Assembly: GCA_038210415.1 (NCBI GenBank)
Contig: JBBQWS010000003.1
Coordinates: forward strand, 59,577-123,576
DNA from: Actinomycetes bacterium
GTDB taxonomy: Bacteria; Actinomycetota; Actinomycetes; Prado026
DNA: 64,000 nt
Reading direction: 5' to 3'
In this document: one piece after another, positions 1-64,000 of the stretch
Layout of the letters: each line of letters opens with the position of its first letter
Numbering within the stretch: position 1 is the first letter of the stretch
Notes under the pieces: generated by a model
The model's input: only the letters and a program-made list of their open reading frames with translations
Told to the model about the DNA's origin: nothing
The model's database searches: none
Position numbers and translations under genes: made by a program

Positions 1-1528
1 CGCGAAGCTGCGTCTCGACCTCCGGGCCGAGCGAGGCGGTGCCACCGATCAGCCACGCCGTGGTGGCGTGCCGCCGGATGACCTCGGCCGCGGTCGGTCC
101 CGGCAGCCCGGCAGCCGCGGCCAGCAGGATCGGCGCGGCCTTACGTATGGCGAGCGGTGCGGCGACCATGCCGTCCACGAGGTGCGCGGTCTCGCCGGAC
201 ACGACGACGACTCCGACGGACGAGGGGTAGGCCGCGGTCGCGGCCGCGACCGCCGTCCCCCAGCGGTCGGCGCCGCTGAACCTGGCCAGCGGACGGTGCA
301 GCCAACCCGACAGCAGCCCGAGCCGGCTGCGGAACGTCGTGCCGGCGAGGGTCGCCGACACCCCCGCCGAGGACCACGCCACCGCGCTCCTGACCTCGCC
401 GCCCGCCGAACGCCCCGAGAGGTCGATCTTGACCACGTCGGTCAGTCCGAATGCCGAGGCCAGCTGGGCTTGGGTGGGGCTTCGGGTCCACTGGGAGAGG
501 TTCGGGTTGACGGCCGGGTCGAGGCTCCAGTGGTCGTCGACGCTGCGGGCCCAGGGGAGGTAGCCGCCCCAGACATCCTCGGAGTTCTCGGTGCGGCCCC
601 CGCTGGACGAGAAGAAGTACCCCGTGATCGGAGTGCCGGCATAGGTGGCGGTCAACCCGGTGGTCGCGGTCGCAAGCGTGGCCAGCACGGCTGCCCGCCA
701 CGACGCGCCACCGGGCCCCGACTCCTTGACATAGCCGGCGAACACCTGGTCGTACGTGTCGTCGTAGAGCTGGCAGGAGCAGGCGCTGCGGATCCCCGCG
801 GCGTACTTGGCGAGGGCGTACGAACGCGACGCGATCACCTGGGCCTGCACGGCAGCAGGCAGCCAGGTCGAGGTCATCTCGCTGACGCCGAGGAGGTATT
901 CGTCGTGCAGCCGGACCGTGTTGACAAGCTCGATCGCACCGGCGACCACGCGGGCGTCGACGAACCCATAGCGATACGTCTGCGCGCCGACCAGCAGCGC
1001 TGTGGCGGCTGTTCCCGCGTTGCCCGGGTAGCGCGTACCGGCCCACCGCACGGTGACCGACGCACCCGTGCCGACGGCGGCACCGTCCCTGGTCACCGCA
1101 ACGTTGCTGCCCGAGACCGTGATCCCCCAGTGATCGGTTGCCGTCCCGCGCACGGGAGCGCCGCCGGCCACGGTCACCTCGACGGCGCCGCCGCCGGTGC
1201 CGAGCGCCGCCGAGCCCAGGGTCACGCTGCTGGCCTGGTGCAGCAGGCTGACGCGCACGTCCATCCCGTCGGCGACCGGCGTGACCGTGGTGCCGGTGTA
1301 GTAGTGCGTGATGATCTGGGTCGCGGTCGAGCCCTGCATCGCCATCCCGAGCGCGCCGTACTGCGACATGCCCACGCCGTGGCCCCAGCCGCTGCCGATC
1401 AGCTGGAAGGTGGCTGGCACCGCAGCCCCGGCGGTCGACATCCCGCCGACGACGCCGGAGGTCACCGACACGACGGCGACGACCGTGGCGCTGGCGGCCC
1501 GGAGCGACCGGCGGAGGGCGCGACGCAT
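1..1528 (-). CDS. SpoIID/LytB-domain protein with C-terminal CW_binding_2 repeats (3' end runs off the window)
   Basis: Absent from the ORF track because it is truncated. Manual translation from ATG at 1528 gives a signal-like N-terminus MRRALRRSLRAASATVVAVVSV, the SpoIID motif GSGWGHGVGMSQYGA and the CWB2 motif RFSGADRWGTAVAVA near nt 280. The ATG overlaps the TGA of the upstream amidase. Confidence 0.85.
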   Translation of the reverse strand, partial: MRRALRRSLRAASATVVAVVSVTSGVVGGMSTAGAAVPATFQLIGSGWGHGVGMSQYGALGMAMQGSTATQIITHYYTGTTVTPVADGMDVRVSLLHQASSVTLGSAALGTGGGAVEVTVAGGAPVRGTATDHWGITVSGSNVAVTRDGAAVGTGASVTVRWAGTRYPGNAGTAATALLVGAQTYRYGFVDARVVAGAIELVNTVRLHDEYLLGVSEMTSTWLPAAVQAQVIASRSYALAKYAAGIRSACSCQLYDDTYDQVFAGYVKESGPGGASWRAAVLATLATATTGLTATYAGTPITGYFFSSSGGRTENSEDVWGGYLPWARSVDDHWSLDPAVNPNLSQWTRSPTQAQLASAFGLTDVVKIDLSGRSAGGEVRSAVAWSSAGVSATLAGTTFRSRLGLLSGWLHRPLARFSGADRWGTAVAAATAAYPSSVGVVVVSGETAHLVDGMVAAPLAIRKAAPILLAAAAGLPGPTAAEVIRRHATTAWLIGGTASLGPEVETQLR

Positions 1529-4053
1529 CAGCCGACTGCCGCCGCGAGCGTCACGAGTCCGGTGTCGTTGACTCCCGCGGTGCCACCGAGGACCCAGGCC
1601 GAGGTGACGACGTGGGCGCGCACCCAGGCTGCCTGCCCGGACGTCGGGCCGCTGATCCCACCGAGCAGCTCGAGGCGACCGAGCGCGCCGCCCGCGAGAG
1701 CGTCGACCAGGTGACTGTCGGCGGCCGAGCCGAAGGCGATCGCCGTCGGCGCGACGACTCCGACGAACGCGTCGGCAACGGCGATGGAGGTGCTGTAGCG
1801 GTCGGCTCCGGCGGCCCGCGTCGCACCGGGGAGCTGGTCGAACACTGCTGCCGAGACAGCGCCGACGCCACCGACGACGACGGTGGACCTGACGTGCAGG
1901 TCGGTGAGCGCCGTGACCACCGACGGCGGCACTGCTGCGCCGCGGACCAGCAGGATCGGGCGACCCGTGCTGGCAGCAGGACCGGCGGCAGCGAGCGCGT
2001 CGACGAGGTGCCCGTCCTCACCGGACGCGACGACCACGGCGGGGGCCGTTGCGCCGAGCGCGGCCGCGACGGCGACCGACGTCGCGTACCGGTCCGCACC
2101 GGAGATCCGGTGCACGGTCGCGCCGAGGCCGGTGAGCGTCGTCTCGACGGCCGTGCTCACGCCGGACTCGCCACCGACGATGTCGACCGTGGTGACGTGC
2201 CGGGCGGTGAGATCGGCGAGCACGGACGGCGGCAGCGAGGCCGCCGCCGTGAGCAGCAGCGGCGCGTGCAACGAGCGGGCGAGCGGCGCCGCGACGAGGC
2301 CGTCGACGAGGTGCGACGGCTCACCGGACGCGAGCACGACGGTGCGCGACGCGGGTGCTGCCGCCCGACCGATCGCAACGCTGGTGGAGTACCGGTCGGC
2401 ACCCGCCAGCCGGCCGACCTGAGGGCAGGTCAGCCCTGCGCCCGTGCTGGCGACGAGGTCGTACGTGAAGGAGATCGGCCGGGCGGTGCCGGTGGTGGCC
2501 GACGCCGACTCGAGCAGCAGGTCGTACCGGCCCACGGGCGCCGCGACCCCCGTGTCGGTCTTGCCGTCCCAGGTGACCGCGCCGGACAGATGAGAGCTGG
2601 TCCAGCCGGCGTCGATCGTGCGCACCACCATGCCGCCCAGACACTGCGCACGGACCGTCAGCTTGAAGCTCTGGATGCCAGGGACGGTCGCCGAGAGGGT
2701 CACCGCCGACGAGCCCACCACCCCGGCGGACGTACTCGCCACGGGGTTGTAGAGGGCGGCCCCCTGGTACCGCACAACCGCGTTGCGGATCGCGGGCAGG
2801 GCGGGGTACAGATACCGCCCGGGGCACGCGGTCGCGCCGACGTCACGGTGCCCAGCGATCGTGGGCACGACCACCTTGACCCCGGGGCCGTAGCGCGAGG
2901 TGCCGCCGCCGACCGACGTGAGGACGGCGGAGCCGTGGGGGTCGCGGTGAGTCAGGTCCAGCTTGTACGCCAGGATCCGCGCGATGCTGTCCGTCATCGC
3001 GGCGGTCGGGGAGGCGATGTCCATGTTGCCGAGCGCCGCGACCGCGAACGTGTCGGTGTTGAAGCCGCCCGTGTGCGCGCCGGTCACCGGCTTGTCCACG
3101 CCGCCGTACCGGCCCTCGTAGATGCGCCCCGCCTGGTCGACGAAGAAGTTGTACGGGATGTCGCGGTAGCCCATCGACCCGGTGTAGTAGGCGTAGATCG
3201 ACCGGATGTCGCGCGCCGCGTCCGCCATGGTCCAGCCGGACTTCTGCCAGTAGCTGTTGGGCGAGGCGCTGTGGTGGACGAAGCCGACCTTGATCGTCGC
3301 GTTGTACTCGGGCGCACCACGCAGGCTCTCGTCGGCACCCCACTGCGCCCTGGTCACGATCGCGGGGACGCTTGCCGCCGCGGCGGCGGACGACGCAGGC
3401 GCCGGGGTCGCCGTCATCGAGCCGTCCGCTGCCGACGTGCCGGGGTCGACCAGGTCGAGGCTGAGTGCGGCGGGTGCGTCACCCGTGGCGGTGGCCACCC
3501 GGACCTGCGCGCCGTCGGACCCGGGCAGGATCAGCGGCTCGACCCCACGTCGTGCCTGCCGGCCCTCGGCCGAACCAGCGTCAGGTGTGTCGTCGGTGGG
3601 ATCGAGGGTCTGCCAGCCCGACCAGATGCCGTTCGTCCGGGTACGGACGTCGACCCGGGTCGGGTCGGTCCCCTTCCACGTCACGCCCAGCAGCCGGAAC
3701 CGGCGTGCGGACAGCTCGCCGGTGAGCACGGCGAGCCGGCCGGGCACGACGACAGCAGCGGTGACCACGGCGTTGCGGCTCTCGGTCGCAGGGGCGGCGG
3801 CCGCGCCGGCGGCGAGGCCGGCCGCGTCGATACCGGCGAGGTGGAGGTGCTGGACGATCGGCTTGACCGGGTGCGGGGAGGCCGCCGGTGCGGACACGAC
3901 CGGAAGCGCGAGGGTGACCGGGACGACCAGGGCGAGCGTCATGAGGACGGCGGGCCGGCGACTTCGCCGTGATCGGTCCGAGGGGCGGTCCGATGGGCGG
4001 GTTGACGGGCGGTCGGACGGCTTGGCTGAGGCGGGCACGAGCGGCATCGACAT
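1528..4053 (-). CDS. N-acetylmuramoyl-L-alanine amidase (Amidase_2/PGRP-like) with FlgD-Ig-like domain and three CW_binding_2 repeats
   Basis: Motifs IVTRAQWGADE, FVHHSAS, DIPYNFFVD, GAHTGGFN, GHRDVGATACPG; WDGKTDTG (FlgD-like); RLAGADRYSTS, RISGADRYATS and RAAGADRYSTS repeats. Start trimmed from the 5043 ORF to ATG 4053 (alternatives 4047, 3943). Confidence 0.85.
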   Translation of the reverse strand: MSMPLVPASAKPSDRPSTRPSDRPSDRSRRSRRPAVLMTLALVVPVTLALPVVSAPAASPHPVKPIVQHLHLAGIDAAGLAAGAAAAPATESRNAVVTAAVVVPGRLAVLTGELSARRFRLLGVTWKGTDPTRVDVRTRTNGIWSGWQTLDPTDDTPDAGSAEGRQARRGVEPLILPGSDGAQVRVATATGDAPAALSLDLVDPGTSAADGSMTATPAPASSAAAAASVPAIVTRAQWGADESLRGAPEYNATIKVGFVHHSASPNSYWQKSGWTMADAARDIRSIYAYYTGSMGYRDIPYNFFVDQAGRIYEGRYGGVDKPVTGAHTGGFNTDTFAVAALGNMDIASPTAAMTDSIARILAYKLDLTHRDPHGSAVLTSVGGGTSRYGPGVKVVVPTIAGHRDVGATACPGRYLYPALPAIRNAVVRYQGAALYNPVASTSAGVVGSSAVTLSATVPGIQSFKLTVRAQCLGGMVVRTIDAGWTSSHLSGAVTWDGKTDTGVAAPVGRYDLLLESASATTGTARPISFTYDLVASTGAGLTCPQVGRLAGADRYSTSVAIGRAAAPASRTVVLASGEPSHLVDGLVAAPLARSLHAPLLLTAAASLPPSVLADLTARHVTTVDIVGGESGVSTAVETTLTGLGATVHRISGADRYATSVAVAAALGATAPAVVVASGEDGHLVDALAAAGPAASTGRPILLVRGAAVPPSVVTALTDLHVRSTVVVGGVGAVSAAVFDQLPGATRAAGADRYSTSIAVADAFVGVVAPTAIAFGSAADSHLVDALAGGALGRLELLGGISGPTSGQAAWVRAHVVTSAWVLGGTAGVNDTGLVTLAAAVG

Positions 4054-4117
4054 GAAGGAGGCTTCCCGGCGCTGGAGAGGGGAGGGCGAAGTCAGGCGAC
4101 GAGGGCTGTCACTTAGT

Positions 4118-4146
4118 GCTTCGGGCGGATTGAGTTCAGTCTTGAC
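4118..4146 (-). promoter_or_regulatory. Candidate sigma28 (FliA/WhiG)-like promoter
   Basis: GTCAAG-N15-CCCGAAGC upstream of the amidase; nearly the same geometry recurs at 43738-43766. Confidence 0.45.
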
Positions 4147-4308
4147 CTGCGGGCGCCAATTCAAACCCGCTGGGGAACCCAGCGGCCCTCCCGTGCGTCC
4201 CTTACTGGGAGCCCTACGCGCAGCCTTGCGCCTAGACTGACGGCGTCCCGAGAGAGTCCGGGGCCACTCTGCCGGCCTCCTGGCCCGCAAGACCGCACCG
4301 GAGCAGCC

Positions 4309-5736
4309 ATGACCACCGCGCCCACCGCCGAGCCACGACGTCGGTGGCGCCGCGCTCTGATCGCCGTGGGCATCACGTTCAGTCTGCTCCTGGTCGCCGC
4401 CGGAGCGGGCTTCCTCGTCCTCTGGCGGCACCTCGACTCGAACCTGACGACCGTGCAGGCCGACCCCGGTCTGCTTCGGTCGACCGAATCCGTGCCCAAG
4501 CCAACGGCCGAGGGCGAGCTGCCGCCGATGAACATCCTGGTGATGGGCTCGGACACCAGGATCGGCCAGGGCGGCGAGGGCGGCTCGGCCAAGGTCTACA
4601 GCACGGCGCAGTCCGACGTCGTGATGCTGGTCCACCTGTCCGGCGACCGCAAGCGTGCGCTGGTCATGAGCATCCCCCGGGACACCTGGGTCCACGTGCC
4701 GTCCTGCTCCAACGGCAAGACGACCTACAACGCGCAGGACGGGAAGTTCAACCTCGCGTTCACCTTCGGCGGCCCCAACTGCACCGTCAAGCTGTTCAAA
4801 CAGGTCACGGGGCTGCCGGTCGACCACTTCATGGTCGTCGACTTCAACGGCGTGAAGGACATCATCAACGCGCTCGGCGGCGTGCAGTTCTGCCTCAAGA
4901 AGGACATGGTCGACCCGAAGAGCCACCTGGACCTCAAGGCCGGGCAGCAGACGATCATGGGCGACCAAGGGCTGGCCTTCCTCCGGGTCCGGCACAACAT
5001 CGGCGACCCCACGGGCGACATCGGCCGGATGGACCGGCAGCACGCCTTCCTCGCGGCCATGGTCAAGCAGGCCCAGGACAGCTCGCTGATCACGAACCCG
5101 GTGCGCCTCTACAAGCTGCTCGACACCAGCACGAAGGCCATCGCCGCCGATCCCGGCATGAGCAACCTCGGCGCCCTCAAGGATCTCGCCCAGAGCCTGG
5201 CCGGTCTCAAGCCCAGCCAGGTCACCTTCGTGACGATCCCCTGGAAGGACCGAGGCGACGGCGAGAACGTCCTTGTCAACGAGGCCAAGGCTCAGCCGCT
5301 GTTCGACGCCATCGCCAACGACACCCCTTACCCGCCACCCCCCGCGAAGGTGGCCACGCCGTCCGGCTCGGCGCTCAAGACCCCGCCCTCGGCCATCTCG
5401 GTGCGGGTCCTCAACGCGAGCGGCACCCCGGGCAAGGCGAAGGCCGTGGCCGCGCAGCTCGAGGCGCTGGGCTTCATCATCGCCAGCGTCGACACAGCGT
5501 CCGCAGTCTCCGGCGCCACAACCGTGACCTACGGCCCGAGCCGGGACGAGTCAGGACGGACGTTGACCGCATCGGTGATCGGGGCGACGTCGAACGTCGA
5601 CACCCAGCTCGGCAGCACCCTCGTGCTGACGGTAGGCACCAACTACACCGGCGTGCTCCAGGTCGTGATCCCCGGTCAGGCGTCTCCGAGCTCGTCGACC
5701 AAGGCCATCACGGCCGACACCACCGGCTGCGTCTGA
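4309..5736 (+). CDS. LCP (LytR-CpsA-Psr) family glycopolymer transferase with LytR_C domain
   Basis: One N-terminal TM helix; NILVMGSDTR, SDVVMLVH, SIPRDTWV, GDIGRMDRQH; C-terminal VRVLNASGTPGKA. Confidence 0.92.
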   Translation: MTTAPTAEPRRRWRRALIAVGITFSLLLVAAGAGFLVLWRHLDSNLTTVQADPGLLRSTESVPKPTAEGELPPMNILVMGSDTRIGQGGEGGSAKVYSTAQSDVVMLVHLSGDRKRALVMSIPRDTWVHVPSCSNGKTTYNAQDGKFNLAFTFGGPNCTVKLFKQVTGLPVDHFMVVDFNGVKDIINALGGVQFCLKKDMVDPKSHLDLKAGQQTIMGDQGLAFLRVRHNIGDPTGDIGRMDRQHAFLAAMVKQAQDSSLITNPVRLYKLLDTSTKAIAADPGMSNLGALKDLAQSLAGLKPSQVTFVTIPWKDRGDGENVLVNEAKAQPLFDAIANDTPYPPPPAKVATPSGSALKTPPSAISVRVLNASGTPGKAKAVAAQLEALGFIIASVDTASAVSGATTVTYGPSRDESGRTLTASVIGATSNVDTQLGSTLVLTVGTNYTGVLQVVIPGQASPSSSTKAITADTTGCV

Positions 5737-5768
5737 GCCGTTGGTCGGCGGTGCCGACGACCTCTGAT

Positions 5769-7064
5769 CTAGTCGGCGGTGCCGACGACGCGGCGGGTCA
5801 CTGCGGACCACAGCGCGGGGTCGGTGATCCGGCGGCCGTCGACGAGCACCTGGATGCCAGGCAGGTCGGCGGGCGTCAGCGAGCGGTACTCGGCGTGGTC
5901 CGCCTGGACGACGGCCGCGGCCACCGGCTCACCGAGGTGGTATGGCGCCCAGCCGAAGCGGGTCAGCTCGTCGTCGTCGTACAGCGGGTCGTGGACGAGG
6001 ACGTCGGCCCCGCGGGCCCGAAGCGCCTCGACCGTGGGGAACACCCCGGAGAACGCCGTCTCCTTGACGCCGCCCCGGTAGGCCGCGCCGAGAACCACGA
6101 CGCGCTGCCCGGCGAGCGACGATCCGAAGGCACCCTCAAGGAGCCCGACGGTGTACTCCGGCATCGCGGCGTTGGCCTCACGGGCAGCTCGGACCACCGT
6201 GGCGCTCGGGTCGTTCCACAGGTAGAGCCGCGGGTACACCGGGATGCAGTGGCCGCCGACGGCGATGCCGGGCGAGTGGATGTGGCTGTACGGCTGGGAG
6301 TTCGAGGCTTCGATCACCTGATAGACGTCGATGCCGTGGTCGGCGGCGAACCGCGCGAACTGGTTGGCGAGCCCGATGTTGACGTCGCGGTACGTCGTCT
6401 CGGCGAGCTTGGCGAGCTCGGACGCCTCGGCGCTGCCGAGGTCCCACACGCCGTTGGCGCGCGCGAGGTCAGGCCGCTCGTCGAAGTCGAGGACCTGCTC
6501 GTAGAAGTCGACCGCATGGGCGGCACTCGCGGCGTCGATGCCGCCGACGAGCTTGGGGTACTTGCGCAGGTCAGCGAACACGCGCCCGGTGAGGACCCGT
6601 TCCGGGGAGAACACGACATGGAAGTCGCGCCCGGCGACCAGTCCGCTGCCGGCCTCCAGCATCGGCACCCAGCGGGTGCGGGTCGTGCCGACCGGCAACG
6701 TGGTCTCGTACGACACGAGGGTTCCCGGTTGCAGACCCGCGGCGATCGACTTGGTCGCCGCGTCCATCCAGCCGAAGTCGGGGACCGACTCGGCGTCGAC
6801 GAACAGGGGGACGACGACCACCACGGCCTCGCTGTGGGCGACTGCGGCCGTCGTGTCCGCGGTAGCGACGAGGCGACCGTCGGCCACGACCTCGGCGAGC
6901 TTCTCGGCGAGGAAGGCCTCGCCCGGGAACGGTTCGATGCCCGCGTTGACGAGCTCGACCGCTCGAGGGTCGACGTCGGCGCCGATCACGTGATGGCCCT
7001 TGGAGGCGAACTGGACGGCAAGTGGAAGACCGATCTTGCCCAGGGCGACGACGGCGATTTTCAC
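5769..7064 (-). CDS. UDP-N-acetylhexosamine 6-dehydrogenase (WecC/WbpA-like)
   Basis: Rossmann motif ALGKIGLPLA; FSPERV; AELAKLAETTYRDVNI-like segment; GGHCIP; GTG start. Confidence 0.9.
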   Translation of the reverse strand: MKIAVVALGKIGLPLAVQFASKGHHVIGADVDPRAVELVNAGIEPFPGEAFLAEKLAEVVADGRLVATADTTAAVAHSEAVVVVVPLFVDAESVPDFGWMDAATKSIAAGLQPGTLVSYETTLPVGTTRTRWVPMLEAGSGLVAGRDFHVVFSPERVLTGRVFADLRKYPKLVGGIDAASAAHAVDFYEQVLDFDERPDLARANGVWDLGSAEASELAKLAETTYRDVNIGLANQFARFAADHGIDVYQVIEASNSQPYSHIHSPGIAVGGHCIPVYPRLYLWNDPSATVVRAAREANAAMPEYTVGLLEGAFGSSLAGQRVVVLGAAYRGGVKETAFSGVFPTVEALRARGADVLVHDPLYDDDELTRFGWAPYHLGEPVAAAVVQADHAEYRSLTPADLPGIQVLVDGRRITDPALWSAVTRRVVGTAD

Positions 7065-7123
7065 CCCACAAGGATACCGGCCACCACACCGGCCCCCGAC
7101 CGTGAACCCTTAGGCTGGGGGCC
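7065..7123. promoter_or_regulatory. Divergent leaderless promoters for the dehydrogenase and the 2-epimerase
   Basis: Minus strand TATCCT (7071-7076) lies 6 nt before GTG 7064; plus strand TAGGCT (7111-7116) lies 7 nt before ATG 7124; no clear SD on either side. Confidence 0.6.
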
Positions 7124-8212
7124 ATGAAGGTGCTCAGCGTGGTCGGTGCCCGGCCCCAGTTCGTGAAGCTCTCCCCCATCGCCGCGGCACTCACCGCACA
7201 GGGGCACGAGCACGTCATCGTGCACACCGGACAGCACTATGACCCGGGGATGTCCGACGTGTTCTTCGACGATCTCGGCATCCCCGCGCCGACCGTCCAC
7301 CTGGGCGTGGGATCCGGCAGCCACGGCGCCCAGACGGGCACGATGCTGGCCCAGCTCGACCCGGTGCTCGCCGAGCACGACCCCGACTGGGTGCTGGTCT
7401 ACGGCGACACCAACTCGACGCTCGCCGGCACCCTGTCGGCCGTGAAGCAGCACCTGCCTGTGGCGCACCTCGAGGCGGGGCTGCGGTCGTTCAACCGACG
7501 CATGCCCGAGGAGCACAACCGCGTGCTGACCGACCACGCGGCCGACCTGCTGCTCGCCCCCACGCAGGTCGCGATGGACCACCTCGAGCGCGAGGGGCTG
7601 GCAGGGCGCGCGGTGCTGGTCGGCGACGTCATGACCGACATCTGCTTCCGGATCCGCGACGAGGTGAAGGACAGCCTCCCGGACCTTCCGGGGCCGCAGC
7701 TCGCGGCCGGCGGCTACCTCGTCTCGACCATCCACCGCGCCGACAACACCGACGAGCCCGAGCGCCTGGCCGCCGTCATCAGCGCGCTGGCCGCGCTGCC
7801 CCTTCCGGTCCTGCTGCTCGCCCACCCCCGCCTGGTCGTACGGGCTGCGGAGTTCGGGATCGAGCTCACCCAGGGAGCGATCAGTGCGGTCCCACCCCTG
7901 CCCTATCCCGAGATGGTGCGCGCGGTCCTGCACTCACGGGGCGTCGTCACCGACTCCGGCGGCCTGCAGAAGGAGGCCTTCCTGCTCGGCGTCCTCGGCA
8001 CCACCTTGCGCACCGAGACCGAGTGGCCCGAGACCCTCGCCGACTCGTGGAACGTCCTGCGCCCGGGCCTCGAGGGGCTCGCGGACGACGTCCTGCGACC
8101 GGTCCCGTCCGGGCCGCGCGGTGCGCCGTACGGCGACGGTCACGCAGCCGTCCGGGTCGCCGCCGAGCTGGCCGCCCGGCTCGGCGGACGGACGGGTCAG
8201 AACCGCGGGTAG
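7124..8212 (+). CDS. wecB: UDP-N-acetylglucosamine 2-epimerase, non-hydrolysing (WecB/WbpI-like)
   Basis: GARPQFVK, HTGQHYD, VYGDTNST, HLEAGLRS, MPEEHNR, TDSGGLQKEA. Confidence 0.93.
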   Translation: MKVLSVVGARPQFVKLSPIAAALTAQGHEHVIVHTGQHYDPGMSDVFFDDLGIPAPTVHLGVGSGSHGAQTGTMLAQLDPVLAEHDPDWVLVYGDTNSTLAGTLSAVKQHLPVAHLEAGLRSFNRRMPEEHNRVLTDHAADLLLAPTQVAMDHLEREGLAGRAVLVGDVMTDICFRIRDEVKDSLPDLPGPQLAAGGYLVSTIHRADNTDEPERLAAVISALAALPLPVLLLAHPRLVVRAAEFGIELTQGAISAVPPLPYPEMVRAVLHSRGVVTDSGGLQKEAFLLGVLGTTLRTETEWPETLADSWNVLRPGLEGLADDVLRPVPSGPRGAPYGDGHAAVRVAAELAARLGGRTGQNRG

Positions 8213-8255
8213 AATCGGCTCCTCCCCGTCCGTTCGCACCCAGCCCAGGAGACCC

Positions 8256-9599
8256 ATGAGCGAGACGCCCTCGCGGCGCCATCTCCTGCTCGTGGCTTGG
8301 GGGTTCCCCCCGTGCCGGGCCGGCGGCGTCTACCGCGCGCTCGCGCTGGCGAACAGCTTCGCAACCGACGGCTGGGACGTCACCGTGCTCACCGCCGAGC
8401 GCGAGGTGTTCGTCCGCTACACCGGCATCGACGCCAGCCTCGAGGACCGCATTGACCCCTCGGTGAACGTGGTGCGCATCCCGTTCCGATGGACGGCCAA
8501 AGAGACGAACATTCGTAACTACTCACTTGCCCGGGTCTATGCGCCGGTGCGGATGCGCAAGATCAAGACTGGACTCGACAACCTCGCGTTCCCCGAGGTG
8601 TCGTACGCCACGTGGCGGCACGAGCTCGAGCGCGCTGCGGCGCGGATCCACGCGGAGCACCCGGTGGACCTGACCCTGGCCACGGCCAACCCGCACGTCG
8701 CCTTCACGGCCGCCTACTACCTTCACCGCAAGTTCGGCGTGCCGTACGTCATGGACTACCGCGACGCCTGGACGCTCAACGTCTTCACCGGCGCGGAGAT
8801 GCACCCACCGTCCGACCGTGCCGGGCGCTGGGAACGCCGTCTGGTTACGGCCGCCCACGAGATCTGGTTCGTCAACGAGCCGATCCGCGCGTGGCACGCC
8901 AAGCGGTACCCCGAGGCCGCCGACCGCATGCACGTCGTGGCCAACGGGTTCGACCCCGAACTTCGCGCGGTGGTTCACATGCAGCCGGCTGCCGACGCCG
9001 CCACGTTCGGCTATCTCGGCACCATCACACGCGCACTGCCGCTCGACGAGTTTGTGACCGGGTGGCGGCTGGCCCGGGCCGGGCGGCCACAGATGGCCCA
9101 CGCCCAGGCACACCTGCATGGTTACGTCGACTACTACCTCATCCCCGGCAACGCTCTCGCGGCGGCACTGAAGGAGGCGGAGACCGACGAGGTGCGCTAC
9201 CTGGGCCCGGTCGCGCGCACCGAGACCGACGCCGTCTACCAGGGTTTCGATGCGCTCCTGCTCATCCTCGGCACTGGTCGCTACGTCACGTCCGGAAAGG
9301 TCTTCGAGTACCTCGCCACCGGGCTGCCGATCGTGTCGGTCCACGACCCCGGCAACGCGGCGAGCGACGTGCTGCGCGGCTACCCGCTGTGGTTCCCGGC
9401 CAAGAGCCTGAACCCCACGGCCATCGCCGACGCGCTGGCAGACGCAGCCGAAGCCGTGACCACGGCGAGCGCGGACACGCGTGCTGCTGCGCTGGCCTTC
9501 TCCGAGAAGTTCAGCCGCCGCCATCAGCTGGACCCGCGGATCGCCGCCCTGGGCGAGCTGGTCTCGGCCGCCACATCGGGTCAGCGGGCTCGCGCATGA
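8256..9599 (+). CDS. Glycosyltransferase (GT-B, family 4-like)
   Basis: AGGAG SD before ATG 8256; FPPCRAGGVYR, DYRDAW, SGKVFEYLATGLPI. Confidence 0.85.
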   Translation: MSETPSRRHLLLVAWGFPPCRAGGVYRALALANSFATDGWDVTVLTAEREVFVRYTGIDASLEDRIDPSVNVVRIPFRWTAKETNIRNYSLARVYAPVRMRKIKTGLDNLAFPEVSYATWRHELERAAARIHAEHPVDLTLATANPHVAFTAAYYLHRKFGVPYVMDYRDAWTLNVFTGAEMHPPSDRAGRWERRLVTAAHEIWFVNEPIRAWHAKRYPEAADRMHVVANGFDPELRAVVHMQPAADAATFGYLGTITRALPLDEFVTGWRLARAGRPQMAHAQAHLHGYVDYYLIPGNALAAALKEAETDEVRYLGPVARTETDAVYQGFDALLLILGTGRYVTSGKVFEYLATGLPIVSVHDPGNAASDVLRGYPLWFPAKSLNPTAIADALADAAEAVTTASADTRAAALAFSEKFSRRHQLDPRIAALGELVSAATSGQRARA

Positions 9600-10186
9600 A
9601 CGTCCTCGTCGTCAGCGGCGGCCGGCTGCGCAGTCATGACGTCCTAGACGCATTCCAGGGGTTGGCGACTGACGCCGTCGAGCTGTCGCTCGTCACCTGG
9701 GCCGCCCCCACGCAGACCCTGCTGGACGCCGTCACCGCGTCGGTCGTCCACGGCGACCTGGCGATCCTGACCGACGTCAACGACGACACCGGCGAACGGA
9801 AGGAGCCGACCGCGCGGACCGAAGCTCCGGCCACCATTGCAGGCGGCCCCCCCACGCCCTGGAACCGCACCCCGGCCCAGATCCGGGCAGGGGTGATCCG
9901 GCGCCTCAAGCCGGTGGCCGACCGGCTGCCCGAGCGGGTGCGCAAGGTCGTGTGGGACGGCGTCGTGACTCAGGGCCAGCATCAGCGGTCCGCTCAGCTG
10001 TGGCGGGCCAGCAGACGCAGCCCGGACGTCGACCAGCTCGCGACCGACGCCGACATGATCGTCGCCGTGGACATCGAGGCGCTGCGTACGACCTGGTGGC
10101 TCGGCCGTCGCAACCGATCAGCCGAGCTCGTGCTCGGGCTCGGCTCGGCGGCCGCCCTGCTCAACGATCGGATGGCTCAGAAGTGA
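9596..10186 (+). CDS. Hypothetical protein (possible GT-B half domain)
   Basis: ATGA overlap with the upstream GT; starts MNVLVVSGG; C-terminus resembles the tail of the GT at 10161-11921. Confidence 0.65.
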   Translation: MNVLVVSGGRLRSHDVLDAFQGLATDAVELSLVTWAAPTQTLLDAVTASVVHGDLAILTDVNDDTGERKEPTARTEAPATIAGGPPTPWNRTPAQIRAGVIRRLKPVADRLPERVRKVVWDGVVTQGQHQRSAQLWRASRRSPDVDQLATDADMIVAVDIEALRTTWWLGRRNRSAELVLGLGSAAALLNDRMAQK

Positions 10187-11921
10187 CCCAGCGGTCGACC
10201 GCGTCGCGGTCGAGGTTGTCGCGCAACGCGACCTCCGGCCGCAGACTACGCAGCCGGTAACCGGTCGCCCAGGCACCCGGCTCGGCGATGACGACCTGGT
10301 CGAACTCCTCCAGCGCGAGGCTCGGGAGCAGCCGGCGACTGACGAGACGACCCAGGACGTACGGTCGAGCGAACTTGTACGGCGGCAGCCGCAGCAACCG
10401 CCGGTGCATCGAACCGCCGGCCCGCTCGACAGACCGACGCGACCGGTCGAGCCGGTCGCGAACCTGTCGAGCCTTGGCCGCGGGGATGAGGCCGCGCGCG
10501 CCGGCCTGACGAGCCAGCACCCCGAGGGCACGTAACGGGGCATCAGGCAGACCCTGCAGCACGAAGCGCTGCAGCCGCATCGGCAGCAACTGGTCCTCCA
10601 GGCTCTCGAGCTCGAGCACCTGCACCCGTGGGTCCAGCGCCTCCCACGCGGACGACCGGACGGTGAGCAACGTGCCCTGGCCTTCGTGCTCCGCGACGTA
10701 GGACAGGTCGCGTACGACCGAGGACTGCCGCCCGGCGAACATCGCCACCGAGAGCACCCGCATCGGCCGGACCCGGTCCTCACCGTGCTCGTACAGCTCG
10801 ACCAGGCGTGCTCCTACCGCGTCGACGCCGAACCGGCGCTCGAGGGTGGACCGCGCGCCCCCAAGGTCCAGGTCGCCGAGCCGGCGGGCCAGGGTCCGCC
10901 ACGCAGCAACGACCTCGTCCTCGGTGGCTGCCTTGTCGACGAACTCCACGACGCCGTGCTCAAGGCCCCGCAGGGTCTCCTCGGGGCCGCCGCAACGCGT
11001 GACCACGACGGGCAGGCCGGAGGCGATGCCCTCCAGCACCGCCACCCCGAACGTCTCGTACAGACTCAGGTGCAGCATGACGTCCTGCTCGCGCAGGATC
11101 GCGCCCACGGAGTCGGCGGGGACGAAGCCGGTGATCCGAATCCGTCCGGTGAGGCTGCGCTCGGCCGCCAGCGCCTCGATCTCGGGGCGGAGAGCGCCAT
11201 CACCCACCAGCGTGAGGGTGAGGTCGTTGCGCAGCGGCTCGGCCGCGACGAAGGCACGGACCAGCCGGTCGACTCCCTTGGCCGCGCTGAGCCCTCCGAC
11301 GTACACCCAGCGATTCAGCTCGGTGGGCGGCTCGGGTCGCAGCGACAGCCCCGAGAAGTCGACCGGGTTCGGCATCAGCCGCATCTTTCGGGCGAATTCT
11401 GGGAAGGCGTGCGCGGCGTTCTGCCTGAGGTGGTTACTGACGAACAGCAGCAGGTCGGCCCGCTCGGCCATGCGGCCGTAGTGTGCCCGACCCTCGCGGT
11501 CGCGCAGGACCTTGCCGAGGTAGCTGGCATGCTCCGAGACGTAGAGCCGCGCGCTCGGCGCGACCACCTGGGAAACGGCGAAGCCGGTGGGCATGGCGAC
11601 GTGAGCGTGTACCAGCTCGGCGCCCCATGGTCGGCCGACCGCGGCGGCGAGCGCCTGCTCGTGCGCATCGGCCACCTGCCAGCGCGGTGAAGCGGGGTCC
11701 ATCGGGACCTGGATCCGGCGGACGGCCGGGTCACCCGACGTATGGTCCACGACCTGGCGCAGGTCGCCGGCAGCACCTGGGACGGCGACGTTCTCGAGGT
11801 GCAGCACGTGGCTCACGGTCCCGCGGGCCGCCGTCGCGTCGACCGCGGCCTTGACGAACGCGCCGGCGTGCGGCTGCTCCGGCGTGGTGAACCACGGTGT
11901 GACCACCTGGACCTCACGCAT
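10161..11921 (-). CDS. Glycosyltransferase family 4 with C-terminal extension
   Basis: YVGGLSAAKG, ETFGVAVLEGIASGLPVV (E-x7-E), followed by about 200 extra residues. Confidence 0.88.
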   Translation of the reverse strand: MREVQVVTPWFTTPEQPHAGAFVKAAVDATAARGTVSHVLHLENVAVPGAAGDLRQVVDHTSGDPAVRRIQVPMDPASPRWQVADAHEQALAAAVGRPWGAELVHAHVAMPTGFAVSQVVAPSARLYVSEHASYLGKVLRDREGRAHYGRMAERADLLLFVSNHLRQNAAHAFPEFARKMRLMPNPVDFSGLSLRPEPPTELNRWVYVGGLSAAKGVDRLVRAFVAAEPLRNDLTLTLVGDGALRPEIEALAAERSLTGRIRITGFVPADSVGAILREQDVMLHLSLYETFGVAVLEGIASGLPVVVTRCGGPEETLRGLEHGVVEFVDKAATEDEVVAAWRTLARRLGDLDLGGARSTLERRFGVDAVGARLVELYEHGEDRVRPMRVLSVAMFAGRQSSVVRDLSYVAEHEGQGTLLTVRSSAWEALDPRVQVLELESLEDQLLPMRLQRFVLQGLPDAPLRALGVLARQAGARGLIPAAKARQVRDRLDRSRRSVERAGGSMHRRLLRLPPYKFARPYVLGRLVSRRLLPSLALEEFDQVVIAEPGAWATGYRLRSLRPEVALRDNLDRDAVDRWVTSEPSDR

Positions 11922-13227
11922 CGATCAGCCCTCGCAGGTCGCGTTCGAGCGGTGCCATCAGCAGGTCGCGGGCGAAGCTCTCGGCGTGCTTGCGGCAGGC
12001 GAGGTGGTCGTCGAGCTCGTAGCTCCGCGCGGCCTCACCCGCAGCCCGTAGCGCTGGTCTGATGTCGCGGGGCTCGAGCCCGGTCACCGGGAACCACAAC
12101 GGGTAGTCGCGCAGCGGTTCGCTGGCGTTGGTCCACGGCTCGTGCACGGCGACGATCGGCTTGCCCGCGGCCATGTACTCGTAGACCTTCCCCGCGGTGA
12201 CGTACCGCGAGCTCGGGATCAGCATCGCGAGAACGTCGAGTCCGGCGTACGCCTGCGCGACCTCGGTCTTGCCGACGGGCCCCTTCCAGCTGACCCCGAC
12301 ATCTGCTGCTGCTTCGATGAGCAGCCCCGGCGGGGTGTCGGTGGCCCCGAAGAAGCCGAGATGGCCGAAGAAGTCCATCGTGGCTCCGGCCAGCACCGGC
12401 TCGGCGGCCCGCGCCGTACGCCAAGCGGCCAAGAACTCGGCCATCGGGATCTGGTCGGTGATCGTGCCGACGTATCCGAACCGGAGTGGGCGATCGGGGT
12501 CCGGCACCCGGAACGGAACATCGCCGAGCAGCTCGGGGTCGTACCCGTTCTCGATCACCGACATCCGCTCCGCGGACTTGGGGTAGCGCTGGGCGTGCCA
12601 CTCAAGCTGAGGTTCGTTGACGAAGACCACACGCTCGGCGTGCCGCACGAGGTAGCCCTCCCAGACGCGGGCCGGGTGTCCGCGCCGGAACGCGTCGCCC
12701 TCGGTGAACTGGTTGAGCGTCCACGAGTCCCGGAAGTCCATGACGTACGGCCGGTTCAGAATCCGCCCTGCGAGTCGTGCGACGAGGAACGAGGCGAACG
12801 GGTTACCCGTCGCGACGATGACGTCGACCGGGTGCGCACGACCGATCTCGACCGCCCGCCTGGAGGCGGCGGGGATCCAGCTGGCGTACCGGTCGGGGAA
12901 GGGGACCTTGCGCAGCAAGGCCCAGAACTTGCCGTAGATCCCCGGGAGGTTGGCCTGCAGCCAGCCCATGGAGGCGATCTCCGGCCCCTGCGGGGCCAGC
13001 CGCATCGGGACCCGCTCGACGACGACAGCCGGGTCGATTGTCTTCTCGAGGTCGAGGTCGGCCGACCGCGTGACCCGGGTGAAGAAGTCGCGCGTCACCG
13101 TGAGCACGGTGACGTCCCAGCCCGCACGCACGAAGTAGTTGGCGGTGGCCCGAGCCCGGAACACCCCACTGCCCCGCGAAGGGACGAAGTGGAACGCGAT
13201 GTAGAGCAGGTGCGGCCGTCGGGACAT
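11914..13227 (-). CDS. Glycosyltransferase (GT-B), paralogue of 8256-9599
   Basis: FVPSRGSGVFR, DFRDSWTLN, AGKVYEYMAAGKPI. Confidence 0.85.
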   Translation of the reverse strand: MSRRPHLLYIAFHFVPSRGSGVFRARATANYFVRAGWDVTVLTVTRDFFTRVTRSADLDLEKTIDPAVVVERVPMRLAPQGPEIASMGWLQANLPGIYGKFWALLRKVPFPDRYASWIPAASRRAVEIGRAHPVDVIVATGNPFASFLVARLAGRILNRPYVMDFRDSWTLNQFTEGDAFRRGHPARVWEGYLVRHAERVVFVNEPQLEWHAQRYPKSAERMSVIENGYDPELLGDVPFRVPDPDRPLRFGYVGTITDQIPMAEFLAAWRTARAAEPVLAGATMDFFGHLGFFGATDTPPGLLIEAAADVGVSWKGPVGKTEVAQAYAGLDVLAMLIPSSRYVTAGKVYEYMAAGKPIVAVHEPWTNASEPLRDYPLWFPVTGLEPRDIRPALRAAGEAARSYELDDHLACRKHAESFARDLLMAPLERDLRGLIDA

Positions 13228-14228
13228 CAGCGACCCAACGAGATGGTGCGGCCCTCGTCCGCGGAGAGCAGCACGGCTTCGGCGACCTCGACCGTCGCGA
13301 GACCCTGTCGCATCGTGACGATGTGCTCGCCGGAGCCCGCGACACCGCGCACCGCGTCGCGAAAGCGCTCGTGCTCCGCTCGCAGCGGCTCCGGTTTGGC
13401 GATCGCGAATCGGACGACGTCGCCCTCGGAGACACCACGGAATTGGGCGATGTCGTCCCAGGTCGTCTCGACCGAGCCGTTCGCGTAGAACGTGAGGTCG
13501 GCGGTCAGCGTGTCCGCCACGAAGGCGCCTTTCTCACCCGTGACGATCGTGACCCGTTCCTTCATCGGCGAGAGCCAGTTGACCAGATGGTTGGTCACCG
13601 TCCCGTCGGCCAGCTGACCCACGACTGCCACGAGGTCCTCGTGCACCCGGCCGCTCTTGTAGGCGGTGCGGGCGGAGATGGACCGGAACGGCTGCTGCGT
13701 GACCCAGGAGGTGAGGTCGATGTCGTGCGTGGCGAGGTCCTTCACGACGCCGACGTCAGCGATCCGGGACGGGAAGGGCCCCTGGCGCCTGGTCACGATC
13801 TGGTAGATCGCGCCGAGCTCGCCCTGCTCCAGCCGCGACCGCAGGCTCTGCAGGGCAGGGTTGTAACGCTCGATGTGACCCACGGCGCCGACCAGCCCGG
13901 CGGCATCGAAGGCGTCGGCCAACCGGGCGGCGGAGGCGACGTCCTGAGCGAGCGGCTTCTCGATCATCGCGTGCACACCAGCGGCGGCAAGCGCCAGGCC
14001 GACCTGCTCGTGGTAGATCGTCGGGACGGCCACCATGCAGTAGTCGATCCCCGCGGCGACGAGCTCCTCGACGGAACCCAGCAGCGGCTTGCCGCCGGCG
14101 ATGCCGTGTGGGTCGCCGGCCGGGTCGGCCACCGCGACGAGCTCGACGTCGTCGAGGGAGCCGAGCACCCGGGCGTGATGGCGGCCCATCATGCCCAGGC
14201 CGATCAGCCCGGCCCGCAGCTTGGTCAT
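13227..14228 (-). CDS. Gfo/Idh/MocA oxidoreductase (WbpB-like nucleotide-sugar 3-dehydrogenase)
   Basis: GLIGLGMMGRHH, IEKPLA, GHIERYNP, DLATHDID; ATG overlaps the stop of the aminotransferase. Confidence 0.88.
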   Translation of the reverse strand: MTKLRAGLIGLGMMGRHHARVLGSLDDVELVAVADPAGDPHGIAGGKPLLGSVEELVAAGIDYCMVAVPTIYHEQVGLALAAAGVHAMIEKPLAQDVASAARLADAFDAAGLVGAVGHIERYNPALQSLRSRLEQGELGAIYQIVTRRQGPFPSRIADVGVVKDLATHDIDLTSWVTQQPFRSISARTAYKSGRVHEDLVAVVGQLADGTVTNHLVNWLSPMKERVTIVTGEKGAFVADTLTADLTFYANGSVETTWDDIAQFRGVSEGDVVRFAIAKPEPLRAEHERFRDAVRGVAGSGEHIVTMRQGLATVEVAEAVLLSADEGRTISLGR

Positions 14229-15316
14229 CAGGCGCCGGCCTGCGCGACTGCGGTGACGGCCTCGATCACGGCGGCGAGGTCGTCCTGCGAGAGCGCCGGG
14301 TGCACCGGCAGGCTCAGCGCCTGCTCGGCCGCCTGCTCCGTGACGGGCAGGTCCAGGTCGAGGCGGAACGACGGCAGCCGGTGGTTCGGGATCGGGTAGT
14401 AGACCCCGCTGCCCACACCGTGCTCGTCGGCCAGCGCCTTGGCGAAACCGTCGCGGTCGTTGGCGACCCGGATCGTGTACTGGTGGTAGACGTGCACGGC
14501 GCCGTCGGCCACCGGCGGGACGGTGATGCCGGCCAAGCCGGCCAGCCCAGCGTCGAGGTACTTCGCGTTCTGCTGCCGCTGGGCCGTCCACGCCGGCAGC
14601 TTGGCCAGCTGCACCCGGCCGATGGCCGCGTGGATGTCGGTCATCCGCGCGTTGAAGCCGACGACCTCGTTCTCGTACCGCTTCTCCATCCCCTGGTTGC
14701 GCAGAAGCTTGATCATGCGCGCGATCTCGGGGGTCGCGCAGGAGACCATGCCGCCCTCGCCGGAGGTCATGTTCTTGGTCGGGTACAGGCTGAACATCGC
14801 GAACTCGCCGAACGTGCCGACCGGCCGGCCGCCCAGCGCCGCTCCGTGCGCCTGCGCTGCGTCCTCGTAGATGGCGATCCCGCGCCGCTGGGCGATCTCG
14901 ACCAGGGCGGTCATGTTCGCCGGGTGGCCGTACAGGTGCACCGGCATGATGCCCTTGGTGCGCGGCGTGATGGCGGCCTCGACCGCAACCGGGTCGAGGC
15001 AGAAGAAGTCGGGCTCGATGTCGACGAAGACCGGGGTCGCGCCCGTGAGCGCCACGGAGTTGGCCGTCGCCGCGAAGGTGAACGAGGGGACGATGACCTC
15101 GTCGCCACGACCGACACCGGCCGCGAGCAGGCCGAGGTGCGAGCCGGCGGTGCCGGAATTGACCGCGACACACGTCCAGCCGTCGACCAGCTGGTCGCCG
15201 AACTCGGCCTCGAACGCGGCGACCTCAGGGCCACCGGCGATCATGCCGCTGCGCAGGACGCGGTCGACCGCCGCGCGCTCCTCGTCACCGATCAACGGCT
15301 TGGCTGCGGGAATCAT
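14228..15316 (-). CDS. DegT/DnrJ/EryC1/StrS aminotransferase (WbpE-like)
   Basis: NSGTAG, VPSFTFAATAN, MPVHLYGHP, EDAAQAHG, FSLYPTKNMTSGEGG. Confidence 0.92.
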   Translation of the reverse strand: MIPAAKPLIGDEERAAVDRVLRSGMIAGGPEVAAFEAEFGDQLVDGWTCVAVNSGTAGSHLGLLAAGVGRGDEVIVPSFTFAATANSVALTGATPVFVDIEPDFFCLDPVAVEAAITPRTKGIMPVHLYGHPANMTALVEIAQRRGIAIYEDAAQAHGAALGGRPVGTFGEFAMFSLYPTKNMTSGEGGMVSCATPEIARMIKLLRNQGMEKRYENEVVGFNARMTDIHAAIGRVQLAKLPAWTAQRQQNAKYLDAGLAGLAGITVPPVADGAVHVYHQYTIRVANDRDGFAKALADEHGVGSGVYYPIPNHRLPSFRLDLDLPVTEQAAEQALSLPVHPALSQDDLAAVIEAVTAVAQAGA

Positions 15317-15909
15317 GCGGTCTCCTCCTGGAGGGTGCCATCGGTTGCACGGTAGGTCTGACCGGTCTCGGGGCAACGGAACCGGCCCTCGCCGAGGTCG
15401 TCGAGCGGTACGCCGGCGCGGCCGACCCAGCGGATGAATCGCGCGGGAACGCCGGCGACGAGGGCGAAGTCGGGAACGTCGTCGATGACGACTGATCCGG
15501 CAGCGACGAGCGCCCAACGACCCACGGTCACCGGAGCCACGCACACCGCGCGCGCCCCGATCGAGGCGCCCTTGCGGACCGTGACGCCGACCGGCTCCCA
15601 GTCATGGGCCGACTTGATCGTGCCGTCCGGCGCGATCGCCCGCGGGTAGTGGTCGTTGGTGAACACCACGGCCGGGCCGACGAAGACGCCCTCCTCAAGC
15701 ACCGCAGGCTCGTAGACGAGCGCGTAGTTCTGCACCTTGCAGTGGGCCCCCATGACCACGCCGCTGCCGATGTAGGCGCCCCGGCCGATGATGCAGCCCT
15801 CGCCGACCAGAGCGTGCTCACGGACCTGGGCGAGGTGCCATACCGAACTGCCGTCCCCGATCCGGGCACGGTCGTCGACATCGGCGCTGGGCGCGATGCG
15901 CACGCTCAC
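15313..15909 (-). CDS. Hexapeptide-repeat N-acetyltransferase (WbpD-like)
   Basis: Left-handed beta-helix repeats; VFTNDHYPRA; GVPARFIRWV; C-terminal CPETG. Confidence 0.88.
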   Translation of the reverse strand: MSVRIAPSADVDDRARIGDGSSVWHLAQVREHALVGEGCIIGRGAYIGSGVVMGAHCKVQNYALVYEPAVLEEGVFVGPAVVFTNDHYPRAIAPDGTIKSAHDWEPVGVTVRKGASIGARAVCVAPVTVGRWALVAAGSVVIDDVPDFALVAGVPARFIRWVGRAGVPLDDLGEGRFRCPETGQTYRATDGTLQEETA

Positions 15910-15941
15910 GTGGGACTCCGATCAGACGCAGAAGGGGCCTT

Positions 15942-17126
15942 TCAGGGTACCCCGGGCAGGCCCTCCGACCGGGCGGCTGGCGGTGCGCCGAGGAACCCTG
16001 CCAGCACCTCGGCCGAGCGCCGCCCGTCGTGGAACCGCTGTGCGTAGGAGACACCGGCCGCTGCCACGACGCGGTAGTGATCTCGGTCACGGACGATGCC
16101 GCGGAGCGTGTCGGCCAGCGTGGCCGGGTCGGCCTCCACCACCGGCAGCTCCTCGCCGATCCGGGCCCGGACCCGGTCGTGCACGTGCGCGACGACCACC
16201 CGGCCCGCCAGCATGCCCTGGACCGCCATGGCGCTGTAGAGGCCGAGGACGAACTGGTCCAGGACGATGTCGGCGTCGGCGACCAGCGCGGGCATGCGCT
16301 CCGGCGGCACGCCGTGAAGACGGCGGTACTGGATCAGCCCCTCGGCGTCGAGCGCCCGCAGGATGGGGTCGACAAGGTGGCTGCCCTTGAGGAACGGGTT
16401 CGAGGGGACGTGCAGCACCACCGGACGCGCCCGGTGCAGGGGCGGTCGGCCGCTCACCCACGGATCAGGGGGCACGACCACGGGCAGCCACGTCGCCTGC
16501 GGCGCGAAGTCCAGCAGGTCGGGCGTCGACACGAATGTCGGGCCTTCGTACCCGATGAAGACCCGACGAAGGCGTTCGACCTGGGCCTCCCGCCGTCTGG
16601 TAGCCGGCAGGTCCGGATCGAACGGCGAGAACGGGTAGAGGCTGCGGTGCAGCGACGGCAGCCGGATCTCGCTGCCGTGCGCGATCAGCCCGACTCTGAG
16701 CCCCGCCGACCTGAACCGACGCAGCTCGCGGCTGCAGTCGTCCCCGTACAGCGGGCCGGTGAGCGGACGGACGGCATCGATCAGCAGGTGGCTGAACTGC
16801 TCGGTGATCCAGCACTCCTGCTCGCGGGCCCACTCCGGCGAGCGGTAGACCCGCGGCGGGACGGCGTAGTCGGTCGGGAAGTCGAGGACCCCGCGCGGCA
16901 CCGACATGGACACGGCGGAGACGCCCTCAAGTTGCTCGTGCGCCGCCGTGGCCCACGCGCCGGCCTGACCGGCGAAGTTGGCCGGCCCGACGAGCACCCG
17001 GACGGCGTTCGGGGCCACGACCGGACGAGGCGGGCCAGGAGGGCCACCGCGCTGCAACCGCCACGCCGAGCGCCGGACCTCGTGCATGGCCCGGATCAAC
17101 GGCTCCGGCAACACGTCGCGGATCAT
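15942..17126 (-). CDS. Putative glycosyltransferase (GT-B-like)
   Basis: PANFAGQA, HVPSNPFLKGS, DIVLDQF; sits in the polysaccharide operon. Confidence 0.65.
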   Translation of the reverse strand: MIRDVLPEPLIRAMHEVRRSAWRLQRGGPPGPPRPVVAPNAVRVLVGPANFAGQAGAWATAAHEQLEGVSAVSMSVPRGVLDFPTDYAVPPRVYRSPEWAREQECWITEQFSHLLIDAVRPLTGPLYGDDCSRELRRFRSAGLRVGLIAHGSEIRLPSLHRSLYPFSPFDPDLPATRRREAQVERLRRVFIGYEGPTFVSTPDLLDFAPQATWLPVVVPPDPWVSGRPPLHRARPVVLHVPSNPFLKGSHLVDPILRALDAEGLIQYRRLHGVPPERMPALVADADIVLDQFVLGLYSAMAVQGMLAGRVVVAHVHDRVRARIGEELPVVEADPATLADTLRGIVRDRDHYRVVAAAGVSYAQRFHDGRRSAEVLAGFLGAPPAARSEGLPGVP

Positions 17127-18202
17127 CGAACGAGGTCGGCGACGCGGGCGGCGAAGTCGGCGTAGGGGTCGCCCGAGAGGTGGTCGTCCGACCAGGCTCC
17201 GGCCGCCGACTGCAGCGCGCGCAGAGCGGCGGGGTCGGCGGACCAGGCGCGCAGCACCGTCGCCGCTTCGGCGACTGTCGAAGCGAGCGCGCCGGCGCCG
17301 ACCTCGCTCAGCAGCTCAGCCGTCCGCGGCAGCGGGGTCGCGACAACAGCCAGCCCGCACGCTAGGTACTCGTACAACTTGCTCGGGACGGCGGCGACGA
17401 AAGCGGGCGTCGCGTCGAGCAGGAGCAGACCCACGCTCGCACCGGCCGCGAGGCCCCATGCCGCGCGGGGAGTCAGCCGCCCGTGCAGCCGGACGCGCAC
17501 CGCCGCGGGCGAGGACGCCAACCAGGCGTCGAGCCGCGGCTGGTCGGCGGCCGCGACCGGCCCCACCAGGTCAAGCTCCCAGGGGGCCGCCTCGGCCACG
17601 GCGTCGAGCATGGCGAACAGGCCGCGGGAGGCGCGCAGGTCGCCTACATAGAGGGCCCTCGGCGGCTCGTCCCGCTCTGCCGAGGTGGCTGCGGCGGGCA
17701 GCATCGCGAAGTCGGGAAGGTTGCGCAGTACCATCCGTTGCGCGGCGATCCTGGGGGGCACATGGTCGTCGGCCACCACCGTCAGGTCGGCGTCAGCAGC
17801 GAGCCGGGTCGACACGGACACCAGCGCACGGGCGGCGACGCCGGCCGGCCCGTGTGCCCACGATCGGTCGGACAGCAGGGCCGCGTAGTCTTCGTGCACG
17901 TCCACGACGACGCGTCGTCGCTTCAGGGCCAGCAGCCGCAGCGACGGCACGAGATCGGGGTCGAGCGCGATCACGACCCGGCCGTGGGCCCGCCAGGGCA
18001 GCGCCACGGCCCGGACGGCGCGGCCGAGCGGGCCCGGCCGCGGCGACGTCACCACGGTGGCGTCGGCCGGCCCAGCCGCCGCTTCACCGAGACCCAGGAC
18101 CTCGACGGTCAGACCGGCCCGCCGTAGCGCCGCGACCTCTCGATGTAGCCGTGCGTCGGCCACATCGTGCGCTGAGGTCACGAAGGTGACGTCGACGGTC
18201 AT
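17123..18202 (-). CDS. Glycosyltransferase family 4
   Basis: TSAHDVADARL, DVHEDY, PSKLYEYLACGL; start at ATG 18202. Confidence 0.85.
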   Translation of the reverse strand: MTVDVTFVTSAHDVADARLHREVAALRRAGLTVEVLGLGEAAAGPADATVVTSPRPGPLGRAVRAVALPWRAHGRVVIALDPDLVPSLRLLALKRRRVVVDVHEDYAALLSDRSWAHGPAGVAARALVSVSTRLAADADLTVVADDHVPPRIAAQRMVLRNLPDFAMLPAAATSAERDEPPRALYVGDLRASRGLFAMLDAVAEAAPWELDLVGPVAAADQPRLDAWLASSPAAVRVRLHGRLTPRAAWGLAAGASVGLLLLDATPAFVAAVPSKLYEYLACGLAVVATPLPRTAELLSEVGAGALASTVAEAATVLRAWSADPAALRALQSAAGAWSDDHLSGDPYADFAARVADLVR

Positions 18203-18209
18203 CGCCGGG

Positions 18210-19007
18210 CTAGAGGTCCTCGAGGGTGATCGCGCTCTCGCCGACGTCGAGAAACTTGGTGTACGCCCCGATGACCTCGTCCGGCGTGCCGGCGAGCATA
18301 AGGCGACCCTTGTGCAGCCAGATCGCATCCGTGCAGAGCTCGCGGACCGACCCGAGCGCATGGGTGACCAGGAGCATGGTGCGGGCATTCGCGAGCAGCT
18401 CGTTCATCTTGATCTGCGCCTTGCGACGGAAGCTCGCGTCGCCGGCGGAGAGTGCCTCGTCCACGAGGAGGATGTCCGGGTCCATGTGGACGGCGACCGA
18501 GAACGCCAGCTTGGAGTACATGCCGGACGAGTAGGTGCGCATCGGCATGTCGATGAACCCTTCGGGCAGTTCGGCGAACTCGGCGATCTCCTCGCCCTTG
18601 GCCTCGATCTCGGCACGGGTCAGCCCGGCGGCGAGTCCCCCGAGCACGACGTTCTCCCGACCGGACAGGTGCCCGTTGAACCCGACGCCGAGCGCGAGGA
18701 GGGTGCTGACTCGGCCCCACACGTCGATCCGACCGCTCGAGGGGGGCAGGATGCCCGCAACCGAGCGCATCAGCGTGGACTTGCCGGCGCCGTTGGCCCC
18801 AATGATGCCCAGGGTGCGTCCGTGGGGGACGTCGAAGGAGACGCCCTTGACGGCCTCGACCTCGAACACGGCTCGCTCGCCTCGACCGAGCCGGGTGATG
18901 GCCTGCTTGAAGGTCGGAACCTTCTCGAACGTGGTGCGGTACGTGATCGAAAGGTCCTGAACCGAGATCGCGACCTCGGGTTTCGTGGTTTCAGAGACGG
19001 ACGGCAA
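18210..19007 (-). CDS. Polysaccharide ABC exporter ATP-binding subunit (Wzt/TagH-like)
   Basis: Walker A GANGAGKST, YSSGM signature, Walker B ILLVDE; no C-terminal carbohydrate-binding domain. Confidence 0.92.
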   Translation of the reverse strand: MPSVSETTKPEVAISVQDLSITYRTTFEKVPTFKQAITRLGRGERAVFEVEAVKGVSFDVPHGRTLGIIGANGAGKSTLMRSVAGILPPSSGRIDVWGRVSTLLALGVGFNGHLSGRENVVLGGLAAGLTRAEIEAKGEEIAEFAELPEGFIDMPMRTYSSGMYSKLAFSVAVHMDPDILLVDEALSAGDASFRRKAQIKMNELLANARTMLLVTHALGSVRELCTDAIWLHKGRLMLAGTPDEVIGAYTKFLDVGESAITLEDL

Positions 19008-19881
19008 ACTCGCGCTCCCTCGACATGAAGAACAGACAACCGCCCACGACGACCAGCAGGGACCAGATCGTCCCGGCGATCACCATCGTTGGCTCAGGCA
19101 GCTTGCCCTGGTTGAGGATGCCGCTCCACATTCCGAAGAGCGAGTACAGGGGGTTCACGTACGCGACCCAGGCCAGGCCCACGGCGGAGAACTTGCGGTG
19201 AATCACTTCGACGGTGAACAACACCGGGGATAGGTAGAGCCAGATCCGCAAGAAGTACGGCAGGAAACTGGCCGTGTCTCGGAAGTAGACCTGAAAGGTG
19301 GCCATCAGCGCGGCCAGCCCGGTCGAGAACAGGACGATCAGGCCCAGCACGGGAACGGCGAGCAGGGTCACGAACGACGTGGGCCGGCCGGTGGCGAAGT
19401 GCACCACTGCGTAGACGCCCATGGTCGGGAGGAATCGCATGAACCCCGTTCGCACAGCGGAGAAGGGAAGGAGCAGCCGCGGGAACGCGACATTCATGAC
19501 CATCTTGCCGCCGCCCACGACCGATCCGGCGCCGGCCGACATCGAGCCCGAGATCAGGGTGAACGCGAACAGACCCGCCAGCAGGTGGTCGAACTGCTCA
19601 CCGGTCGCGGGCTTGGGCGACAGGATGTCGATCAGCAGGAAGTAGACGAACCCGAGCAGCAGCGGGTTGAGGACCAGCCAGGCCCGCCCGAAGAACGTGG
19701 CCGTGTTCGCCGCGCGCATGCTGGTGCGCGAGAGCTCGACCGCGAACTCGCGCCGCGCCAGCAGCTCTCGGGCGTACGGACCGAGCCGGGGGATGCCCGT
19801 CTTGTGCGGCCGGTAGACATGATGGCGCGTGCGGTACTCGTCCGAGTCGTCCACGCTGGTGGAGTGGTCGATCGTCGACAC
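18991..19881 (-). CDS. Polysaccharide ABC exporter permease (Wzm/TagG-like)
   Basis: FGRAWLVLNPLL, FPRLLLP, YFRD, YLSPVLF, NPLY; several hydrophobic segments; GTG start inferred. Confidence 0.9.
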   Translation of the reverse strand: MSTIDHSTSVDDSDEYRTRHHVYRPHKTGIPRLGPYARELLARREFAVELSRTSMRAANTATFFGRAWLVLNPLLLGFVYFLLIDILSPKPATGEQFDHLLAGLFAFTLISGSMSAGAGSVVGGGKMVMNVAFPRLLLPFSAVRTGFMRFLPTMGVYAVVHFATGRPTSFVTLLAVPVLGLIVLFSTGLAALMATFQVYFRDTASFLPYFLRIWLYLSPVLFTVEVIHRKFSAVGLAWVAYVNPLYSLFGMWSGILNQGKLPEPTMVIAGTIWSLLVVVGGCLFFMSREREFAVRL

Positions 19882-19936
19882 CTTGGGACCCTTCTGCTGC
19901 AGAGCAAGACAGCCCAAGATACCGGAGTAGGTCCAA

Positions 19937-20941
19937 TCATCCTGCCATCAAGCGGCGCCTGCTGCTCAGAAAGCCGAGCCCCCAGGACAGGTGCATGGCG
20001 GCGTAGACCACCGGCAGCACGAGTGCGGCGCGGGCCGGAAGTCCACGGGCCGTGACGAGCGAAGCGGCCAGCACGCCGAGCAGGTAGCCGGCCGGCACGA
20101 TCACCGCAGGCCACCAGAACGGGGCCACCACCAAACCGGAAACCACCCCCGCGAACGCGATCGGCGGGGCGAGGTAGCGCGGATTCGCCGTGCCCGGGTG
20201 CTGGCGGATCACCATCCGGCGCCAGCGCCCGTAGTCGAAGTACTGCCGGGCCAGCGCTCGCAACGTGGCCCGGGGCCGGTAGGCGACGCGCAGCCGCGGG
20301 GTGAAGTAGACCACCCCGCTGGTTCGGCGGATCCTCAGGTTCATCTCCCAGTCCTGCGCGCGAAGGTAGGCCTCGTCGTAGCCACCCACCCGGTCCAGCG
20401 CCGACCGCCGGAACGCCCCGAGGTAGACCGTGTCGACGGGTCCGGCCGCCCCGCCGGTGTGGAACGGGGCGTTGCCGACACCGAACCGGCTGGTCATCGC
20501 GCGCGCGACGGCCCGCTCGAAATCGGTGACCCCCTCTGCTGCCATCACGCCGCCGACGTTGTCCGCACCCGTGCTCTCGAGCACCTCGATCGCGGTGCGC
20601 ACGTAGTCGGCGGGGAACAGCGCGTGCCCGTCGACCCGGACGACGAACGCGTGCCGGGACGCGGCGATGGCCGCGTTCAGGGCGGCCGGCGTCGTGCCCG
20701 AAGGGTTCGGAACGGAGCGCACCCGGCCGAGGTTGTCCGCGACGAGCTCGGCCGCGATCTGCGCCGTGCGGTCCTTCGACGGGCCGATCGCCATGACGAG
20801 CTCGAGCTCGCCCGGGTAGTCCTGGGCCAGCACCTGCCGGACGGCGTCGCGCAGATGCCGCTCCTCGTTGAGGACGGGCATGACCACGGAAACCGCGGGC
20901 CAGGCGATGGCGGTCTGGTCGGGCTCGGGTGCGTCGGTCAT
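19937..20941 (-). CDS. Glycosyltransferase family 2 (ExoA-like)
   Basis: SVVMPVLNEE, RVDGH, GGYDEAYLRAQDWEMNLR; C-terminal TM segments. Confidence 0.88.
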   Translation of the reverse strand: MTDAPEPDQTAIAWPAVSVVMPVLNEERHLRDAVRQVLAQDYPGELELVMAIGPSKDRTAQIAAELVADNLGRVRSVPNPSGTTPAALNAAIAASRHAFVVRVDGHALFPADYVRTAIEVLESTGADNVGGVMAAEGVTDFERAVARAMTSRFGVGNAPFHTGGAAGPVDTVYLGAFRRSALDRVGGYDEAYLRAQDWEMNLRIRRTSGVVYFTPRLRVAYRPRATLRALARQYFDYGRWRRMVIRQHPGTANPRYLAPPIAFAGVVSGLVVAPFWWPAVIVPAGYLLGVLAASLVTARGLPARAALVLPVVYAAMHLSWGLGFLSSRRRLMAG

Positions 20942-21054
20942 GGCGGGGAGCACGGTACCGGGATCGGCGCGGGAACCAGAACCTCGGGTCGGTACGTCAT
21001 ACCCTCGACGAGCCTGTTCCCGACGGCTCGGTTGCCAAAGGATCCTCCACTGCG

Positions 21055-22578
21055 ATGAGCACCCCCCATCCCCCGTTGCCGCCCGAGCTGAGCCCGCGCG
21101 GGCCGAGCCGGGCGAAGCCGTCCGCCGCAACGGTGCGCGCACCGCGCGTGGCCGGTCGCTCCCGCGCGCGCCGCGTCGGCACCGTTGTGACCGCGGCGGC
21201 GTCGGCGTCGGTGCTGGCGTTCTCGCTGATCGGTTCCGCGGTCTGGGGTCGTTTCGACTCGAACATTGCCCGCATCGACGCGGGCACTGCGGCAAGCGAC
21301 CCGGCTGCCGCCCAGAACTACCTTCTGGTGGGCTCGGACAACCGCGAGAACCTCACCCCCGAGCAGATCCGGCGCCTGCACCTCGGGGCCGCCAGCTCGA
21401 GCAACGGGGCCGGGCAGCGGTCCGACACGATGATCCTGCTGCACACGTCGGCCAACGGCGACAAGGCGACGCTGATCTCGCTTCCGCGCGACTCGTACGT
21501 CACCATCCCGGCCTGGACCGACACCAAGGGCGTCAAGCACTCCGAGAGTCACGCCAAGCTCAACGCAGCGTACGAACGCGGTGGCCCGGCTCTGGCCGTC
21601 AAGACAGTCGAGCTCGCCACCGGTGTCACGATCAACCACTACGTCGAGATCGGTTTCGGTGGCTTCGTCCACATGGTCGACGCCCTCGGCGGCATCGACG
21701 TGTGCTCACCGCGGGCGGTGCACGACCCGAAGAGCGGCTTGACGCTCGTCAAGGGCAACAACTCCCTCGACGGCGGTGCTGCGCTTCGCTACGTGCGGGC
21801 GCGGTACATCGACGGCTCGGCCGACATCGGACGGATGCGCCGCCAGCAGCAGTTCCTCGGCGCCGTGTTCCGCAAGGCGCTCAGCACCGGCACCCTGCTG
21901 AACCCGTTGAAGCTCAACGACTTCCTCTCCGCGACAGCGTCCGCGATCACGACCGACAACCAGCTCACGCACGAGGACGTCATCAACCTGGTCACCCGCA
22001 CCAAGGGGCTGTCCCCGAGCAGCATCGTCTTCGCCACCGTGCCGATCGCCAACCTCGACTACCGGCCCAGCCCCGCACTCGGCTCGACCGTGCTGTGGGA
22101 CGCGACCGGCGCCCACGCGCTGTTCACTGCGATCGAGGGCGACCAGCCGATCGGGAGCCAGACCGCTGCAGGAGCGGGCGCCTCGGCCGGCGTCGTCGCT
22201 GTGGCACCCAACAGGATCAACGTGCGCGTCTACAACGGCAGCTCCGTCGTCGGTCTGGGCAGCAAGGCGGCGAACGAGCTGACGGCGCTGGGGTTCGTGA
22301 GCGCCGGTGCCGCCACGAACGCCACGGACAAGAGCACGACGGCGACCGTCATCCAGTACGACCCCGGTTTCGACCAGTCGCTCAAGACGCTGCAAGCGGT
22401 CTATCCCGACGCGCAGGCTGTGCCGGTCAAGGGCCAGGGCAAGGTGTTCAAGGTCATCGTCGGCACGTCGTACCAGACCGCCAAGGCTGTCAAGGTCGGC
22501 AGCGCCCCCTCGACCACGGCCACCGCGCCGGGCGGCGTCAGGACCTCGTCCGCCGCAGACGACGTCTGCAAGCTGTAG
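21055..22578 (+). CDS. LCP family glycopolymer transferase with LytR_C domain
   Basis: NYLLVGSDNR, RSDTMILLH, SLPRDSYV, DIGRMRRQQ; start approximate. Confidence 0.9.
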   Translation: MSTPHPPLPPELSPRGPSRAKPSAATVRAPRVAGRSRARRVGTVVTAAASASVLAFSLIGSAVWGRFDSNIARIDAGTAASDPAAAQNYLLVGSDNRENLTPEQIRRLHLGAASSSNGAGQRSDTMILLHTSANGDKATLISLPRDSYVTIPAWTDTKGVKHSESHAKLNAAYERGGPALAVKTVELATGVTINHYVEIGFGGFVHMVDALGGIDVCSPRAVHDPKSGLTLVKGNNSLDGGAALRYVRARYIDGSADIGRMRRQQQFLGAVFRKALSTGTLLNPLKLNDFLSATASAITTDNQLTHEDVINLVTRTKGLSPSSIVFATVPIANLDYRPSPALGSTVLWDATGAHALFTAIEGDQPIGSQTAAGAGASAGVVAVAPNRINVRVYNGSSVVGLGSKAANELTALGFVSAGAATNATDKSTTATVIQYDPGFDQSLKTLQAVYPDAQAVPVKGQGKVFKVIVGTSYQTAKAVKVGSAPSTTATAPGGVRTSSAADDVCKL

Positions 22579-22584
22579 GCCGCG

Positions 22585-24354
22585 TCAGCTGACCATCGTC
22601 AGGCTGCCGTCCCGGCCGATCTCGATCACGTGCACGACGGCTCCGACGGTGACGGTCACCTGGACGTGCCCGTTCGCTGCGGTCGCCGCCCCAGCCGAGA
22701 CCGGCGTGCCGGTCGCCGCAGGGACGATCACGCTGAACGTGCCCGTCGAGCGGCCGATCGTCGGCATGTAGACGATCGGGTTGGCGTACTTCGTGTTGAG
22801 CCGCGGCGACCAGATCCCGCTCTTGGTCAGCAGCGCGCCGGGGCCGAGCGGGGCGTTAGGCATCGCTACGCGGATGATGGTGGTCTGGGCCGCACCGTTC
22901 GTCGCGGTCGCCCGGCTGCGCCCGGCGATCACCACGCCCATACCGATCGGCAGGTGCCAGTTGACCAGGAACTGACGCGGGGCGTTGGTGCCGCCCATGT
23001 CGTACGAGGCGATGAAGTCGGGGCCCCTCGCGATGAGGACGTTGCGCACCCGGGTCACCGTGTCGTACGGCGCGTCGGACAACCGGTATGCGTCCCAGCC
23101 GGGGCTCTGGAACTGGCTGACCAGCGTGGTGGGCCGGGTCGAGTCGGCCCGGAGGCCGGTCACGGTCAGCACGTTGTGGGCCTCTGGCGACCAGAGCCAG
23201 GTGCGGTCGACGACATCGGTGTAGCCGATGTGGCCTGAGTCGAGGAGGACCTGGCGATGCTGGGAGTAGAAGGTGACCTGGGTGCGGTCGAAGTGGCCGT
23301 GCAACGCCTTCGGCGGTCCGAACCGCAACGTGTAGTAGGAGGCGTCGGCAAACGGCGACCACGAGGAACGACCGAAGACGTAGCCTGCGCTGTAGACGGC
23401 GACGTCGGTAGGCGGTGCCGTCCCCGAGGCACCCCTGGTGGCGACGTACGTGAAGCCGGTGCCCGGGTGGTCGAGCGGCGGGACCGCCTCGGTGTCGCCG
23501 ATCTGCGTGAGGTAGCCGTCCGGCCCGGTCGCGTGCGCGACGAACGTCGGCACCTTGGCCAGCCGGACGTCCAGCCCGGACGGCGGAGTCTTGCCGCAGG
23601 CTGCGATGCGGTCCAGCGCGATGAGCCATCGGTCATAGCTGTAGATCGCGTAACCCGGCGCCTGCTCGTTGGTCGCGCCCTGGCTGTCGAACACCTGCGC
23701 CGCCGCGTAGCCGAGCCGGTTGGACGCGAAGTCCGCGAGGGTCGGGAAGCCCATGACGCAGCCGATCGTCAGGATCCCGAGGTCCTGATCCAGACCCTGG
23801 TTCCAGACTCCGGCCCAATGTGACTCGAGGTAGGTCGCCGTGGCCGACCCGGCCGCCTTCAGCCAGGCCGGGTCGCCGTTCGCCTCCGCGAGGCAGGCGT
23901 ACAGCTGAGCCCGGTGGCCCATCGACAGCAGCTCGGTCGTCGGGTCGCTCGTGTGCCCCAGCGGGTTCTTGCTGACGTAGTCCGCGACCAGAGCGGTCGC
24001 GCGGTCCAGCGAGGTGCGGTTCCCGTGCCGTTGGTAGTCGTAGATCAGCGCACCGACCCACTTGAGCGAGTGGAACCAGACCCTCCACGACTGGTCGTGG
24101 TACGGGTCCGCCGCCCAGTTGACGCTGGTGCCGGTGGCGACGTGGTAAGCCGGGTGGCTGCCCGACACGAAGTTCCCGGCCATGACGACGGCGACGGTGT
24201 TCGCCGTCTGGAGCCCGTTGTAGCCGATGCACAGTGGCACAGCAGCGGCCTGAGCCGGCACGGTCGGAGTGATCGCGAACGCGCCGGCGCACGCCGCGGC
24301 CAGCGCAAGGCCGGCCAGGGCACGGCGCAAGCGATGTGGCGTACGCGACCTCAT
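22585..24354 (-). CDS. Secreted heparinase II/III-family protein (polysaccharide lyase-like)
   Basis: Signal peptide ending AQA; WFHSLKW, NQGLDQD, EQAPGYAIY, QIGD, HGHFD, LLDSG, EAHNVL pattern typical of Hepar_II_III proteins. Confidence 0.75.
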   Translation of the reverse strand: MRSRTPHRLRRALAGLALAAACAGAFAITPTVPAQAAAVPLCIGYNGLQTANTVAVVMAGNFVSGSHPAYHVATGTSVNWAADPYHDQSWRVWFHSLKWVGALIYDYQRHGNRTSLDRATALVADYVSKNPLGHTSDPTTELLSMGHRAQLYACLAEANGDPAWLKAAGSATATYLESHWAGVWNQGLDQDLGILTIGCVMGFPTLADFASNRLGYAAAQVFDSQGATNEQAPGYAIYSYDRWLIALDRIAACGKTPPSGLDVRLAKVPTFVAHATGPDGYLTQIGDTEAVPPLDHPGTGFTYVATRGASGTAPPTDVAVYSAGYVFGRSSWSPFADASYYTLRFGPPKALHGHFDRTQVTFYSQHRQVLLDSGHIGYTDVVDRTWLWSPEAHNVLTVTGLRADSTRPTTLVSQFQSPGWDAYRLSDAPYDTVTRVRNVLIARGPDFIASYDMGGTNAPRQFLVNWHLPIGMGVVIAGRSRATATNGAAQTTIIRVAMPNAPLGPGALLTKSGIWSPRLNTKYANPIVYMPTIGRSTGTFSVIVPAATGTPVSAGAATAANGHVQVTVTVGAVVHVIEIGRDGSLTMVS

Positions 24355-24392
24355 AGGACTTCCTTCGCAGCGGCGATGAGACTCATCCCTAC

Positions 24393-24420
24393 GTCGGCAT
24401 TCGACGGAACCGGACTTGAG
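24393..24420 (-). promoter_or_regulatory. Candidate sigma28 (FliA/WhiG)-like promoter
   Basis: CTCAAG-N16-GCCGAC upstream of the heparinase-like gene. Confidence 0.5.
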
Positions 24421-24524
24421 GCGGACAGGCTACCGATCCGACCGGCACGTCGGGCGCTGTGATAGACCTGACCGTCCGCCCGCTCGGCCGGGCCCGAAGA
24501 CCAACCTGCCCCGGGGATCCCGTC

Positions 24525-26387
24525 GTGAAACAGCTCGTCGACCGTTGGAACGTCGTGGCGGGCCAGCTCAGCCGTCGTCCAGCACTCGTGGCCATCGTCA
24601 CCTGGGGGCTGCTCACCACCGTCGGCGCGGTCGGCGTGCACGTGCTTCAGGTCAACCCGCTCACCTCACGGGGCGGGACGCTGCCGCTGGCGCTCGGAGG
24701 CGCCGGAGTTCTCGTCGCGGCGATCCTGCTGATGCGGAAGGGGTCCGACCTGGCCGCCGCTGTCGTCGCCGGCGGGTATGCGGCGTGGGTGGCCATCGTG
24801 CTCTTCGTCGCCTACTCGGGCACTCCGTTCGGCGACTCGGGGCTGCGAGGTGACACCAGCCGGCTGACCGCCATGATCACGCGCTACACCGTCACGTGGC
24901 AGCCGGTCGACGGACTCGTTCCCTCGGTCCCCACCGAATACCCACCGCTGTTCCCTTGGCTGATCGCGCGGTTCTCGCTCCTGGTCCACCGCCCGGGGTG
25001 GGCGTTGCTCGGCGACGCCGAGGCCCTCGCCATCTCGCTGGGCGTGCTCGGCTCGTTCCTGCTCTGGCGTCGGCTCGTGACCTCGTCCGTGGCCCTGCTG
25101 CTGTGCATCCTGCCGGTCTACGTCTTCGCGCAGCCACGCAAGTCGTACGAGATGTTCGTGCTGGCTCTATACGTCCCCTGGGCCCTCGGCACGTTCAGCC
25201 GCTTCGGTCGCAAGGGGCAGCTGCCCTGGCTGCCTGCTGGCATCGTGCTTGGGATCTTCCTGCAGGTCTACCAGGGCTATCTCGTCTTCTCCGCGCTCGG
25301 TGTCGCCGCCATAGCGTTCGCCGGCTACCGGGCGGCCGAGCCACGACGGGCGTACGTCCGGCACCTCGCGAAGACGCTCGGAACCGCCTTCGTCGTGTCC
25401 GCGTGGTACGTCGTGCCCTACCTGTATGCCGTCGTCTTCATCGGCGGCAAGCGGGTCAACGACTTCTACGTCGCGGGCGAGATCACCGGCGATCCGTTGG
25501 GCATCGCCATGTTCACCGGCGGAGAGTTCGGCCTCGCCAAGGTGTTCGGGCTGGTGGCCCTGATCGTCCTGCGCGACCGGCACTGGTGGGCCAAGCCGAT
25601 GCTCATGCTCATCGCGGGCACCTACACGTACCGGCTGGCCTACTTCGGCATCTTCGTCCTGAGCGGGCACACCGGGTACTTCGACTACACCTCGCGACTG
25701 CTCGGCACGCTGCTCCTGAGCTCGGCGGTGCTGGCAGCGTCGACGCTCGTGCCCGCCGCGGTCCGCCGGTGGGACGCCACGCGAGCACGCGCGGTGTTCA
25801 CGGCTGTGGCCGTGCTCGTCGTCGGCTTGGTCATGGTCGGCGACTGGGGGGTCTGGATCCCGCACCCGGTGGGTGCAGCGGACGTTGCCCCGCACCCGAT
25901 CGACAACACGCCCAACCTGGCGACGTACGCCCATGTGGAGCCGTTGCCCAGTGGCGCCCGACCGCGCTTCCACCCGAAGACGCTGACGATGGAGTCGCTC
26001 CCGTACACGGAGATCGCCGACCGGGTGGCCGCGGTCTACGGCGCCCACGCGCAGCCGCTCACCGTCTCCTACACCGAGAAGCTGTTCGCCTACGAACCCT
26101 GGACGGCGTACTCCTACGTCGACCGCAACGCGGCGAACACGTTCACCCACTGGGACGAGCGCGCGGCCGCGCTGGCCACGCTGGCGAAGGTCACCGACCC
26201 CGCGGCCTTCGCCGACGCCTCGCAGCACACGAAGTTCGGCGGCATCGACGTGTTCCTGCTGCGGATCGGGCCCAGCACGTGGAACTGGGGGACGGTCGGC
26301 TTCTCGCCCGCTGCCTTCGACCCCGCCCTCTTCGAGGTCACCAAGCTGAGCAGCCGCGTGGTGCTGGTGATCCGGCGGCAGGCCTGA
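24525..26387 (+). CDS. AftA-like GT-C membrane glycosyltransferase (arabinofuranosyltransferase family)
   Basis: Many TM segments; GDTSRLTAMITRY...EYPPLFPWL, PRKSYE; extracytoplasmic C-terminal domain with GGIDVFLLR; start uncertain (24459 or 24525). Confidence 0.72.
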   Translation: MKQLVDRWNVVAGQLSRRPALVAIVTWGLLTTVGAVGVHVLQVNPLTSRGGTLPLALGGAGVLVAAILLMRKGSDLAAAVVAGGYAAWVAIVLFVAYSGTPFGDSGLRGDTSRLTAMITRYTVTWQPVDGLVPSVPTEYPPLFPWLIARFSLLVHRPGWALLGDAEALAISLGVLGSFLLWRRLVTSSVALLLCILPVYVFAQPRKSYEMFVLALYVPWALGTFSRFGRKGQLPWLPAGIVLGIFLQVYQGYLVFSALGVAAIAFAGYRAAEPRRAYVRHLAKTLGTAFVVSAWYVVPYLYAVVFIGGKRVNDFYVAGEITGDPLGIAMFTGGEFGLAKVFGLVALIVLRDRHWWAKPMLMLIAGTYTYRLAYFGIFVLSGHTGYFDYTSRLLGTLLLSSAVLAASTLVPAAVRRWDATRARAVFTAVAVLVVGLVMVGDWGVWIPHPVGAADVAPHPIDNTPNLATYAHVEPLPSGARPRFHPKTLTMESLPYTEIADRVAAVYGAHAQPLTVSYTEKLFAYEPWTAYSYVDRNAANTFTHWDERAAALATLAKVTDPAAFADASQHTKFGGIDVFLLRIGPSTWNWGTVGFSPAAFDPALFEVTKLSSRVVLVIRRQA

Positions 26388-27563
26388 CTAGCTCTCGGTC
26401 TCGCCGATCCGGGTCAGGCTCAGGGTGAACGAGAGCATGACGATCTGCACCCCGAGGACGATCAGGACCATGCCGAGGATCGGCAGCCGCATCGTCTGGG
26501 CCGGGTCGAGCGCGCCGAAGGACGCCTGCGTCCAACCCAGCAGCGCGCCGACGAAGCAGCCGAGCCCGGCCAGGGTCATGAGCACGCCGATCAGGGTGCC
26601 CCAGCCGAGCGTGAACCGGTCGACGGTCCGCTCCACCGTGGAGCTGAGAGGGAGCAGGCCCAGGGCAGCCGCGTAGGCCCGTGAGACCACCGCCAGCGCA
26701 CCCATCTGGACCCCGACGATCGCGAGCGTCGCGCAGGCCAGCATGGTGTGGATGCCGAACGCGACGCGCCCGATCTGGATCCCTCGGAACGACACCAGGC
26801 CGAGGCCGAGCAGGCCCACGGTGGTGAAGACGATGGCCGGGTACCAGAGCAGCCAGCGCGGGCTGAAGGCGAGCAGGAACCGCAAGTGCCGCCAGCCGTC
26901 GCGCCAGGTCCGAAGGTGCGGGGACCGGGTGCGGCCGTCCGGGCGCAGTGTGGTCGGCACCTCGGTGATGCGGAGCCCGGCCAAGGCCGATCGCACCACC
27001 ATCTCGCTCGCGAACTCCATCCCCGACGTGCGCAGTCCGAGGCCGAGGATCTTGTCGCGCCGGAACCCGCGCATGCCGCAGTGGAAGTCGCCGGTCTTGA
27101 TCTTGAAGAAGAGCCGGCCGAGGAACGACAGCACGGGGTTGCCGAGGTAGCGGTGCAGGGGCGGCATGGCGCCCGGGGCGATGCCGCCCTGGAACCGGTT
27201 GCCCATCACCAGGTCGGCGCCGGCGCGCAAGGCGGTCAGGAACGGGCCGAGGTCGTCGAGGGCATAGCTGTCGTCGGCATCGCCCATGATCACGTAACGG
27301 CCCTGCGCCGCCTGGATGCCGTGGCGGAGCGCCGCGCCATAGCCCCGCGCCGGGACGTCGACGACCCGAGCACCCGCTGCGCGGGCGAGATCCTGCGACC
27401 CGTCGGTCGAGCCGTTGTCGGCGACCACGACCTCACCCACGACGCCGAGCTCGGCGATGCTGGCCAGGGCCTTGCGGATGCACACCTCGACGGTCTCGGA
27501 CTCGTTCAGGCACGGGAGGACGACAGTCAGCTCTACAGCCGGAGCTTCGGGCGGTGCCGTCAC
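26388..27563 (-). CDS. GT2 polyprenyl-phosphate glycosyltransferase (DPM-synthase-like) with C-terminal TM segments
   Basis: TVVLPCLNE, DNGSTDGS, GDADDSY, DFHCGMRGF, RTWRDGWRHLRF; GTGA overlap with the methyltransferase. Confidence 0.88.
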   Translation of the reverse strand: MTAPPEAPAVELTVVLPCLNESETVEVCIRKALASIAELGVVGEVVVADNGSTDGSQDLARAAGARVVDVPARGYGAALRHGIQAAQGRYVIMGDADDSYALDDLGPFLTALRAGADLVMGNRFQGGIAPGAMPPLHRYLGNPVLSFLGRLFFKIKTGDFHCGMRGFRRDKILGLGLRTSGMEFASEMVVRSALAGLRITEVPTTLRPDGRTRSPHLRTWRDGWRHLRFLLAFSPRWLLWYPAIVFTTVGLLGLGLVSFRGIQIGRVAFGIHTMLACATLAIVGVQMGALAVVSRAYAAALGLLPLSSTVERTVDRFTLGWGTLIGVLMTLAGLGCFVGALLGWTQASFGALDPAQTMRLPILGMVLIVLGVQIVMLSFTLSLTRIGETES

Positions 27564-28309
27564 CGCGGAACCCGTCCGACCGCGAAGACCGACTGGCCGA
27601 ACGGCGGACGCACGCGGCGCTCGACAGCGCGCGCCGAAGGGATCACCACCTTGTCCCACACCCTGAGCAACGCGCCCTCACCGGGGGTCATCTTCAGCAG
27701 CCGCATCCCGACGTACCAGGCGGGAAGGCCTGGTGCGTTGACGTAGCGCACCGACTCGACCCGCAGGCCCGCCTCCTGGAAGGTCGCGGCGAGCGTGGCC
27801 TTGGTGTAGCGACGGACGTGGCCGACCTTGCGGTCGAAGTCGCTCATCGCTGCCTCGAACGCGGGCACGAACATGATCACGGCGCCACCCGGCACGACCA
27901 ACCGGTGGGCGGACGCGAGCGCGGCGACGTGGTCAGGAATGTGCTCGAGCACGTTGAACGCGACGAAGCTGCTGTACTCGCCCTCCGGCGGATCGAGCAC
28001 GTCGAGCTGGGTGATCGTGACCCGCGGGTCGGCCCCGAAGCGGTCGCGCAGAACCCCCAGCCGCGAGGGGTCGAGGTCGGTCAGGGTGATCGAGGGCACG
28101 CCCGACGCCAGCCAACGCGCGGCGTAGTCGCCGAGGCCGCTGCCGAGCTCGACCGGCCGGTCACCGAGGAAGGGCCTGGCCAGATCGGTGAGCCACGCGT
28201 GGTAGTTCACTGCCGACGCGATCGACTCGAGGGTCTGCGACTGCAGGGCCGAGTCACCGAGGACAGCCGGAGCGGTCGCGTCGGGGTCTTCAGGGGGCGG
28301 CTGGCTCAC
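27560..28309 (-). CDS. Class I SAM-dependent methyltransferase
   Basis: VELGSGLG, NVLEHIPD, GHVRRY; TAAGGT 7 nt before GTG 28309 suggests a leaderless start. Confidence 0.85.
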   Translation of the reverse strand: MSQPPPEDPDATAPAVLGDSALQSQTLESIASAVNYHAWLTDLARPFLGDRPVELGSGLGDYAARWLASGVPSITLTDLDPSRLGVLRDRFGADPRVTITQLDVLDPPEGEYSSFVAFNVLEHIPDHVAALASAHRLVVPGGAVIMFVPAFEAAMSDFDRKVGHVRRYTKATLAATFQEAGLRVESVRYVNAPGLPAWYVGMRLLKMTPGEGALLRVWDKVVIPSARAVERRVRPPFGQSVFAVGRVPR

Positions 28310-28351
28310 ACTGACGACCTTACCCACCGAAAGCGCGCGGCTCGGTCTCGC

Positions 28352-29467
28352 CTACACGTACGCACAGGCCGGGTCCTCGGCCAGCGCATCGCCCGTGGCC
28401 GCATACGCCCGGGCGCGGGACCCGCCGCACAGGTCGGCGTACTCGCAGCTGCCGCAGCGCCCAGAGAAGTCGGCCGCCCGGATCCGCCTGAGCAGCTCGT
28501 CGTCTCGGTAGATCTCGTGCAGGGGCCGGTCGCGCAGGTTGCCGAGGCCGATCGGGAGGAACCCCGCCGGGTAGACCTCGCCGTCGTGCGCAACGAAGAG
28601 GATCCCTTTGCCGTCCCGGGTGGCGGCGGTGTGGGCGGTCGAGCGTCGCGTCGCAGGGCCGAGCAGAGCGGTGAGCCGGTCGGCCAGCCCGGTGTAGACC
28701 GCGGTGCCCGGCGCCGCGCCGCCTTCCCTTCGCTGGCGCACGACCCGGCGGAAGAACGGGGCCTCGACGGTGCGCAGTGTGAAGCCGTACTGCGCCGCGT
28801 CGTAGAGGAAGTGACAGACGTCCTCGTGCTCGTCGGGGGTGATCGCGCCACTGACGACCCCGCGTCCGACGTGGACCAGGAAGAACACCTCCCAGATGTC
28901 CGCACCGGTGTCATGCACGAGGGCCGCGATGTCAGCGAGCTCGTGCAGGTTCTCGCGCATGACCGTGGTGTTGACCTGAACGGTCAGGCCGGCGGCGACC
29001 AGGGAGCGGATCGCGGCGACGGTGTCGTCGAAATGGTGCTCGATGGCGCGCACACCCTCGTGGGTTGCGGCGGTGGCCCCGTCGAGGCTGATCGAGACGG
29101 CCTTGACCCCGCTGCCCGCGATGCGCGCCACCATCTCGGGGGTGAGCGCCGGGGTCACGGACGGTGACAGGGCGACGGGCACCCCGAGCGCGGTAGCCCG
29201 GTCGACCAGGTCGAACAGGTCTTCGCGGAGCAGGCAGTCGCCGCCGGTCAGCACCAGGATCGGGTACGGGCGGCCGAACCCGGCGACCTGGTCGATCAGG
29301 TCGAAACCCTCGGCGGCCGTGAGCTCGCCGGGCAGCCCGTGGGTCAGCGCCGACGCGCGGCAGTGCCGGCACGCGACCTGGCAGGCCCGCGTGGTCTCCC
29401 AGAAGACCAGCATCGGCCGCTGGCCGTAGTCGATCTTCGCGCCCGCGTGCCCGGTGACCGTCGTCAT
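28352..29467 (-). CDS. Radical SAM/SPASM protein, AhbD/NirJ-like (heme-biosynthesis-associated)
   Basis: WETTRACQVACRHCRA (CxxxCxxC), LTGGD, SISLDGA; C-terminal CGSCEYADLCGGSRARAYA...DPAC; ATGA-coupled to hemY. Confidence 0.85.
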   Translation of the reverse strand: MTTVTGHAGAKIDYGQRPMLVFWETTRACQVACRHCRASALTHGLPGELTAAEGFDLIDQVAGFGRPYPILVLTGGDCLLREDLFDLVDRATALGVPVALSPSVTPALTPEMVARIAGSGVKAVSISLDGATAATHEGVRAIEHHFDDTVAAIRSLVAAGLTVQVNTTVMRENLHELADIAALVHDTGADIWEVFFLVHVGRGVVSGAITPDEHEDVCHFLYDAAQYGFTLRTVEAPFFRRVVRQRREGGAAPGTAVYTGLADRLTALLGPATRRSTAHTAATRDGKGILFVAHDGEVYPAGFLPIGLGNLRDRPLHEIYRDDELLRRIRAADFSGRCGSCEYADLCGGSRARAYAATGDALAEDPACAYV

Positions 29468-30888
29468 GCGCGTTCCTCCACCCGTAGACCAGCAGCCGGT
29501 AGGTCGGCGAGCAGGTTCTTGGCGGTGCGCTCGGCCTGCGCGACGCAGGACGCGAGTCCCACCCCGCGAAACCCCGCACCGGTCACCACCAGCCCGGGCA
29601 GGTCAGCAAGGCCCGCATCCAGCCGGTCCAGCCGGCCCTGGTGGCCGACGGTGTACTGCGGCATCGCCCGGGGCCAGCGCTGGACGTGCGCCTGCACGGG
29701 CTCCGCCGTGAGGCCCATCGTCAGCACCAGCTCGGAGTGGACCCGCGGGACCAGCTCGTGGTCGTCCAGGTGGGTGAACCGGTCGTCCCCATGCCGGCCG
29801 ACCATCGCGCGGATCAGGAGGACCGACGGGTCCGCCAGGTACGGCCACTTCGCGGTCAGCCAGCTGCAGCCGACGAGCAGCAGCCCCTCCTCCGGCGGCA
29901 CCAGGAACCCGGTGCCGTCGAGATCGCAGTTCAGGGCTGAACGCGGGTAGACCAAGGTGATGCTGGCGACATCGGCGTACGGGACCTCGGCGACGGCGTC
30001 GGCAGCGTCCGGCGCGAGTGGTGCGAGCAGGTCTGCGACGACGAAAGCCGGGACGGCGAGGACGACGCCGTCAGCCGGGAGCGCCCGACCGTCCGACAGC
30101 TGCACGGCGTACCCGCCGCCGTCAGGCGAGGTCAGCGCCTCGACGCCGACACCGAGCTCGATCCGGCAACCTCTGGACGGGGCGGCGAGCGCGTCGGACA
30201 GCGCGTCGACCAGCCGGACGAGACCACCGTCGAGGGTGACGAGCGCGGCCCCCGCCGTCTTGGGAGCGGCGGCGCGGCCGCGGGTGCCGAGGTAGATGCT
30301 GCGGTGGTCGCGCGCGACGGCGGCAATCTCCGGAACTGCGCTGCGGGCACTGAGCAGGTCGGCCCGACCCGCGTGCACTCCCCCGAGCAACGGGTCGACG
30401 AGCCGGTCGAAGACCTGGGCCCCGAGCCGGGGGCGCAGCAGCTCGCCTACGGACGGGTCGTCAACCACGGCGCGGCGACGCGGCAGCAGGACGTCGAGTC
30501 CCGCGCGCGCGATGCCGAGCGGCGAGAGCAGCCCGGACCTCAACAGCGGCAACAACTTCTGCGGTACCCCGAAGAGGGTGCTCGGCGGGAGCGGTCGCAA
30601 CCCACCGCGCGACCAGACGAACGCACCGGGGGCACCCGGCTCGACGACCGCGCCGGTGAGCCCGAGCTCCTCGAGCAGAGCGCGCATCGCGGGCATCCGC
30701 ACCAGCAGGGCATCGGGGCCGGCATCGACCGGATGGCCGGCCACCTGCTGGGTGAGCACCTTGCCGCCAAGCCGCTCGCTGCTCTCGACGAGCGTGACCT
30801 CGACCCCGCCCTCGCGGGACAGGAAGTAGGCGGTGGCAAGCCCGCTGACGCCACCACCGACGACGACCACCTGCCGAGGATCCTGCAC
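29464..30888 (-). CDS. hemY: Coproporphyrinogen/protoporphyrinogen oxidase (HemY)
   Basis: VVVGGGVSGL, RLGGK, DAGPDA, GTGFLVP, WPRAMPQYTVGH, GVGLASCV; GAGGAG SD before GTG 30888. Confidence 0.9.
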   Translation of the reverse strand: MQDPRQVVVVGGGVSGLATAYFLSREGGVEVTLVESSERLGGKVLTQQVAGHPVDAGPDALLVRMPAMRALLEELGLTGAVVEPGAPGAFVWSRGGLRPLPPSTLFGVPQKLLPLLRSGLLSPLGIARAGLDVLLPRRRAVVDDPSVGELLRPRLGAQVFDRLVDPLLGGVHAGRADLLSARSAVPEIAAVARDHRSIYLGTRGRAAAPKTAGAALVTLDGGLVRLVDALSDALAAPSRGCRIELGVGVEALTSPDGGGYAVQLSDGRALPADGVVLAVPAFVVADLLAPLAPDAADAVAEVPYADVASITLVYPRSALNCDLDGTGFLVPPEEGLLLVGCSWLTAKWPYLADPSVLLIRAMVGRHGDDRFTHLDDHELVPRVHSELVLTMGLTAEPVQAHVQRWPRAMPQYTVGHQGRLDRLDAGLADLPGLVVTGAGFRGVGLASCVAQAERTAKNLLADLPAAGLRVEERA

Positions 30889-30991
30889 GCTCTCGCTGTC
30901 TCCTCGGCTCGACACATGGTCCTGTCCGAACGTAGGCGGGACCACCGGTGCGCCGCCAGGGTCGTTGGTCCCGGTCAGATCCGCGTGAGCA

Positions 30992-32143
30992 TCAGGGCCG
31001 CTTGAGCAGCTGCCGGGACACCACGACGCGCTGGATCTGGTTCGTGCCCTCGTAGATCTGGGTGATCTTGGCGTCGCGCATCATGCGCTCGACGGGGTAG
31101 TCACGGGTGTACCCGTAGCCGCCGAGCAGCTGAACCGCGTCGGTGGTGATCTCCATGGCCGCGTCGGAGGCGAAGGTCTTGGCCACGGACGAGAAGTACG
31201 TCGCGTCGGCGTCTCCCCGCTCGGCCTTGGCAGCGGCGGTGTAGGCGAGCAGCCGGGCGCCCTCGAGCTTGATCGCCATGTCGGCGAGCATGAACTGCAG
31301 CCCCTGGAACTCGGCGATCGCCTTGCCGAACTGGCGCCGCTCTTTGACATAGCCGAGCGCGAAGTCAAGGGCGCCCTGGGCGATCCCGACGGCCTGCGCG
31401 GCGATCGCGGGGCGGGTGTGGTCAAGAGCACGCAATGCGGTGCTGAAGCCCGTGCCGGGGTCGCCGATCAGGCGGTCGTCGGTCAGCCGGACGTTGTCGA
31501 AGTACAGCTCGCGGGTCGGCGAACCCTTGATGCCGAGCTTCTTCTCCGGGGCGCCGAGCGAGAACCCCTCGTCGTCGGCGTGCACGACGAATGCCGAGAT
31601 GCCGTGGCTGCCGGCGCTCGGGTCGGTCGACGCCATGACCGTGTAGTAGGTCGAGACGCCAGCGCCGGTGATCCAGCGCTTGCTGCCGTTCAGCACCCAC
31701 GCGTCGCCGTCGCGCACGGCCTGCGATCGCATCGCACCGGCATCGGAGCCCGCCTCCGGCTCGGACAGCGCGTAGGAGAACATCGCAGCTCCGCTGGCGA
31801 CCTGGGGCAGGTAGCGCTGCTTGATCTCCTCCGAGCCGGCCAGGATCATCCCGATGGTGCCCAGCTTGTTCACCGCCGGGATCAGGCTCGACGAGGCACA
31901 GGCGCGGGCGATCTCCTCGATGACGATGCAGGCGGCGACCGCGTCGGCGCCCGCGCCGCCGTACGCCTCGGGGATGTGCACGGCGTGGCAGTCGGCGGCG
32001 ACCATGGCCTGGTAGACGTCCCAGGGGAACTCGGCGGTGTCGTCGATCTCGGCAGCGCGGGGTGCGATCTTGTTCGTGGCGAGGGCGCGGACGGCCTCGC
32101 GGAGCAGTTCGTGGTCATCGGTGGTGCGGAACAGGTCGGACAC
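30992..32143 (-). CDS. Acyl-CoA dehydrogenase
   Basis: [58 protein letters not shown]. Confidence 0.93.
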
Positions 32144-32249
32144 GGCGCGCTCCCGGCTCGGGCGTACGAATGTGACAGCAAGCAGGCACAAGTGCGGTCC
32201 AAGTGTCTCACCCCCGGGCCGTCCCGACTGCCCCGGATACGCTCGTGCG

Positions 32250-33575
32250 ATGACTCTGCGCCTGACCGTCATCGGTACCGGATACCTCGGGGCCACCCAC
32301 GCGGCCTGCATGGCCGACCTCGGGCACGAGGTCCTGGGCATGGACGTCAACCCGACCAAGGTGGCGCAGCTCAACGCGGGCGAGGTGCCGTTCTACGAAC
32401 CCGGCCTGCCCGAGGTGCTGCAGCGGGCTCTCGCGTCCGGCCGACTGCGGTTCACCACCGACCCGGCCGAGGTCGCGGCTTTTGGTGACGTGCACTTCAT
32501 GTGCGTCGGGACACCGCAGCAGAGTGGCAGCAACGCCGCCGACATGACGTACATCGACGCCTGCGTCGACGCCCTCGCCCCGCACCTCGACCGGCCCACC
32601 CTGTTCGTCGGGAAGTCGACCGTGCCCGTGGGCACCGCCCGGCGCCTCGCGGATCGTCTGCAGAAGCTCGCTCCCGCAGGCGCCGGAGTCCAGCTGGCCT
32701 GGAACCCCGAGTTCCTGCGCGAGGGCTTCGCCGTGCAGGACACGATGCGCCCCGACCGGCTGGTCTTCGGAGTCACGTCGGCGACCGCCGAAGCCGCACT
32801 GCGTGAGGTCTACGCCACGCCGATCGCCGACGGCTGCCCTGTCGTGATGAGCGACCTGCAGACCGCCGAGCTCGTCAAGGTCGCGGCGAACTCCTTCCTG
32901 GCCACCAAGATCTCGTTCATCAACGCGATGGCCGAGCTGTGCGAGGCCACCGGCGGCGACGTGACGATCCTGTCCGAGGCGCTCGGCCACGACACCCGTA
33001 TCGGCAACCAGTTCCTCAAGCCCGGCCTGGGGTTCGGCGGCGGCTGCCTGCCCAAGGACATCAGGGCATTCATGGCCCGCGCCGGGGAGCTCGGCGTCGA
33101 CCAGGCCCTGACGTTCCTGCGCGAGGTCGACGCGATCAACCAGCGCCGCCGGGCCCGCATGGTCGAGCTGACCCACCAGGAGCTCGGCGGCTCCCTCACC
33201 GGGCGCACCATCGCCGTCCTGGGCGCCGCGTTCAAGCCCAACTCCGACGACGTCCGCGACTCCCCCGCCCTCGACGTCGCCTCGACGCTGCACGAGCGCG
33301 GGGCCGACGTACGCGTCTACGACCCCAAGGCCAACGACAACGCCCGCGGCCGCTTCCCGACGCTCACGTACTCGTCCAGCGTCGTCGAGGCCTGCGCCGA
33401 CGCCGAGGTCGTGCTGCACCTCACCGAGTGGGCGGAGTTCCGTGACCTCGACCCCGAGGATCTCGGTCTCGTGGTGGCCAACCGCCGGATCGTCGACGGA
33501 CGGGGGGTGCTCGACGCGGCACGGTGGCGCCGGGCCGGCTGGACCTACCGGGCTCTGGGCCGGCCGGCGGAGTGA
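32250..33575 (+). CDS. ugd: UDP-glucose 6-dehydrogenase
   Basis: [46 protein letters not shown]; TACGCT 6 nt upstream (leaderless). Confidence 0.92.
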
Positions 33576-33594
33576 CCCGACCCGGCCGTCGTCG

Positions 33595-34125
33595 TCATGA
33601 ACCGCTGCCCTGCGATCGAACTCGCTCGCTGAGCGCCGCGCCCTTCGCCTCCGCCTGCGTCCGCAGCTCGTCCTGGAACCTCGCCATCCGCTCGCGAAGG
33701 TCGGCACCGTGCACAGTGTCCGACGAGCCGAGGATCCGTACCGCCAGCAGCCCCGCGTTGCGGGCACCGGCGATCGACACGGTCGCAACCGGCACCCCGG
33801 CCGGCATCTGCACGATCGACAGCAGGGAGTCCATGCCGTCGAGGTAGGCGAGCGGCACCGGCACCCCGATCACCGGGAGCGCCGTGACCGACGCGAGCAT
33901 GCCGGGCAGATGGGCGGCGCCGCCTGCGCCCGCGATGATCACCCGCAGGCCGCGCCCCACGGCGCGAGCACCGTAGTCGATCATCTGCTGCGGCATCCGG
34001 TGCGCACTGACGACGTCGACCTCGTACGGGACGTCGAACTCGGTGAGCGCACCGGCAGCGGCCTCCATCACCGTCCAGTCCGAGTCCGACCCCATGACGA
34101 CCCCGACCAACGGCTGCCTGATCAT
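33595..34125 (-). CDS. purE: N5-carboxyaminoimidazole ribonucleotide mutase
   Basis: [44 protein letters not shown]. Confidence 0.97.
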
Positions 34126-34146
34126 CGCTGCCCACCCGTCTCGTGC

Positions 34147-35316
34147 TCACTCATCGATGTCTCCTGTGAGGAAGGCGGCGGCGTGCCGGGCCCGCTCCTG
34201 CAGGTCACCGACATCGGACCCCGACACGGTGACGTGGCCGATCTTGCGACCGGGCCGCACCGGCTTGCCGTACATGTGGATCTTCAGGTCGGGGTCCCGG
34301 GCCATGCAGTGGAGGTACGCCGGGTAGATCGCTTCGAGGTCGCCGCCCAGGACGTTGGCCATGACGGAGTGCGGGTACGTCCCGTCGGTGCGGCCGAGCG
34401 GCAGGTCGAGCACGGCCCGAAGGTGCTGCTCGAACTGGCTCGTGACAGCGCCGTCGATCGTCCAGTGGCCGGTGTTGTGCGGGCGCAGGGCCAGCTCGTT
34501 GACGAGGACACCGTCTGCGGTGTCGAAGAGCTCGACGGCCATCAGCCCCGTCACCTCGAGGTCCTGCGCGATCCGCAGGGCGGCGTCCTGGGCGGCCAGC
34601 GCGTGGTCCTCGGCGATCCCAGGCGCCGGAGCGTAGACCTCGCGGCAGACGCCGTCGCGCTGCACCGACTCGACAACCGGGTAGACGGCAGCCTGTCCGG
34701 CAGGCGACCGGGCCACGAGCACCGAGAGCTCGCGGGAGAAGTCGACCAGCTCCTCGACCAGCAGGGGCACTGCCGGACCCGCGGAGCCACCCAGCCAGTC
34801 GAGTGCGTCGGCCGACGAGCGCACCAGGCGCACCCCCTTGCCGTCGTAGCCGCCCCGTGCGGTCTTCAGGATCGCCGCGCCATCGGTGGTCCGCGCGAGG
34901 AACGCGTCGAGGTCGGCTGCCGTGCGCACCGGCGCCCAGTGCGGCACCGGGACGTCCGCCTTGCCGAGGCGCTCGCGCATGACGATCTTGTCCTGGCCGT
35001 GCACCAGGGCCGCCGACCCGGGCCGGACGAGGACACCGTCGGCCTCGAGCGCCTGCAAGTGCTCGGTGGGTACGTGCTCGTGGTCGAAGGTGAGCACGTC
35101 GCAACCGGCCGCGAACGCCCGCAGCGTGCCGAGGTCGCGGTAATCGCCGACGGTCACGTCGGGGATCACCTGGGCTGCGGAGTCGTCGGGGCTCTCGGCG
35201 AGCACCCGCAGCCGGATCCCGAGAGCGATGGCCGGGGCCGCCGACATCCGGGCGAGCTGGCCGGCACCGACGATCCCGACGACCGGGAACTCCGCGGGCA
35301 GCGGCGACGACTTCAC
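34147..35316 (-). CDS. purK: N5-carboxyaminoimidazole ribonucleotide synthase
   Basis: GAGQLARM, TFDHEHVP, GGYDGKG, NELALRPHNTGHWT, GRKIGHV; TAGGCT 6 nt upstream of GTG. Confidence 0.96.
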   Translation of the reverse strand: MKSSPLPAEFPVVGIVGAGQLARMSAAPAIALGIRLRVLAESPDDSAAQVIPDVTVGDYRDLGTLRAFAAGCDVLTFDHEHVPTEHLQALEADGVLVRPGSAALVHGQDKIVMRERLGKADVPVPHWAPVRTAADLDAFLARTTDGAAILKTARGGYDGKGVRLVRSSADALDWLGGSAGPAVPLLVEELVDFSRELSVLVARSPAGQAAVYPVVESVQRDGVCREVYAPAPGIAEDHALAAQDAALRIAQDLEVTGLMAVELFDTADGVLVNELALRPHNTGHWTIDGAVTSQFEQHLRAVLDLPLGRTDGTYPHSVMANVLGGDLEAIYPAYLHCMARDPDLKIHMYGKPVRPGRKIGHVTVSGSDVGDLQERARHAAAFLTGDIDE

Positions 35317-35368
35317 GGTCGAAGCCTATCCGTGGGGCCGCCCCGGCCCGCACGCGTCAGCTCACGGG

Positions 35369-36517
35369 TCAGAGCCCGAGGTCGCGGGCGATCAGCAGCC
35401 GCTGCACCTCAGATGTGCCCTCCCCGATCTCGAGGATCTTCGCGTCACGGTAGAACCGTCCGACGGGGTACTCGTTCATGAACCCGTAGCCGCCGTGGAC
35501 CTGGGCGGCGAACCGGGCGTTGTCCATCGCGGCCTCGGAGGAGTACAGCTTGGCGATCGACGCCTGACGCTTGAACGGCCGGCCGGCGAGCAGTCGGGCC
35601 GCCGCGTCGTAGTAGGCCAGCCGGGCCGTGTGCGCGCGCACCTCCATGTCGGCGACCAGGAACTGCACCGCCTGGTTCGCTCCGATCGGTCGGCCGAAGG
35701 CCTGGCGCTCGTTCGCGTACCGCACCGACTCGTCGACGCAGCCCTGCGCCAGCCCGACCGCCAGGGCCGCGATCGCGATCCGGCCCTCGTCGAGGATCTC
35801 CAGGAACTGTGCGTAGCCGCGACCCCGCTCCCCCACGAGGTTGCCCACGGGCACCCGGCAGTCGGTGAACGACAGTCCGTGCGTGTCGGACGAGCGCCAG
35901 CCGACCTTGGAGTAGGACGGCTCGACCGTGAACCCGGGGGTGCCGCTGGGCACGAGGATCGCGGAGATCTCCTTGCGCCCTTCGGCCTGCTCGCCGGTCA
36001 CCGCGGTGACGATGACGAACGACGTGATGTCGGTGCCCGAGTTCGTGATGAAGGCCTTGCTCCCGTTGATCACCCAGTCGTCGCCGTCCACGACCGCGGT
36101 CGTCCTGGTCGCGCCGGCGTCGGAGCCGCCGCCGGGCTCGGTCAGCCCGAAGGCTCCGAGGGCCTCGCCCGCGCAGAGGGCCGGCAACCAGCGCGCCTTC
36201 AGCTCGGGAGAGCCGAACCGGTACAACGGCATGGCGCCCAGCGACACCGCCGCCTCGAGGGTGATCGCGACCGACGAGTCGACCCGGGCGAGCTCCTCGA
36301 TGGCGAGGTGGAGCGCGAACGAGTCACCGCCCATGCCACCGACCGCCTCCGGGAACGGCAGGCCGAACAGTCCCATGGCTGCCATCCCGCGTACGATCTC
36401 GTACGGGAACTCGCCCTGCTCGTAGAGGTCGCCGATCTGCGGCGCGACGACTCGCGCGGCGAAGTCGCGGACCGAGTCGACCAGGGCGGCGTGCTCGTCT
36501 GACAGTGCGAAGTCCAC
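35369..36517 (-). CDS. Acyl-CoA dehydrogenase (isovaleryl/short-chain-like)
   Basis: FGLTEPGGGSDAG, NGSKAFITN, HGGYGFMNEYPV, IGEGTSEVQR. Confidence 0.92.
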   Translation of the reverse strand: MDFALSDEHAALVDSVRDFAARVVAPQIGDLYEQGEFPYEIVRGMAAMGLFGLPFPEAVGGMGGDSFALHLAIEELARVDSSVAITLEAAVSLGAMPLYRFGSPELKARWLPALCAGEALGAFGLTEPGGGSDAGATRTTAVVDGDDWVINGSKAFITNSGTDITSFVIVTAVTGEQAEGRKEISAILVPSGTPGFTVEPSYSKVGWRSSDTHGLSFTDCRVPVGNLVGERGRGYAQFLEILDEGRIAIAALAVGLAQGCVDESVRYANERQAFGRPIGANQAVQFLVADMEVRAHTARLAYYDAAARLLAGRPFKRQASIAKLYSSEAAMDNARFAAQVHGGYGFMNEYPVGRFYRDAKILEIGEGTSEVQRLLIARDLGL

Positions 36518-36582
36518 GCGGCCGACCTTCCGTAACATCCCGTGTTTTCGCCATCCTGACACGCTCGCCTTACCCTGGGCAC

Positions 36583-37122
36583 GTGACTTCCCCCTCTCAC
36601 CGCTCGGACCTCGGGCGTGTGCGCCGTCTGCGGGAAGCCCTGTGGGCGCAGTTCGGCCACCTGCTGGACGAGGTCGCGAAATTCGGAGTGGTGGGAGCCG
36701 TCGCGTACGTCGTCGACGTCGGCACGTTCAACCTGCTGCTGCACTGGGGCGGCACGAACGCCTGGCTGTACGACCGGCCGCTGCGGGCCAACGTCGTGTC
36801 GACGATCCTGGCCACGTTGGTGGCCTACGCCGGCAACCGGTTCTGGACGTTCCGCGATCGCGAGCGGGTCGGCTACGCGCGCGAGTACGCCACGTTCTTC
36901 CTGCTCAACGCCGTCGGGCTGGCGATCTCGCTCGGCTGCCTGGCGTTCTCGCACTACGTCCTCGGGCTCCGCTCCGGCATCGCGGACAACATCTCGGGCA
37001 AGGGCGTGGGCCTGGTCCTGGGCACGATGTTCCGGTTCTGGGCGTACCGCCGCTGGGTCTTCCCCGAGGTCGACGACGACGACGCGACGCCCGACCCGCG
37101 GCACGCGACCACCGTCACTTAG
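36583..37122 (+). CDS. GtrA-family protein (putative lipid-linked sugar flippase)
   Basis: KFGVVGAVAYVVD, NRFWTF, FRFWAYRRWVF; four TM segments; TACCCT 6 nt before GTG. Confidence 0.88.
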   Translation: MTSPSHRSDLGRVRRLREALWAQFGHLLDEVAKFGVVGAVAYVVDVGTFNLLLHWGGTNAWLYDRPLRANVVSTILATLVAYAGNRFWTFRDRERVGYAREYATFFLLNAVGLAISLGCLAFSHYVLGLRSGIADNISGKGVGLVLGTMFRFWAYRRWVFPEVDDDDATPDPRHATTVT

Positions 37123-37329
37123 GCCAACCGTGCGGGCAACCATTGCCCCCGCAGTCACGATGCGCTAGAACGGTGCCGACGACATCCACCTGGAAGCCGT
37201 CGACGTGGTGGAACGACCGGTCCCCGCACCCTGCACCCTCGCCAATTCTGGCGGGACGGTGGGCGTGCGTGGTCGGGGGGTTATTGGTGCGGTCCGGTCT
37301 TCCGGGGGGCCGACTCTCAGGAGACACCG

Positions 37330-38571
37330 ATGGCCAGAGGGACGTACGAACGCAATCCCAGTCACGACGACGACAAGGGCGCCGGCGAGCCGATCCCCGA
37401 GGAAGTCCTCGAGCGACAGGCTGCGGAGCGGCTGGAAGAGATCCACCAGTACCTCTCCGACCGGTACGCGCGCCGGGACGTCATCACGCGCACCCGCACA
37501 CCGGGCGGCATCGAGATCGACTGGGTTCCGGCCGAGTCCCAGTTCGGTGGACGCTGTCCCGCCGACCCGCCGGACGACGACAGCCCACCGAAGCTCGAGC
37601 ACGGGGAGCGCCGCGCCGAGCTGATGGAGTTCGAGCTCGAGAAGGAAGGCGCCCAGCGAGGCCCGCGTGGCACGGTGCCGCTGCTGCGCACGCCAGTCGA
37701 CCTGATCACGCCGACCGTCGGGCTGAACGACTGGCTGGCCAAGGGCCACCGGGCCAACCGGGTCGCTCCCGCTGGCAAGCTCGACGGCTACGAGGTCCCC
37801 GGGACCGAGGTGCACAAACACGTCTACGCCAGCCAGAACGTGACCTGCTACGGCACGGAAGGCGCCATCAACGCCTGGGACCCGTACACGGAGTGGTCCG
37901 ACGAGTTCTCCCTCGGCCAGCTCTGGCTCATCCGAGGCAGCGGTTCGGGCCAGCAAACCCTTGAGGTCGGTCACCAGGAGTACCGGGACCTGTACGGCGA
38001 CTGGGTTCCGCACCTGTTCCTGTACTACACGACCAATGGGTACACCTCACAGGGCAACAACCAGGGCGGCTACAACACCGACGTCAACGGGTGGGTGCAG
38101 TACGCGAGCACCATCCACCCAGGCTGCCTGTCTTCGCCGCTCAGCCAGTGGGGTGGCACGCAGTTCATCATGGTGTTGAAGGTGCAGCTGTGGCAGGGCA
38201 ACTGGTGGGTGAAGGTCAACGGGACCTGGATCGGCTACTACCCGGCGAGCCTGTACAACACCAACGGTCTGCGGGACCACGCCGACCGCCTCGATTGGGG
38301 CGGCGAGGTCGTCGACTCGTCCGACCACTCGGGGACCACCGACACCGACATGGGCAACGGGCACTGGCCGTACGAGGGCTGGCAGCACTGCGCCTACATG
38401 AACAACCTGCGATACCAGTCCACGACATGGGGCGGGATGACCGACTACAACGGAAGCGCCGCGTCGGAGTACCCCGCTTGTTACGGCATCGACTCGCACA
38501 TGCAGAGTGGGAGCAACTGGGGTTCGTACTTCTGGTGGGGCGGAAGCGGGAGGAACGCAAATTGCCCGTAG
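37330..38571 (+). CDS. Neprosin-family (DUF239) glutamic peptidase with N-terminal pro-domain
   Basis: AGGAG SD; pro-domain motifs IDWVP and PRGTVPLLR; catalytic domain YGTEGAINAWDP, EFSLGQLW, QTLEVGHQ, GNWW, IGYYPASLY, DWGGEV, DMGNGHWP. Confidence 0.85.
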   Translation: MARGTYERNPSHDDDKGAGEPIPEEVLERQAAERLEEIHQYLSDRYARRDVITRTRTPGGIEIDWVPAESQFGGRCPADPPDDDSPPKLEHGERRAELMEFELEKEGAQRGPRGTVPLLRTPVDLITPTVGLNDWLAKGHRANRVAPAGKLDGYEVPGTEVHKHVYASQNVTCYGTEGAINAWDPYTEWSDEFSLGQLWLIRGSGSGQQTLEVGHQEYRDLYGDWVPHLFLYYTTNGYTSQGNNQGGYNTDVNGWVQYASTIHPGCLSSPLSQWGGTQFIMVLKVQLWQGNWWVKVNGTWIGYYPASLYNTNGLRDHADRLDWGGEVVDSSDHSGTTDTDMGNGHWPYEGWQHCAYMNNLRYQSTTWGGMTDYNGSAASEYPACYGIDSHMQSGSNWGSYFWWGGSGRNANCP

Positions 38572-38828
38572 ACGAGGACGGGGTCATCCCGTCGCCGATC
38601 GACCCGGACTACGAGTGTGTCCCGGTCGCGGCGGCGGGAGATCCTCCGCCGAGCCCGCCGCCCGGTGGGCAGGACGAGCCACCGGGTCCACGCCTGTGCC
38701 CGCCGGGGTACGTTCCGCGCCGCCGCAGGCGGACGTACGACCTCGACGGCAAGGTGATCCGGACGCACCGCCCGGCTGGGCACAACCCGGACGCCGACCG
38801 TCAGCAGGCACCCGACGACGGGACGTAG
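38562..38828 (+). CDS. Small Pro-rich protein resembling a free-standing neprosin activation peptide
   Basis: TTG start 8 nt after GGAGG (38549-38553), overlapping the neprosin 3' end by 10 nt; 88 aa; motifs DYECVP and LCPPGYVPRRR. Confidence 0.6.
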   Translation: MPVDEDGVIPSPIDPDYECVPVAAAGDPPPSPPPGGQDEPPGPRLCPPGYVPRRRRRTYDLDGKVIRTHRPAGHNPDADRQQAPDDGT

Positions 38829-38903
38829 CGCGATGGGTCCTGGTGTGACTGCCTCGTAACCGCGGTCTTGTCGCATGGGGGGACCCTTGTGGCGGTATTG
38901 GGG

Positions 38904-40421
38904 CTAGACGGGGGTGATTCCGTGGCGGCGGCGGCTGAAGCTGCGGTCCTTGGTCGCAGCAGCGGCGAACCGCAGCACGAGCTCGCGGCGCAGGTCGGCC
39001 GGCGAGACCACCGCGTCGACGACCAGCTCGCTGGCCAGGCGCACGAGGTCGACGTCCTCGTCGTAGTCGGCCCGCCGCGCCGCGACGAAGGCGGCCCGCT
39101 CGTCGGGGTCGTCGATCGCAGCGATCTTGTTGGCGTAGACCGCGTTGACCGCGGCCTCGGCCCCCATCACCGCGATCGAGGCCGTGGGCAGCGCGAGGGT
39201 GGCGTCGGGCTCGAAGCCGGGTCCGGCCATCGCGTACAGCCCGGCGCCGTAGGCCTTGCGCACGACGACGCAGATCTTCGGCACGGTGGCCTCGGAGACC
39301 GCAGTGATCATCTTCGCACCGTGCCGGATGATGCCCTGCCGCTCGACCGCCGAGCCCACCATGAAGCCCGGCACGTCGGACAGGAACAGCAATGGCACGT
39401 TGAACGCGTCGCATGTCTGGACGAACCGGGTGGCCTTGTCGGCGCTGTCGACGAACAGCACGCCGCCCTTGAACAGCGAGTTGTTGGCGACGACGCCGAC
39501 GACCCGGCCGTCGAGGCGACCGAAGCCGACGGTGAGCTCGCGCGCCCACAAGGCCTGCACCTCGAGGAACGACCCGGCGTCGACCAGACCGGCGACGTAC
39601 TTGCGCATGTCGAACGCCTGCCGCGGGTTCGCCGGGATCATCGCGGCCAGGTCGAGGGACGGCGGCTCCACCGGCGCCACAGCCGGCGGCAGCCCCTGCC
39701 AGCTCGACGGGAGATATGAGAGGTAACGCCGGACGACGTCGAGCGCGGCGTCCTCGTCCGGGCACAGGAAGTGCCCCACCCCCGACTCGGCGCAGTGCAC
39801 TCGGGCACCACCCATCTCCTCCAGCGTCGTCTTCTCGCCGGTGACCATCTCGACCATGCGGTCGGAGCCGAGGTACATCGAGGCGTTGCCCTCGACCATG
39901 GCGACGACGTCGCAGAACGCCGGGATGTACGCACCTCCGGCAGCACTCGGCCCGAACAGCGCACACACCTGCGGGATCGAGCCCGACGCACGCACCTGGT
40001 TCCAGAAGATCTTGCCGGCTCCGCGCCGCCCCGGGAACAGGTCCACCTGGTCGGTGATCCGCGCGCCGGCCGAGTCGACGAGGTAGACCATCGGGACGCC
40101 GGTGGCGTACGCCCGCTCGATGATCCGGATAATCTTCTCGACGGTGCGTGCACCCCAGGAGCCGGCCTTGACGGTCGAGTCGTTGGCCATCAGGCAGACC
40201 GGCCGGCCGTCGACGGTGGCGAGACCGGTGACCACACCGTCGGCGGGGAGGTCGCCGGCCAGGACGTTCGCAAGCTCGCCGTCCTCGACGAAGGATCCCG
40301 GGTCGACCAGCCTGGCCACGCGTTCGCGGGCGAAGAGCTTCCCCTTCGCCGCGTTGGCGCCGTGGTAGCGCTCGGCCCCACCGCGGGCGACCTGGTCGCG
40401 CAGCTCGTCGTAGTCGGTCAC
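38904..40421 (-). CDS. Acyl-CoA carboxylase carboxyltransferase (beta) subunit, methylcrotonyl-CoA carboxylase-like
   Basis: GKLFARERV, VDSAGARI, SAAGGAY, DVPGFMVG, RKAYGAG, RHGITPV; TAGGCT 7 nt before GTG. Confidence 0.92.
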   Translation of the reverse strand: MTDYDELRDQVARGGAERYHGANAAKGKLFARERVARLVDPGSFVEDGELANVLAGDLPADGVVTGLATVDGRPVCLMANDSTVKAGSWGARTVEKIIRIIERAYATGVPMVYLVDSAGARITDQVDLFPGRRGAGKIFWNQVRASGSIPQVCALFGPSAAGGAYIPAFCDVVAMVEGNASMYLGSDRMVEMVTGEKTTLEEMGGARVHCAESGVGHFLCPDEDAALDVVRRYLSYLPSSWQGLPPAVAPVEPPSLDLAAMIPANPRQAFDMRKYVAGLVDAGSFLEVQALWARELTVGFGRLDGRVVGVVANNSLFKGGVLFVDSADKATRFVQTCDAFNVPLLFLSDVPGFMVGSAVERQGIIRHGAKMITAVSEATVPKICVVVRKAYGAGLYAMAGPGFEPDATLALPTASIAVMGAEAAVNAVYANKIAAIDDPDERAAFVAARRADYDEDVDLVRLASELVVDAVVSPADLRRELVLRFAAAATKDRSFSRRRHGITPV

Positions 40422-40431
40422 GGTCGCGAGC

Positions 40432-41934
40432 CTAACCGCCGAGGGCCACGCCCACCGCTGCCCGCAGTACCCCGGCCGCCTCGGGCGGCGGGGGGTCGCC
40501 GTCGCAGAGGAGCTCGACCAGCCAGTCGCCCGACCCCGCCGCGACGACCCGGGCCGTGCCGCGGACAGCCGCGAGCGGCACGTCGTCGTCGGCCAGCACG
40601 ACGGTGCCGCCCGCACGGGCCTGGCGGAGCCAGTCGTCGCCCGGACCGGCCGGAACCGACGCGGACACCAGGACGCCTTCGCGGGACGCCGAGTGGACCA
40701 CGGGGATGGCGGCACCGTCCCGCACCCGGCTCACCACCCAGCCGGACGCCTTGAGCACGCCGCCGAGGGCTGAGGCCGCCGCGGCCAACCGGTCGACCGG
40801 AGGTTTGCCGGTCTGCCCGGCCAGCGCCGTCAGCGCGACGGCGAGCAACCCCGGCTGGCCGTCGCGCCGGTTGAACGCCCGCCGGTCGAGGGAGGTGACA
40901 CCGGGCGTCGCGATCACCGGATGGTCGGCCGCCGTGCGCTTGGCGTCGTACTGAGCGCCGTCCGCCATCGCGAACAGTCTGGCCGCCGTGACGACCCCTG
41001 GGATCAGCTCGGTGGACGAGAGCCCGCAGGCGACGCTGACGCCGTACGGCGCCGACCGCGACCCCCGCAGGAAGGCCGACGCCAGCGCCTCGCCCACAGA
41101 CAGGCCGTATCCCGGGAGCACCGCGCAGAACTCGTCGCCGCCGAGCCGGGCCGCGACCGCCCCGGGCACCTTGCCGGTCGCAGCCGAGAGCGCGTTCGCC
41201 ACCGCGACGAGCGCCCGGTCGCCGGCCTCGTGCCCGAACTCGTCGTTGGCCTGCTTGAGCCGGTTCACGTCGGCCATGACGACCGTCACCGGGGCGCCGC
41301 CCAGCCGGTGGGCCTCGAGCGCCGCCGCCAGGCGTTCGTCCACGAGCCGCCGGTTGCCCAGCCCGGTCAGGGTGTCCTGGTACGCCATCCGCTGGACCCG
41401 GGCCAGGTGCTCGACCTGGGCCAGCCCGGCCGACACCATCCCCGCGAACGCCTGGGCGAACGCAAGGTCGTCGTCGTCGTACGGCTCCGACTCCGGACCC
41501 CTGGTCGCGAACAGCTCGCCCCAGATCCGGCCCTCGGCGAGCACGGGCGCCGCGAGCGCGGAGTACGCGCCGATCCGGTCCAGCAGCTGCCGCTCGGCCT
41601 GGTCGCGGTCGTCGGACTCGACGGTCATGGCCCATGGCCGGGCCTCGTCGATCATCAGCCCCAGCATCGGGTACGCGGAGATCTCGTAGGTCTCGTCCGT
41701 GGGGAAGCGCTGCTCGTCCGGCGCGAGGTGGCCGACGTTGACGATGACCCGGGCGGTGCCGTGCTCGCGCTCGATCCGGGCGAGCGAGACGGACCGCGCG
41801 TCGAACGCGAACCGGGCCTCTTCGCATGCGCGCTCCGCGAGGTCCTCGAGCGAGCGCGCGTCGGCCAAGGCCCGGGCCAGCCGGACGAGTCCGGCCAGTC
41901 GCTCGTCCGCCCCCGTCGTGGGTCTTCGCTCCAT
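40432..41934 (-). CDS. GAF-GGDEF diguanylate cyclase
   Basis: N-terminal GAF (EGRIWGELFA); DTLTGLGNRR, ADVNRLKQANDEFGHEAGD, RLGGDEF; no RxxD I-site. Confidence 0.9.
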   Translation of the reverse strand: MERRPTTGADERLAGLVRLARALADARSLEDLAERACEEARFAFDARSVSLARIEREHGTARVIVNVGHLAPDEQRFPTDETYEISAYPMLGLMIDEARPWAMTVESDDRDQAERQLLDRIGAYSALAAPVLAEGRIWGELFATRGPESEPYDDDDLAFAQAFAGMVSAGLAQVEHLARVQRMAYQDTLTGLGNRRLVDERLAAALEAHRLGGAPVTVVMADVNRLKQANDEFGHEAGDRALVAVANALSAATGKVPGAVAARLGGDEFCAVLPGYGLSVGEALASAFLRGSRSAPYGVSVACGLSSTELIPGVVTAARLFAMADGAQYDAKRTAADHPVIATPGVTSLDRRAFNRRDGQPGLLAVALTALAGQTGKPPVDRLAAAASALGGVLKASGWVVSRVRDGAAIPVVHSASREGVLVSASVPAGPGDDWLRQARAGGTVVLADDDVPLAAVRGTARVVAAGSGDWLVELLCDGDPPPPEAAGVLRAAVGVALGG

Positions 41935-41946
41935 CGAACCTGTCCG

Positions 41947-43695
41947 TCAGCCGGGCGGCGTCAGCAGGGCACAGGCGGTCAGCGCGCGCAAGGCGGTGGG
42001 CAGCGCGGACACGTCGCCGGACACCTCGTCGACGAACATCTCGACCAGCCAACCCCGGCCGTCGCGGTCGTGACCGCCGGCCATCACGAGGGCGACCGCG
42101 CCCGCCCCTTCGACGACAGCCCGCTCTCTGGGGTCGGCCTCATCGTCGTCGACCCGCACCACGGCCTTGCCGCCGGCAAGCACGGCCCGGGTCACCGGGT
42201 AGTCGGCGAGCAGGTAGGTCTCACTCACGCCGCTGACGGTCTCGGGGTCCACGAGGTTGCCGAGCCCGAGGCGGAGCGACGAGTACCGCACGGTGCGCAC
42301 GGCCGTGCCGTCGTCGGTCGCCGCCGACAGCCACCAGGAACAGACGTCGATGAGTCCAGCGATCGTCCCGGCGACCACCTCGAGCCGGTCCTGGACCGAC
42401 GCGGCGGCGCTGTGCTCCAGCGTCTCAAGGACGTCCTCGACGAGCCGGTTGATCGAACGGCTGCCGGCTCCGCGCAGCTGTCGGCGGTCTTCCGGCTCGA
42501 GCAGGTGGTCCTGCTCCGCGGCGTCGGCGAGCGCGACGGTGGCGTCGAGCGGCATGCCCCTCCCGGCCACGACCGGCGACCGGCAGCCGCTCCGCTTGGC
42601 CCGGGCCTGCGCGGCGTCGGCCAGCCGGAAGAGCCGCGCCGGGGTGTCGACGGTTCCGACCGGGTCGTCGGTCGAGGCCACACCGCAGGCGATGCCGTCC
42701 TCCATGCCTGCGTTGGCACGCCGGCAGAGGTCGTGGGCGGCCGACACCGCGCCGTCAGCCGTACCGCCCTCGATGATGATGCAGAACTCGTCGCCGCCCG
42801 TTCGCCCGGCCAGACTGCCCGGGGTCAGCCCGGCCGAGAGCGACAACAGCCCGGAGAAGTGGATCAGCGCCTGGTCGCCCGCCGCGTGCCCCCGGCCGTC
42901 GTTGATCCGCTTCAGACCGTTGACGTCGACGACGATCAGGCTGACCGTCCGGCCGTCGGAGCGGTGCCGGTCCAGGGCCTGGTCCAGCCGGTCGTCGATG
43001 GCCCGTCGGTTCGCCAGCCCGGTGAGCGCGTCCGTGTACGCCAACCGCCCCACGCGCTCGAGGTGCTCGGCCTGAGCGATGCTGGCGGCCACCTGCGCGG
43101 ACACAGCGACGGCGTAGTCGAGGTCCGCTTCCGTGAAGTCCGGCTGCCGGTGGTCACGCCCGGCGAACAGCTCGCCCCAGACCCGGCCCTCCAGCAGGAT
43201 CGGGAGAACCATGCAGGACTGCTGGTTCAGGCCCCGCAGGAACACCTCGGCCGCGGCCTGATCACCGGCGGCGTCAGGCGGGTCGCCGAGGACGAACCGG
43301 ACGGGGCGGCCTTCGTGGAACGCGGGGAGCGCGAACGGGAAGTCGGTGAGCGGGAAGGTCGAGTCGTCCGGGCGATGCACCTCGCCGTGGCCGAGATCGC
43401 CCTCGTTGATCAACACCCGCACCCGGGCCAGATCACGTTGCCACACGGAGATCGAGACGGACGCGGCCTGCAACGCGCGCTGGGCGGCTCCCGCGGCGAG
43501 CTCGACGACGTCGTCGAACCGGCTGGCGCCGGCCGCGCAGGTCGCGATCGCGGTGAGGGCGTGCAGGCGCGCGGCAGCACCGTCGGTGGCCGCGGTCGGC
43601 TGCACCTCCGTGCCCACATCGCTCGCCACAGCGCTCACCCTTCCCCCCACGCCCGCCTCGTGACCTGTCAACTCACCCACGACCTCGGCGGTCAC
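41947..43695 (-). CDS. GAF-GGDEF diguanylate cyclase with C-terminal GAF-like domain
   Basis: EGRVWGELFA; DALTGLANRR, DVNGLKRINDGRGHAAGD, RTGGDEF; start uncertain. Confidence 0.9.
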   Translation of the reverse strand: MTAEVVGELTGHEAGVGGRVSAVASDVGTEVQPTAATDGAAARLHALTAIATCAAGASRFDDVVELAAGAAQRALQAASVSISVWQRDLARVRVLINEGDLGHGEVHRPDDSTFPLTDFPFALPAFHEGRPVRFVLGDPPDAAGDQAAAEVFLRGLNQQSCMVLPILLEGRVWGELFAGRDHRQPDFTEADLDYAVAVSAQVAASIAQAEHLERVGRLAYTDALTGLANRRAIDDRLDQALDRHRSDGRTVSLIVVDVNGLKRINDGRGHAAGDQALIHFSGLLSLSAGLTPGSLAGRTGGDEFCIIIEGGTADGAVSAAHDLCRRANAGMEDGIACGVASTDDPVGTVDTPARLFRLADAAQARAKRSGCRSPVVAGRGMPLDATVALADAAEQDHLLEPEDRRQLRGAGSRSINRLVEDVLETLEHSAAASVQDRLEVVAGTIAGLIDVCSWWLSAATDDGTAVRTVRYSSLRLGLGNLVDPETVSGVSETYLLADYPVTRAVLAGGKAVVRVDDDEADPRERAVVEGAGAVALVMAGGHDRDGRGWLVEMFVDEVSGDVSALPTALRALTACALLTPPG

Positions 43696-43737
43696 ATCGC
43701 CTCAGCGCCAGACGACGTTCGCACGCCCATCCGTAAT

Positions 43738-43766
43738 GCTTCGGTCACCCAACGCTAAGGCTGGAC
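43738..43766 (-). promoter_or_regulatory. Candidate sigma28-like promoter for the tandem diguanylate cyclases
   Basis: GTCCAG-N15-ACCGAAGC, compared with GTCAAG-N15-CCCGAAGC at 4118-4146. Confidence 0.45.
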
Positions 43767-43781
43767 CCCTTCCTGCGGAAG

Positions 43782-44702
43782 TCACCCGACTGTCCCAATC
43801 CGGTGTAAACGGGGTCCTGAGCGCAGAGTCTGCGAAGGCAACCGGCGACCGACCATCCGTTCCGCCGCCGCAGAGACGTCCAGCAGCTCGTCGAGGTCGA
43901 CCCCGGTGGCGACGCCGAGGTCCTCGACCATGTGCACGAGGTCCTCCGTCACGACGTTCCCGGAGGCACCGGGGGCGTACGGGCAGCCGCCGAGCCCACC
44001 GACCGACGCGTCGAAGTCGGCCACCCCCAGCTGCAGTGCCGCGTAGACGTTGGCCAGCGCCGTGCCCCGGGTGTCGTGGAAGTGCAGGCCGAGGGCGACT
44101 TCAGGAAAGGCCAAGCGGGTCTCGCCGACCAAGCTGGTCACCCGGCCCGGCCCGGCCATACCGGTCGTGTCGCCGAAGGCGATCGAGTCGGCGCCGTCGG
44201 CCAGGGCCCGGCCCACGATCCGGACCACCCGCTCGACCGGCACGTCGCCCTCGTAAGGGCAGCCCCAGGCGGTGGCGACGATCACCTGCACGGTCGCCGA
44301 CCGCCCATGGGCACGCGCGACCATCTCGGCGATCTCGTCGAGCGACTGAGCCGTGGTGCGGTTGACGTTTTTCAGGTTGTGGGTGTCCGAGGCCGATACC
44401 ACGACCTCGAGCTCGGTCACGCCGGCGGCGAGCGCAAGCTCGGCCCCGCGCAGGTTGGGAACCAGCGCCGAGTAGCGAACCCCGGCGACATGGTCGATCG
44501 TCCCCCAGACCTCTGCTGCGTCGGCCATCTGCGGTACCGCGCGCGGCGAGACGAACGAGACCGCCTCGATCCGGGCCAGGCCGGTGCGCGAGAGCCGGTC
44601 GATCAGGTCGACCTTGGCGGCCGTGCCGACGGTCTCCTCGTTCTGCAGGCCGTCGCGCGGTCCGACCTCACGCAAGGAGAGCATCGCGGGCAGGTCACTC
44701 AT
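43782..44702 (-). CDS. Hydroxymethylglutaryl-CoA lyase
   Basis: EVGPRDGLQNE, SFVSPRAVPQMAD, HFHDTRG, GGLGGCPYAPGASGN. Confidence 0.93.
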   Translation of the reverse strand: MSDLPAMLSLREVGPRDGLQNEETVGTAAKVDLIDRLSRTGLARIEAVSFVSPRAVPQMADAAEVWGTIDHVAGVRYSALVPNLRGAELALAAGVTELEVVVSASDTHNLKNVNRTTAQSLDEIAEMVARAHGRSATVQVIVATAWGCPYEGDVPVERVVRIVGRALADGADSIAFGDTTGMAGPGRVTSLVGETRLAFPEVALGLHFHDTRGTALANVYAALQLGVADFDASVGGLGGCPYAPGASGNVVTEDLVHMVEDLGVATGVDLDELLDVSAAAERMVGRRLPSQTLRSGPRLHRIGTVG

Positions 44703-45705
44703 CGGGCCAGGCTAGCTGGCTGACGGGGACCCCGGACCGGCCCCGGCGGAGTCGGTACGGTTCGACGACGCCAACCCCGCGGACAGCCCGCCGACGCATC
44801 GCCTGGGTGCCGAAGCGGTCGTCTCCGGCCAGGTCCTCGGCCGTCGCGGCATCGACGAGCGCCGTTCCCGGCCGCGCGAGATCGGTCAGCCGACTGGCGA
44901 GGTTCACGGTCTGGCCGAACACGTCGCCCATGCGACCGATCACGAGTCCGGTGGCGAGCCCGACCCGCAGCTCGGGGACGTCCTCGTCCAGCGCGAACAC
45001 CTCGATCAGGTCGAGAGCAGCGCCGGCGGCGGCGCCGGGGGTGTCGCCGACGAAGAGCACCTCGTCGCCGAGGGTCTTGACCATGCGCGCGCCCGCGGCC
45101 GTGATGAGGTCGGCCGACACCTGCTCGAACCGTTCGACGACGGCGCCCAGGTCACGCTCCTCCAGCCGGCGCGACAGCCGGGTGAAGCCGACAAGGTCCG
45201 CGAAGCCGACCGTGACGAACGCAGCGTCGACGAGCGTCTCGTCCTCCTGCAGCACCCGGTCGACGGCTGCGGACAGCTGGCGCCGCCAGGCATGGACGAG
45301 CAACGGCTCCAGCTCGGGGAGCAGCAGCTCGGCGACCCGATAGGCCTCGGTCACCGAGACGCCCGACCGCAGCCCGGTGCCGCCGCTGAGCATCTCGACC
45401 ACCACGTCGACCTGCCACGAGGCCAGCCGTGCCGTGGTGTGGCCGAGCGCCCGGGTCAGGCCCACGGCGAGGTCCTCGGTGATCACTCCACGCTCGACGA
45501 GAGCGTCGACCCGGCGCAGGGCCACGACGTCGGCGTCGGTGAACGCGACCGCGCCGTCGGTGTCGGCGAACCCGAGCGCCCGCCAGTACCGGCGGGCCCG
45601 GTCCAACGAGACGCCTGCCAGGGCGGCGATGTCCTGGCGGGTGTGCAGCCGGGGGGCGCCGAGCAGGAGCTCGTCCAGGTCAGCGACGTCGCGACGCGGG
45701 TTCAC
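44695..45705 (-). CDS. Class III adenylate/guanylate cyclase with N-terminal regulatory domain
   Basis: FADLVGFTRLS, KTLGDEV, DVFGQTVNLASRL; the Lys/Asp pair suggests ATP specificity. Confidence 0.9.
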   Translation of the reverse strand: MNPRRDVADLDELLLGAPRLHTRQDIAALAGVSLDRARRYWRALGFADTDGAVAFTDADVVALRRVDALVERGVITEDLAVGLTRALGHTTARLASWQVDVVVEMLSGGTGLRSGVSVTEAYRVAELLLPELEPLLVHAWRRQLSAAVDRVLQEDETLVDAAFVTVGFADLVGFTRLSRRLEERDLGAVVERFEQVSADLITAAGARMVKTLGDEVLFVGDTPGAAAGAALDLIEVFALDEDVPELRVGLATGLVIGRMGDVFGQTVNLASRLTDLARPGTALVDAATAEDLAGDDRFGTQAMRRRAVRGVGVVEPYRLRRGRSGVPVSQLAWPDE

Positions 45706-45718
45706 CGCCGGGCCGCCG

Positions 45719-46252
45719 TCAGGAACCGTCGGCCGATCCGGTGGTGTCCTGGGACCGTCGCCGGTCGGCGTCGACCTCAGCTAGGTGGTAGATCTCGCGC
45801 TGGATCTCCTCCACCCGCGGGATGTTGCGGATCACCAGGGCGCCGTCCTCAGACGCCGACGACACCGTGAGCGTGCCGCAACCCAGGATCCGCTCGACCA
45901 GCGAGTAGTTGAACTGCACGTCGTTCAGCTTGGAGAGCGGCATGTCCTTGCCGCTGCGCGCGACGATGCCGGTGCGCGTGATGATCCGCCGGTTCGTGAA
46001 CACGTACTGGGTGGTCAGCCAGGCGAGCAACGGGCGGACGAACCAGCCGACGAGCACCACCAGGGCGACCCCGAGGATCGCCCAGGTGACGAAGGTGCCG
46101 GCGCTGCCGTCAGGTTCCTTCGCGAGGCCGTAGCCGGCGAGGCCGACCGTGCCCAGCAGCACGAACGACGGGAACACCATCGAGCGCCAGTGCGGCCGCA
46201 TCTCGAACTGGATGGTCTCGCCCTGGGCGAGGAGCTTGGTCGGGTATCCCAT
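45719..46252 (-). CDS. Bacterial PH-domain membrane protein
   Basis: MGYPTKLL, RPHW, two TM segments, TNRRIITRTG, ERILGCGTL; conserved neighbour of birA. Confidence 0.85.
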   Translation of the reverse strand: MGYPTKLLAQGETIQFEMRPHWRSMVFPSFVLLGTVGLAGYGLAKEPDGSAGTFVTWAILGVALVVLVGWFVRPLLAWLTTQYVFTNRRIITRTGIVARSGKDMPLSKLNDVQFNYSLVERILGCGTLTVSSASEDGALVIRNIPRVEEIQREIYHLAEVDADRRRSQDTTGSADGS

Positions 46253-46294
46253 GCGCACAGCGTGTCACGGATGGACCGGGCGCGGCGGGAGGAC

Positions 46295-47101
46295 CTAGCG
46301 CACGTGCAGCACGTCGCCCGCCCCGACCGCCACCAGGCCGTCGCCGACCTCGACGAGCAGCCGACCGACGTGGTCGACGTCGGCGGCTAGACCCTCGACG
46401 ACCCGGCCGCCCGGCAGCTCGGCCCGCACCTCCCGGCCGAGCGTCGCGCAGCGCGCGCGGTAGTCCGACCGTGCCGACTCGAGCGCGCCCGGGGTTCCGT
46501 CGAAGCCGTCCAGCCGCTGGGCCAGGCCGCGGAGCACCGCGCGCAGGACCGTTTCGCGGTCGACGACCACCGACCCCTCGATCTCGAGCGACGTCGCCTG
46601 CGGCAAGGGCAGCTCGTGCGGCCGCAGCGAGACGTTGAGCCCGACGCCGATCACGACCTGGTCACCGACCCGTTCGGCGAGGATCCCGCCGAGCTTGCGC
46701 TCACCGAGGAGCAGGTCATTCGGCCACTTGAGCGCGACGTCGAGCTCGCAGACCCGGGAGACCGGTCCGGCGACCCCGAGGCCCGCGAGCAGCGGCAGCC
46801 AGCCCCACAGGCTCGGCTCGACCGTCGGCCGCACGAGCACCGAGAACGTGAGCCCGGCGCCCCGTGGCGCGGACCATGCGCGGTCGAGCCGACCTCGCCC
46901 GGCGGTCTGCTCCTCGGCGACGAGCACGAGCCCTGGTTCCTCGCCCACGCGTGCGGCCGCCACGAGGTCGGCGTTGGTCGAGCCGGTCGAAGCGACCACC
47001 CGCAGCTCGCGCCACGGCAGTCCCGGACCGGCCAGGTCGCGACGCAGACCCGACTCCCGCAGCGCCGGTCGGTCGAGGTCGTCGTACGGTCCGCTGGCCA
47101 C
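46295..47101 (-). CDS. birA: Biotin-protein ligase (group I, no HTH)
   Basis: [44 protein letters not shown]. Confidence 0.95.
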
Positions 47102-47118
47102 CTGGCTACGCTACTCGC
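47102..47118. promoter_or_regulatory. Bidirectional leaderless promoter for birA and pccB
   Basis: Overlapping -10 boxes TACGCT (+, 47107-47112) and TAGCGT (-, 47108-47113), each 6 nt from a GTG start; the starts are 18 bp apart. Confidence 0.7.
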
Positions 47119-48729
<1,611 letters not shown>

Positions 48730-48762
48730 CCCCACCCCCCTCCCCGCGACAAGGGACCCCTG

Positions 48763-49014
48763 ATGCCAATAGACCGCACTTCCGAACCACTCACGGAACC
48801 CCTCGCGCGCAGCCCTGTCCCGTTCCTCCGGGTGGTCCGGGGCGAGCCGTCGGACGAAGAGCTCGCGGCCCTCGTCGTCGCCGTGGCCGCGGCGTCGGCC
48901 GTCGCCCCGCCCCCCGCCCCCCTTAGGTCACAGTGGCGAAACCGGGCCCGCAACATCCGCCCCGCCATCGGACCCGGCGCCGGCGCCTGGCGCGCCTCCG
49001 GTCTGCCGCGCTGA
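48763..49014 (+). CDS. Acyl-CoA carboxylase epsilon subunit
   Basis: [17 protein letters not shown]...GAWRAS; directly after pccB. Confidence 0.88.
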
Positions 49015-49049
49015 CGACTTCCACGCTGTCGACTTCCACGTTGCCGACC

Positions 49050-49649
49050 GTGCCCCGGTTCGTCCTGGCCTCCGCCTCCCCCGCGCGGCTGTCGTTGCTT
49101 CGTGCTGCAGGCCTGCACCCCGAGGTCGTGGTGAGCGGCGTGGACGAGGACGCCGTGGCCGGATCCCCGGCCGAGGTGGCCCTGGAGCTCGCCCGGCGCA
49201 AGGCCCGGGCTGTTGCGGTCCTGCCGGCCGCCGCCGGGGCTTTCGTGCTCGGCTGCGACTCGGTGCTCGACCTGGACGGTGCGGCGCTCGGTAAGCCGGC
49301 CGATGTCGCCGACGCGGTGGCCCGCTGGCGGGCCATGCGTGGGCGAACGGGCCACCTGCTCACCGGGCACTGCCTGGTCGACACCGCGACGGGCGCCGAG
49401 GCGGCCGCGTTGGCTCAGGCCGAGGTCCGCTTCGGCAGCCCCAGCGACGCCGAGATCGACGCGTACGTCGCCACCGGCGAGCCGCTCGCGGTCGCGGGCG
49501 CCTTCACGATCGACGGGCTCGGCGGCTGGTTCGTCGACTCGATCGACGGCGGCCCCTCGACCGTGGTCGGGCTGTCGTTGCCGCTGCTGCGCGGCCTGCT
49601 CGACCGGCTCGGGACGTCGGTCACCGACCTATGGCGGCCGGGGTCTTAA
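49050..49649 (+). CDS. maf: Maf-family nucleoside triphosphate pyrophosphatase
   Basis: [33 protein letters not shown]; GTG start inferred. Confidence 0.92.
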
Positions 49650-49676
49650 CCGGGGCCTAACGACCCGACGCGTACC

Positions 49677-50477
49677 GTGACCACCATGACCGCCCGTCCC
49701 CTCGGGCGCCGCGAGCTCCTCGGACTCGTCGGCGTCGCCGCTCTCGCGGCTGCCTGCTCGGACGGCGGCGGAACCCCCGTGGCGAGCTCGACCCCGGCAC
49801 CGCAGGGCACCGGCGCCGGCCCCAGCAGCCCGAGCCCGGCCGCGAGCACGACGCCCACCGCGGCGAAGCCCGTCGACGACGGCCACGACGTCTCGCACGG
49901 GGCCACGAGCACCCAGGCCGTGGCCCTCACGTTCCACGGGGCGGGCGCCGACTCGATCGCTCGGGGCATCCTGGCGGAGCTGAACCGCGCGAACGCCCGC
50001 GTCACCGTCTTCGCCGTGGGTTCGTGGCTGGACGACGACCCCACCGTGGCCAAGGCATTCCTCGACTCGGGCCACGAGCTCGGCAACCACACCTACCACC
50101 ACAAGGCGATGCGCACGCTCGGCGCCGCCGAGGCCACGGCCGAGGTCGCGCAGTGCACGGCGGTGCTGCGACGCCTCACCGGTACGCCAGGGGCTTGGTT
50201 TCGGCCCTCAGGTACGCCGACGTCCACTCCGACGATCAGGGCCGCTGCCCGGTCCGCCGGCTACCCGCACTGCGTAACGTACAACTTGGACTCCCTCGAC
50301 CACACCGACCCCGGCGCCTCAGCGGTGACCCGGAACGTGCTCCGTGCCGTCGTCGCAGGTGACATCGTGAGCCTGCACCTGGGGCACGCGGGCACGGTGG
50401 CCGCACTGCCCGCGATCCTCGACGGTCTCGTCAAGGGGGCCCTCCAGCCCGTGACCGTCACCCAGATCCTCACCTGA
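49677..50477 (+). CDS. Polysaccharide deacetylase (CE4), Tat-type lipoprotein
   Basis: GRRELL...LAAAC lipobox; VALTFHG, HELGNHTYHH, WFRPSG, DIVSLH. Confidence 0.85.
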   Translation: MTTMTARPLGRRELLGLVGVAALAAACSDGGGTPVASSTPAPQGTGAGPSSPSPAASTTPTAAKPVDDGHDVSHGATSTQAVALTFHGAGADSIARGILAELNRANARVTVFAVGSWLDDDPTVAKAFLDSGHELGNHTYHHKAMRTLGAAEATAEVAQCTAVLRRLTGTPGAWFRPSGTPTSTPTIRAAARSAGYPHCVTYNLDSLDHTDPGASAVTRNVLRAVVAGDIVSLHLGHAGTVAALPAILDGLVKGALQPVTVTQILT

Positions 50478-50503
50478 CTCTCCCTCCGAAAGGAACTTGG
50501 CTC

Positions 50504-51724
50504 GTGTCTCGTCGTCTGCTTCCTGTCGCCCTCCTGGTCTTCGCCGTCGCGGCGTCGGCCTGCTCCGGGACCTCGGCGACTCCGGCGACTACCGGCAGCC
50601 CGGCGCCTGGCGACTCGGGCATGGCGGGCATGTCGATGAGCCCCAGCTCCGGCAGCGCGTCCGCCACGGCGCCGAGAAGCCCGGTCGACGGCCTCGGGCC
50701 ACTGCCGGGCATGCCCCCGCTGCTGGACCCGAACGACGTCTACGCGGCCGACCGGCCCAACGACCTGTCGCCGGTCGTGCAGGGCTTCCCGAGCCTGGTC
50801 TACGTCCCCAACACCCAGAGCAACACCGTCACGATCATCGACCCGAAGACGTACAAAGTGCTGCGGACGGTCGCAGTGGGCCACGAGCCGCAGCACGTCG
50901 TCCCGTCGTGGGACCTCAAGACGCTCTGGGTCAACAACGACCTGGGCAACTCGCTGACCCCGATCAACCCGGCGACCGGCGCGTTCGGCAAGCCCGTGGC
51001 CGTGCACGACCCGTACAACCTCTACTTCACGCCCGACGGCAAGTACGCGATCGTGATGGCGAGCAAGGACAAGCAGATCGTCTTCCGCGATGCGCACACG
51101 ATGGCCGTCGTACGCCGGGTGCCGGTCTCCTGCCTCGGCGTCAACCACGCCGACTTCTCACCCGACGGCCGCTACTTCGTCGTGTCCTGCGAGTTCTCGT
51201 CGCAGCTGCTCAAGGTCGACACCGCCGCGATGAAGGTCGTCGGCGTCATGTCGCTGCCGGGGGGCGGCATGCCCCAGGACGTCAAGATCGCGCCCGACGG
51301 CCACATGTTCTACGTCGCGGACATGATGCGGGACGGCATCTGGTTCGTCGAGGGCGACACGTTCACCCTGCACGGTCTGCTGCACACCGGCGCCGGTGCG
51401 CACGGGGAGTACATCAGCCGCGACTCGACCAGGATGTACATCTCCAACCGCGGCGAGGGCTCGATCTCGCTGCTGGACGTGCGCACCGACAAGCTCGTCG
51501 GCAAGTGGCGGATCCCGGGCGGCGGCAGCCCCGACATGGGCGGGGTCTCCGCGGACGGCAAGGTGCTCTGGCTGTCCGGCCGCTACAACGGTGTCGTCTA
51601 CGCGATCTCGACCGTCAACGGCGCGCTGCTCGCCAAGATCCCGGTGGGGCTCGGGCCGCATGGGCTGTGCGTCTACCCCCAGCCGGGCCGCTACTCCCTC
51701 GGCCACACCGGCATCTTCCGCTAG
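50504..51724 (+). CDS. YncE/YVTN-like beta-propeller lipoprotein
   Basis: Lipobox ASAC; repeated ...PDG(K/R)... blades; ends PGRYSLGHTG. Confidence 0.8.
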   Translation: MSRRLLPVALLVFAVAASACSGTSATPATTGSPAPGDSGMAGMSMSPSSGSASATAPRSPVDGLGPLPGMPPLLDPNDVYAADRPNDLSPVVQGFPSLVYVPNTQSNTVTIIDPKTYKVLRTVAVGHEPQHVVPSWDLKTLWVNNDLGNSLTPINPATGAFGKPVAVHDPYNLYFTPDGKYAIVMASKDKQIVFRDAHTMAVVRRVPVSCLGVNHADFSPDGRYFVVSCEFSSQLLKVDTAAMKVVGVMSLPGGGMPQDVKIAPDGHMFYVADMMRDGIWFVEGDTFTLHGLLHTGAGAHGEYISRDSTRMYISNRGEGSISLLDVRTDKLVGKWRIPGGGSPDMGGVSADGKVLWLSGRYNGVVYAISTVNGALLAKIPVGLGPHGLCVYPQPGRYSLGHTGIFR

Positions 51725-51863
51725 TCCCCGGCCAGGGTCGTCGCATCCCGTGGAGGGTCCGCGGCGGTCTGCGCCCGCCCATCGCCACACAAGATTCGAG
51801 ACGCCCGCCCGAGGGTGTTGCCGACGCGTACGCTGGCGGCGCCGACGACTTTGGAGCGCGACC

Positions 51864-53282
<1,419 letters not shown>

Positions 53283-54839
53283 GTGGTCTCGGCAGCCGGT
53301 TGGGTGCTGGCGATCGACCTCGGGACGACCGGGTTGAAGGTGGGAGCGGTCGCTGTCGGCGGCGAGATCCTCGCCACCGCGCACACGGAGCTGACGACGA
53401 CCTTCGCGCCCGGCGGGGGCGTCGAGCAGGACCCGGCCGACTGGTGGGCGGGCATCCGGGCGAGTGTCGCCCAGCTGCTCGCCGGCGGCGCGGTCGCTGC
53501 AGCCGACCTGGTCGCGGTCGGCATCACCGGCCAGTACGCCTCGACGGTGCCGGTCGACGCGTCCGGAGATCCGGTGGGCCCGTGCCTGACCTGGGCCGAC
53601 GACCGGGGCGGCCGGCTGGCCCGGGCGACGTACGGCGGAGTGGCAGCCGGCTACAAACCCACCGCGATCGTGCCCTGGCTGCGGTACACCGGCGGGGCGC
53701 CCTCGCCCGGCGGCGCGGACCCCAGCGGGCACGCGCTCTACCTCAAGCACGAACGCCCCGACGTCTACGCCCGCACGGCGACGCTGCTCGAGCCCCTCGA
53801 CTACCTCGGCCTGCGCCTGACCGGCCGGCCTGCTGCGACGCCAGCCAGCATGGTGGCTTCGTGGCTCACCGACAACCGCAAGGGCGCCGCACTGCGCTAC
53901 GTCCCCGAGCTGATCCGGCGGGCCGGACGTGACGCCGACCGGCTGCCGCCACTGGTTCCGTCCGGCTCGGTGCTGGGCGGGCTCAGCGAGCTGGCGGCCG
54001 AGGATCTGGGCCTGCCCGCGGGCGCCCCGGTCGTGACCGGCGTCCCGGACCTGCACGCGGCCTACCTCGCATCGGGCGCGGTGCACGACTACGCGACCCA
54101 CTTCACGATCAGCACGACCGCGTGGGTCACCTGCGCGCTGCCGTTCAAGAAGACCGATGTGCTGCACCAGATCGCGTCGGTGCCCGGCATCCACGCCGAC
54201 CAGTACCTCATGATCAACAACCACGAGACCGCCGGGGTGTGCCTGCAGTGGCTGCGCGACGGCGTGCTGTCCGGTGAATCGTGGAGCCCGACGTACGACG
54301 AGCTCGTCGCGGTGGCGGCCGAGGCGAGGCCCGGCTCCGGCGGCGTGATCTTCACGCCCTGGCTCAAGGGCGAGCGGTCACCCGTCGACGACCGGGCGCT
54401 GCGTGGAGCGTTCCTCGGGATCTCGCTCGAGACCGATCGCGGCGACCTCGTCCGCGCGGTGCTCGAAGGCGTCGCGTACAACATGCGCTGGCTGGTCGAG
54501 GCAGCCGACCGCTTCGCCGGACAGCGGCTCGAACCGCTGCGCGTCCTCGGCGGCGGCGCGAAGTCGGACCTGTGGTGTCAGATTCACGCCGACGTGCTGG
54601 GCCGCCGGGTCGAGCGGGTCGCCGACCCCGAGTACGCCCAGCTGCGCGGCGCGGCGATGTACGCGCTGATCGCCCTCGGCCGGGTCCGGCTCGACGACGT
54701 CCCGGGCCTGACGCCCGCGGCACAGCACTTCGATCCCGACCCCGTCGCCCAGGCGGTCTACGCGCCGCTGTACTCCGAGTTCACCAAGGTCTACGGACGA
54801 CTCAAGGGGATGTACCGGCGGCTGGGTGCACGGCCCTGA
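53283..54839 (+). CDS. FGGY-family carbohydrate kinase (xylulokinase-like)
   Basis: AIDLGTTGLK, VEQDPADWW, ITGQ, PWLKGERSP, RAVLEGVAY, GGGAKSDLWCQI. Confidence 0.9.
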   Translation: MVSAAGWVLAIDLGTTGLKVGAVAVGGEILATAHTELTTTFAPGGGVEQDPADWWAGIRASVAQLLAGGAVAAADLVAVGITGQYASTVPVDASGDPVGPCLTWADDRGGRLARATYGGVAAGYKPTAIVPWLRYTGGAPSPGGADPSGHALYLKHERPDVYARTATLLEPLDYLGLRLTGRPAATPASMVASWLTDNRKGAALRYVPELIRRAGRDADRLPPLVPSGSVLGGLSELAAEDLGLPAGAPVVTGVPDLHAAYLASGAVHDYATHFTISTTAWVTCALPFKKTDVLHQIASVPGIHADQYLMINNHETAGVCLQWLRDGVLSGESWSPTYDELVAVAAEARPGSGGVIFTPWLKGERSPVDDRALRGAFLGISLETDRGDLVRAVLEGVAYNMRWLVEAADRFAGQRLEPLRVLGGGAKSDLWCQIHADVLGRRVERVADPEYAQLRGAAMYALIALGRVRLDDVPGLTPAAQHFDPDPVAQAVYAPLYSEFTKVYGRLKGMYRRLGARP

Positions 54840-55515
54840 CCCCACCGCCGGCGAACGCGTGGTGGACCGCCTCGAGCGGCTGGCGCAAGATCGTGCGGAG
54901 CTTCTCGCGTGCGGACCTGCGCGGGTCGCCGAGGTAGATCTCGTGGTGGTGCCCGCTGGGCCGCAGCCCCTGGTCGACGATCGCCCGGTGCAGCGACTCG
55001 ATGGTCGCCGGCTCGGCGCTGTATGGGCCGACGTGCAGGGTCTGCGCGCACAGCCCCTCGGCCCACGTCTGATAGTGCAGCCGGTCGAGCGCGGGGTTCG
55101 CCCGCTTCGCCATCGCCTCCTCCGCGGCCTGCTTCACGAGCTGCTCGTCGACCGGCGGAAGCTGCAGGATCATCGCCCGCCAGCGCCACCGGTTGCGGCC
55201 GGCGTCGCCAGGCAGCGAGCCTTGCGCGGCGATCCGCGCCATGGCCTGCTCGGCGTCGACCCCCTCGATCCACCACAGCGCCTCGAGCGGCATGACCCGC
55301 GGCGCGTCGCCGGTAGCCTTGCGCACGGCGAAGTGCGCCCCGTAGCTGACGGCGTACAACGCCTGGATCGCGTCGGTGAAGGCAGCATCACCGGGTGCGC
55401 CGCTGCCCTCGACGACGGCGTAGCCCAACTCGGGGACGGCGACGAAGTCGACCAGGTCCTTGCGGGCGGTGTACAGCGCGTCGATCAACGGATCTCCGTA
55501 GCGGCTGGTACCCAT
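54802..55515 (-). CDS. GyrI-like small-molecule-binding domain protein
   Basis: VEGSGAPG, ALYAVSY, PLEALWW, WRWRAMI, LHVGPY, HHEIYLGDPRR, LRTILRQP; 38-nt convergent overlap with the kinase. Confidence 0.82.
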   Translation of the reverse strand: MGTSRYGDPLIDALYTARKDLVDFVAVPELGYAVVEGSGAPGDAAFTDAIQALYAVSYGAHFAVRKATGDAPRVMPLEALWWIEGVDAEQAMARIAAQGSLPGDAGRNRWRWRAMILQLPPVDEQLVKQAAEEAMAKRANPALDRLHYQTWAEGLCAQTLHVGPYSAEPATIESLHRAIVDQGLRPSGHHHEIYLGDPRRSAREKLRTILRQPLEAVHHAFAGGGVRAVHPAAGTSP

Positions 55516-55617
55516 GCGTCGATCGTCCCGCCGGCGGAGGTCGCTCACCACAGCCGAACGTCCCGGGCGCGGGACCTGGCCATAGACTGCGAATCTCGGC
55601 CGTGAGGGGAGTGCTTC

Positions 55618-57387
55618 GTGCGCAAGGTCTTGATCGCCAACCGAGGTGAGATCGCGGTCCGCATCGCGCGGGCCTGTCGCGACGCCGGCCTCGTCAGCGT
55701 CGCCGTCTACGCCGACCAGGACCGCGACGCGCTGCACGTGCGCAGCTGTGACGAGGCGTACGCCCTGGGCGGCGAGACGCCGGGTGCGACGTATCTCGAC
55801 GTCGCCAAGCTGCTCGAGGTCGGCCACCGCGCCGGTGCCGACGCCATCCATCCCGGGTACGGCTTTCTGGCCGAGAACGCCTCGTTCGCCCAAGCCGTCA
55901 TCGACGCGGGGTTCACCTGGATCGGGCCGCCGCCAGCCGCCATCGACTCGCTCGGTGACAAGGTGCGGGCCCGGCACATCGCCGAGAAGGTGGGTGCCCC
56001 GCTCGTCCCCGGCACCTCCGACCCGGTGGACGGCGCCGACGACGTCGTCGCGTTCGCCCGTGAGTTCGGCCTGCCGGTCGCGATCAAGGCGGCGTACGGC
56101 GGCGGCGGCCGCGGCCTCAAGGTGGCCCGGTCGATCGAGGAGATCCCCGTGCTGTTCGAGTCCGCGGTGCGCGAGGCCGTCACGGCGTTCGGCCGGGGCG
56201 AGTGCTTCGTGGAGCGCTTCCTCGACCACCCGCGGCACGTCGAGACCCAGTGTCTCGCCGACCAGCACGGCAACGTCGTCGTCGTGTCGACCCGCGATTG
56301 CTCGCTGCAGCGCCGCAACCAGAAGCTGGTCGAGGAGGCGCCGGCGCCGTACCTCTCGCCGGAACAGCTCGACAAGATCTACACCGCGTCGAAGGCGATC
56401 CTGCGCGAGGCCGGCTACGTCGGCGCCGGCACCTGCGAGTTCCTCGTCGGAGTCGACGGCGTGATCTCGTTCCTCGAGGTCAACACGCGGCTGCAGGTCG
56501 AGCACCCGGTAAGCGAGGAGGTCTCCGGGATCGACCTCGTCCGCGAGATGTTCCGGATTGCCGACGGCGAGGTGCTGGGATACGACGACCCGCAGCTGCG
56601 CGGGCACTCGATCGAGTTCCGGATCAACGCGGAGGACGCCGGCCGCGGCTTCCTGCCCGCGCCCGGAACGCTGACGAGGCTCCGCGAACCGTCCGGACCC
56701 GGGGTCCGGGTCGACGCCGGCTACACCGAGGGCGAGGTCGTACCCCAGGCGTTCGACTCACTCCTCGCCAAGCTGATCGTCACCGGCGCCACCCGCGAGC
56801 AGGCGCTGCAGCGGGCCCGCCGTGCCCTGGCCGACTACGAGGTCGAGGGGATGCCGACCGCTATCGCCTTCCACCGGGCCGTGGTCTCCGACCCCGCGTT
56901 CGCCACCGACGACGACACCCCGTTCAGCATCCACACCCGGTGGATCGAGACCGAGTTCGTCAACACGATCGAGGCCTACTCGGGTCCGGTCGCCGACCAA
57001 GCCGACCCGCCGGAGCGCCGGCAGGTGACAGTCGAGGTGGGCGGTCGGCGGCTCGAGGTCATCCTGCCGTCGGGGCTCGGAGCCGGGGTGCACGCCGGCT
57101 CGAACGGCTCCGGCACCACTGGCCGCGCGCCCACCAGACGTGGCGCTGCCAAGGGGGGAACCGCGCAGTCCGGCGACTCGTTGACATCACCAATGCAGGG
57201 AACGATCGTCAAGCTGGCGGTCGACAACGGGCAGCTGGTCGCCAAGGGTGACCTGATGCTCGTGCTCGAAGCGATGAAGATGGAGCAGCCGCTCACGGCC
57301 CACAAGGCCGGAACCGTCACCGGCCTCGTCGCGGAGGTCGGTGCCACCGTGGCCAGCGGCGCCGTGCTCTGCGAGATCAAGGACTGA
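55618..57387 (+). CDS. Biotin carboxylase/BCCP alpha subunit of acyl-CoA carboxylase (AccA3/BccA-like)
   Basis: [37 protein letters not shown], biotinylation site EAMKM. Confidence 0.95.
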
Positions 57388-57388
57388 G

Positions 57389-58825
57389 ATGAACCCGACG
57401 GGGACGGCACGGACCGCAGTGAGCTCAGTAACCGCTCGGCGCCGCACGCGGTCGGGGGCGGTGCTGGCCGCTGTGTTTGTCGCCGCCGTGGCCGGCCTCG
57501 GGCTCGCGGCCGCCACACCGGCCTATGCCGACGCTGTGATCGACCGGGCCGCCCTGGCCCTGCAGACGTCGCCGGTCTACAACGACCCGACCGCCGAGAA
57601 GGCGCTCGCCGACACCGAGGCCGCGCAGGTCCTGGCCGACGTCCAGGCTGCCGGCAGCCCGCTCTACGTCGCCGTGCTTCCGGCCTCGGTCCTCGGCTCG
57701 TACGGTGGGGACCCGCAGAAGGTGATCATCGCGCTGCAGCAGGCGCTCGGCCGCAACGGCACCTTCGCCGTGGTCTCCGGTAACAAGTTCCGGGTGGGCA
57801 ACGACACCGGACTCGACGTCACCGCGATCGCGAACACCGCGTACAACGACCACCGAAGCGAGGGCGTGGCGGCCGTGCTGTCGGCGTTCGCAGGCTCGCT
57901 CGGCACGGTCACGTCCGGCTCCGACACGGGCGGGACCACCGGCGGCGTCGTCGTGAGCGACCCCACGTCGTCCAGCGGCTCGGGTTCGCTGCTCCCGATC
58001 GCCGGGCTGCTCGTCGTCGGCGGGGCCGGGGTCGCGCTGCTGGCCCGCCGGTCGTCGAAGAACGCCAAGAATCGAGCGGCGGCCAACCTCGCCGAGGTCA
58101 AGCCGGTCTTCGAGGAGGACGTCACGAAGTTCGGCGAGGACGTCAACGCGCTTCCGCTCGACATCGACGCGGCGACGACCACCGACGACATGCGCCAGCA
58201 CTACGCGTCCGCGCTGAACGCCTACGACACGGCGAAGGCGAAGCTCGACGCGGCCCCGACGACTATGGCCCTGCACGACGTCTCGGCCGCCCTCGAGGAC
58301 GGCCGGTACAACCTTGCGTGCGTCACCGCGCTGCAGGCCGGGCAGCCGTTGCCGGAGCGTCGTGCCCCCTGCTTCTTCAACCCCGGTCACGGCCCCTCCG
58401 TCCAGGACGTGTCGTGGACGCCGGCGGGCGGGCAGGCCCGGTCGGTCCCGGTCTGCGTCGAATGCGCCGACCGCCTCGCCCGCGGTGTCGACGTCGACGC
58501 CAAGACCGTCCTGGTCGCCGGCCAGCCCACGCAGTACTGGAACGCGGGCCCGCAGTACGCCGGGTACGCCGGCGGCTACTACAACGGGTTCGGCTCGATG
58601 CTGCCCGGCATCCTGATCGGCACCATGCTCGGTGGTGGCTTCGGGGGTGGCTTTGGGGGTGGCTACGGTTACGGCGGCGGCGACTCGGGGCCTGTCGGCG
58701 GCGGCGGAGGCGACGGGGGCGGCGGCGGTTTCAACTTCGGTGACGGCGGCGGGGGCGGCGGCGGCTGGACGTTCGGCGGCGGCGACTTCGGTGGTGGCGG
58801 AGGCGGCGGGGGCGGCGACTTCTAG
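57389..58825 (+). CDS. Membrane protein: exported N-terminal (TPM-like) domain, TM, Cys/His motif and Gly-rich tail
   Basis: Signal peptide ending AYADA; central TM; PCFFNPGHG...VCVECA; C-terminal GGG repeats ending GGDF. Confidence 0.72.
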   Translation: MNPTGTARTAVSSVTARRRTRSGAVLAAVFVAAVAGLGLAAATPAYADAVIDRAALALQTSPVYNDPTAEKALADTEAAQVLADVQAAGSPLYVAVLPASVLGSYGGDPQKVIIALQQALGRNGTFAVVSGNKFRVGNDTGLDVTAIANTAYNDHRSEGVAAVLSAFAGSLGTVTSGSDTGGTTGGVVVSDPTSSSGSGSLLPIAGLLVVGGAGVALLARRSSKNAKNRAAANLAEVKPVFEEDVTKFGEDVNALPLDIDAATTTDDMRQHYASALNAYDTAKAKLDAAPTTMALHDVSAALEDGRYNLACVTALQAGQPLPERRAPCFFNPGHGPSVQDVSWTPAGGQARSVPVCVECADRLARGVDVDAKTVLVAGQPTQYWNAGPQYAGYAGGYYNGFGSMLPGILIGTMLGGGFGGGFGGGYGYGGGDSGPVGGGGGDGGGGGFNFGDGGGGGGGWTFGGGDFGGGGGGGGGDF

Positions 58826-58827
58826 GC

Positions 58828-59450
58828 GTGTGCCACACCGACGACAGCCGACCGCCCGGCCCACCTGTCCGTGGCGAGGTGGCCACCTACGGCGCACTCG
58901 TCCTCGAGGCCGCCGACGGCAACCGGTTCGAGGCGTACCAAGCCCACCCGGTGCGGCCCAGTACCCGCGCGATGGTGATCCTGCCCGACGTGCGCGGCCT
59001 GCACGCCTACTACCGCGACCTCGCCGTGCGGTTCGCCGAAGCCGGGTTCCACTGCGTCGCGCTCGACTACTTCGGCCGCACGGCCGGCGTCGGTCAACGC
59101 GGTGAGGCGTTCGAGTTCTGGCCACATATCGAGCAGACGACACCCGAGGGGGTCGCGGCCGACACGGCCGCTGCGGTCGCCCACGTGCGGTCGGCCGCGC
59201 CCGCGAGGTGGCCGACCGGATCACGGCGCCGCTTCTGCTCCTGCTCGCCGGCGCCGACCAGAGCATCCACGCGGTCGACTTCGACGACCTGCTGACCAGC
59301 CTCACTGCCCGAGGTGTCGAAGCCGGGCGGCAGGTCTACGACGGGGCCCCGCACTCGTTCTTCGACCGCAGCTTCGCCGAGCACCGCGCCGCCTGCGACG
59401 ACGCGTGGGCGCGGATCCTCGCGGTCACCGCCCGGCACTCAGCTCGCTGA
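58828..59450 (+). pseudogene. Dienelactone hydrolase family, internally deleted and frameshifted
   Basis: N-half (ILPDVRGL, YYRDLAVRFAEAG) and C-half (GAD, YDGAPHSFFD, DAWARIL) are in different frames; the nucleophile motif GFCxGG is absent. Confidence 0.75.
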
Positions 59451-60678
59451 TCGCCCGCCGGCCGGACCGCAGCGCGCCCTCCATCAACCCGCCCAGCTCG
59501 TCGTCGGTGTACTCGCCAGCGAAGTGGACCGCACCCACCGGCCGGCCGAGCGCCACCGGGTCCGGGTTCCGCCCGAGAGCGTGCGCCGAGTACGCGCACC
59601 TGGCCCACGGGTCGTCGTGCCAGGTGCTGAGCAGCGCCCCGGTGCGGTCGAGCGTGAGGTCGGGCCGCAGCGCCGCGAGCCGGTCCAGCCAGCTCGCCGG
59701 GCCCGAGTCGACCCGTAGCCCGACCAACGCCGGCATCGACCCCGCGAAGCAGTTGACCAGCGGAGGTACCGAGCCGCTGGCGTCGGTCGCCGTCCAGCAC
59801 CAGAACCGGTCAGGCACCGAGAGCACCGCGCTCGTCGGGGTCGGCGTCGGGGTCGGCGTCGGTGCGGTGCGGGCGGGGGGCTCGGCGAGCGGAACATGCA
59901 GCTTGGCCGCCTGCCCCAGCCCTACCTCGGCAAGGGCGGCGAGCTTGCCCGGCGGCAGCGCGGGGACGAACTCGATCAGCGCGAGCACCGCCGCCGGAAC
60001 GGTCACGACGACGGCGTCCGCGACGAACGACCCGCCGTCGACCCGTACGGTCACCGACCCGCCGTCGTCGTCGTGCTCGATCACCAGCACCGGCGTCGAC
60101 AGCCGAAGGACACCCCCGGTGGCGACGAAGCGGTCGGCCAGCCCGGTCGCGACGAGCTGGTTGCCCCCGGCCACCCGGTGCGTGGGCCGGGGCGCGAACC
60201 CGCCTACGAAGTCGGCGAGAGCGGCGGCCGCGAGGTCCTCCGCCGGCCAGGCCGAGGAGACCGAGGCACGTGCGGCGATGGCCGCCCGGGTGCCCGCCGA
60301 GACATCGAGCGACTCCAGGACGTCGGTGACCGACGCGGTCGCGGGCGCGGCTGCGGCGGCGGCGGCCAGGGCCGGCCCTGCCGCGGCCATCTGGACCAGG
60401 CTGGTCGGATCGCCACCTCGCGGCTCGCGGGCGTAGTAGCTCATCCCTGTCGCCGCGAAGCTCAGCCCGAGGTCGGCCGCGTGCGCGCGCATGAGGTCGT
60501 AGCCGTCGAGGACGAACTCCGCCCCGCGCTCGACCACGCTCCCCGCGAACGGCACCGACCAGACCCGGCCCCCCACCCGGTCCCGTGCCTCGAGCACGGT
60601 GACGCGGTGCCCCGCGGCCAGGCCGTCGACGGCCGCAGACAGCCCGGCGAACCCCGCACCCACGACGACGATGTCCAC
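59425..60678 (-). CDS. Flavin monoamine oxidase family protein
   Basis: VVGAGFAGL, EARDRVGGR, ERGAEF, WHDDPW, HFAGEYT, MEGALRSG; TAGTTT 6 nt before GTG. Confidence 0.88.
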   Translation of the reverse strand: MDIVVVGAGFAGLSAAVDGLAAGHRVTVLEARDRVGGRVWSVPFAGSVVERGAEFVLDGYDLMRAHAADLGLSFAATGMSYYAREPRGGDPTSLVQMAAAGPALAAAAAAAPATASVTDVLESLDVSAGTRAAIAARASVSSAWPAEDLAAAALADFVGGFAPRPTHRVAGGNQLVATGLADRFVATGGVLRLSTPVLVIEHDDDGGSVTVRVDGGSFVADAVVVTVPAAVLALIEFVPALPPGKLAALAEVGLGQAAKLHVPLAEPPARTAPTPTPTPTPTSAVLSVPDRFWCWTATDASGSVPPLVNCFAGSMPALVGLRVDSGPASWLDRLAALRPDLTLDRTGALLSTWHDDPWARCAYSAHALGRNPDPVALGRPVGAVHFAGEYTDDELGGLMEGALRSGRRAISELSAGR

Positions 60679-60712
60679 GCGCGGAAACTAGCACCGGTCC
60701 ACCCGTCCGGCC

Positions 60713-60740
60713 CTCAAGGCGTCCGACCGGCCCGGCCGAT
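60713..60740 (+). promoter_or_regulatory. Candidate sigma28-like promoter
   Basis: CTCAAG-N16-GCCGAT, 9 nt before ATG 60750. Confidence 0.5.
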
Positions 60741-60749
60741 GCATTCGGC

Positions 60750-61838
60750 ATGAGGAAGCCGACCGTCCGGGCTGCGGCCCTGAGCGCGGTCGTCTCGGTC
60801 GGCCTCCTCGCCGTGGGTGCCCCGGTGCCGAGCGCCGGCGCCACCGTCCGCGCGGCCGGGCACGCGCCTCCCCAGGCCCGCGCGGCGCCTCCGGTCGGCA
60901 CCTCGGCGGCCCTGCCTGGCACCTCCTGCCCGGTGTTCCCCGCCGACAACATCTGGCACGCCGACGTCAGCAAGCTCCCGGTGAGTGCCCGCAGCGCCCA
61001 GTGGCTCAGCCACATGCAGGCGGCCAGCCGGAATCTGCACCCCGACTTCGGCCCGTCCGGCGGGATCCCGTACGGCATCCCGTTCACGGTCGTGACCGGG
61101 ACGCACGCGAAGGTGCCGGTGACGTTCGACTACGCCGGCGAGAGCGACCAGGTCGCGTACCCGTTCGGGGCCGACACACTGATCGAGGGCGGGGCCGGCT
61201 CCGGCGGCGACATGCACGCGCTCGTGGTCGACGCGTCGACCTGCCGGTTGTACGAGACCTGGGACACCCGTCAGTCCGGGTCGGCCTGGCTGGCGGGCTC
61301 GGGTGCCACCTGGGACCTGTCCAGCGACGCGCTGCGGACTGCCGGCTGGACCTCCGCGGACGCCGCCGGCCTGCCCATCCTGCCTGGTCTGCTGCGCTAC
61401 GACGAGGTGCTGGCGGGCCACGTCGACCACGCGATCCGCTTTACCACAAACGTGACGGACCGGTCGTACCTGTGGCCCGCCCGGCATCAGGCCGGATCGC
61501 TGAGCGACCCGTCGTACCCGCCGATGGGTGCGTGGTTCCGGCTGAAGGCGGGCTACCCCACCGCCGGGCTCTCACCGGCCACGATCGCCGTGATCGACGC
61601 CATGGAACGGCACGGCCTGGTGCTCGCCGACAACGGCTCGCCGTGGTACTTCCAGGGCACGGCCGACAACCGGTGGCCCGACGCCGTGATCAGCGAGCTC
61701 AAGCGGATCCCGGCGGGCTCGTTCGAGGCGGTCGACGTGTCGTCGTTGCAGGTGAGCGCAAGCTCGGGTCGGGTCGCGGCCCGGGTTCCGACGGCCGGTC
61801 GGCACCAGCCGCACCTCCCGAGCCCGGTGACGGGCTGA
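60750..61838 (+). CDS. Secreted protein of unknown function
   Basis: Signal peptide; CPVFPADNIWH, GDMHALVVD, TSADAAGLPILPGL, HAIRFT, PPMGAWFRL, LADNGS. Confidence 0.75.
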   Translation: MRKPTVRAAALSAVVSVGLLAVGAPVPSAGATVRAAGHAPPQARAAPPVGTSAALPGTSCPVFPADNIWHADVSKLPVSARSAQWLSHMQAASRNLHPDFGPSGGIPYGIPFTVVTGTHAKVPVTFDYAGESDQVAYPFGADTLIEGGAGSGGDMHALVVDASTCRLYETWDTRQSGSAWLAGSGATWDLSSDALRTAGWTSADAAGLPILPGLLRYDEVLAGHVDHAIRFTTNVTDRSYLWPARHQAGSLSDPSYPPMGAWFRLKAGYPTAGLSPATIAVIDAMERHGLVLADNGSPWYFQGTADNRWPDAVISELKRIPAGSFEAVDVSSLQVSASSGRVAARVPTAGRHQPHLPSPVTG

Positions 61839-61839
61839 C

Positions 61840-62829
61840 CTACCAGGTCTCGGCCTGCAGCCCGAACGGGCGGTCCTCGACGGCCTCGGCGATCTTGTAG
61901 CACCCCTTGCCTGCGTTCTTGGCCCGCAGCATCGCTGCGTCGGCGTCGCGCAGCAACTTCGCCGGGTGCACCGTGCCCTCGCCGGTGGCGATGCCGATGC
62001 TGGTCCGGACCCGGACGGAGTGCCCACCGCTGTGCAGGGCGGTACCGAGGGCGACCTCGACCCGCGCGGCCACGAGAACAGCGGCAGCCGGATCGGTCAG
62101 GCCTTCGCAGACGATGACGAACTCGTCGCCTCCGAGCCGGCCCGCGGTGTCGCCGCCGCGCAGGCACTCGCGCAGCCGCCCGGCCACCCCGACCAGCACG
62201 TCGTCCGCGGCGTCGCGGCCGACCCGGTCGTTGATGCCTTTGAAGTCGTCGAGGTCCAGGAACAGCACGCCGACGTACGTCCCGGCCCGGTTCGCGCGGG
62301 CGAGCGCCTGGGTTAGCCGGTCCCGGATCAGAGCGAGGTTCGGCAGCCCGGTGAGGTGGTCGTGCAGCACCTGGTGGGTGACCTGCGACTCCGCGAGCCG
62401 GACGACGGCTGCGTTGCCCTCGGCCATGGCCCGTGCGGCGGCCCGGGCACACGAGGCGGCGGTGACCGCCTGCGCCGTGGCGGCGGCGACGGCCTCGGCG
62501 ACGCCGGCCGCGGCTGCCCGCTCCGCCTCGGCTGCGACGGCGGCAGCGGTCGCCGCCACCTGCGAGCGGGCGGCTGCGTCGGCGGCGATCTTGGCGGCGT
62601 CGGCGACCATGGCCTGCGCGTCGGCCAGGGCCTGCGCGGCAAGCTCGGCGTCGGCATCCGCGGCGATGGCCACCGCTGTGGCGATCGCGGCTGCCTCGGC
62701 GGCCATCGACGTCGGCGACGCGAGGTCGTCCGACGACTCGTAGGGACGGGTGGGGGCGGCCGGTGTCGTTCCGGACGCCTCGCGGGCTGCGGTCTGGACG
62801 ACCGTCATCTCACTCGAGTCGATGGACAT
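61840..62829 (-). CDS. Diguanylate cyclase with Ala-rich helical N-terminus
   Basis: HDHLTGLPN, DLDDFKGIND, RGGD I-site, RLGGDEF; start uncertain (62829 chosen). Confidence 0.85.
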   Translation of the reverse strand: MSIDSSEMTVVQTAAREASGTTPAAPTRPYESSDDLASPTSMAAEAAAIATAVAIAADADAELAAQALADAQAMVADAAKIAADAAARSQVAATAAAVAAEAERAAAAGVAEAVAAATAQAVTAASCARAAARAMAEGNAAVVRLAESQVTHQVLHDHLTGLPNLALIRDRLTQALARANRAGTYVGVLFLDLDDFKGINDRVGRDAADDVLVGVAGRLRECLRGGDTAGRLGGDEFVIVCEGLTDPAAAVLVAARVEVALGTALHSGGHSVRVRTSIGIATGEGTVHPAKLLRDADAAMLRAKNAGKGCYKIAEAVEDRPFGLQAETW

Positions 62830-62912
62830 TCCACACGCTGCCTCAAGGCCGGTGCCGCGAAGGGTGCGACGGACCCAGTGGTCCCGTTCCGGGATCTCCA
62901 CTGGCCGGACGC

Positions 62913-62938
62913 ATCGGCGGGTCGTTTCCGGACCTGAG
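62913..62938 (-). promoter_or_regulatory. Candidate sigma28-like promoter
   Basis: CTCAGG-N14-GCCGAT upstream of the Ala-rich diguanylate cyclase. Confidence 0.45.
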
Positions 62939-62962
62939 GGGTTCCGGGGAACCACTGCCGGC

Positions 62963-64000
62963 TCAGTGCTGGCGCAGGCGGCGGGCTGCCTCGGCGATCG
63001 ACCCGGTCAAGGACGGGTAGATCGTGAAGGTATGGGCTAGTTCGTCCACCGTCAGCCGGTGCGCGATCGCCAGCGTGATCGGAAAGATCAGCTCGCTCGC
63101 CCGGGGCGCCACGACGACGCCGCCGACGATGATCCGGGTGCCCGGCAGGGCGAAGAGCTTGACGAACCCGTCGTGCACTCCTTGCATCTTTGCCCGTGGG
63201 TTCGTGGCGAGCGGCAGCTTGACCGAGACGGCTGCGGCGATGCCCGTGTCGACATCGTGCTGCGTCACGCCGACCGTGGCGATCTCGGGGTCGGTGAACA
63301 CGTTCGAGGAGACGGTCTTCAGGTCCAGCGGCTGCACCGCGTCGCCGAGCGTGTGCTCCATGGCGATCCGACCCTGCATCGCAGCAACCGAGGCGAGCAT
63401 GAGGACGCCGGTGCAGTCCCCAGCTGCGTAGACGCCTCGCACCGACGTGCGAGAGACCCGGTCGACCTCGATGTACCCGCCCACGCCGAGCCGTACTCCC
63501 GCCTCCTCCAGGCCCAGCCCCTCAGTGTTCGGCACCGAGCCGACGGCCATCAGGCAGTGCGAGCCCTCGACGGTGCGACCGTCCGCCAGCTCGACCACGA
63601 CACCCTCGCCGACCCGACGCACCCCCGTGGCCCGAGCCTTCGACAGCACCTCCATGCCGCGCCGCCGGAAGACGTCCTCGAGCACCAGTGCGGCGTCCGG
63701 GTCCTCGCCGGGCAGGACCCGGTCGCGCGACGACACCAGCATCACCTGCGAGCCGAGCGCCTGGTAGGCGGAGGCGAACTCGGCCCCGGTGACCCCGGAC
63801 CCGACGACGACGAGCCGCTCCGGCAGCTCGGTCAGGCCGTAGAGCTGCTCCCAGGTGAAGATCCGTTCCCCGTCCGGCAGCGCCTCGGGCAGCACCCGCG
63901 GGTGCGCACCGGTGGCGAGGAGCACCGTCTCGACCTCGAGCAGCTCGGTTCCGCCCGTACCGGAGTCGAGCGCGACGACGCCGGGCGCGGTCAGCCGGCC
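62963..64000 (-). CDS. lpdA: NAD(P)H-quinone dehydrogenase / flavoprotein disulfide reductase (LpdA-like), 5' end outside the window
   Basis: ATGAHPR, GSGVTGAEFA, YAAGDCTG, FTDPEIATVG; C-terminal YPSLTGS in place of HPTxxE, as in mycobacterial LpdA. Confidence 0.85.
   Translation of the reverse strand, partial: GRLTAPGVVALDSGTGGTELLEVETVLLATGAHPRVLPEALPDGERIFTWEQLYGLTELPERLVVVGSGVTGAEFASAYQALGSQVMLVSSRDRVLPGEDPDAALVLEDVFRRRGMEVLSKARATGVRRVGEGVVVELADGRTVEGSHCLMAVGSVPNTEGLGLEEAGVRLGVGGYIEVDRVSRTSVRGVYAAGDCTGVLMLASVAAMQGRIAMEHTLGDAVQPLDLKTVSSNVFTDPEIATVGVTQHDVDTGIAAAVSVKLPLATNPRAKMQGVHDGFVKLFALPGTRIIVGGVVVAPRASELIFPITLAIAHRLTVDELAHTFTIYPSLTGSIAEAARRLRQH

Follow-up and report, generated by a model that had tools for sequence, protein, structure and literature searches.

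Organization of the two-gene locus

The window, i.e. the whole stretch of DNA that was analysed (64,000 nucleotides), carries two overlapping genes on its forward strand, on which all features described below are located. The first (37330..38571) encodes a predicted neprosin-family (MEROPS G3-type) glutamic peptidase zymogen of 413 amino acids, recognized by its PF03080 domain and referred to here as the neprosin-1 type, and the second (38562..38828) encodes a small partner protein of 88 amino acids, a mini activation-peptide-like module delineated by its homologues, dN/dS values and an AF2 model. The small gene starts with TTG, preceded at a distance of 8 nt by a Shine-Dalgarno-like GGAGG (38549..38553, read directly), and the ORF positions place its start 10 nt inside the peptidase gene, in a different frame (38562..38571). 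The original prediction had described just such an 88-aa ORF, with these signals and at these positions, over the 3' end of the neprosin gene. The product of the small gene, as read from the translation, contains two cysteines and is rich in proline and arginine.

The GGAGG falls within the codons of the conserved GGSGRN motif of the peptidase, and related loci have GGGAGG, GGGAAG or GGCAAG at the same site; the NTG start of the small gene takes its TG from the peptidase Cys412 codon. Measured from the end of the neprosin stop, the start codon is 9 nt upstream in the window and in five other loci (L006, L007, L008, L009 and L010) and 13 nt upstream in L011, while L005, the only genome locus without the small ORF, has CTG at the equivalent position. 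The 10-nt overlap is consistent with translational coupling of the two genes. No promoter or terminator was found in a scan of positions 37000-39000, and neither protein was matched in an NCBIfam search.

A programmed frameshift joining both ORFs was considered and rejected: the junction has no conserved slippery sequence, and stops just upstream in the small-gene frame of L006 and L010 count against such joining. Two apparent C-terminal fusions (P0020 and P0027) contain alternate-frame translation and were therefore taken for gene calls that are frame-shifted or chimeric.

The peptidase

The peptidase matches the Pfam family PF03080 (Neprosin) over residues 191-405 (E 2.5e-43; 148.4 bits, cut-off 22), and among PDB sequences it matches neprosin entries 7zu8, 7zvb and 9qr8 at E of about 1e-32. 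Both catalytic glutamates of neprosin, reported as E188 and E297 (PMC9343461), have counterparts: (i) E212 (37963..37965), in the motif QTLEVGHQ aligned to neprosin TIEAGWQ and invariant in all 45 subfamily members, and (ii) E326 (38305..38307), in the motif WGGEVVD aligned to neprosin WGGEIYD and at least 90% conserved among the 45 sequences. The AF2 model (pLDDT 78.3, pTM 0.85) found the zymogen 7zva_A as its best Foldseek match (E 5.2e-23, 375 columns, target TM 0.78), and the predicted architecture is that of a zymogen, in which an N-terminal pro-domain packs against a beta-sandwich catalytic domain.

The cis pro-domain occupies about residues 25-140 (37402..37749) and was modelled with pLDDT 78-94 over blocks 31-130, comprising a helix (25-47), four strands (53-56, 62-67, 96-98 and 115-120) and a second helix (132-136). 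In plant neprosin the pro-domain contains a C52-C98 disulfide and supplies a plug residue, K118 (PMC9343461), so that the activation-peptide disulfide which the original prediction treated as established is indeed documented. The canonical cysteine contexts are VVDCV and ECPKGSIPIRR in the plant enzyme, and DIVDCVP and LCPRGTVPMLR in the relative L003. In the window's peptidase the alignment places W65 (37522..37524) and G111 (37660..37662) at these two sites, whereas the small protein has both cysteines, as had been noticed from the DNA. The earlier idea that the cis pro-domain is thereby deficient did not hold: W65 and G111 are invariant in all 45 aligned subfamily members, and the model aligns with the structure of the neprosin zymogen over 375 columns. 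A lysine aligned within the same region, K138 (37741..37743), is also invariant.

PF14365 (Neprosin_AP) did not match the peptidase at E<=10 and was absent from all of the 120 peptidase homologues listed. No hydrophobic N-terminal stretch was found in the 45 subfamily members, and both the peptidase and the small protein are without a signal peptide. Plant neprosin is described as an acid-activated enzyme (PMC9343461). The genome from which the window derives carries one neprosin gene, and neprosin-1 is therefore the sole possible neprosin partner of the small protein there. For bacterial peptidases of the neprosin family, annotation goes no further than the name.

The small gene and its conserved features

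The 88-aa ORF represents a genuine gene: both its sequence and its position are conserved across genera, and it is under purifying selection. Its dN/dS values range from 0.11 to 0.56 and are below 1 in all 20 computable pairs of 21, with synonymous sites near-saturated in these pairs, and its GC content by codon position is 0.80/0.57/0.85. There are 17 called homologues, and an exhaustive profile search of 1.84 billion proteins returned 40 small-protein representatives at E<=1e-3. Contigs with the module alone are Microbacteriaceae-like, from Mycobacterium or Streptomyces, or low in GC, and identities range from 45 to 85%. A chance ORF in GC-rich DNA has to be considered, given that long spurious ORFs are common here, that the same frame is open back to 38091 and that gene callers yielded the chimeras P0020 and P0027; however, the conservation, the dN/dS values, the conserved start and the fusions described below contradict it, and we regard it as having a negligible chance of being correct.

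Across 52 small-protein sequences, six residues (C19, P33, C46, G49, G63 and K64) do not vary, and P32 is at least 90% conserved. These positions fall into short blocks: (i) the motif E18-C19-V20 of the first strand (38613..38621), in which C19 is found in 52/52 sequences and E18 and V20 in at least 90%; (ii) the motif L45-C46-P-P-G-Y-V-P-R-R-R (38694..38726), in which conservation reaches at least 90% at P47, Y50, V51, P52 and R53, beside the invariant C46 and G49, and which, by conservation and hhalign, resembles the CPxGTVPxRR strand of activation peptides; and (iii) the invariant pair G63-K64 (38748..38753; 52/52). Both cysteine motifs are retained in 31 of the 32 small-protein representatives. 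K64 is a candidate active-site plug lysine: the spacing from C46 to K64 is 18 residues, compared with 20 from C98 to K118 in plant neprosin.

The AF2 model of the small protein (pLDDT 74.7) contains strands at residues 17-21 and 50-54. The model is too small for fold searches, which yielded nothing meaningful, the best values being E 8.5 (Foldseek against PDB) and Z 2.3 (VIA-align wide), and an ESM Atlas look-up with the small protein P0001 gave no usable match.

A further motif is shared by the two proteins. The small protein has, in its C-terminal tail, an H-N-P sequence of the E[RH]NP type (38784..38792), identified by motif count, and the same motif is present as E-R-N-P at residues 7-10 of the peptidase (37348..37359). 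Within 35 residues of the N-terminus, sequences of the form [ED][RHQ]NP occur in 24/45 peptidase subfamily members, and within 35 residues of the C-terminus they occur in 14/23 small proteins.

Linkage of the two genes

The pair is tightly linked. In genome loci found via the peptidase, the small ORF lies directly 3' of the neprosin gene in six of seven cases, and in metagenome loci found via the small-protein profile a same-strand neprosin gene ends within about 60 nt upstream in 28 of 33, the remaining five having neprosin remnants (four loci) or nothing (one). The search for a similar ORF behind bacterial neprosins elsewhere, proposed as a check, thus gave a positive answer, and linkage, dN/dS and the conserved start all bear out the proposal of a separately encoded, real protein whose gene is closely tied to that of the neprosin. 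Flanking genes vary across all seven genome loci and the window, so the pair constitutes a self-contained cassette, which is found patchily among the Actinomycetota and in a small number of other lineages.

Each partner is found without the other in some loci. In L005 the peptidase is kept and the small gene is absent; no second copy was found elsewhere in the L005 genome, where a search gave four weak matches only, the best two (E 0.0012 and 0.021) lying inside unrelated ORFs and the others having E of 0.68 and 0.75. The module has been lost or has decayed in L005, L047/L048 and L049, and the small gene is retained with the peptidase deleted in L024 and L030.

An alternative reading takes the small protein as a substrate or precursor and not as a regulator, from which the peptidase, acting as a prolyl (and post-Cys) endopeptidase, would free a functional peptide by cutting in the Pro-rich linker, in the E[RH]NP tail or at the cysteines. 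The protein is indeed Pro-rich between its two conserved blocks, with the invariant P33 and the highly conserved P32 (at least 90%), and the occurrence of E[RH]NP at its tail and at the peptidase N-terminus is what a shared processing site would predict; neprosin is reported to cleave after Pro, Ala and reduced Cys (PMC11618732), and the fused forms described below could be self-processing. Against this, no genes for modifying enzymes or transporters, nor any other conserved gene, were found in the neighbourhoods of the pair, the conservation of two strand motifs plus Gly-Lys resembles a binding interface and not a leader-and-core peptide, and the small fold is predicted by AF2 with moderate confidence. 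We consider a substrate role unlikely, while giving it some weight.

Fusion to and fission from a second neprosin

In two related loci the module is associated with a second neprosin gene (neprosin-2). In L028 it forms the N-terminus of a tandem neprosin paralogue (P0021), encoded directly behind the neprosin-1 gene, and in L032 the neprosin-1 gene is followed by a separate 88-aa module gene and then by neprosin-2; both arrangements are new here. The order of segments in P0021 and P0022 is module, linker, PF14365 activation peptide (AP) and PF03080, with the PF14365 match spanning residues 149-239 (P0021) and 159-258 (P0022) and the N-terminal module lying outside it. Since a complete AP follows the module in these fused relatives, the module is an extra unit and no replacement. 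The module heading neprosin-2 in related loci exists on its own in the form of the small protein.

The window contains neprosin-1 and the module only. Because the module elsewhere heads a tandem neprosin-2, the window cassette most likely derives from an ancestor of the type neprosin-1 / module~neprosin-2, and in the window lineage neprosin-2 was most likely lost and the module alone kept under selection. The fused module belongs to neprosin-2 and not to neprosin-1, so the original cognate enzyme could be the lost paralogue.

The same series, from fused (L028) through split (L032) to the absence of neprosin-2 (window), means that the module once headed a second gene, and the ORF might accordingly be a leftover 5' end of this gene, still open, whether translated or untranslated, but functionless with neprosin-1; the loss or decay of the module in the loci named above would fit such a relic. 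However, the module-only state is the commonest one, neprosin-2 being present only in L028 and L032 of the 33 metagenome loci and in none of the six genome loci bearing the small ORF, and a relic is hard to reconcile with the wide taxonomic span at the given identities and dN/dS values, six residues invariant in 52 sequences and a conserved start codon. A functionless leftover is very improbable. Taken together, the conservation of the gene and its fusion to a second neprosin in some relatives make the module a probable regulator, so far undescribed, of these proteases.

Relationship to activation peptides

The motifs quoted in the original prediction are present in both proteins (DYECVP, DPPPSPP and LCPPGYVPRRR in the small protein; IDWVP, DPP, SPP and GPRGTVPLLR in the peptidase), and a greedy hhalign alignment reproduces their colinearity. 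When the small family was compared with bacterial canonical-type APs, hhalign gave a score of 20.55 (E 0.011, probability 3.7%, 13 columns), which was reached by 0/100 column shuffles under either of two settings, and a tblastn search with P0001 matched the AP of L003. In comparison with the window-type pro-regions the probability was 0.4%, and 12/200 shuffles reached the score. The proposed likeness to a pro-peptide is supported by the CPxGxVPxxR motif and by the natural fusions and not by the colinear alignment with the pro-region, which is not significant. The sequence likeness to the activation peptide appears limited to this strand motif, for which the shuffles indicate a non-random match.

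Other searches found no wider similarity. PF14365 was found in 0/23 members of the small-protein family at E<=10, so that the proposed HMM search against Neprosin_AP was negative; the small-family profile matched no neprosin among PDB sequences; no AP-bearing protein was present among the 40 profile matches from 1.84 billion proteins; and BLASTP of P0001 against P0002 gave E 1.9 only. In the AF2 models, the strands of the small protein are placed relative to its own cysteines like peptidase strands 62-67 and 115-120 relative to W65 and G111. The number of residues between the cysteines is 27 in the small protein, compared with 46 (C52-C98) in neprosin. MAFFT alignments A3 and A5, meant for folding a fused protein, contained both small proteins and full neprosins; in them canonical APs were drawn onto the module, and they were excluded from structure prediction. 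A complex prediction from the neprosin alignment A2 and the small-protein alignment A1, run without controls, scored 0.01 against a mark of 0.32, a result that counts neither for nor against an interaction.

These results speak to the strict form of the original prediction, that the small protein is a full Neprosin_AP homologue replacing a defective cis pro-domain, a view suggested by the colinear motifs and by the presence of cysteines in the small protein where the equivalent sites of the cis pro-domain have none. It is opposed by the low alignment probability and the shuffles that equal the score, by the negative PF14365 search, by a cis pro-domain that is well conserved and zymogen-like in the model, by the coexistence of the module with a complete AP in P0021 and P0022, and by the shorter gap between the cysteines; full homology is thus improbable.

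Proposed role and significance

The explanation that we consider best, and to which as a whole we give an even chance, is that of a coupled two-gene cassette in which a detached mini pro-segment regulates the neprosin in trans. The module would represent a minimal pro-segment-like unit, made of two short strands, each beside a conserved cysteine and the second with the CPxGxVPxxR motif, with an invariant Gly-Lys pair after them. The analysis shows a real gene, its linkage to the neprosin gene, its fusion and fission, the motif similarity and the conserved residues; from these it is inferred that the small protein may bind the neprosin and regulate its latency, as are the direction of this regulation and the roles of K64 and the cysteines. 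It would act most likely as an inhibitor or second lock, its strand docking like the last pro-domain strand and K64 possibly reaching the catalytic glutamates, and less likely as a folding helper or as an activator displacing the cis pro-domain. As the cis pro-domain is intact, confidently modelled and provided with the invariant K138, the need for a second lock is not obvious.

A more specific version, which we put forward as a speculation with little chance of being right, concerns redox. These signal-less bacterial neprosins could be glutamic peptidases that work inside the cell and are kept latent, not by acid pH, but by a redox-sensitive mini pro-segment that can detach. The oxidised C19-C46 pair would give a folded plug, docked like the last strand of the pro-domain and with K64 blocking the glutamates; upon reduction, the cysteines of the small protein would be cut by the enzyme itself, the lock would be destroyed and the protease released. 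Reduced cysteines are taken here as cleavage sites because neprosin is reported to cut after Cys when it is reduced but not when it is in a disulfide (PMC11618732). The protease-inhibitor pair would then be a thiol-redox switch that arose by fission of a tandem paralogue.

In literature searches on bacterial neprosin-family peptidases we found no functional study and no partner protein, and a two-gene neprosin system, of which no description was known to the original prediction, was likewise not encountered. A conserved, coupled partner that is also found fused provides a first concrete handle on the control of these glutamic peptidases outside the acid fluid of pitcher plants. Should the small protein prove to be an inhibitor or chaperone, MEROPS G3 enzymes would have their first protein regulator, and it could help to produce or tame neprosin-type prolyl endopeptidases, which are in development as glutenases and proteomics reagents. 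The series of loci in which the module is fused, split, left after loss of the second gene or itself lost is a clean natural case of a domain becoming a free-standing gene.

Comparison with known systems

The closest framework for the peptidase is the plant neprosin zymogen (Nepenthes; MEROPS G3; PDB 7ZU8/7ZVA; PMC9343461), with which it shares PF03080 and both catalytic glutamates. Also shared are an N-terminal all-beta pro-domain and a GPxGTVP strand followed by a linker, and the predicted fold superposes on the zymogen. The bacterial peptidase differs in having no signal peptide, no pro-domain disulfide and no PF14365 match, and in an extra N-terminal helix. A separately encoded module with a Cys pair is present here and lacking in the plant system, and the bacterial enzyme is unlikely to be activated, as in the plant, by acid in a secreted fluid.

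In Tannerella forsythia, the potempins and the KLIKK peptidases (PMC9890683) resemble the present pair in that small ORFs adjoin peptidase genes, and potempins are reported there as specific inhibitors of the peptidase encoded by the neighbouring gene. They differ in being outer-membrane lipoproteins that are encoded upstream and are unrelated in sequence, and no G3 peptidase is among their reported targets.

The staphostatin-staphopain pairs of Staphylococcus (MEROPS I57/C47) likewise consist of a small signal-less protein encoded beside its cognate protease. The staphostatin gene adjoins the staphopain gene in an operon. Staphostatin B is described as binding the protease cleft in the substrate direction (PMC7863939). 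Staphostatins, however, are beta-barrels unrelated to the protease pro-peptide, and their target is a secreted cysteine peptidase, whereas the partner described here is pro-segment-like and a putative inhibitor.

Free pro-segment-like proteins that inhibit a mature protease are represented by Spi of Streptococcus pyogenes (encoded downstream of speB) and by MEROPS families I9 and I29. Spi is encoded beside its protease and the other pro-peptide-like inhibitors apart from theirs; all are clear homologues of a whole pro-peptide, and their targets are cysteine or serine peptidases. In the cassette described here, by contrast, the likeness does not extend beyond a single strand motif, the enzyme belongs to the glutamic peptidases, and the module is also found fused ahead of a complete pro-domain.

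Organization of the neprosin locus

The window carries a gene encoding a neprosin-family peptidase (P0002, 413 aa; 37330-38571, forward strand; start placed at the first possible codon after an in-frame stop), followed by a small ORF (P0001, 88 aa; 38562-38828, forward strand; read from the sequence), with which it shares 10 nt in a different frame. The small ORF has a TTG start preceded by GGAGG (38549-38553, forward strand); it overlaps the 3' end of the neprosin gene as the original prediction described, and all motifs quoted there were found in both proteins. The peptidase matches the Pfam catalytic domain Neprosin (PF03080; E 2.5e-43) and the plant neprosin chains 7zu8, 7zvb and 9qr8 of the PDB (E about 1e-32), and its residues E212 and E326 align to E188 and E297, described as the catalytic glutamates of plant neprosin (PMC9343461).

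The pair is preceded by a GtrA-like gene (36505-37122) and followed by a convergent carboxyl-transferase gene (38904-40715, reverse strand). Two genes downstream of the pair, an ORF of 500 aa (40432-41934, reverse strand) contains a GGDEF motif (RLGGDEFCAVL) and probably encodes a diguanylate cyclase; according to Pfam annotation of the neighbours, it is not conserved beside the pair in other loci. The frame of the small gene stays open for 157 codons further upstream, within the peptidase gene (38091-38828).

The small ORF is a conserved gene coupled to neprosin

A one-genome-per-species search with the peptidase as query yielded seven related loci (L005-L011; 50-85% identity), including those of a Lacisediminihabitans MAG, a MAG labelled Chloroflexia, Mycolicibacterium stellerae, a Mycobacterium MAG and Streptomyces. 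In six of them the peptidase stop is directly followed by a homologue of the small ORF (tblastn E 5e-15 to 8e-40); the arrangement thus recurs after neprosin genes elsewhere, a point that the original prediction proposed to check. Of the 21 pairwise dN/dS comparisons among seven small-ORF copies, 20 could be computed and all fell within 0.11-0.56; the remaining pair was saturated, and synonymous differences were 0.47-0.79 per site. The GC content of the small ORF by codon position is 0.80/0.57/0.85. The protein database contains 17 called homologues of 83-106 aa, of which four are named "hypothetical protein" and the others are nameless. When 1.84 billion representatives were searched exhaustively with the family profile, 40 proteins were returned at E<=1e-3, nearly all of 44-135 aa; two long matches (P0052 and P0058) were rejected as unrelated repeat proteins. 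In an alignment of 52 small proteins, residues C19, P33, C46, G49, G63 and K64 are invariant, while D14, E18, V20, P32, P47, Y50, V51, P52, R53 and R56 are at least 90% conserved, and both Cys motifs are kept by 31 of 32 representatives. We conclude that the small ORF is a genuine gene.

The small ORF of L008 (5260-5436) contains about ten tandem hexapeptides (GRDPSA/GSDPSA) between the start and the conserved VIPS block, and another small protein (P0047) carries a different repeat (GAGAEF) in the linker that separates its Cys motifs. Insertions are tolerated in the variable regions of the protein.

In the window and in L006-L010 the start codon of the small gene (TTG, GTG or ATG) is placed 9 nt before the peptidase stop codon ends, and is made up of the wobble base of the prior codon and the TG of the codon for the nearly invariant Cys412; in L011 a GTG lies 13 nt before the stop end. 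An alternative GTG occurs 36 nt before the stop end in some loci, and since in-frame stops cut it off in L006 and L010, only the 9-nt start is universal. L005, the sole genome locus lacking the small ORF, has CTG at the start position and an unrelated downstream sequence; a profile search for the small gene elsewhere in this genome gave four weak matches, of which the two best lie within unrelated ORFs and the remaining two have E 0.68 and 0.75.

Distribution, fusion and fission of the cassette

Neprosin and the small gene form a cassette, with no common flanking gene found by Pfam annotation of the neighbours across the window and the seven genome loci. The peptidase is rare, being present in 3/61 relatives, 0/11 in the same family and 3/401 genomes sampled phylum-wide (the counts of 3/61 and 3/401 include the window's own genome, which has one neprosin gene). 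A metagenome scan with the small-protein profile yielded 33 loci, in 28 of which (a C-terminal fragment, L025, and a frame-shifted copy, L046, being counted) a neprosin match ends at most ~60 nt upstream on the same strand; the independent number is lower, because L017-L019, L035/L036, L047/L048 and L024/L030 are near-duplicates. L024 and L030 are a natural peptidase deletion variant, with a 1.1-kb internal deletion relative to the sister contig L026 and an intact small gene; they are 98-99% identical to L026, whose positions 1203-2330 correspond to the missing stretch. As these three contigs have 40% GC, the cassette also occurs beyond high-GC actinobacteria. L047 and L048 retain only the last 19 peptidase codons and a truncated small ORF, and L049 a frame-shifted small-ORF remnant with no neprosin. 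L025 (1934-4648) represents a further rearranged tandem: an ORF of 141 aa for a truncated neprosin C-terminus is followed by the small gene and, after another ~800 nt, by a full-length window-type neprosin, for which no small gene was detected in the ~400 nt downstream.

Among longer proteins the profile search gave three matches. P0020 was rejected as a fusion, being a chimeric call with an alternate-frame translation of the peptidase inside; the same alternate frame also gave rise to the chimeric P0027, a pitfall of gene calling in GC-rich DNA. P0021 (497 aa) and P0022 (516 aa) are genuine fusions, composed of (i) the small module (residues 1 to ~80), (ii) a linker, (iii) the neprosin activation peptide, AP (Neprosin_AP, PF14365; E 1.8e-6 and 1.6e-3, respectively), and (iv) PF03080. 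From about residue 100 on they align with L003 and L016, canonical-type bacterial neprosins without a small partner. In L028 the gene for P0021 directly follows a window-type neprosin and overlaps it at the junction in the same way; L032 contains a window-type neprosin, a separate 88-aa small gene and a 421-aa P0022-type neprosin, which begins where the linker of P0022 ends. Four states can thus be distinguished: (i) neprosin-1 followed by the module fused to neprosin-2, a tandem paralogue (L028), (ii) three separate genes (L032), (iii) neprosin-1 with the module (the window and most loci) and (iv) neprosin-1 alone (L005). We read this series, with the polarity taken from the locus states, to mean that neprosin-2 was lost and its N-terminal module kept; under the opposite polarity, a free small gene may later have been fused.

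The pro-domain of the peptidase and features bearing on localization

The original prediction correctly noted that both cysteines of the cis pro-domain are replaced, by W65 and G111. A reading of this as a defect is not borne out: both residues are invariant in 45/45 window-type peptidases (P0002 and 44 picked among the 120 homologues listed), as is K138 within an L.D.L.K motif, and the best structural match of the AlphaFold2 model (pLDDT 78.3, pTM 0.85) is the neprosin zymogen 7zva_A (E 5.2e-23, 375 columns). Judging from conservation and the model, the cis pro-domain is not defective. Bacterial relatives often lack these cysteines, with Cys/Ala in L016, Cys/Tyr in P0021, Tyr/Tyr in P0022 and both cysteines kept only in L003.

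No hydrophobic N-terminal stretch was detected in the 45 peptidases (maximum 12-residue Kyte-Doolittle mean 1.39) or in 23 small proteins. A divergent small protein (P0033), apparently from a low-GC organism, has a lipoprotein-type signal ending in LLSC (3.0 on the same scale), so that a site of action outside the cytoplasm is possible for some members of the family. Peptidase residues C384 (38479-38481) and C412 (38563-38565) are at least 90% conserved and probably equivalent to the C358-C379 disulfide reported for secreted plant neprosin (PMC9343461); these likely disulfide positions are conserved despite the absence of a signal in the peptidase.

Comparison of the small module with activation peptides

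Similarity to the Pfam activation-peptide profile was not found: none of 23 family members matched PF14365 at E<=10, the family profile matched no neprosin among PDB sequences, and the exhaustive search of 1.84 billion representatives returned no AP-bearing protein. The colinear alignment originally proposed with the peptidase's own pro-region was reproduced by hhalign in greedy mode only; against the pro-region of the 45 peptidases the family scored 14.18 (probability 0.4%), a value reached by 12/200 column shuffles. Against canonical-type bacterial APs (P0021, P0022, L003 and L016) the score was 20.55 (E 0.011, probability 3.7%), reached by 0/100 shuffles at either of two settings, and the match is centred on rLCPeGYVPRRRR of the module and P.GtvPv.R of the APs. 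In addition, tblastn with P0001 finds the AP of L003, and MAFFT pulled canonical APs onto the module in two alignments. The proposed resemblance may hold for the CPxGxVP-type strand, not for the full-length alignment.

The AlphaFold2 model of the 88-aa protein (52-sequence alignment; pLDDT 74.7) has exactly two strands (17-21 and 50-54), with C19 within the first and C46 four residues before the second. The corresponding strands of the peptidase model are 62-67, which holds W65, and 115-120, four residues after G111. In plant neprosin the pro-domain disulfide is C52-C98, the last strand comes after C98, and the subsequent linker is described as placing K118 in the S1 site against E188 (PMC9343461); K64 of the invariant G63-K64 lies 18 residues after C46, the equivalent plant spacing being 20. 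Based on this layout and spacing, the module looks like a minimal two-strand pro-segment core, a resemblance rather than established membership.

Putative role of the small protein

The conserved coupled gene, the occasional fusion, the pro-segment-like strand motif and the invariant Cys pair and Gly-Lys are best fitted by a trans-acting partner, which would bind neprosin and control its latency. The main rival is that the small protein is a substrate or precursor of neprosin, an enzyme reported to cleave after Pro, Ala and reduced Cys (PMC11618732); this is favoured by its Pro-rich linker and by an E[RH]NP motif shared between small-protein tails (14/23) and peptidase N-termini (24/45). In the window, the peptidase start (ERNP..D.D, 37348-37359) mirrors the small-protein end (HNPDAD, 38784-38792), and some relatives have ERNPDADR at both places; the motif may mark a site at which both proteins are processed, or be left over from an old module/linker junction. 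A trans-acting partner may also be a folding helper, or an activator displacing the cis pro-domain. Of these roles, we favour that of an inhibitor or a second lock, in analogy to the linker and K118 plug of plant neprosin itself and to the staphostatins (PMC7863939), cognate inhibitors encoded in the protease operon.

In agreement with the original prediction, a full-text literature search (subscription journals being outside its coverage) found no paper on a bacterial neprosin partner, and an in-silico neprosin preprint mentions just a handful of bacterial entries (10.1101/2022.02.22.481544). Proteases with a small cognate partner are an already known kind of system; to judge by this search, the novelty here lies in a glutamic peptidase of the G3 type whose putative mini pro-segment is detached or, in other loci, fused to a tandem paralogue.
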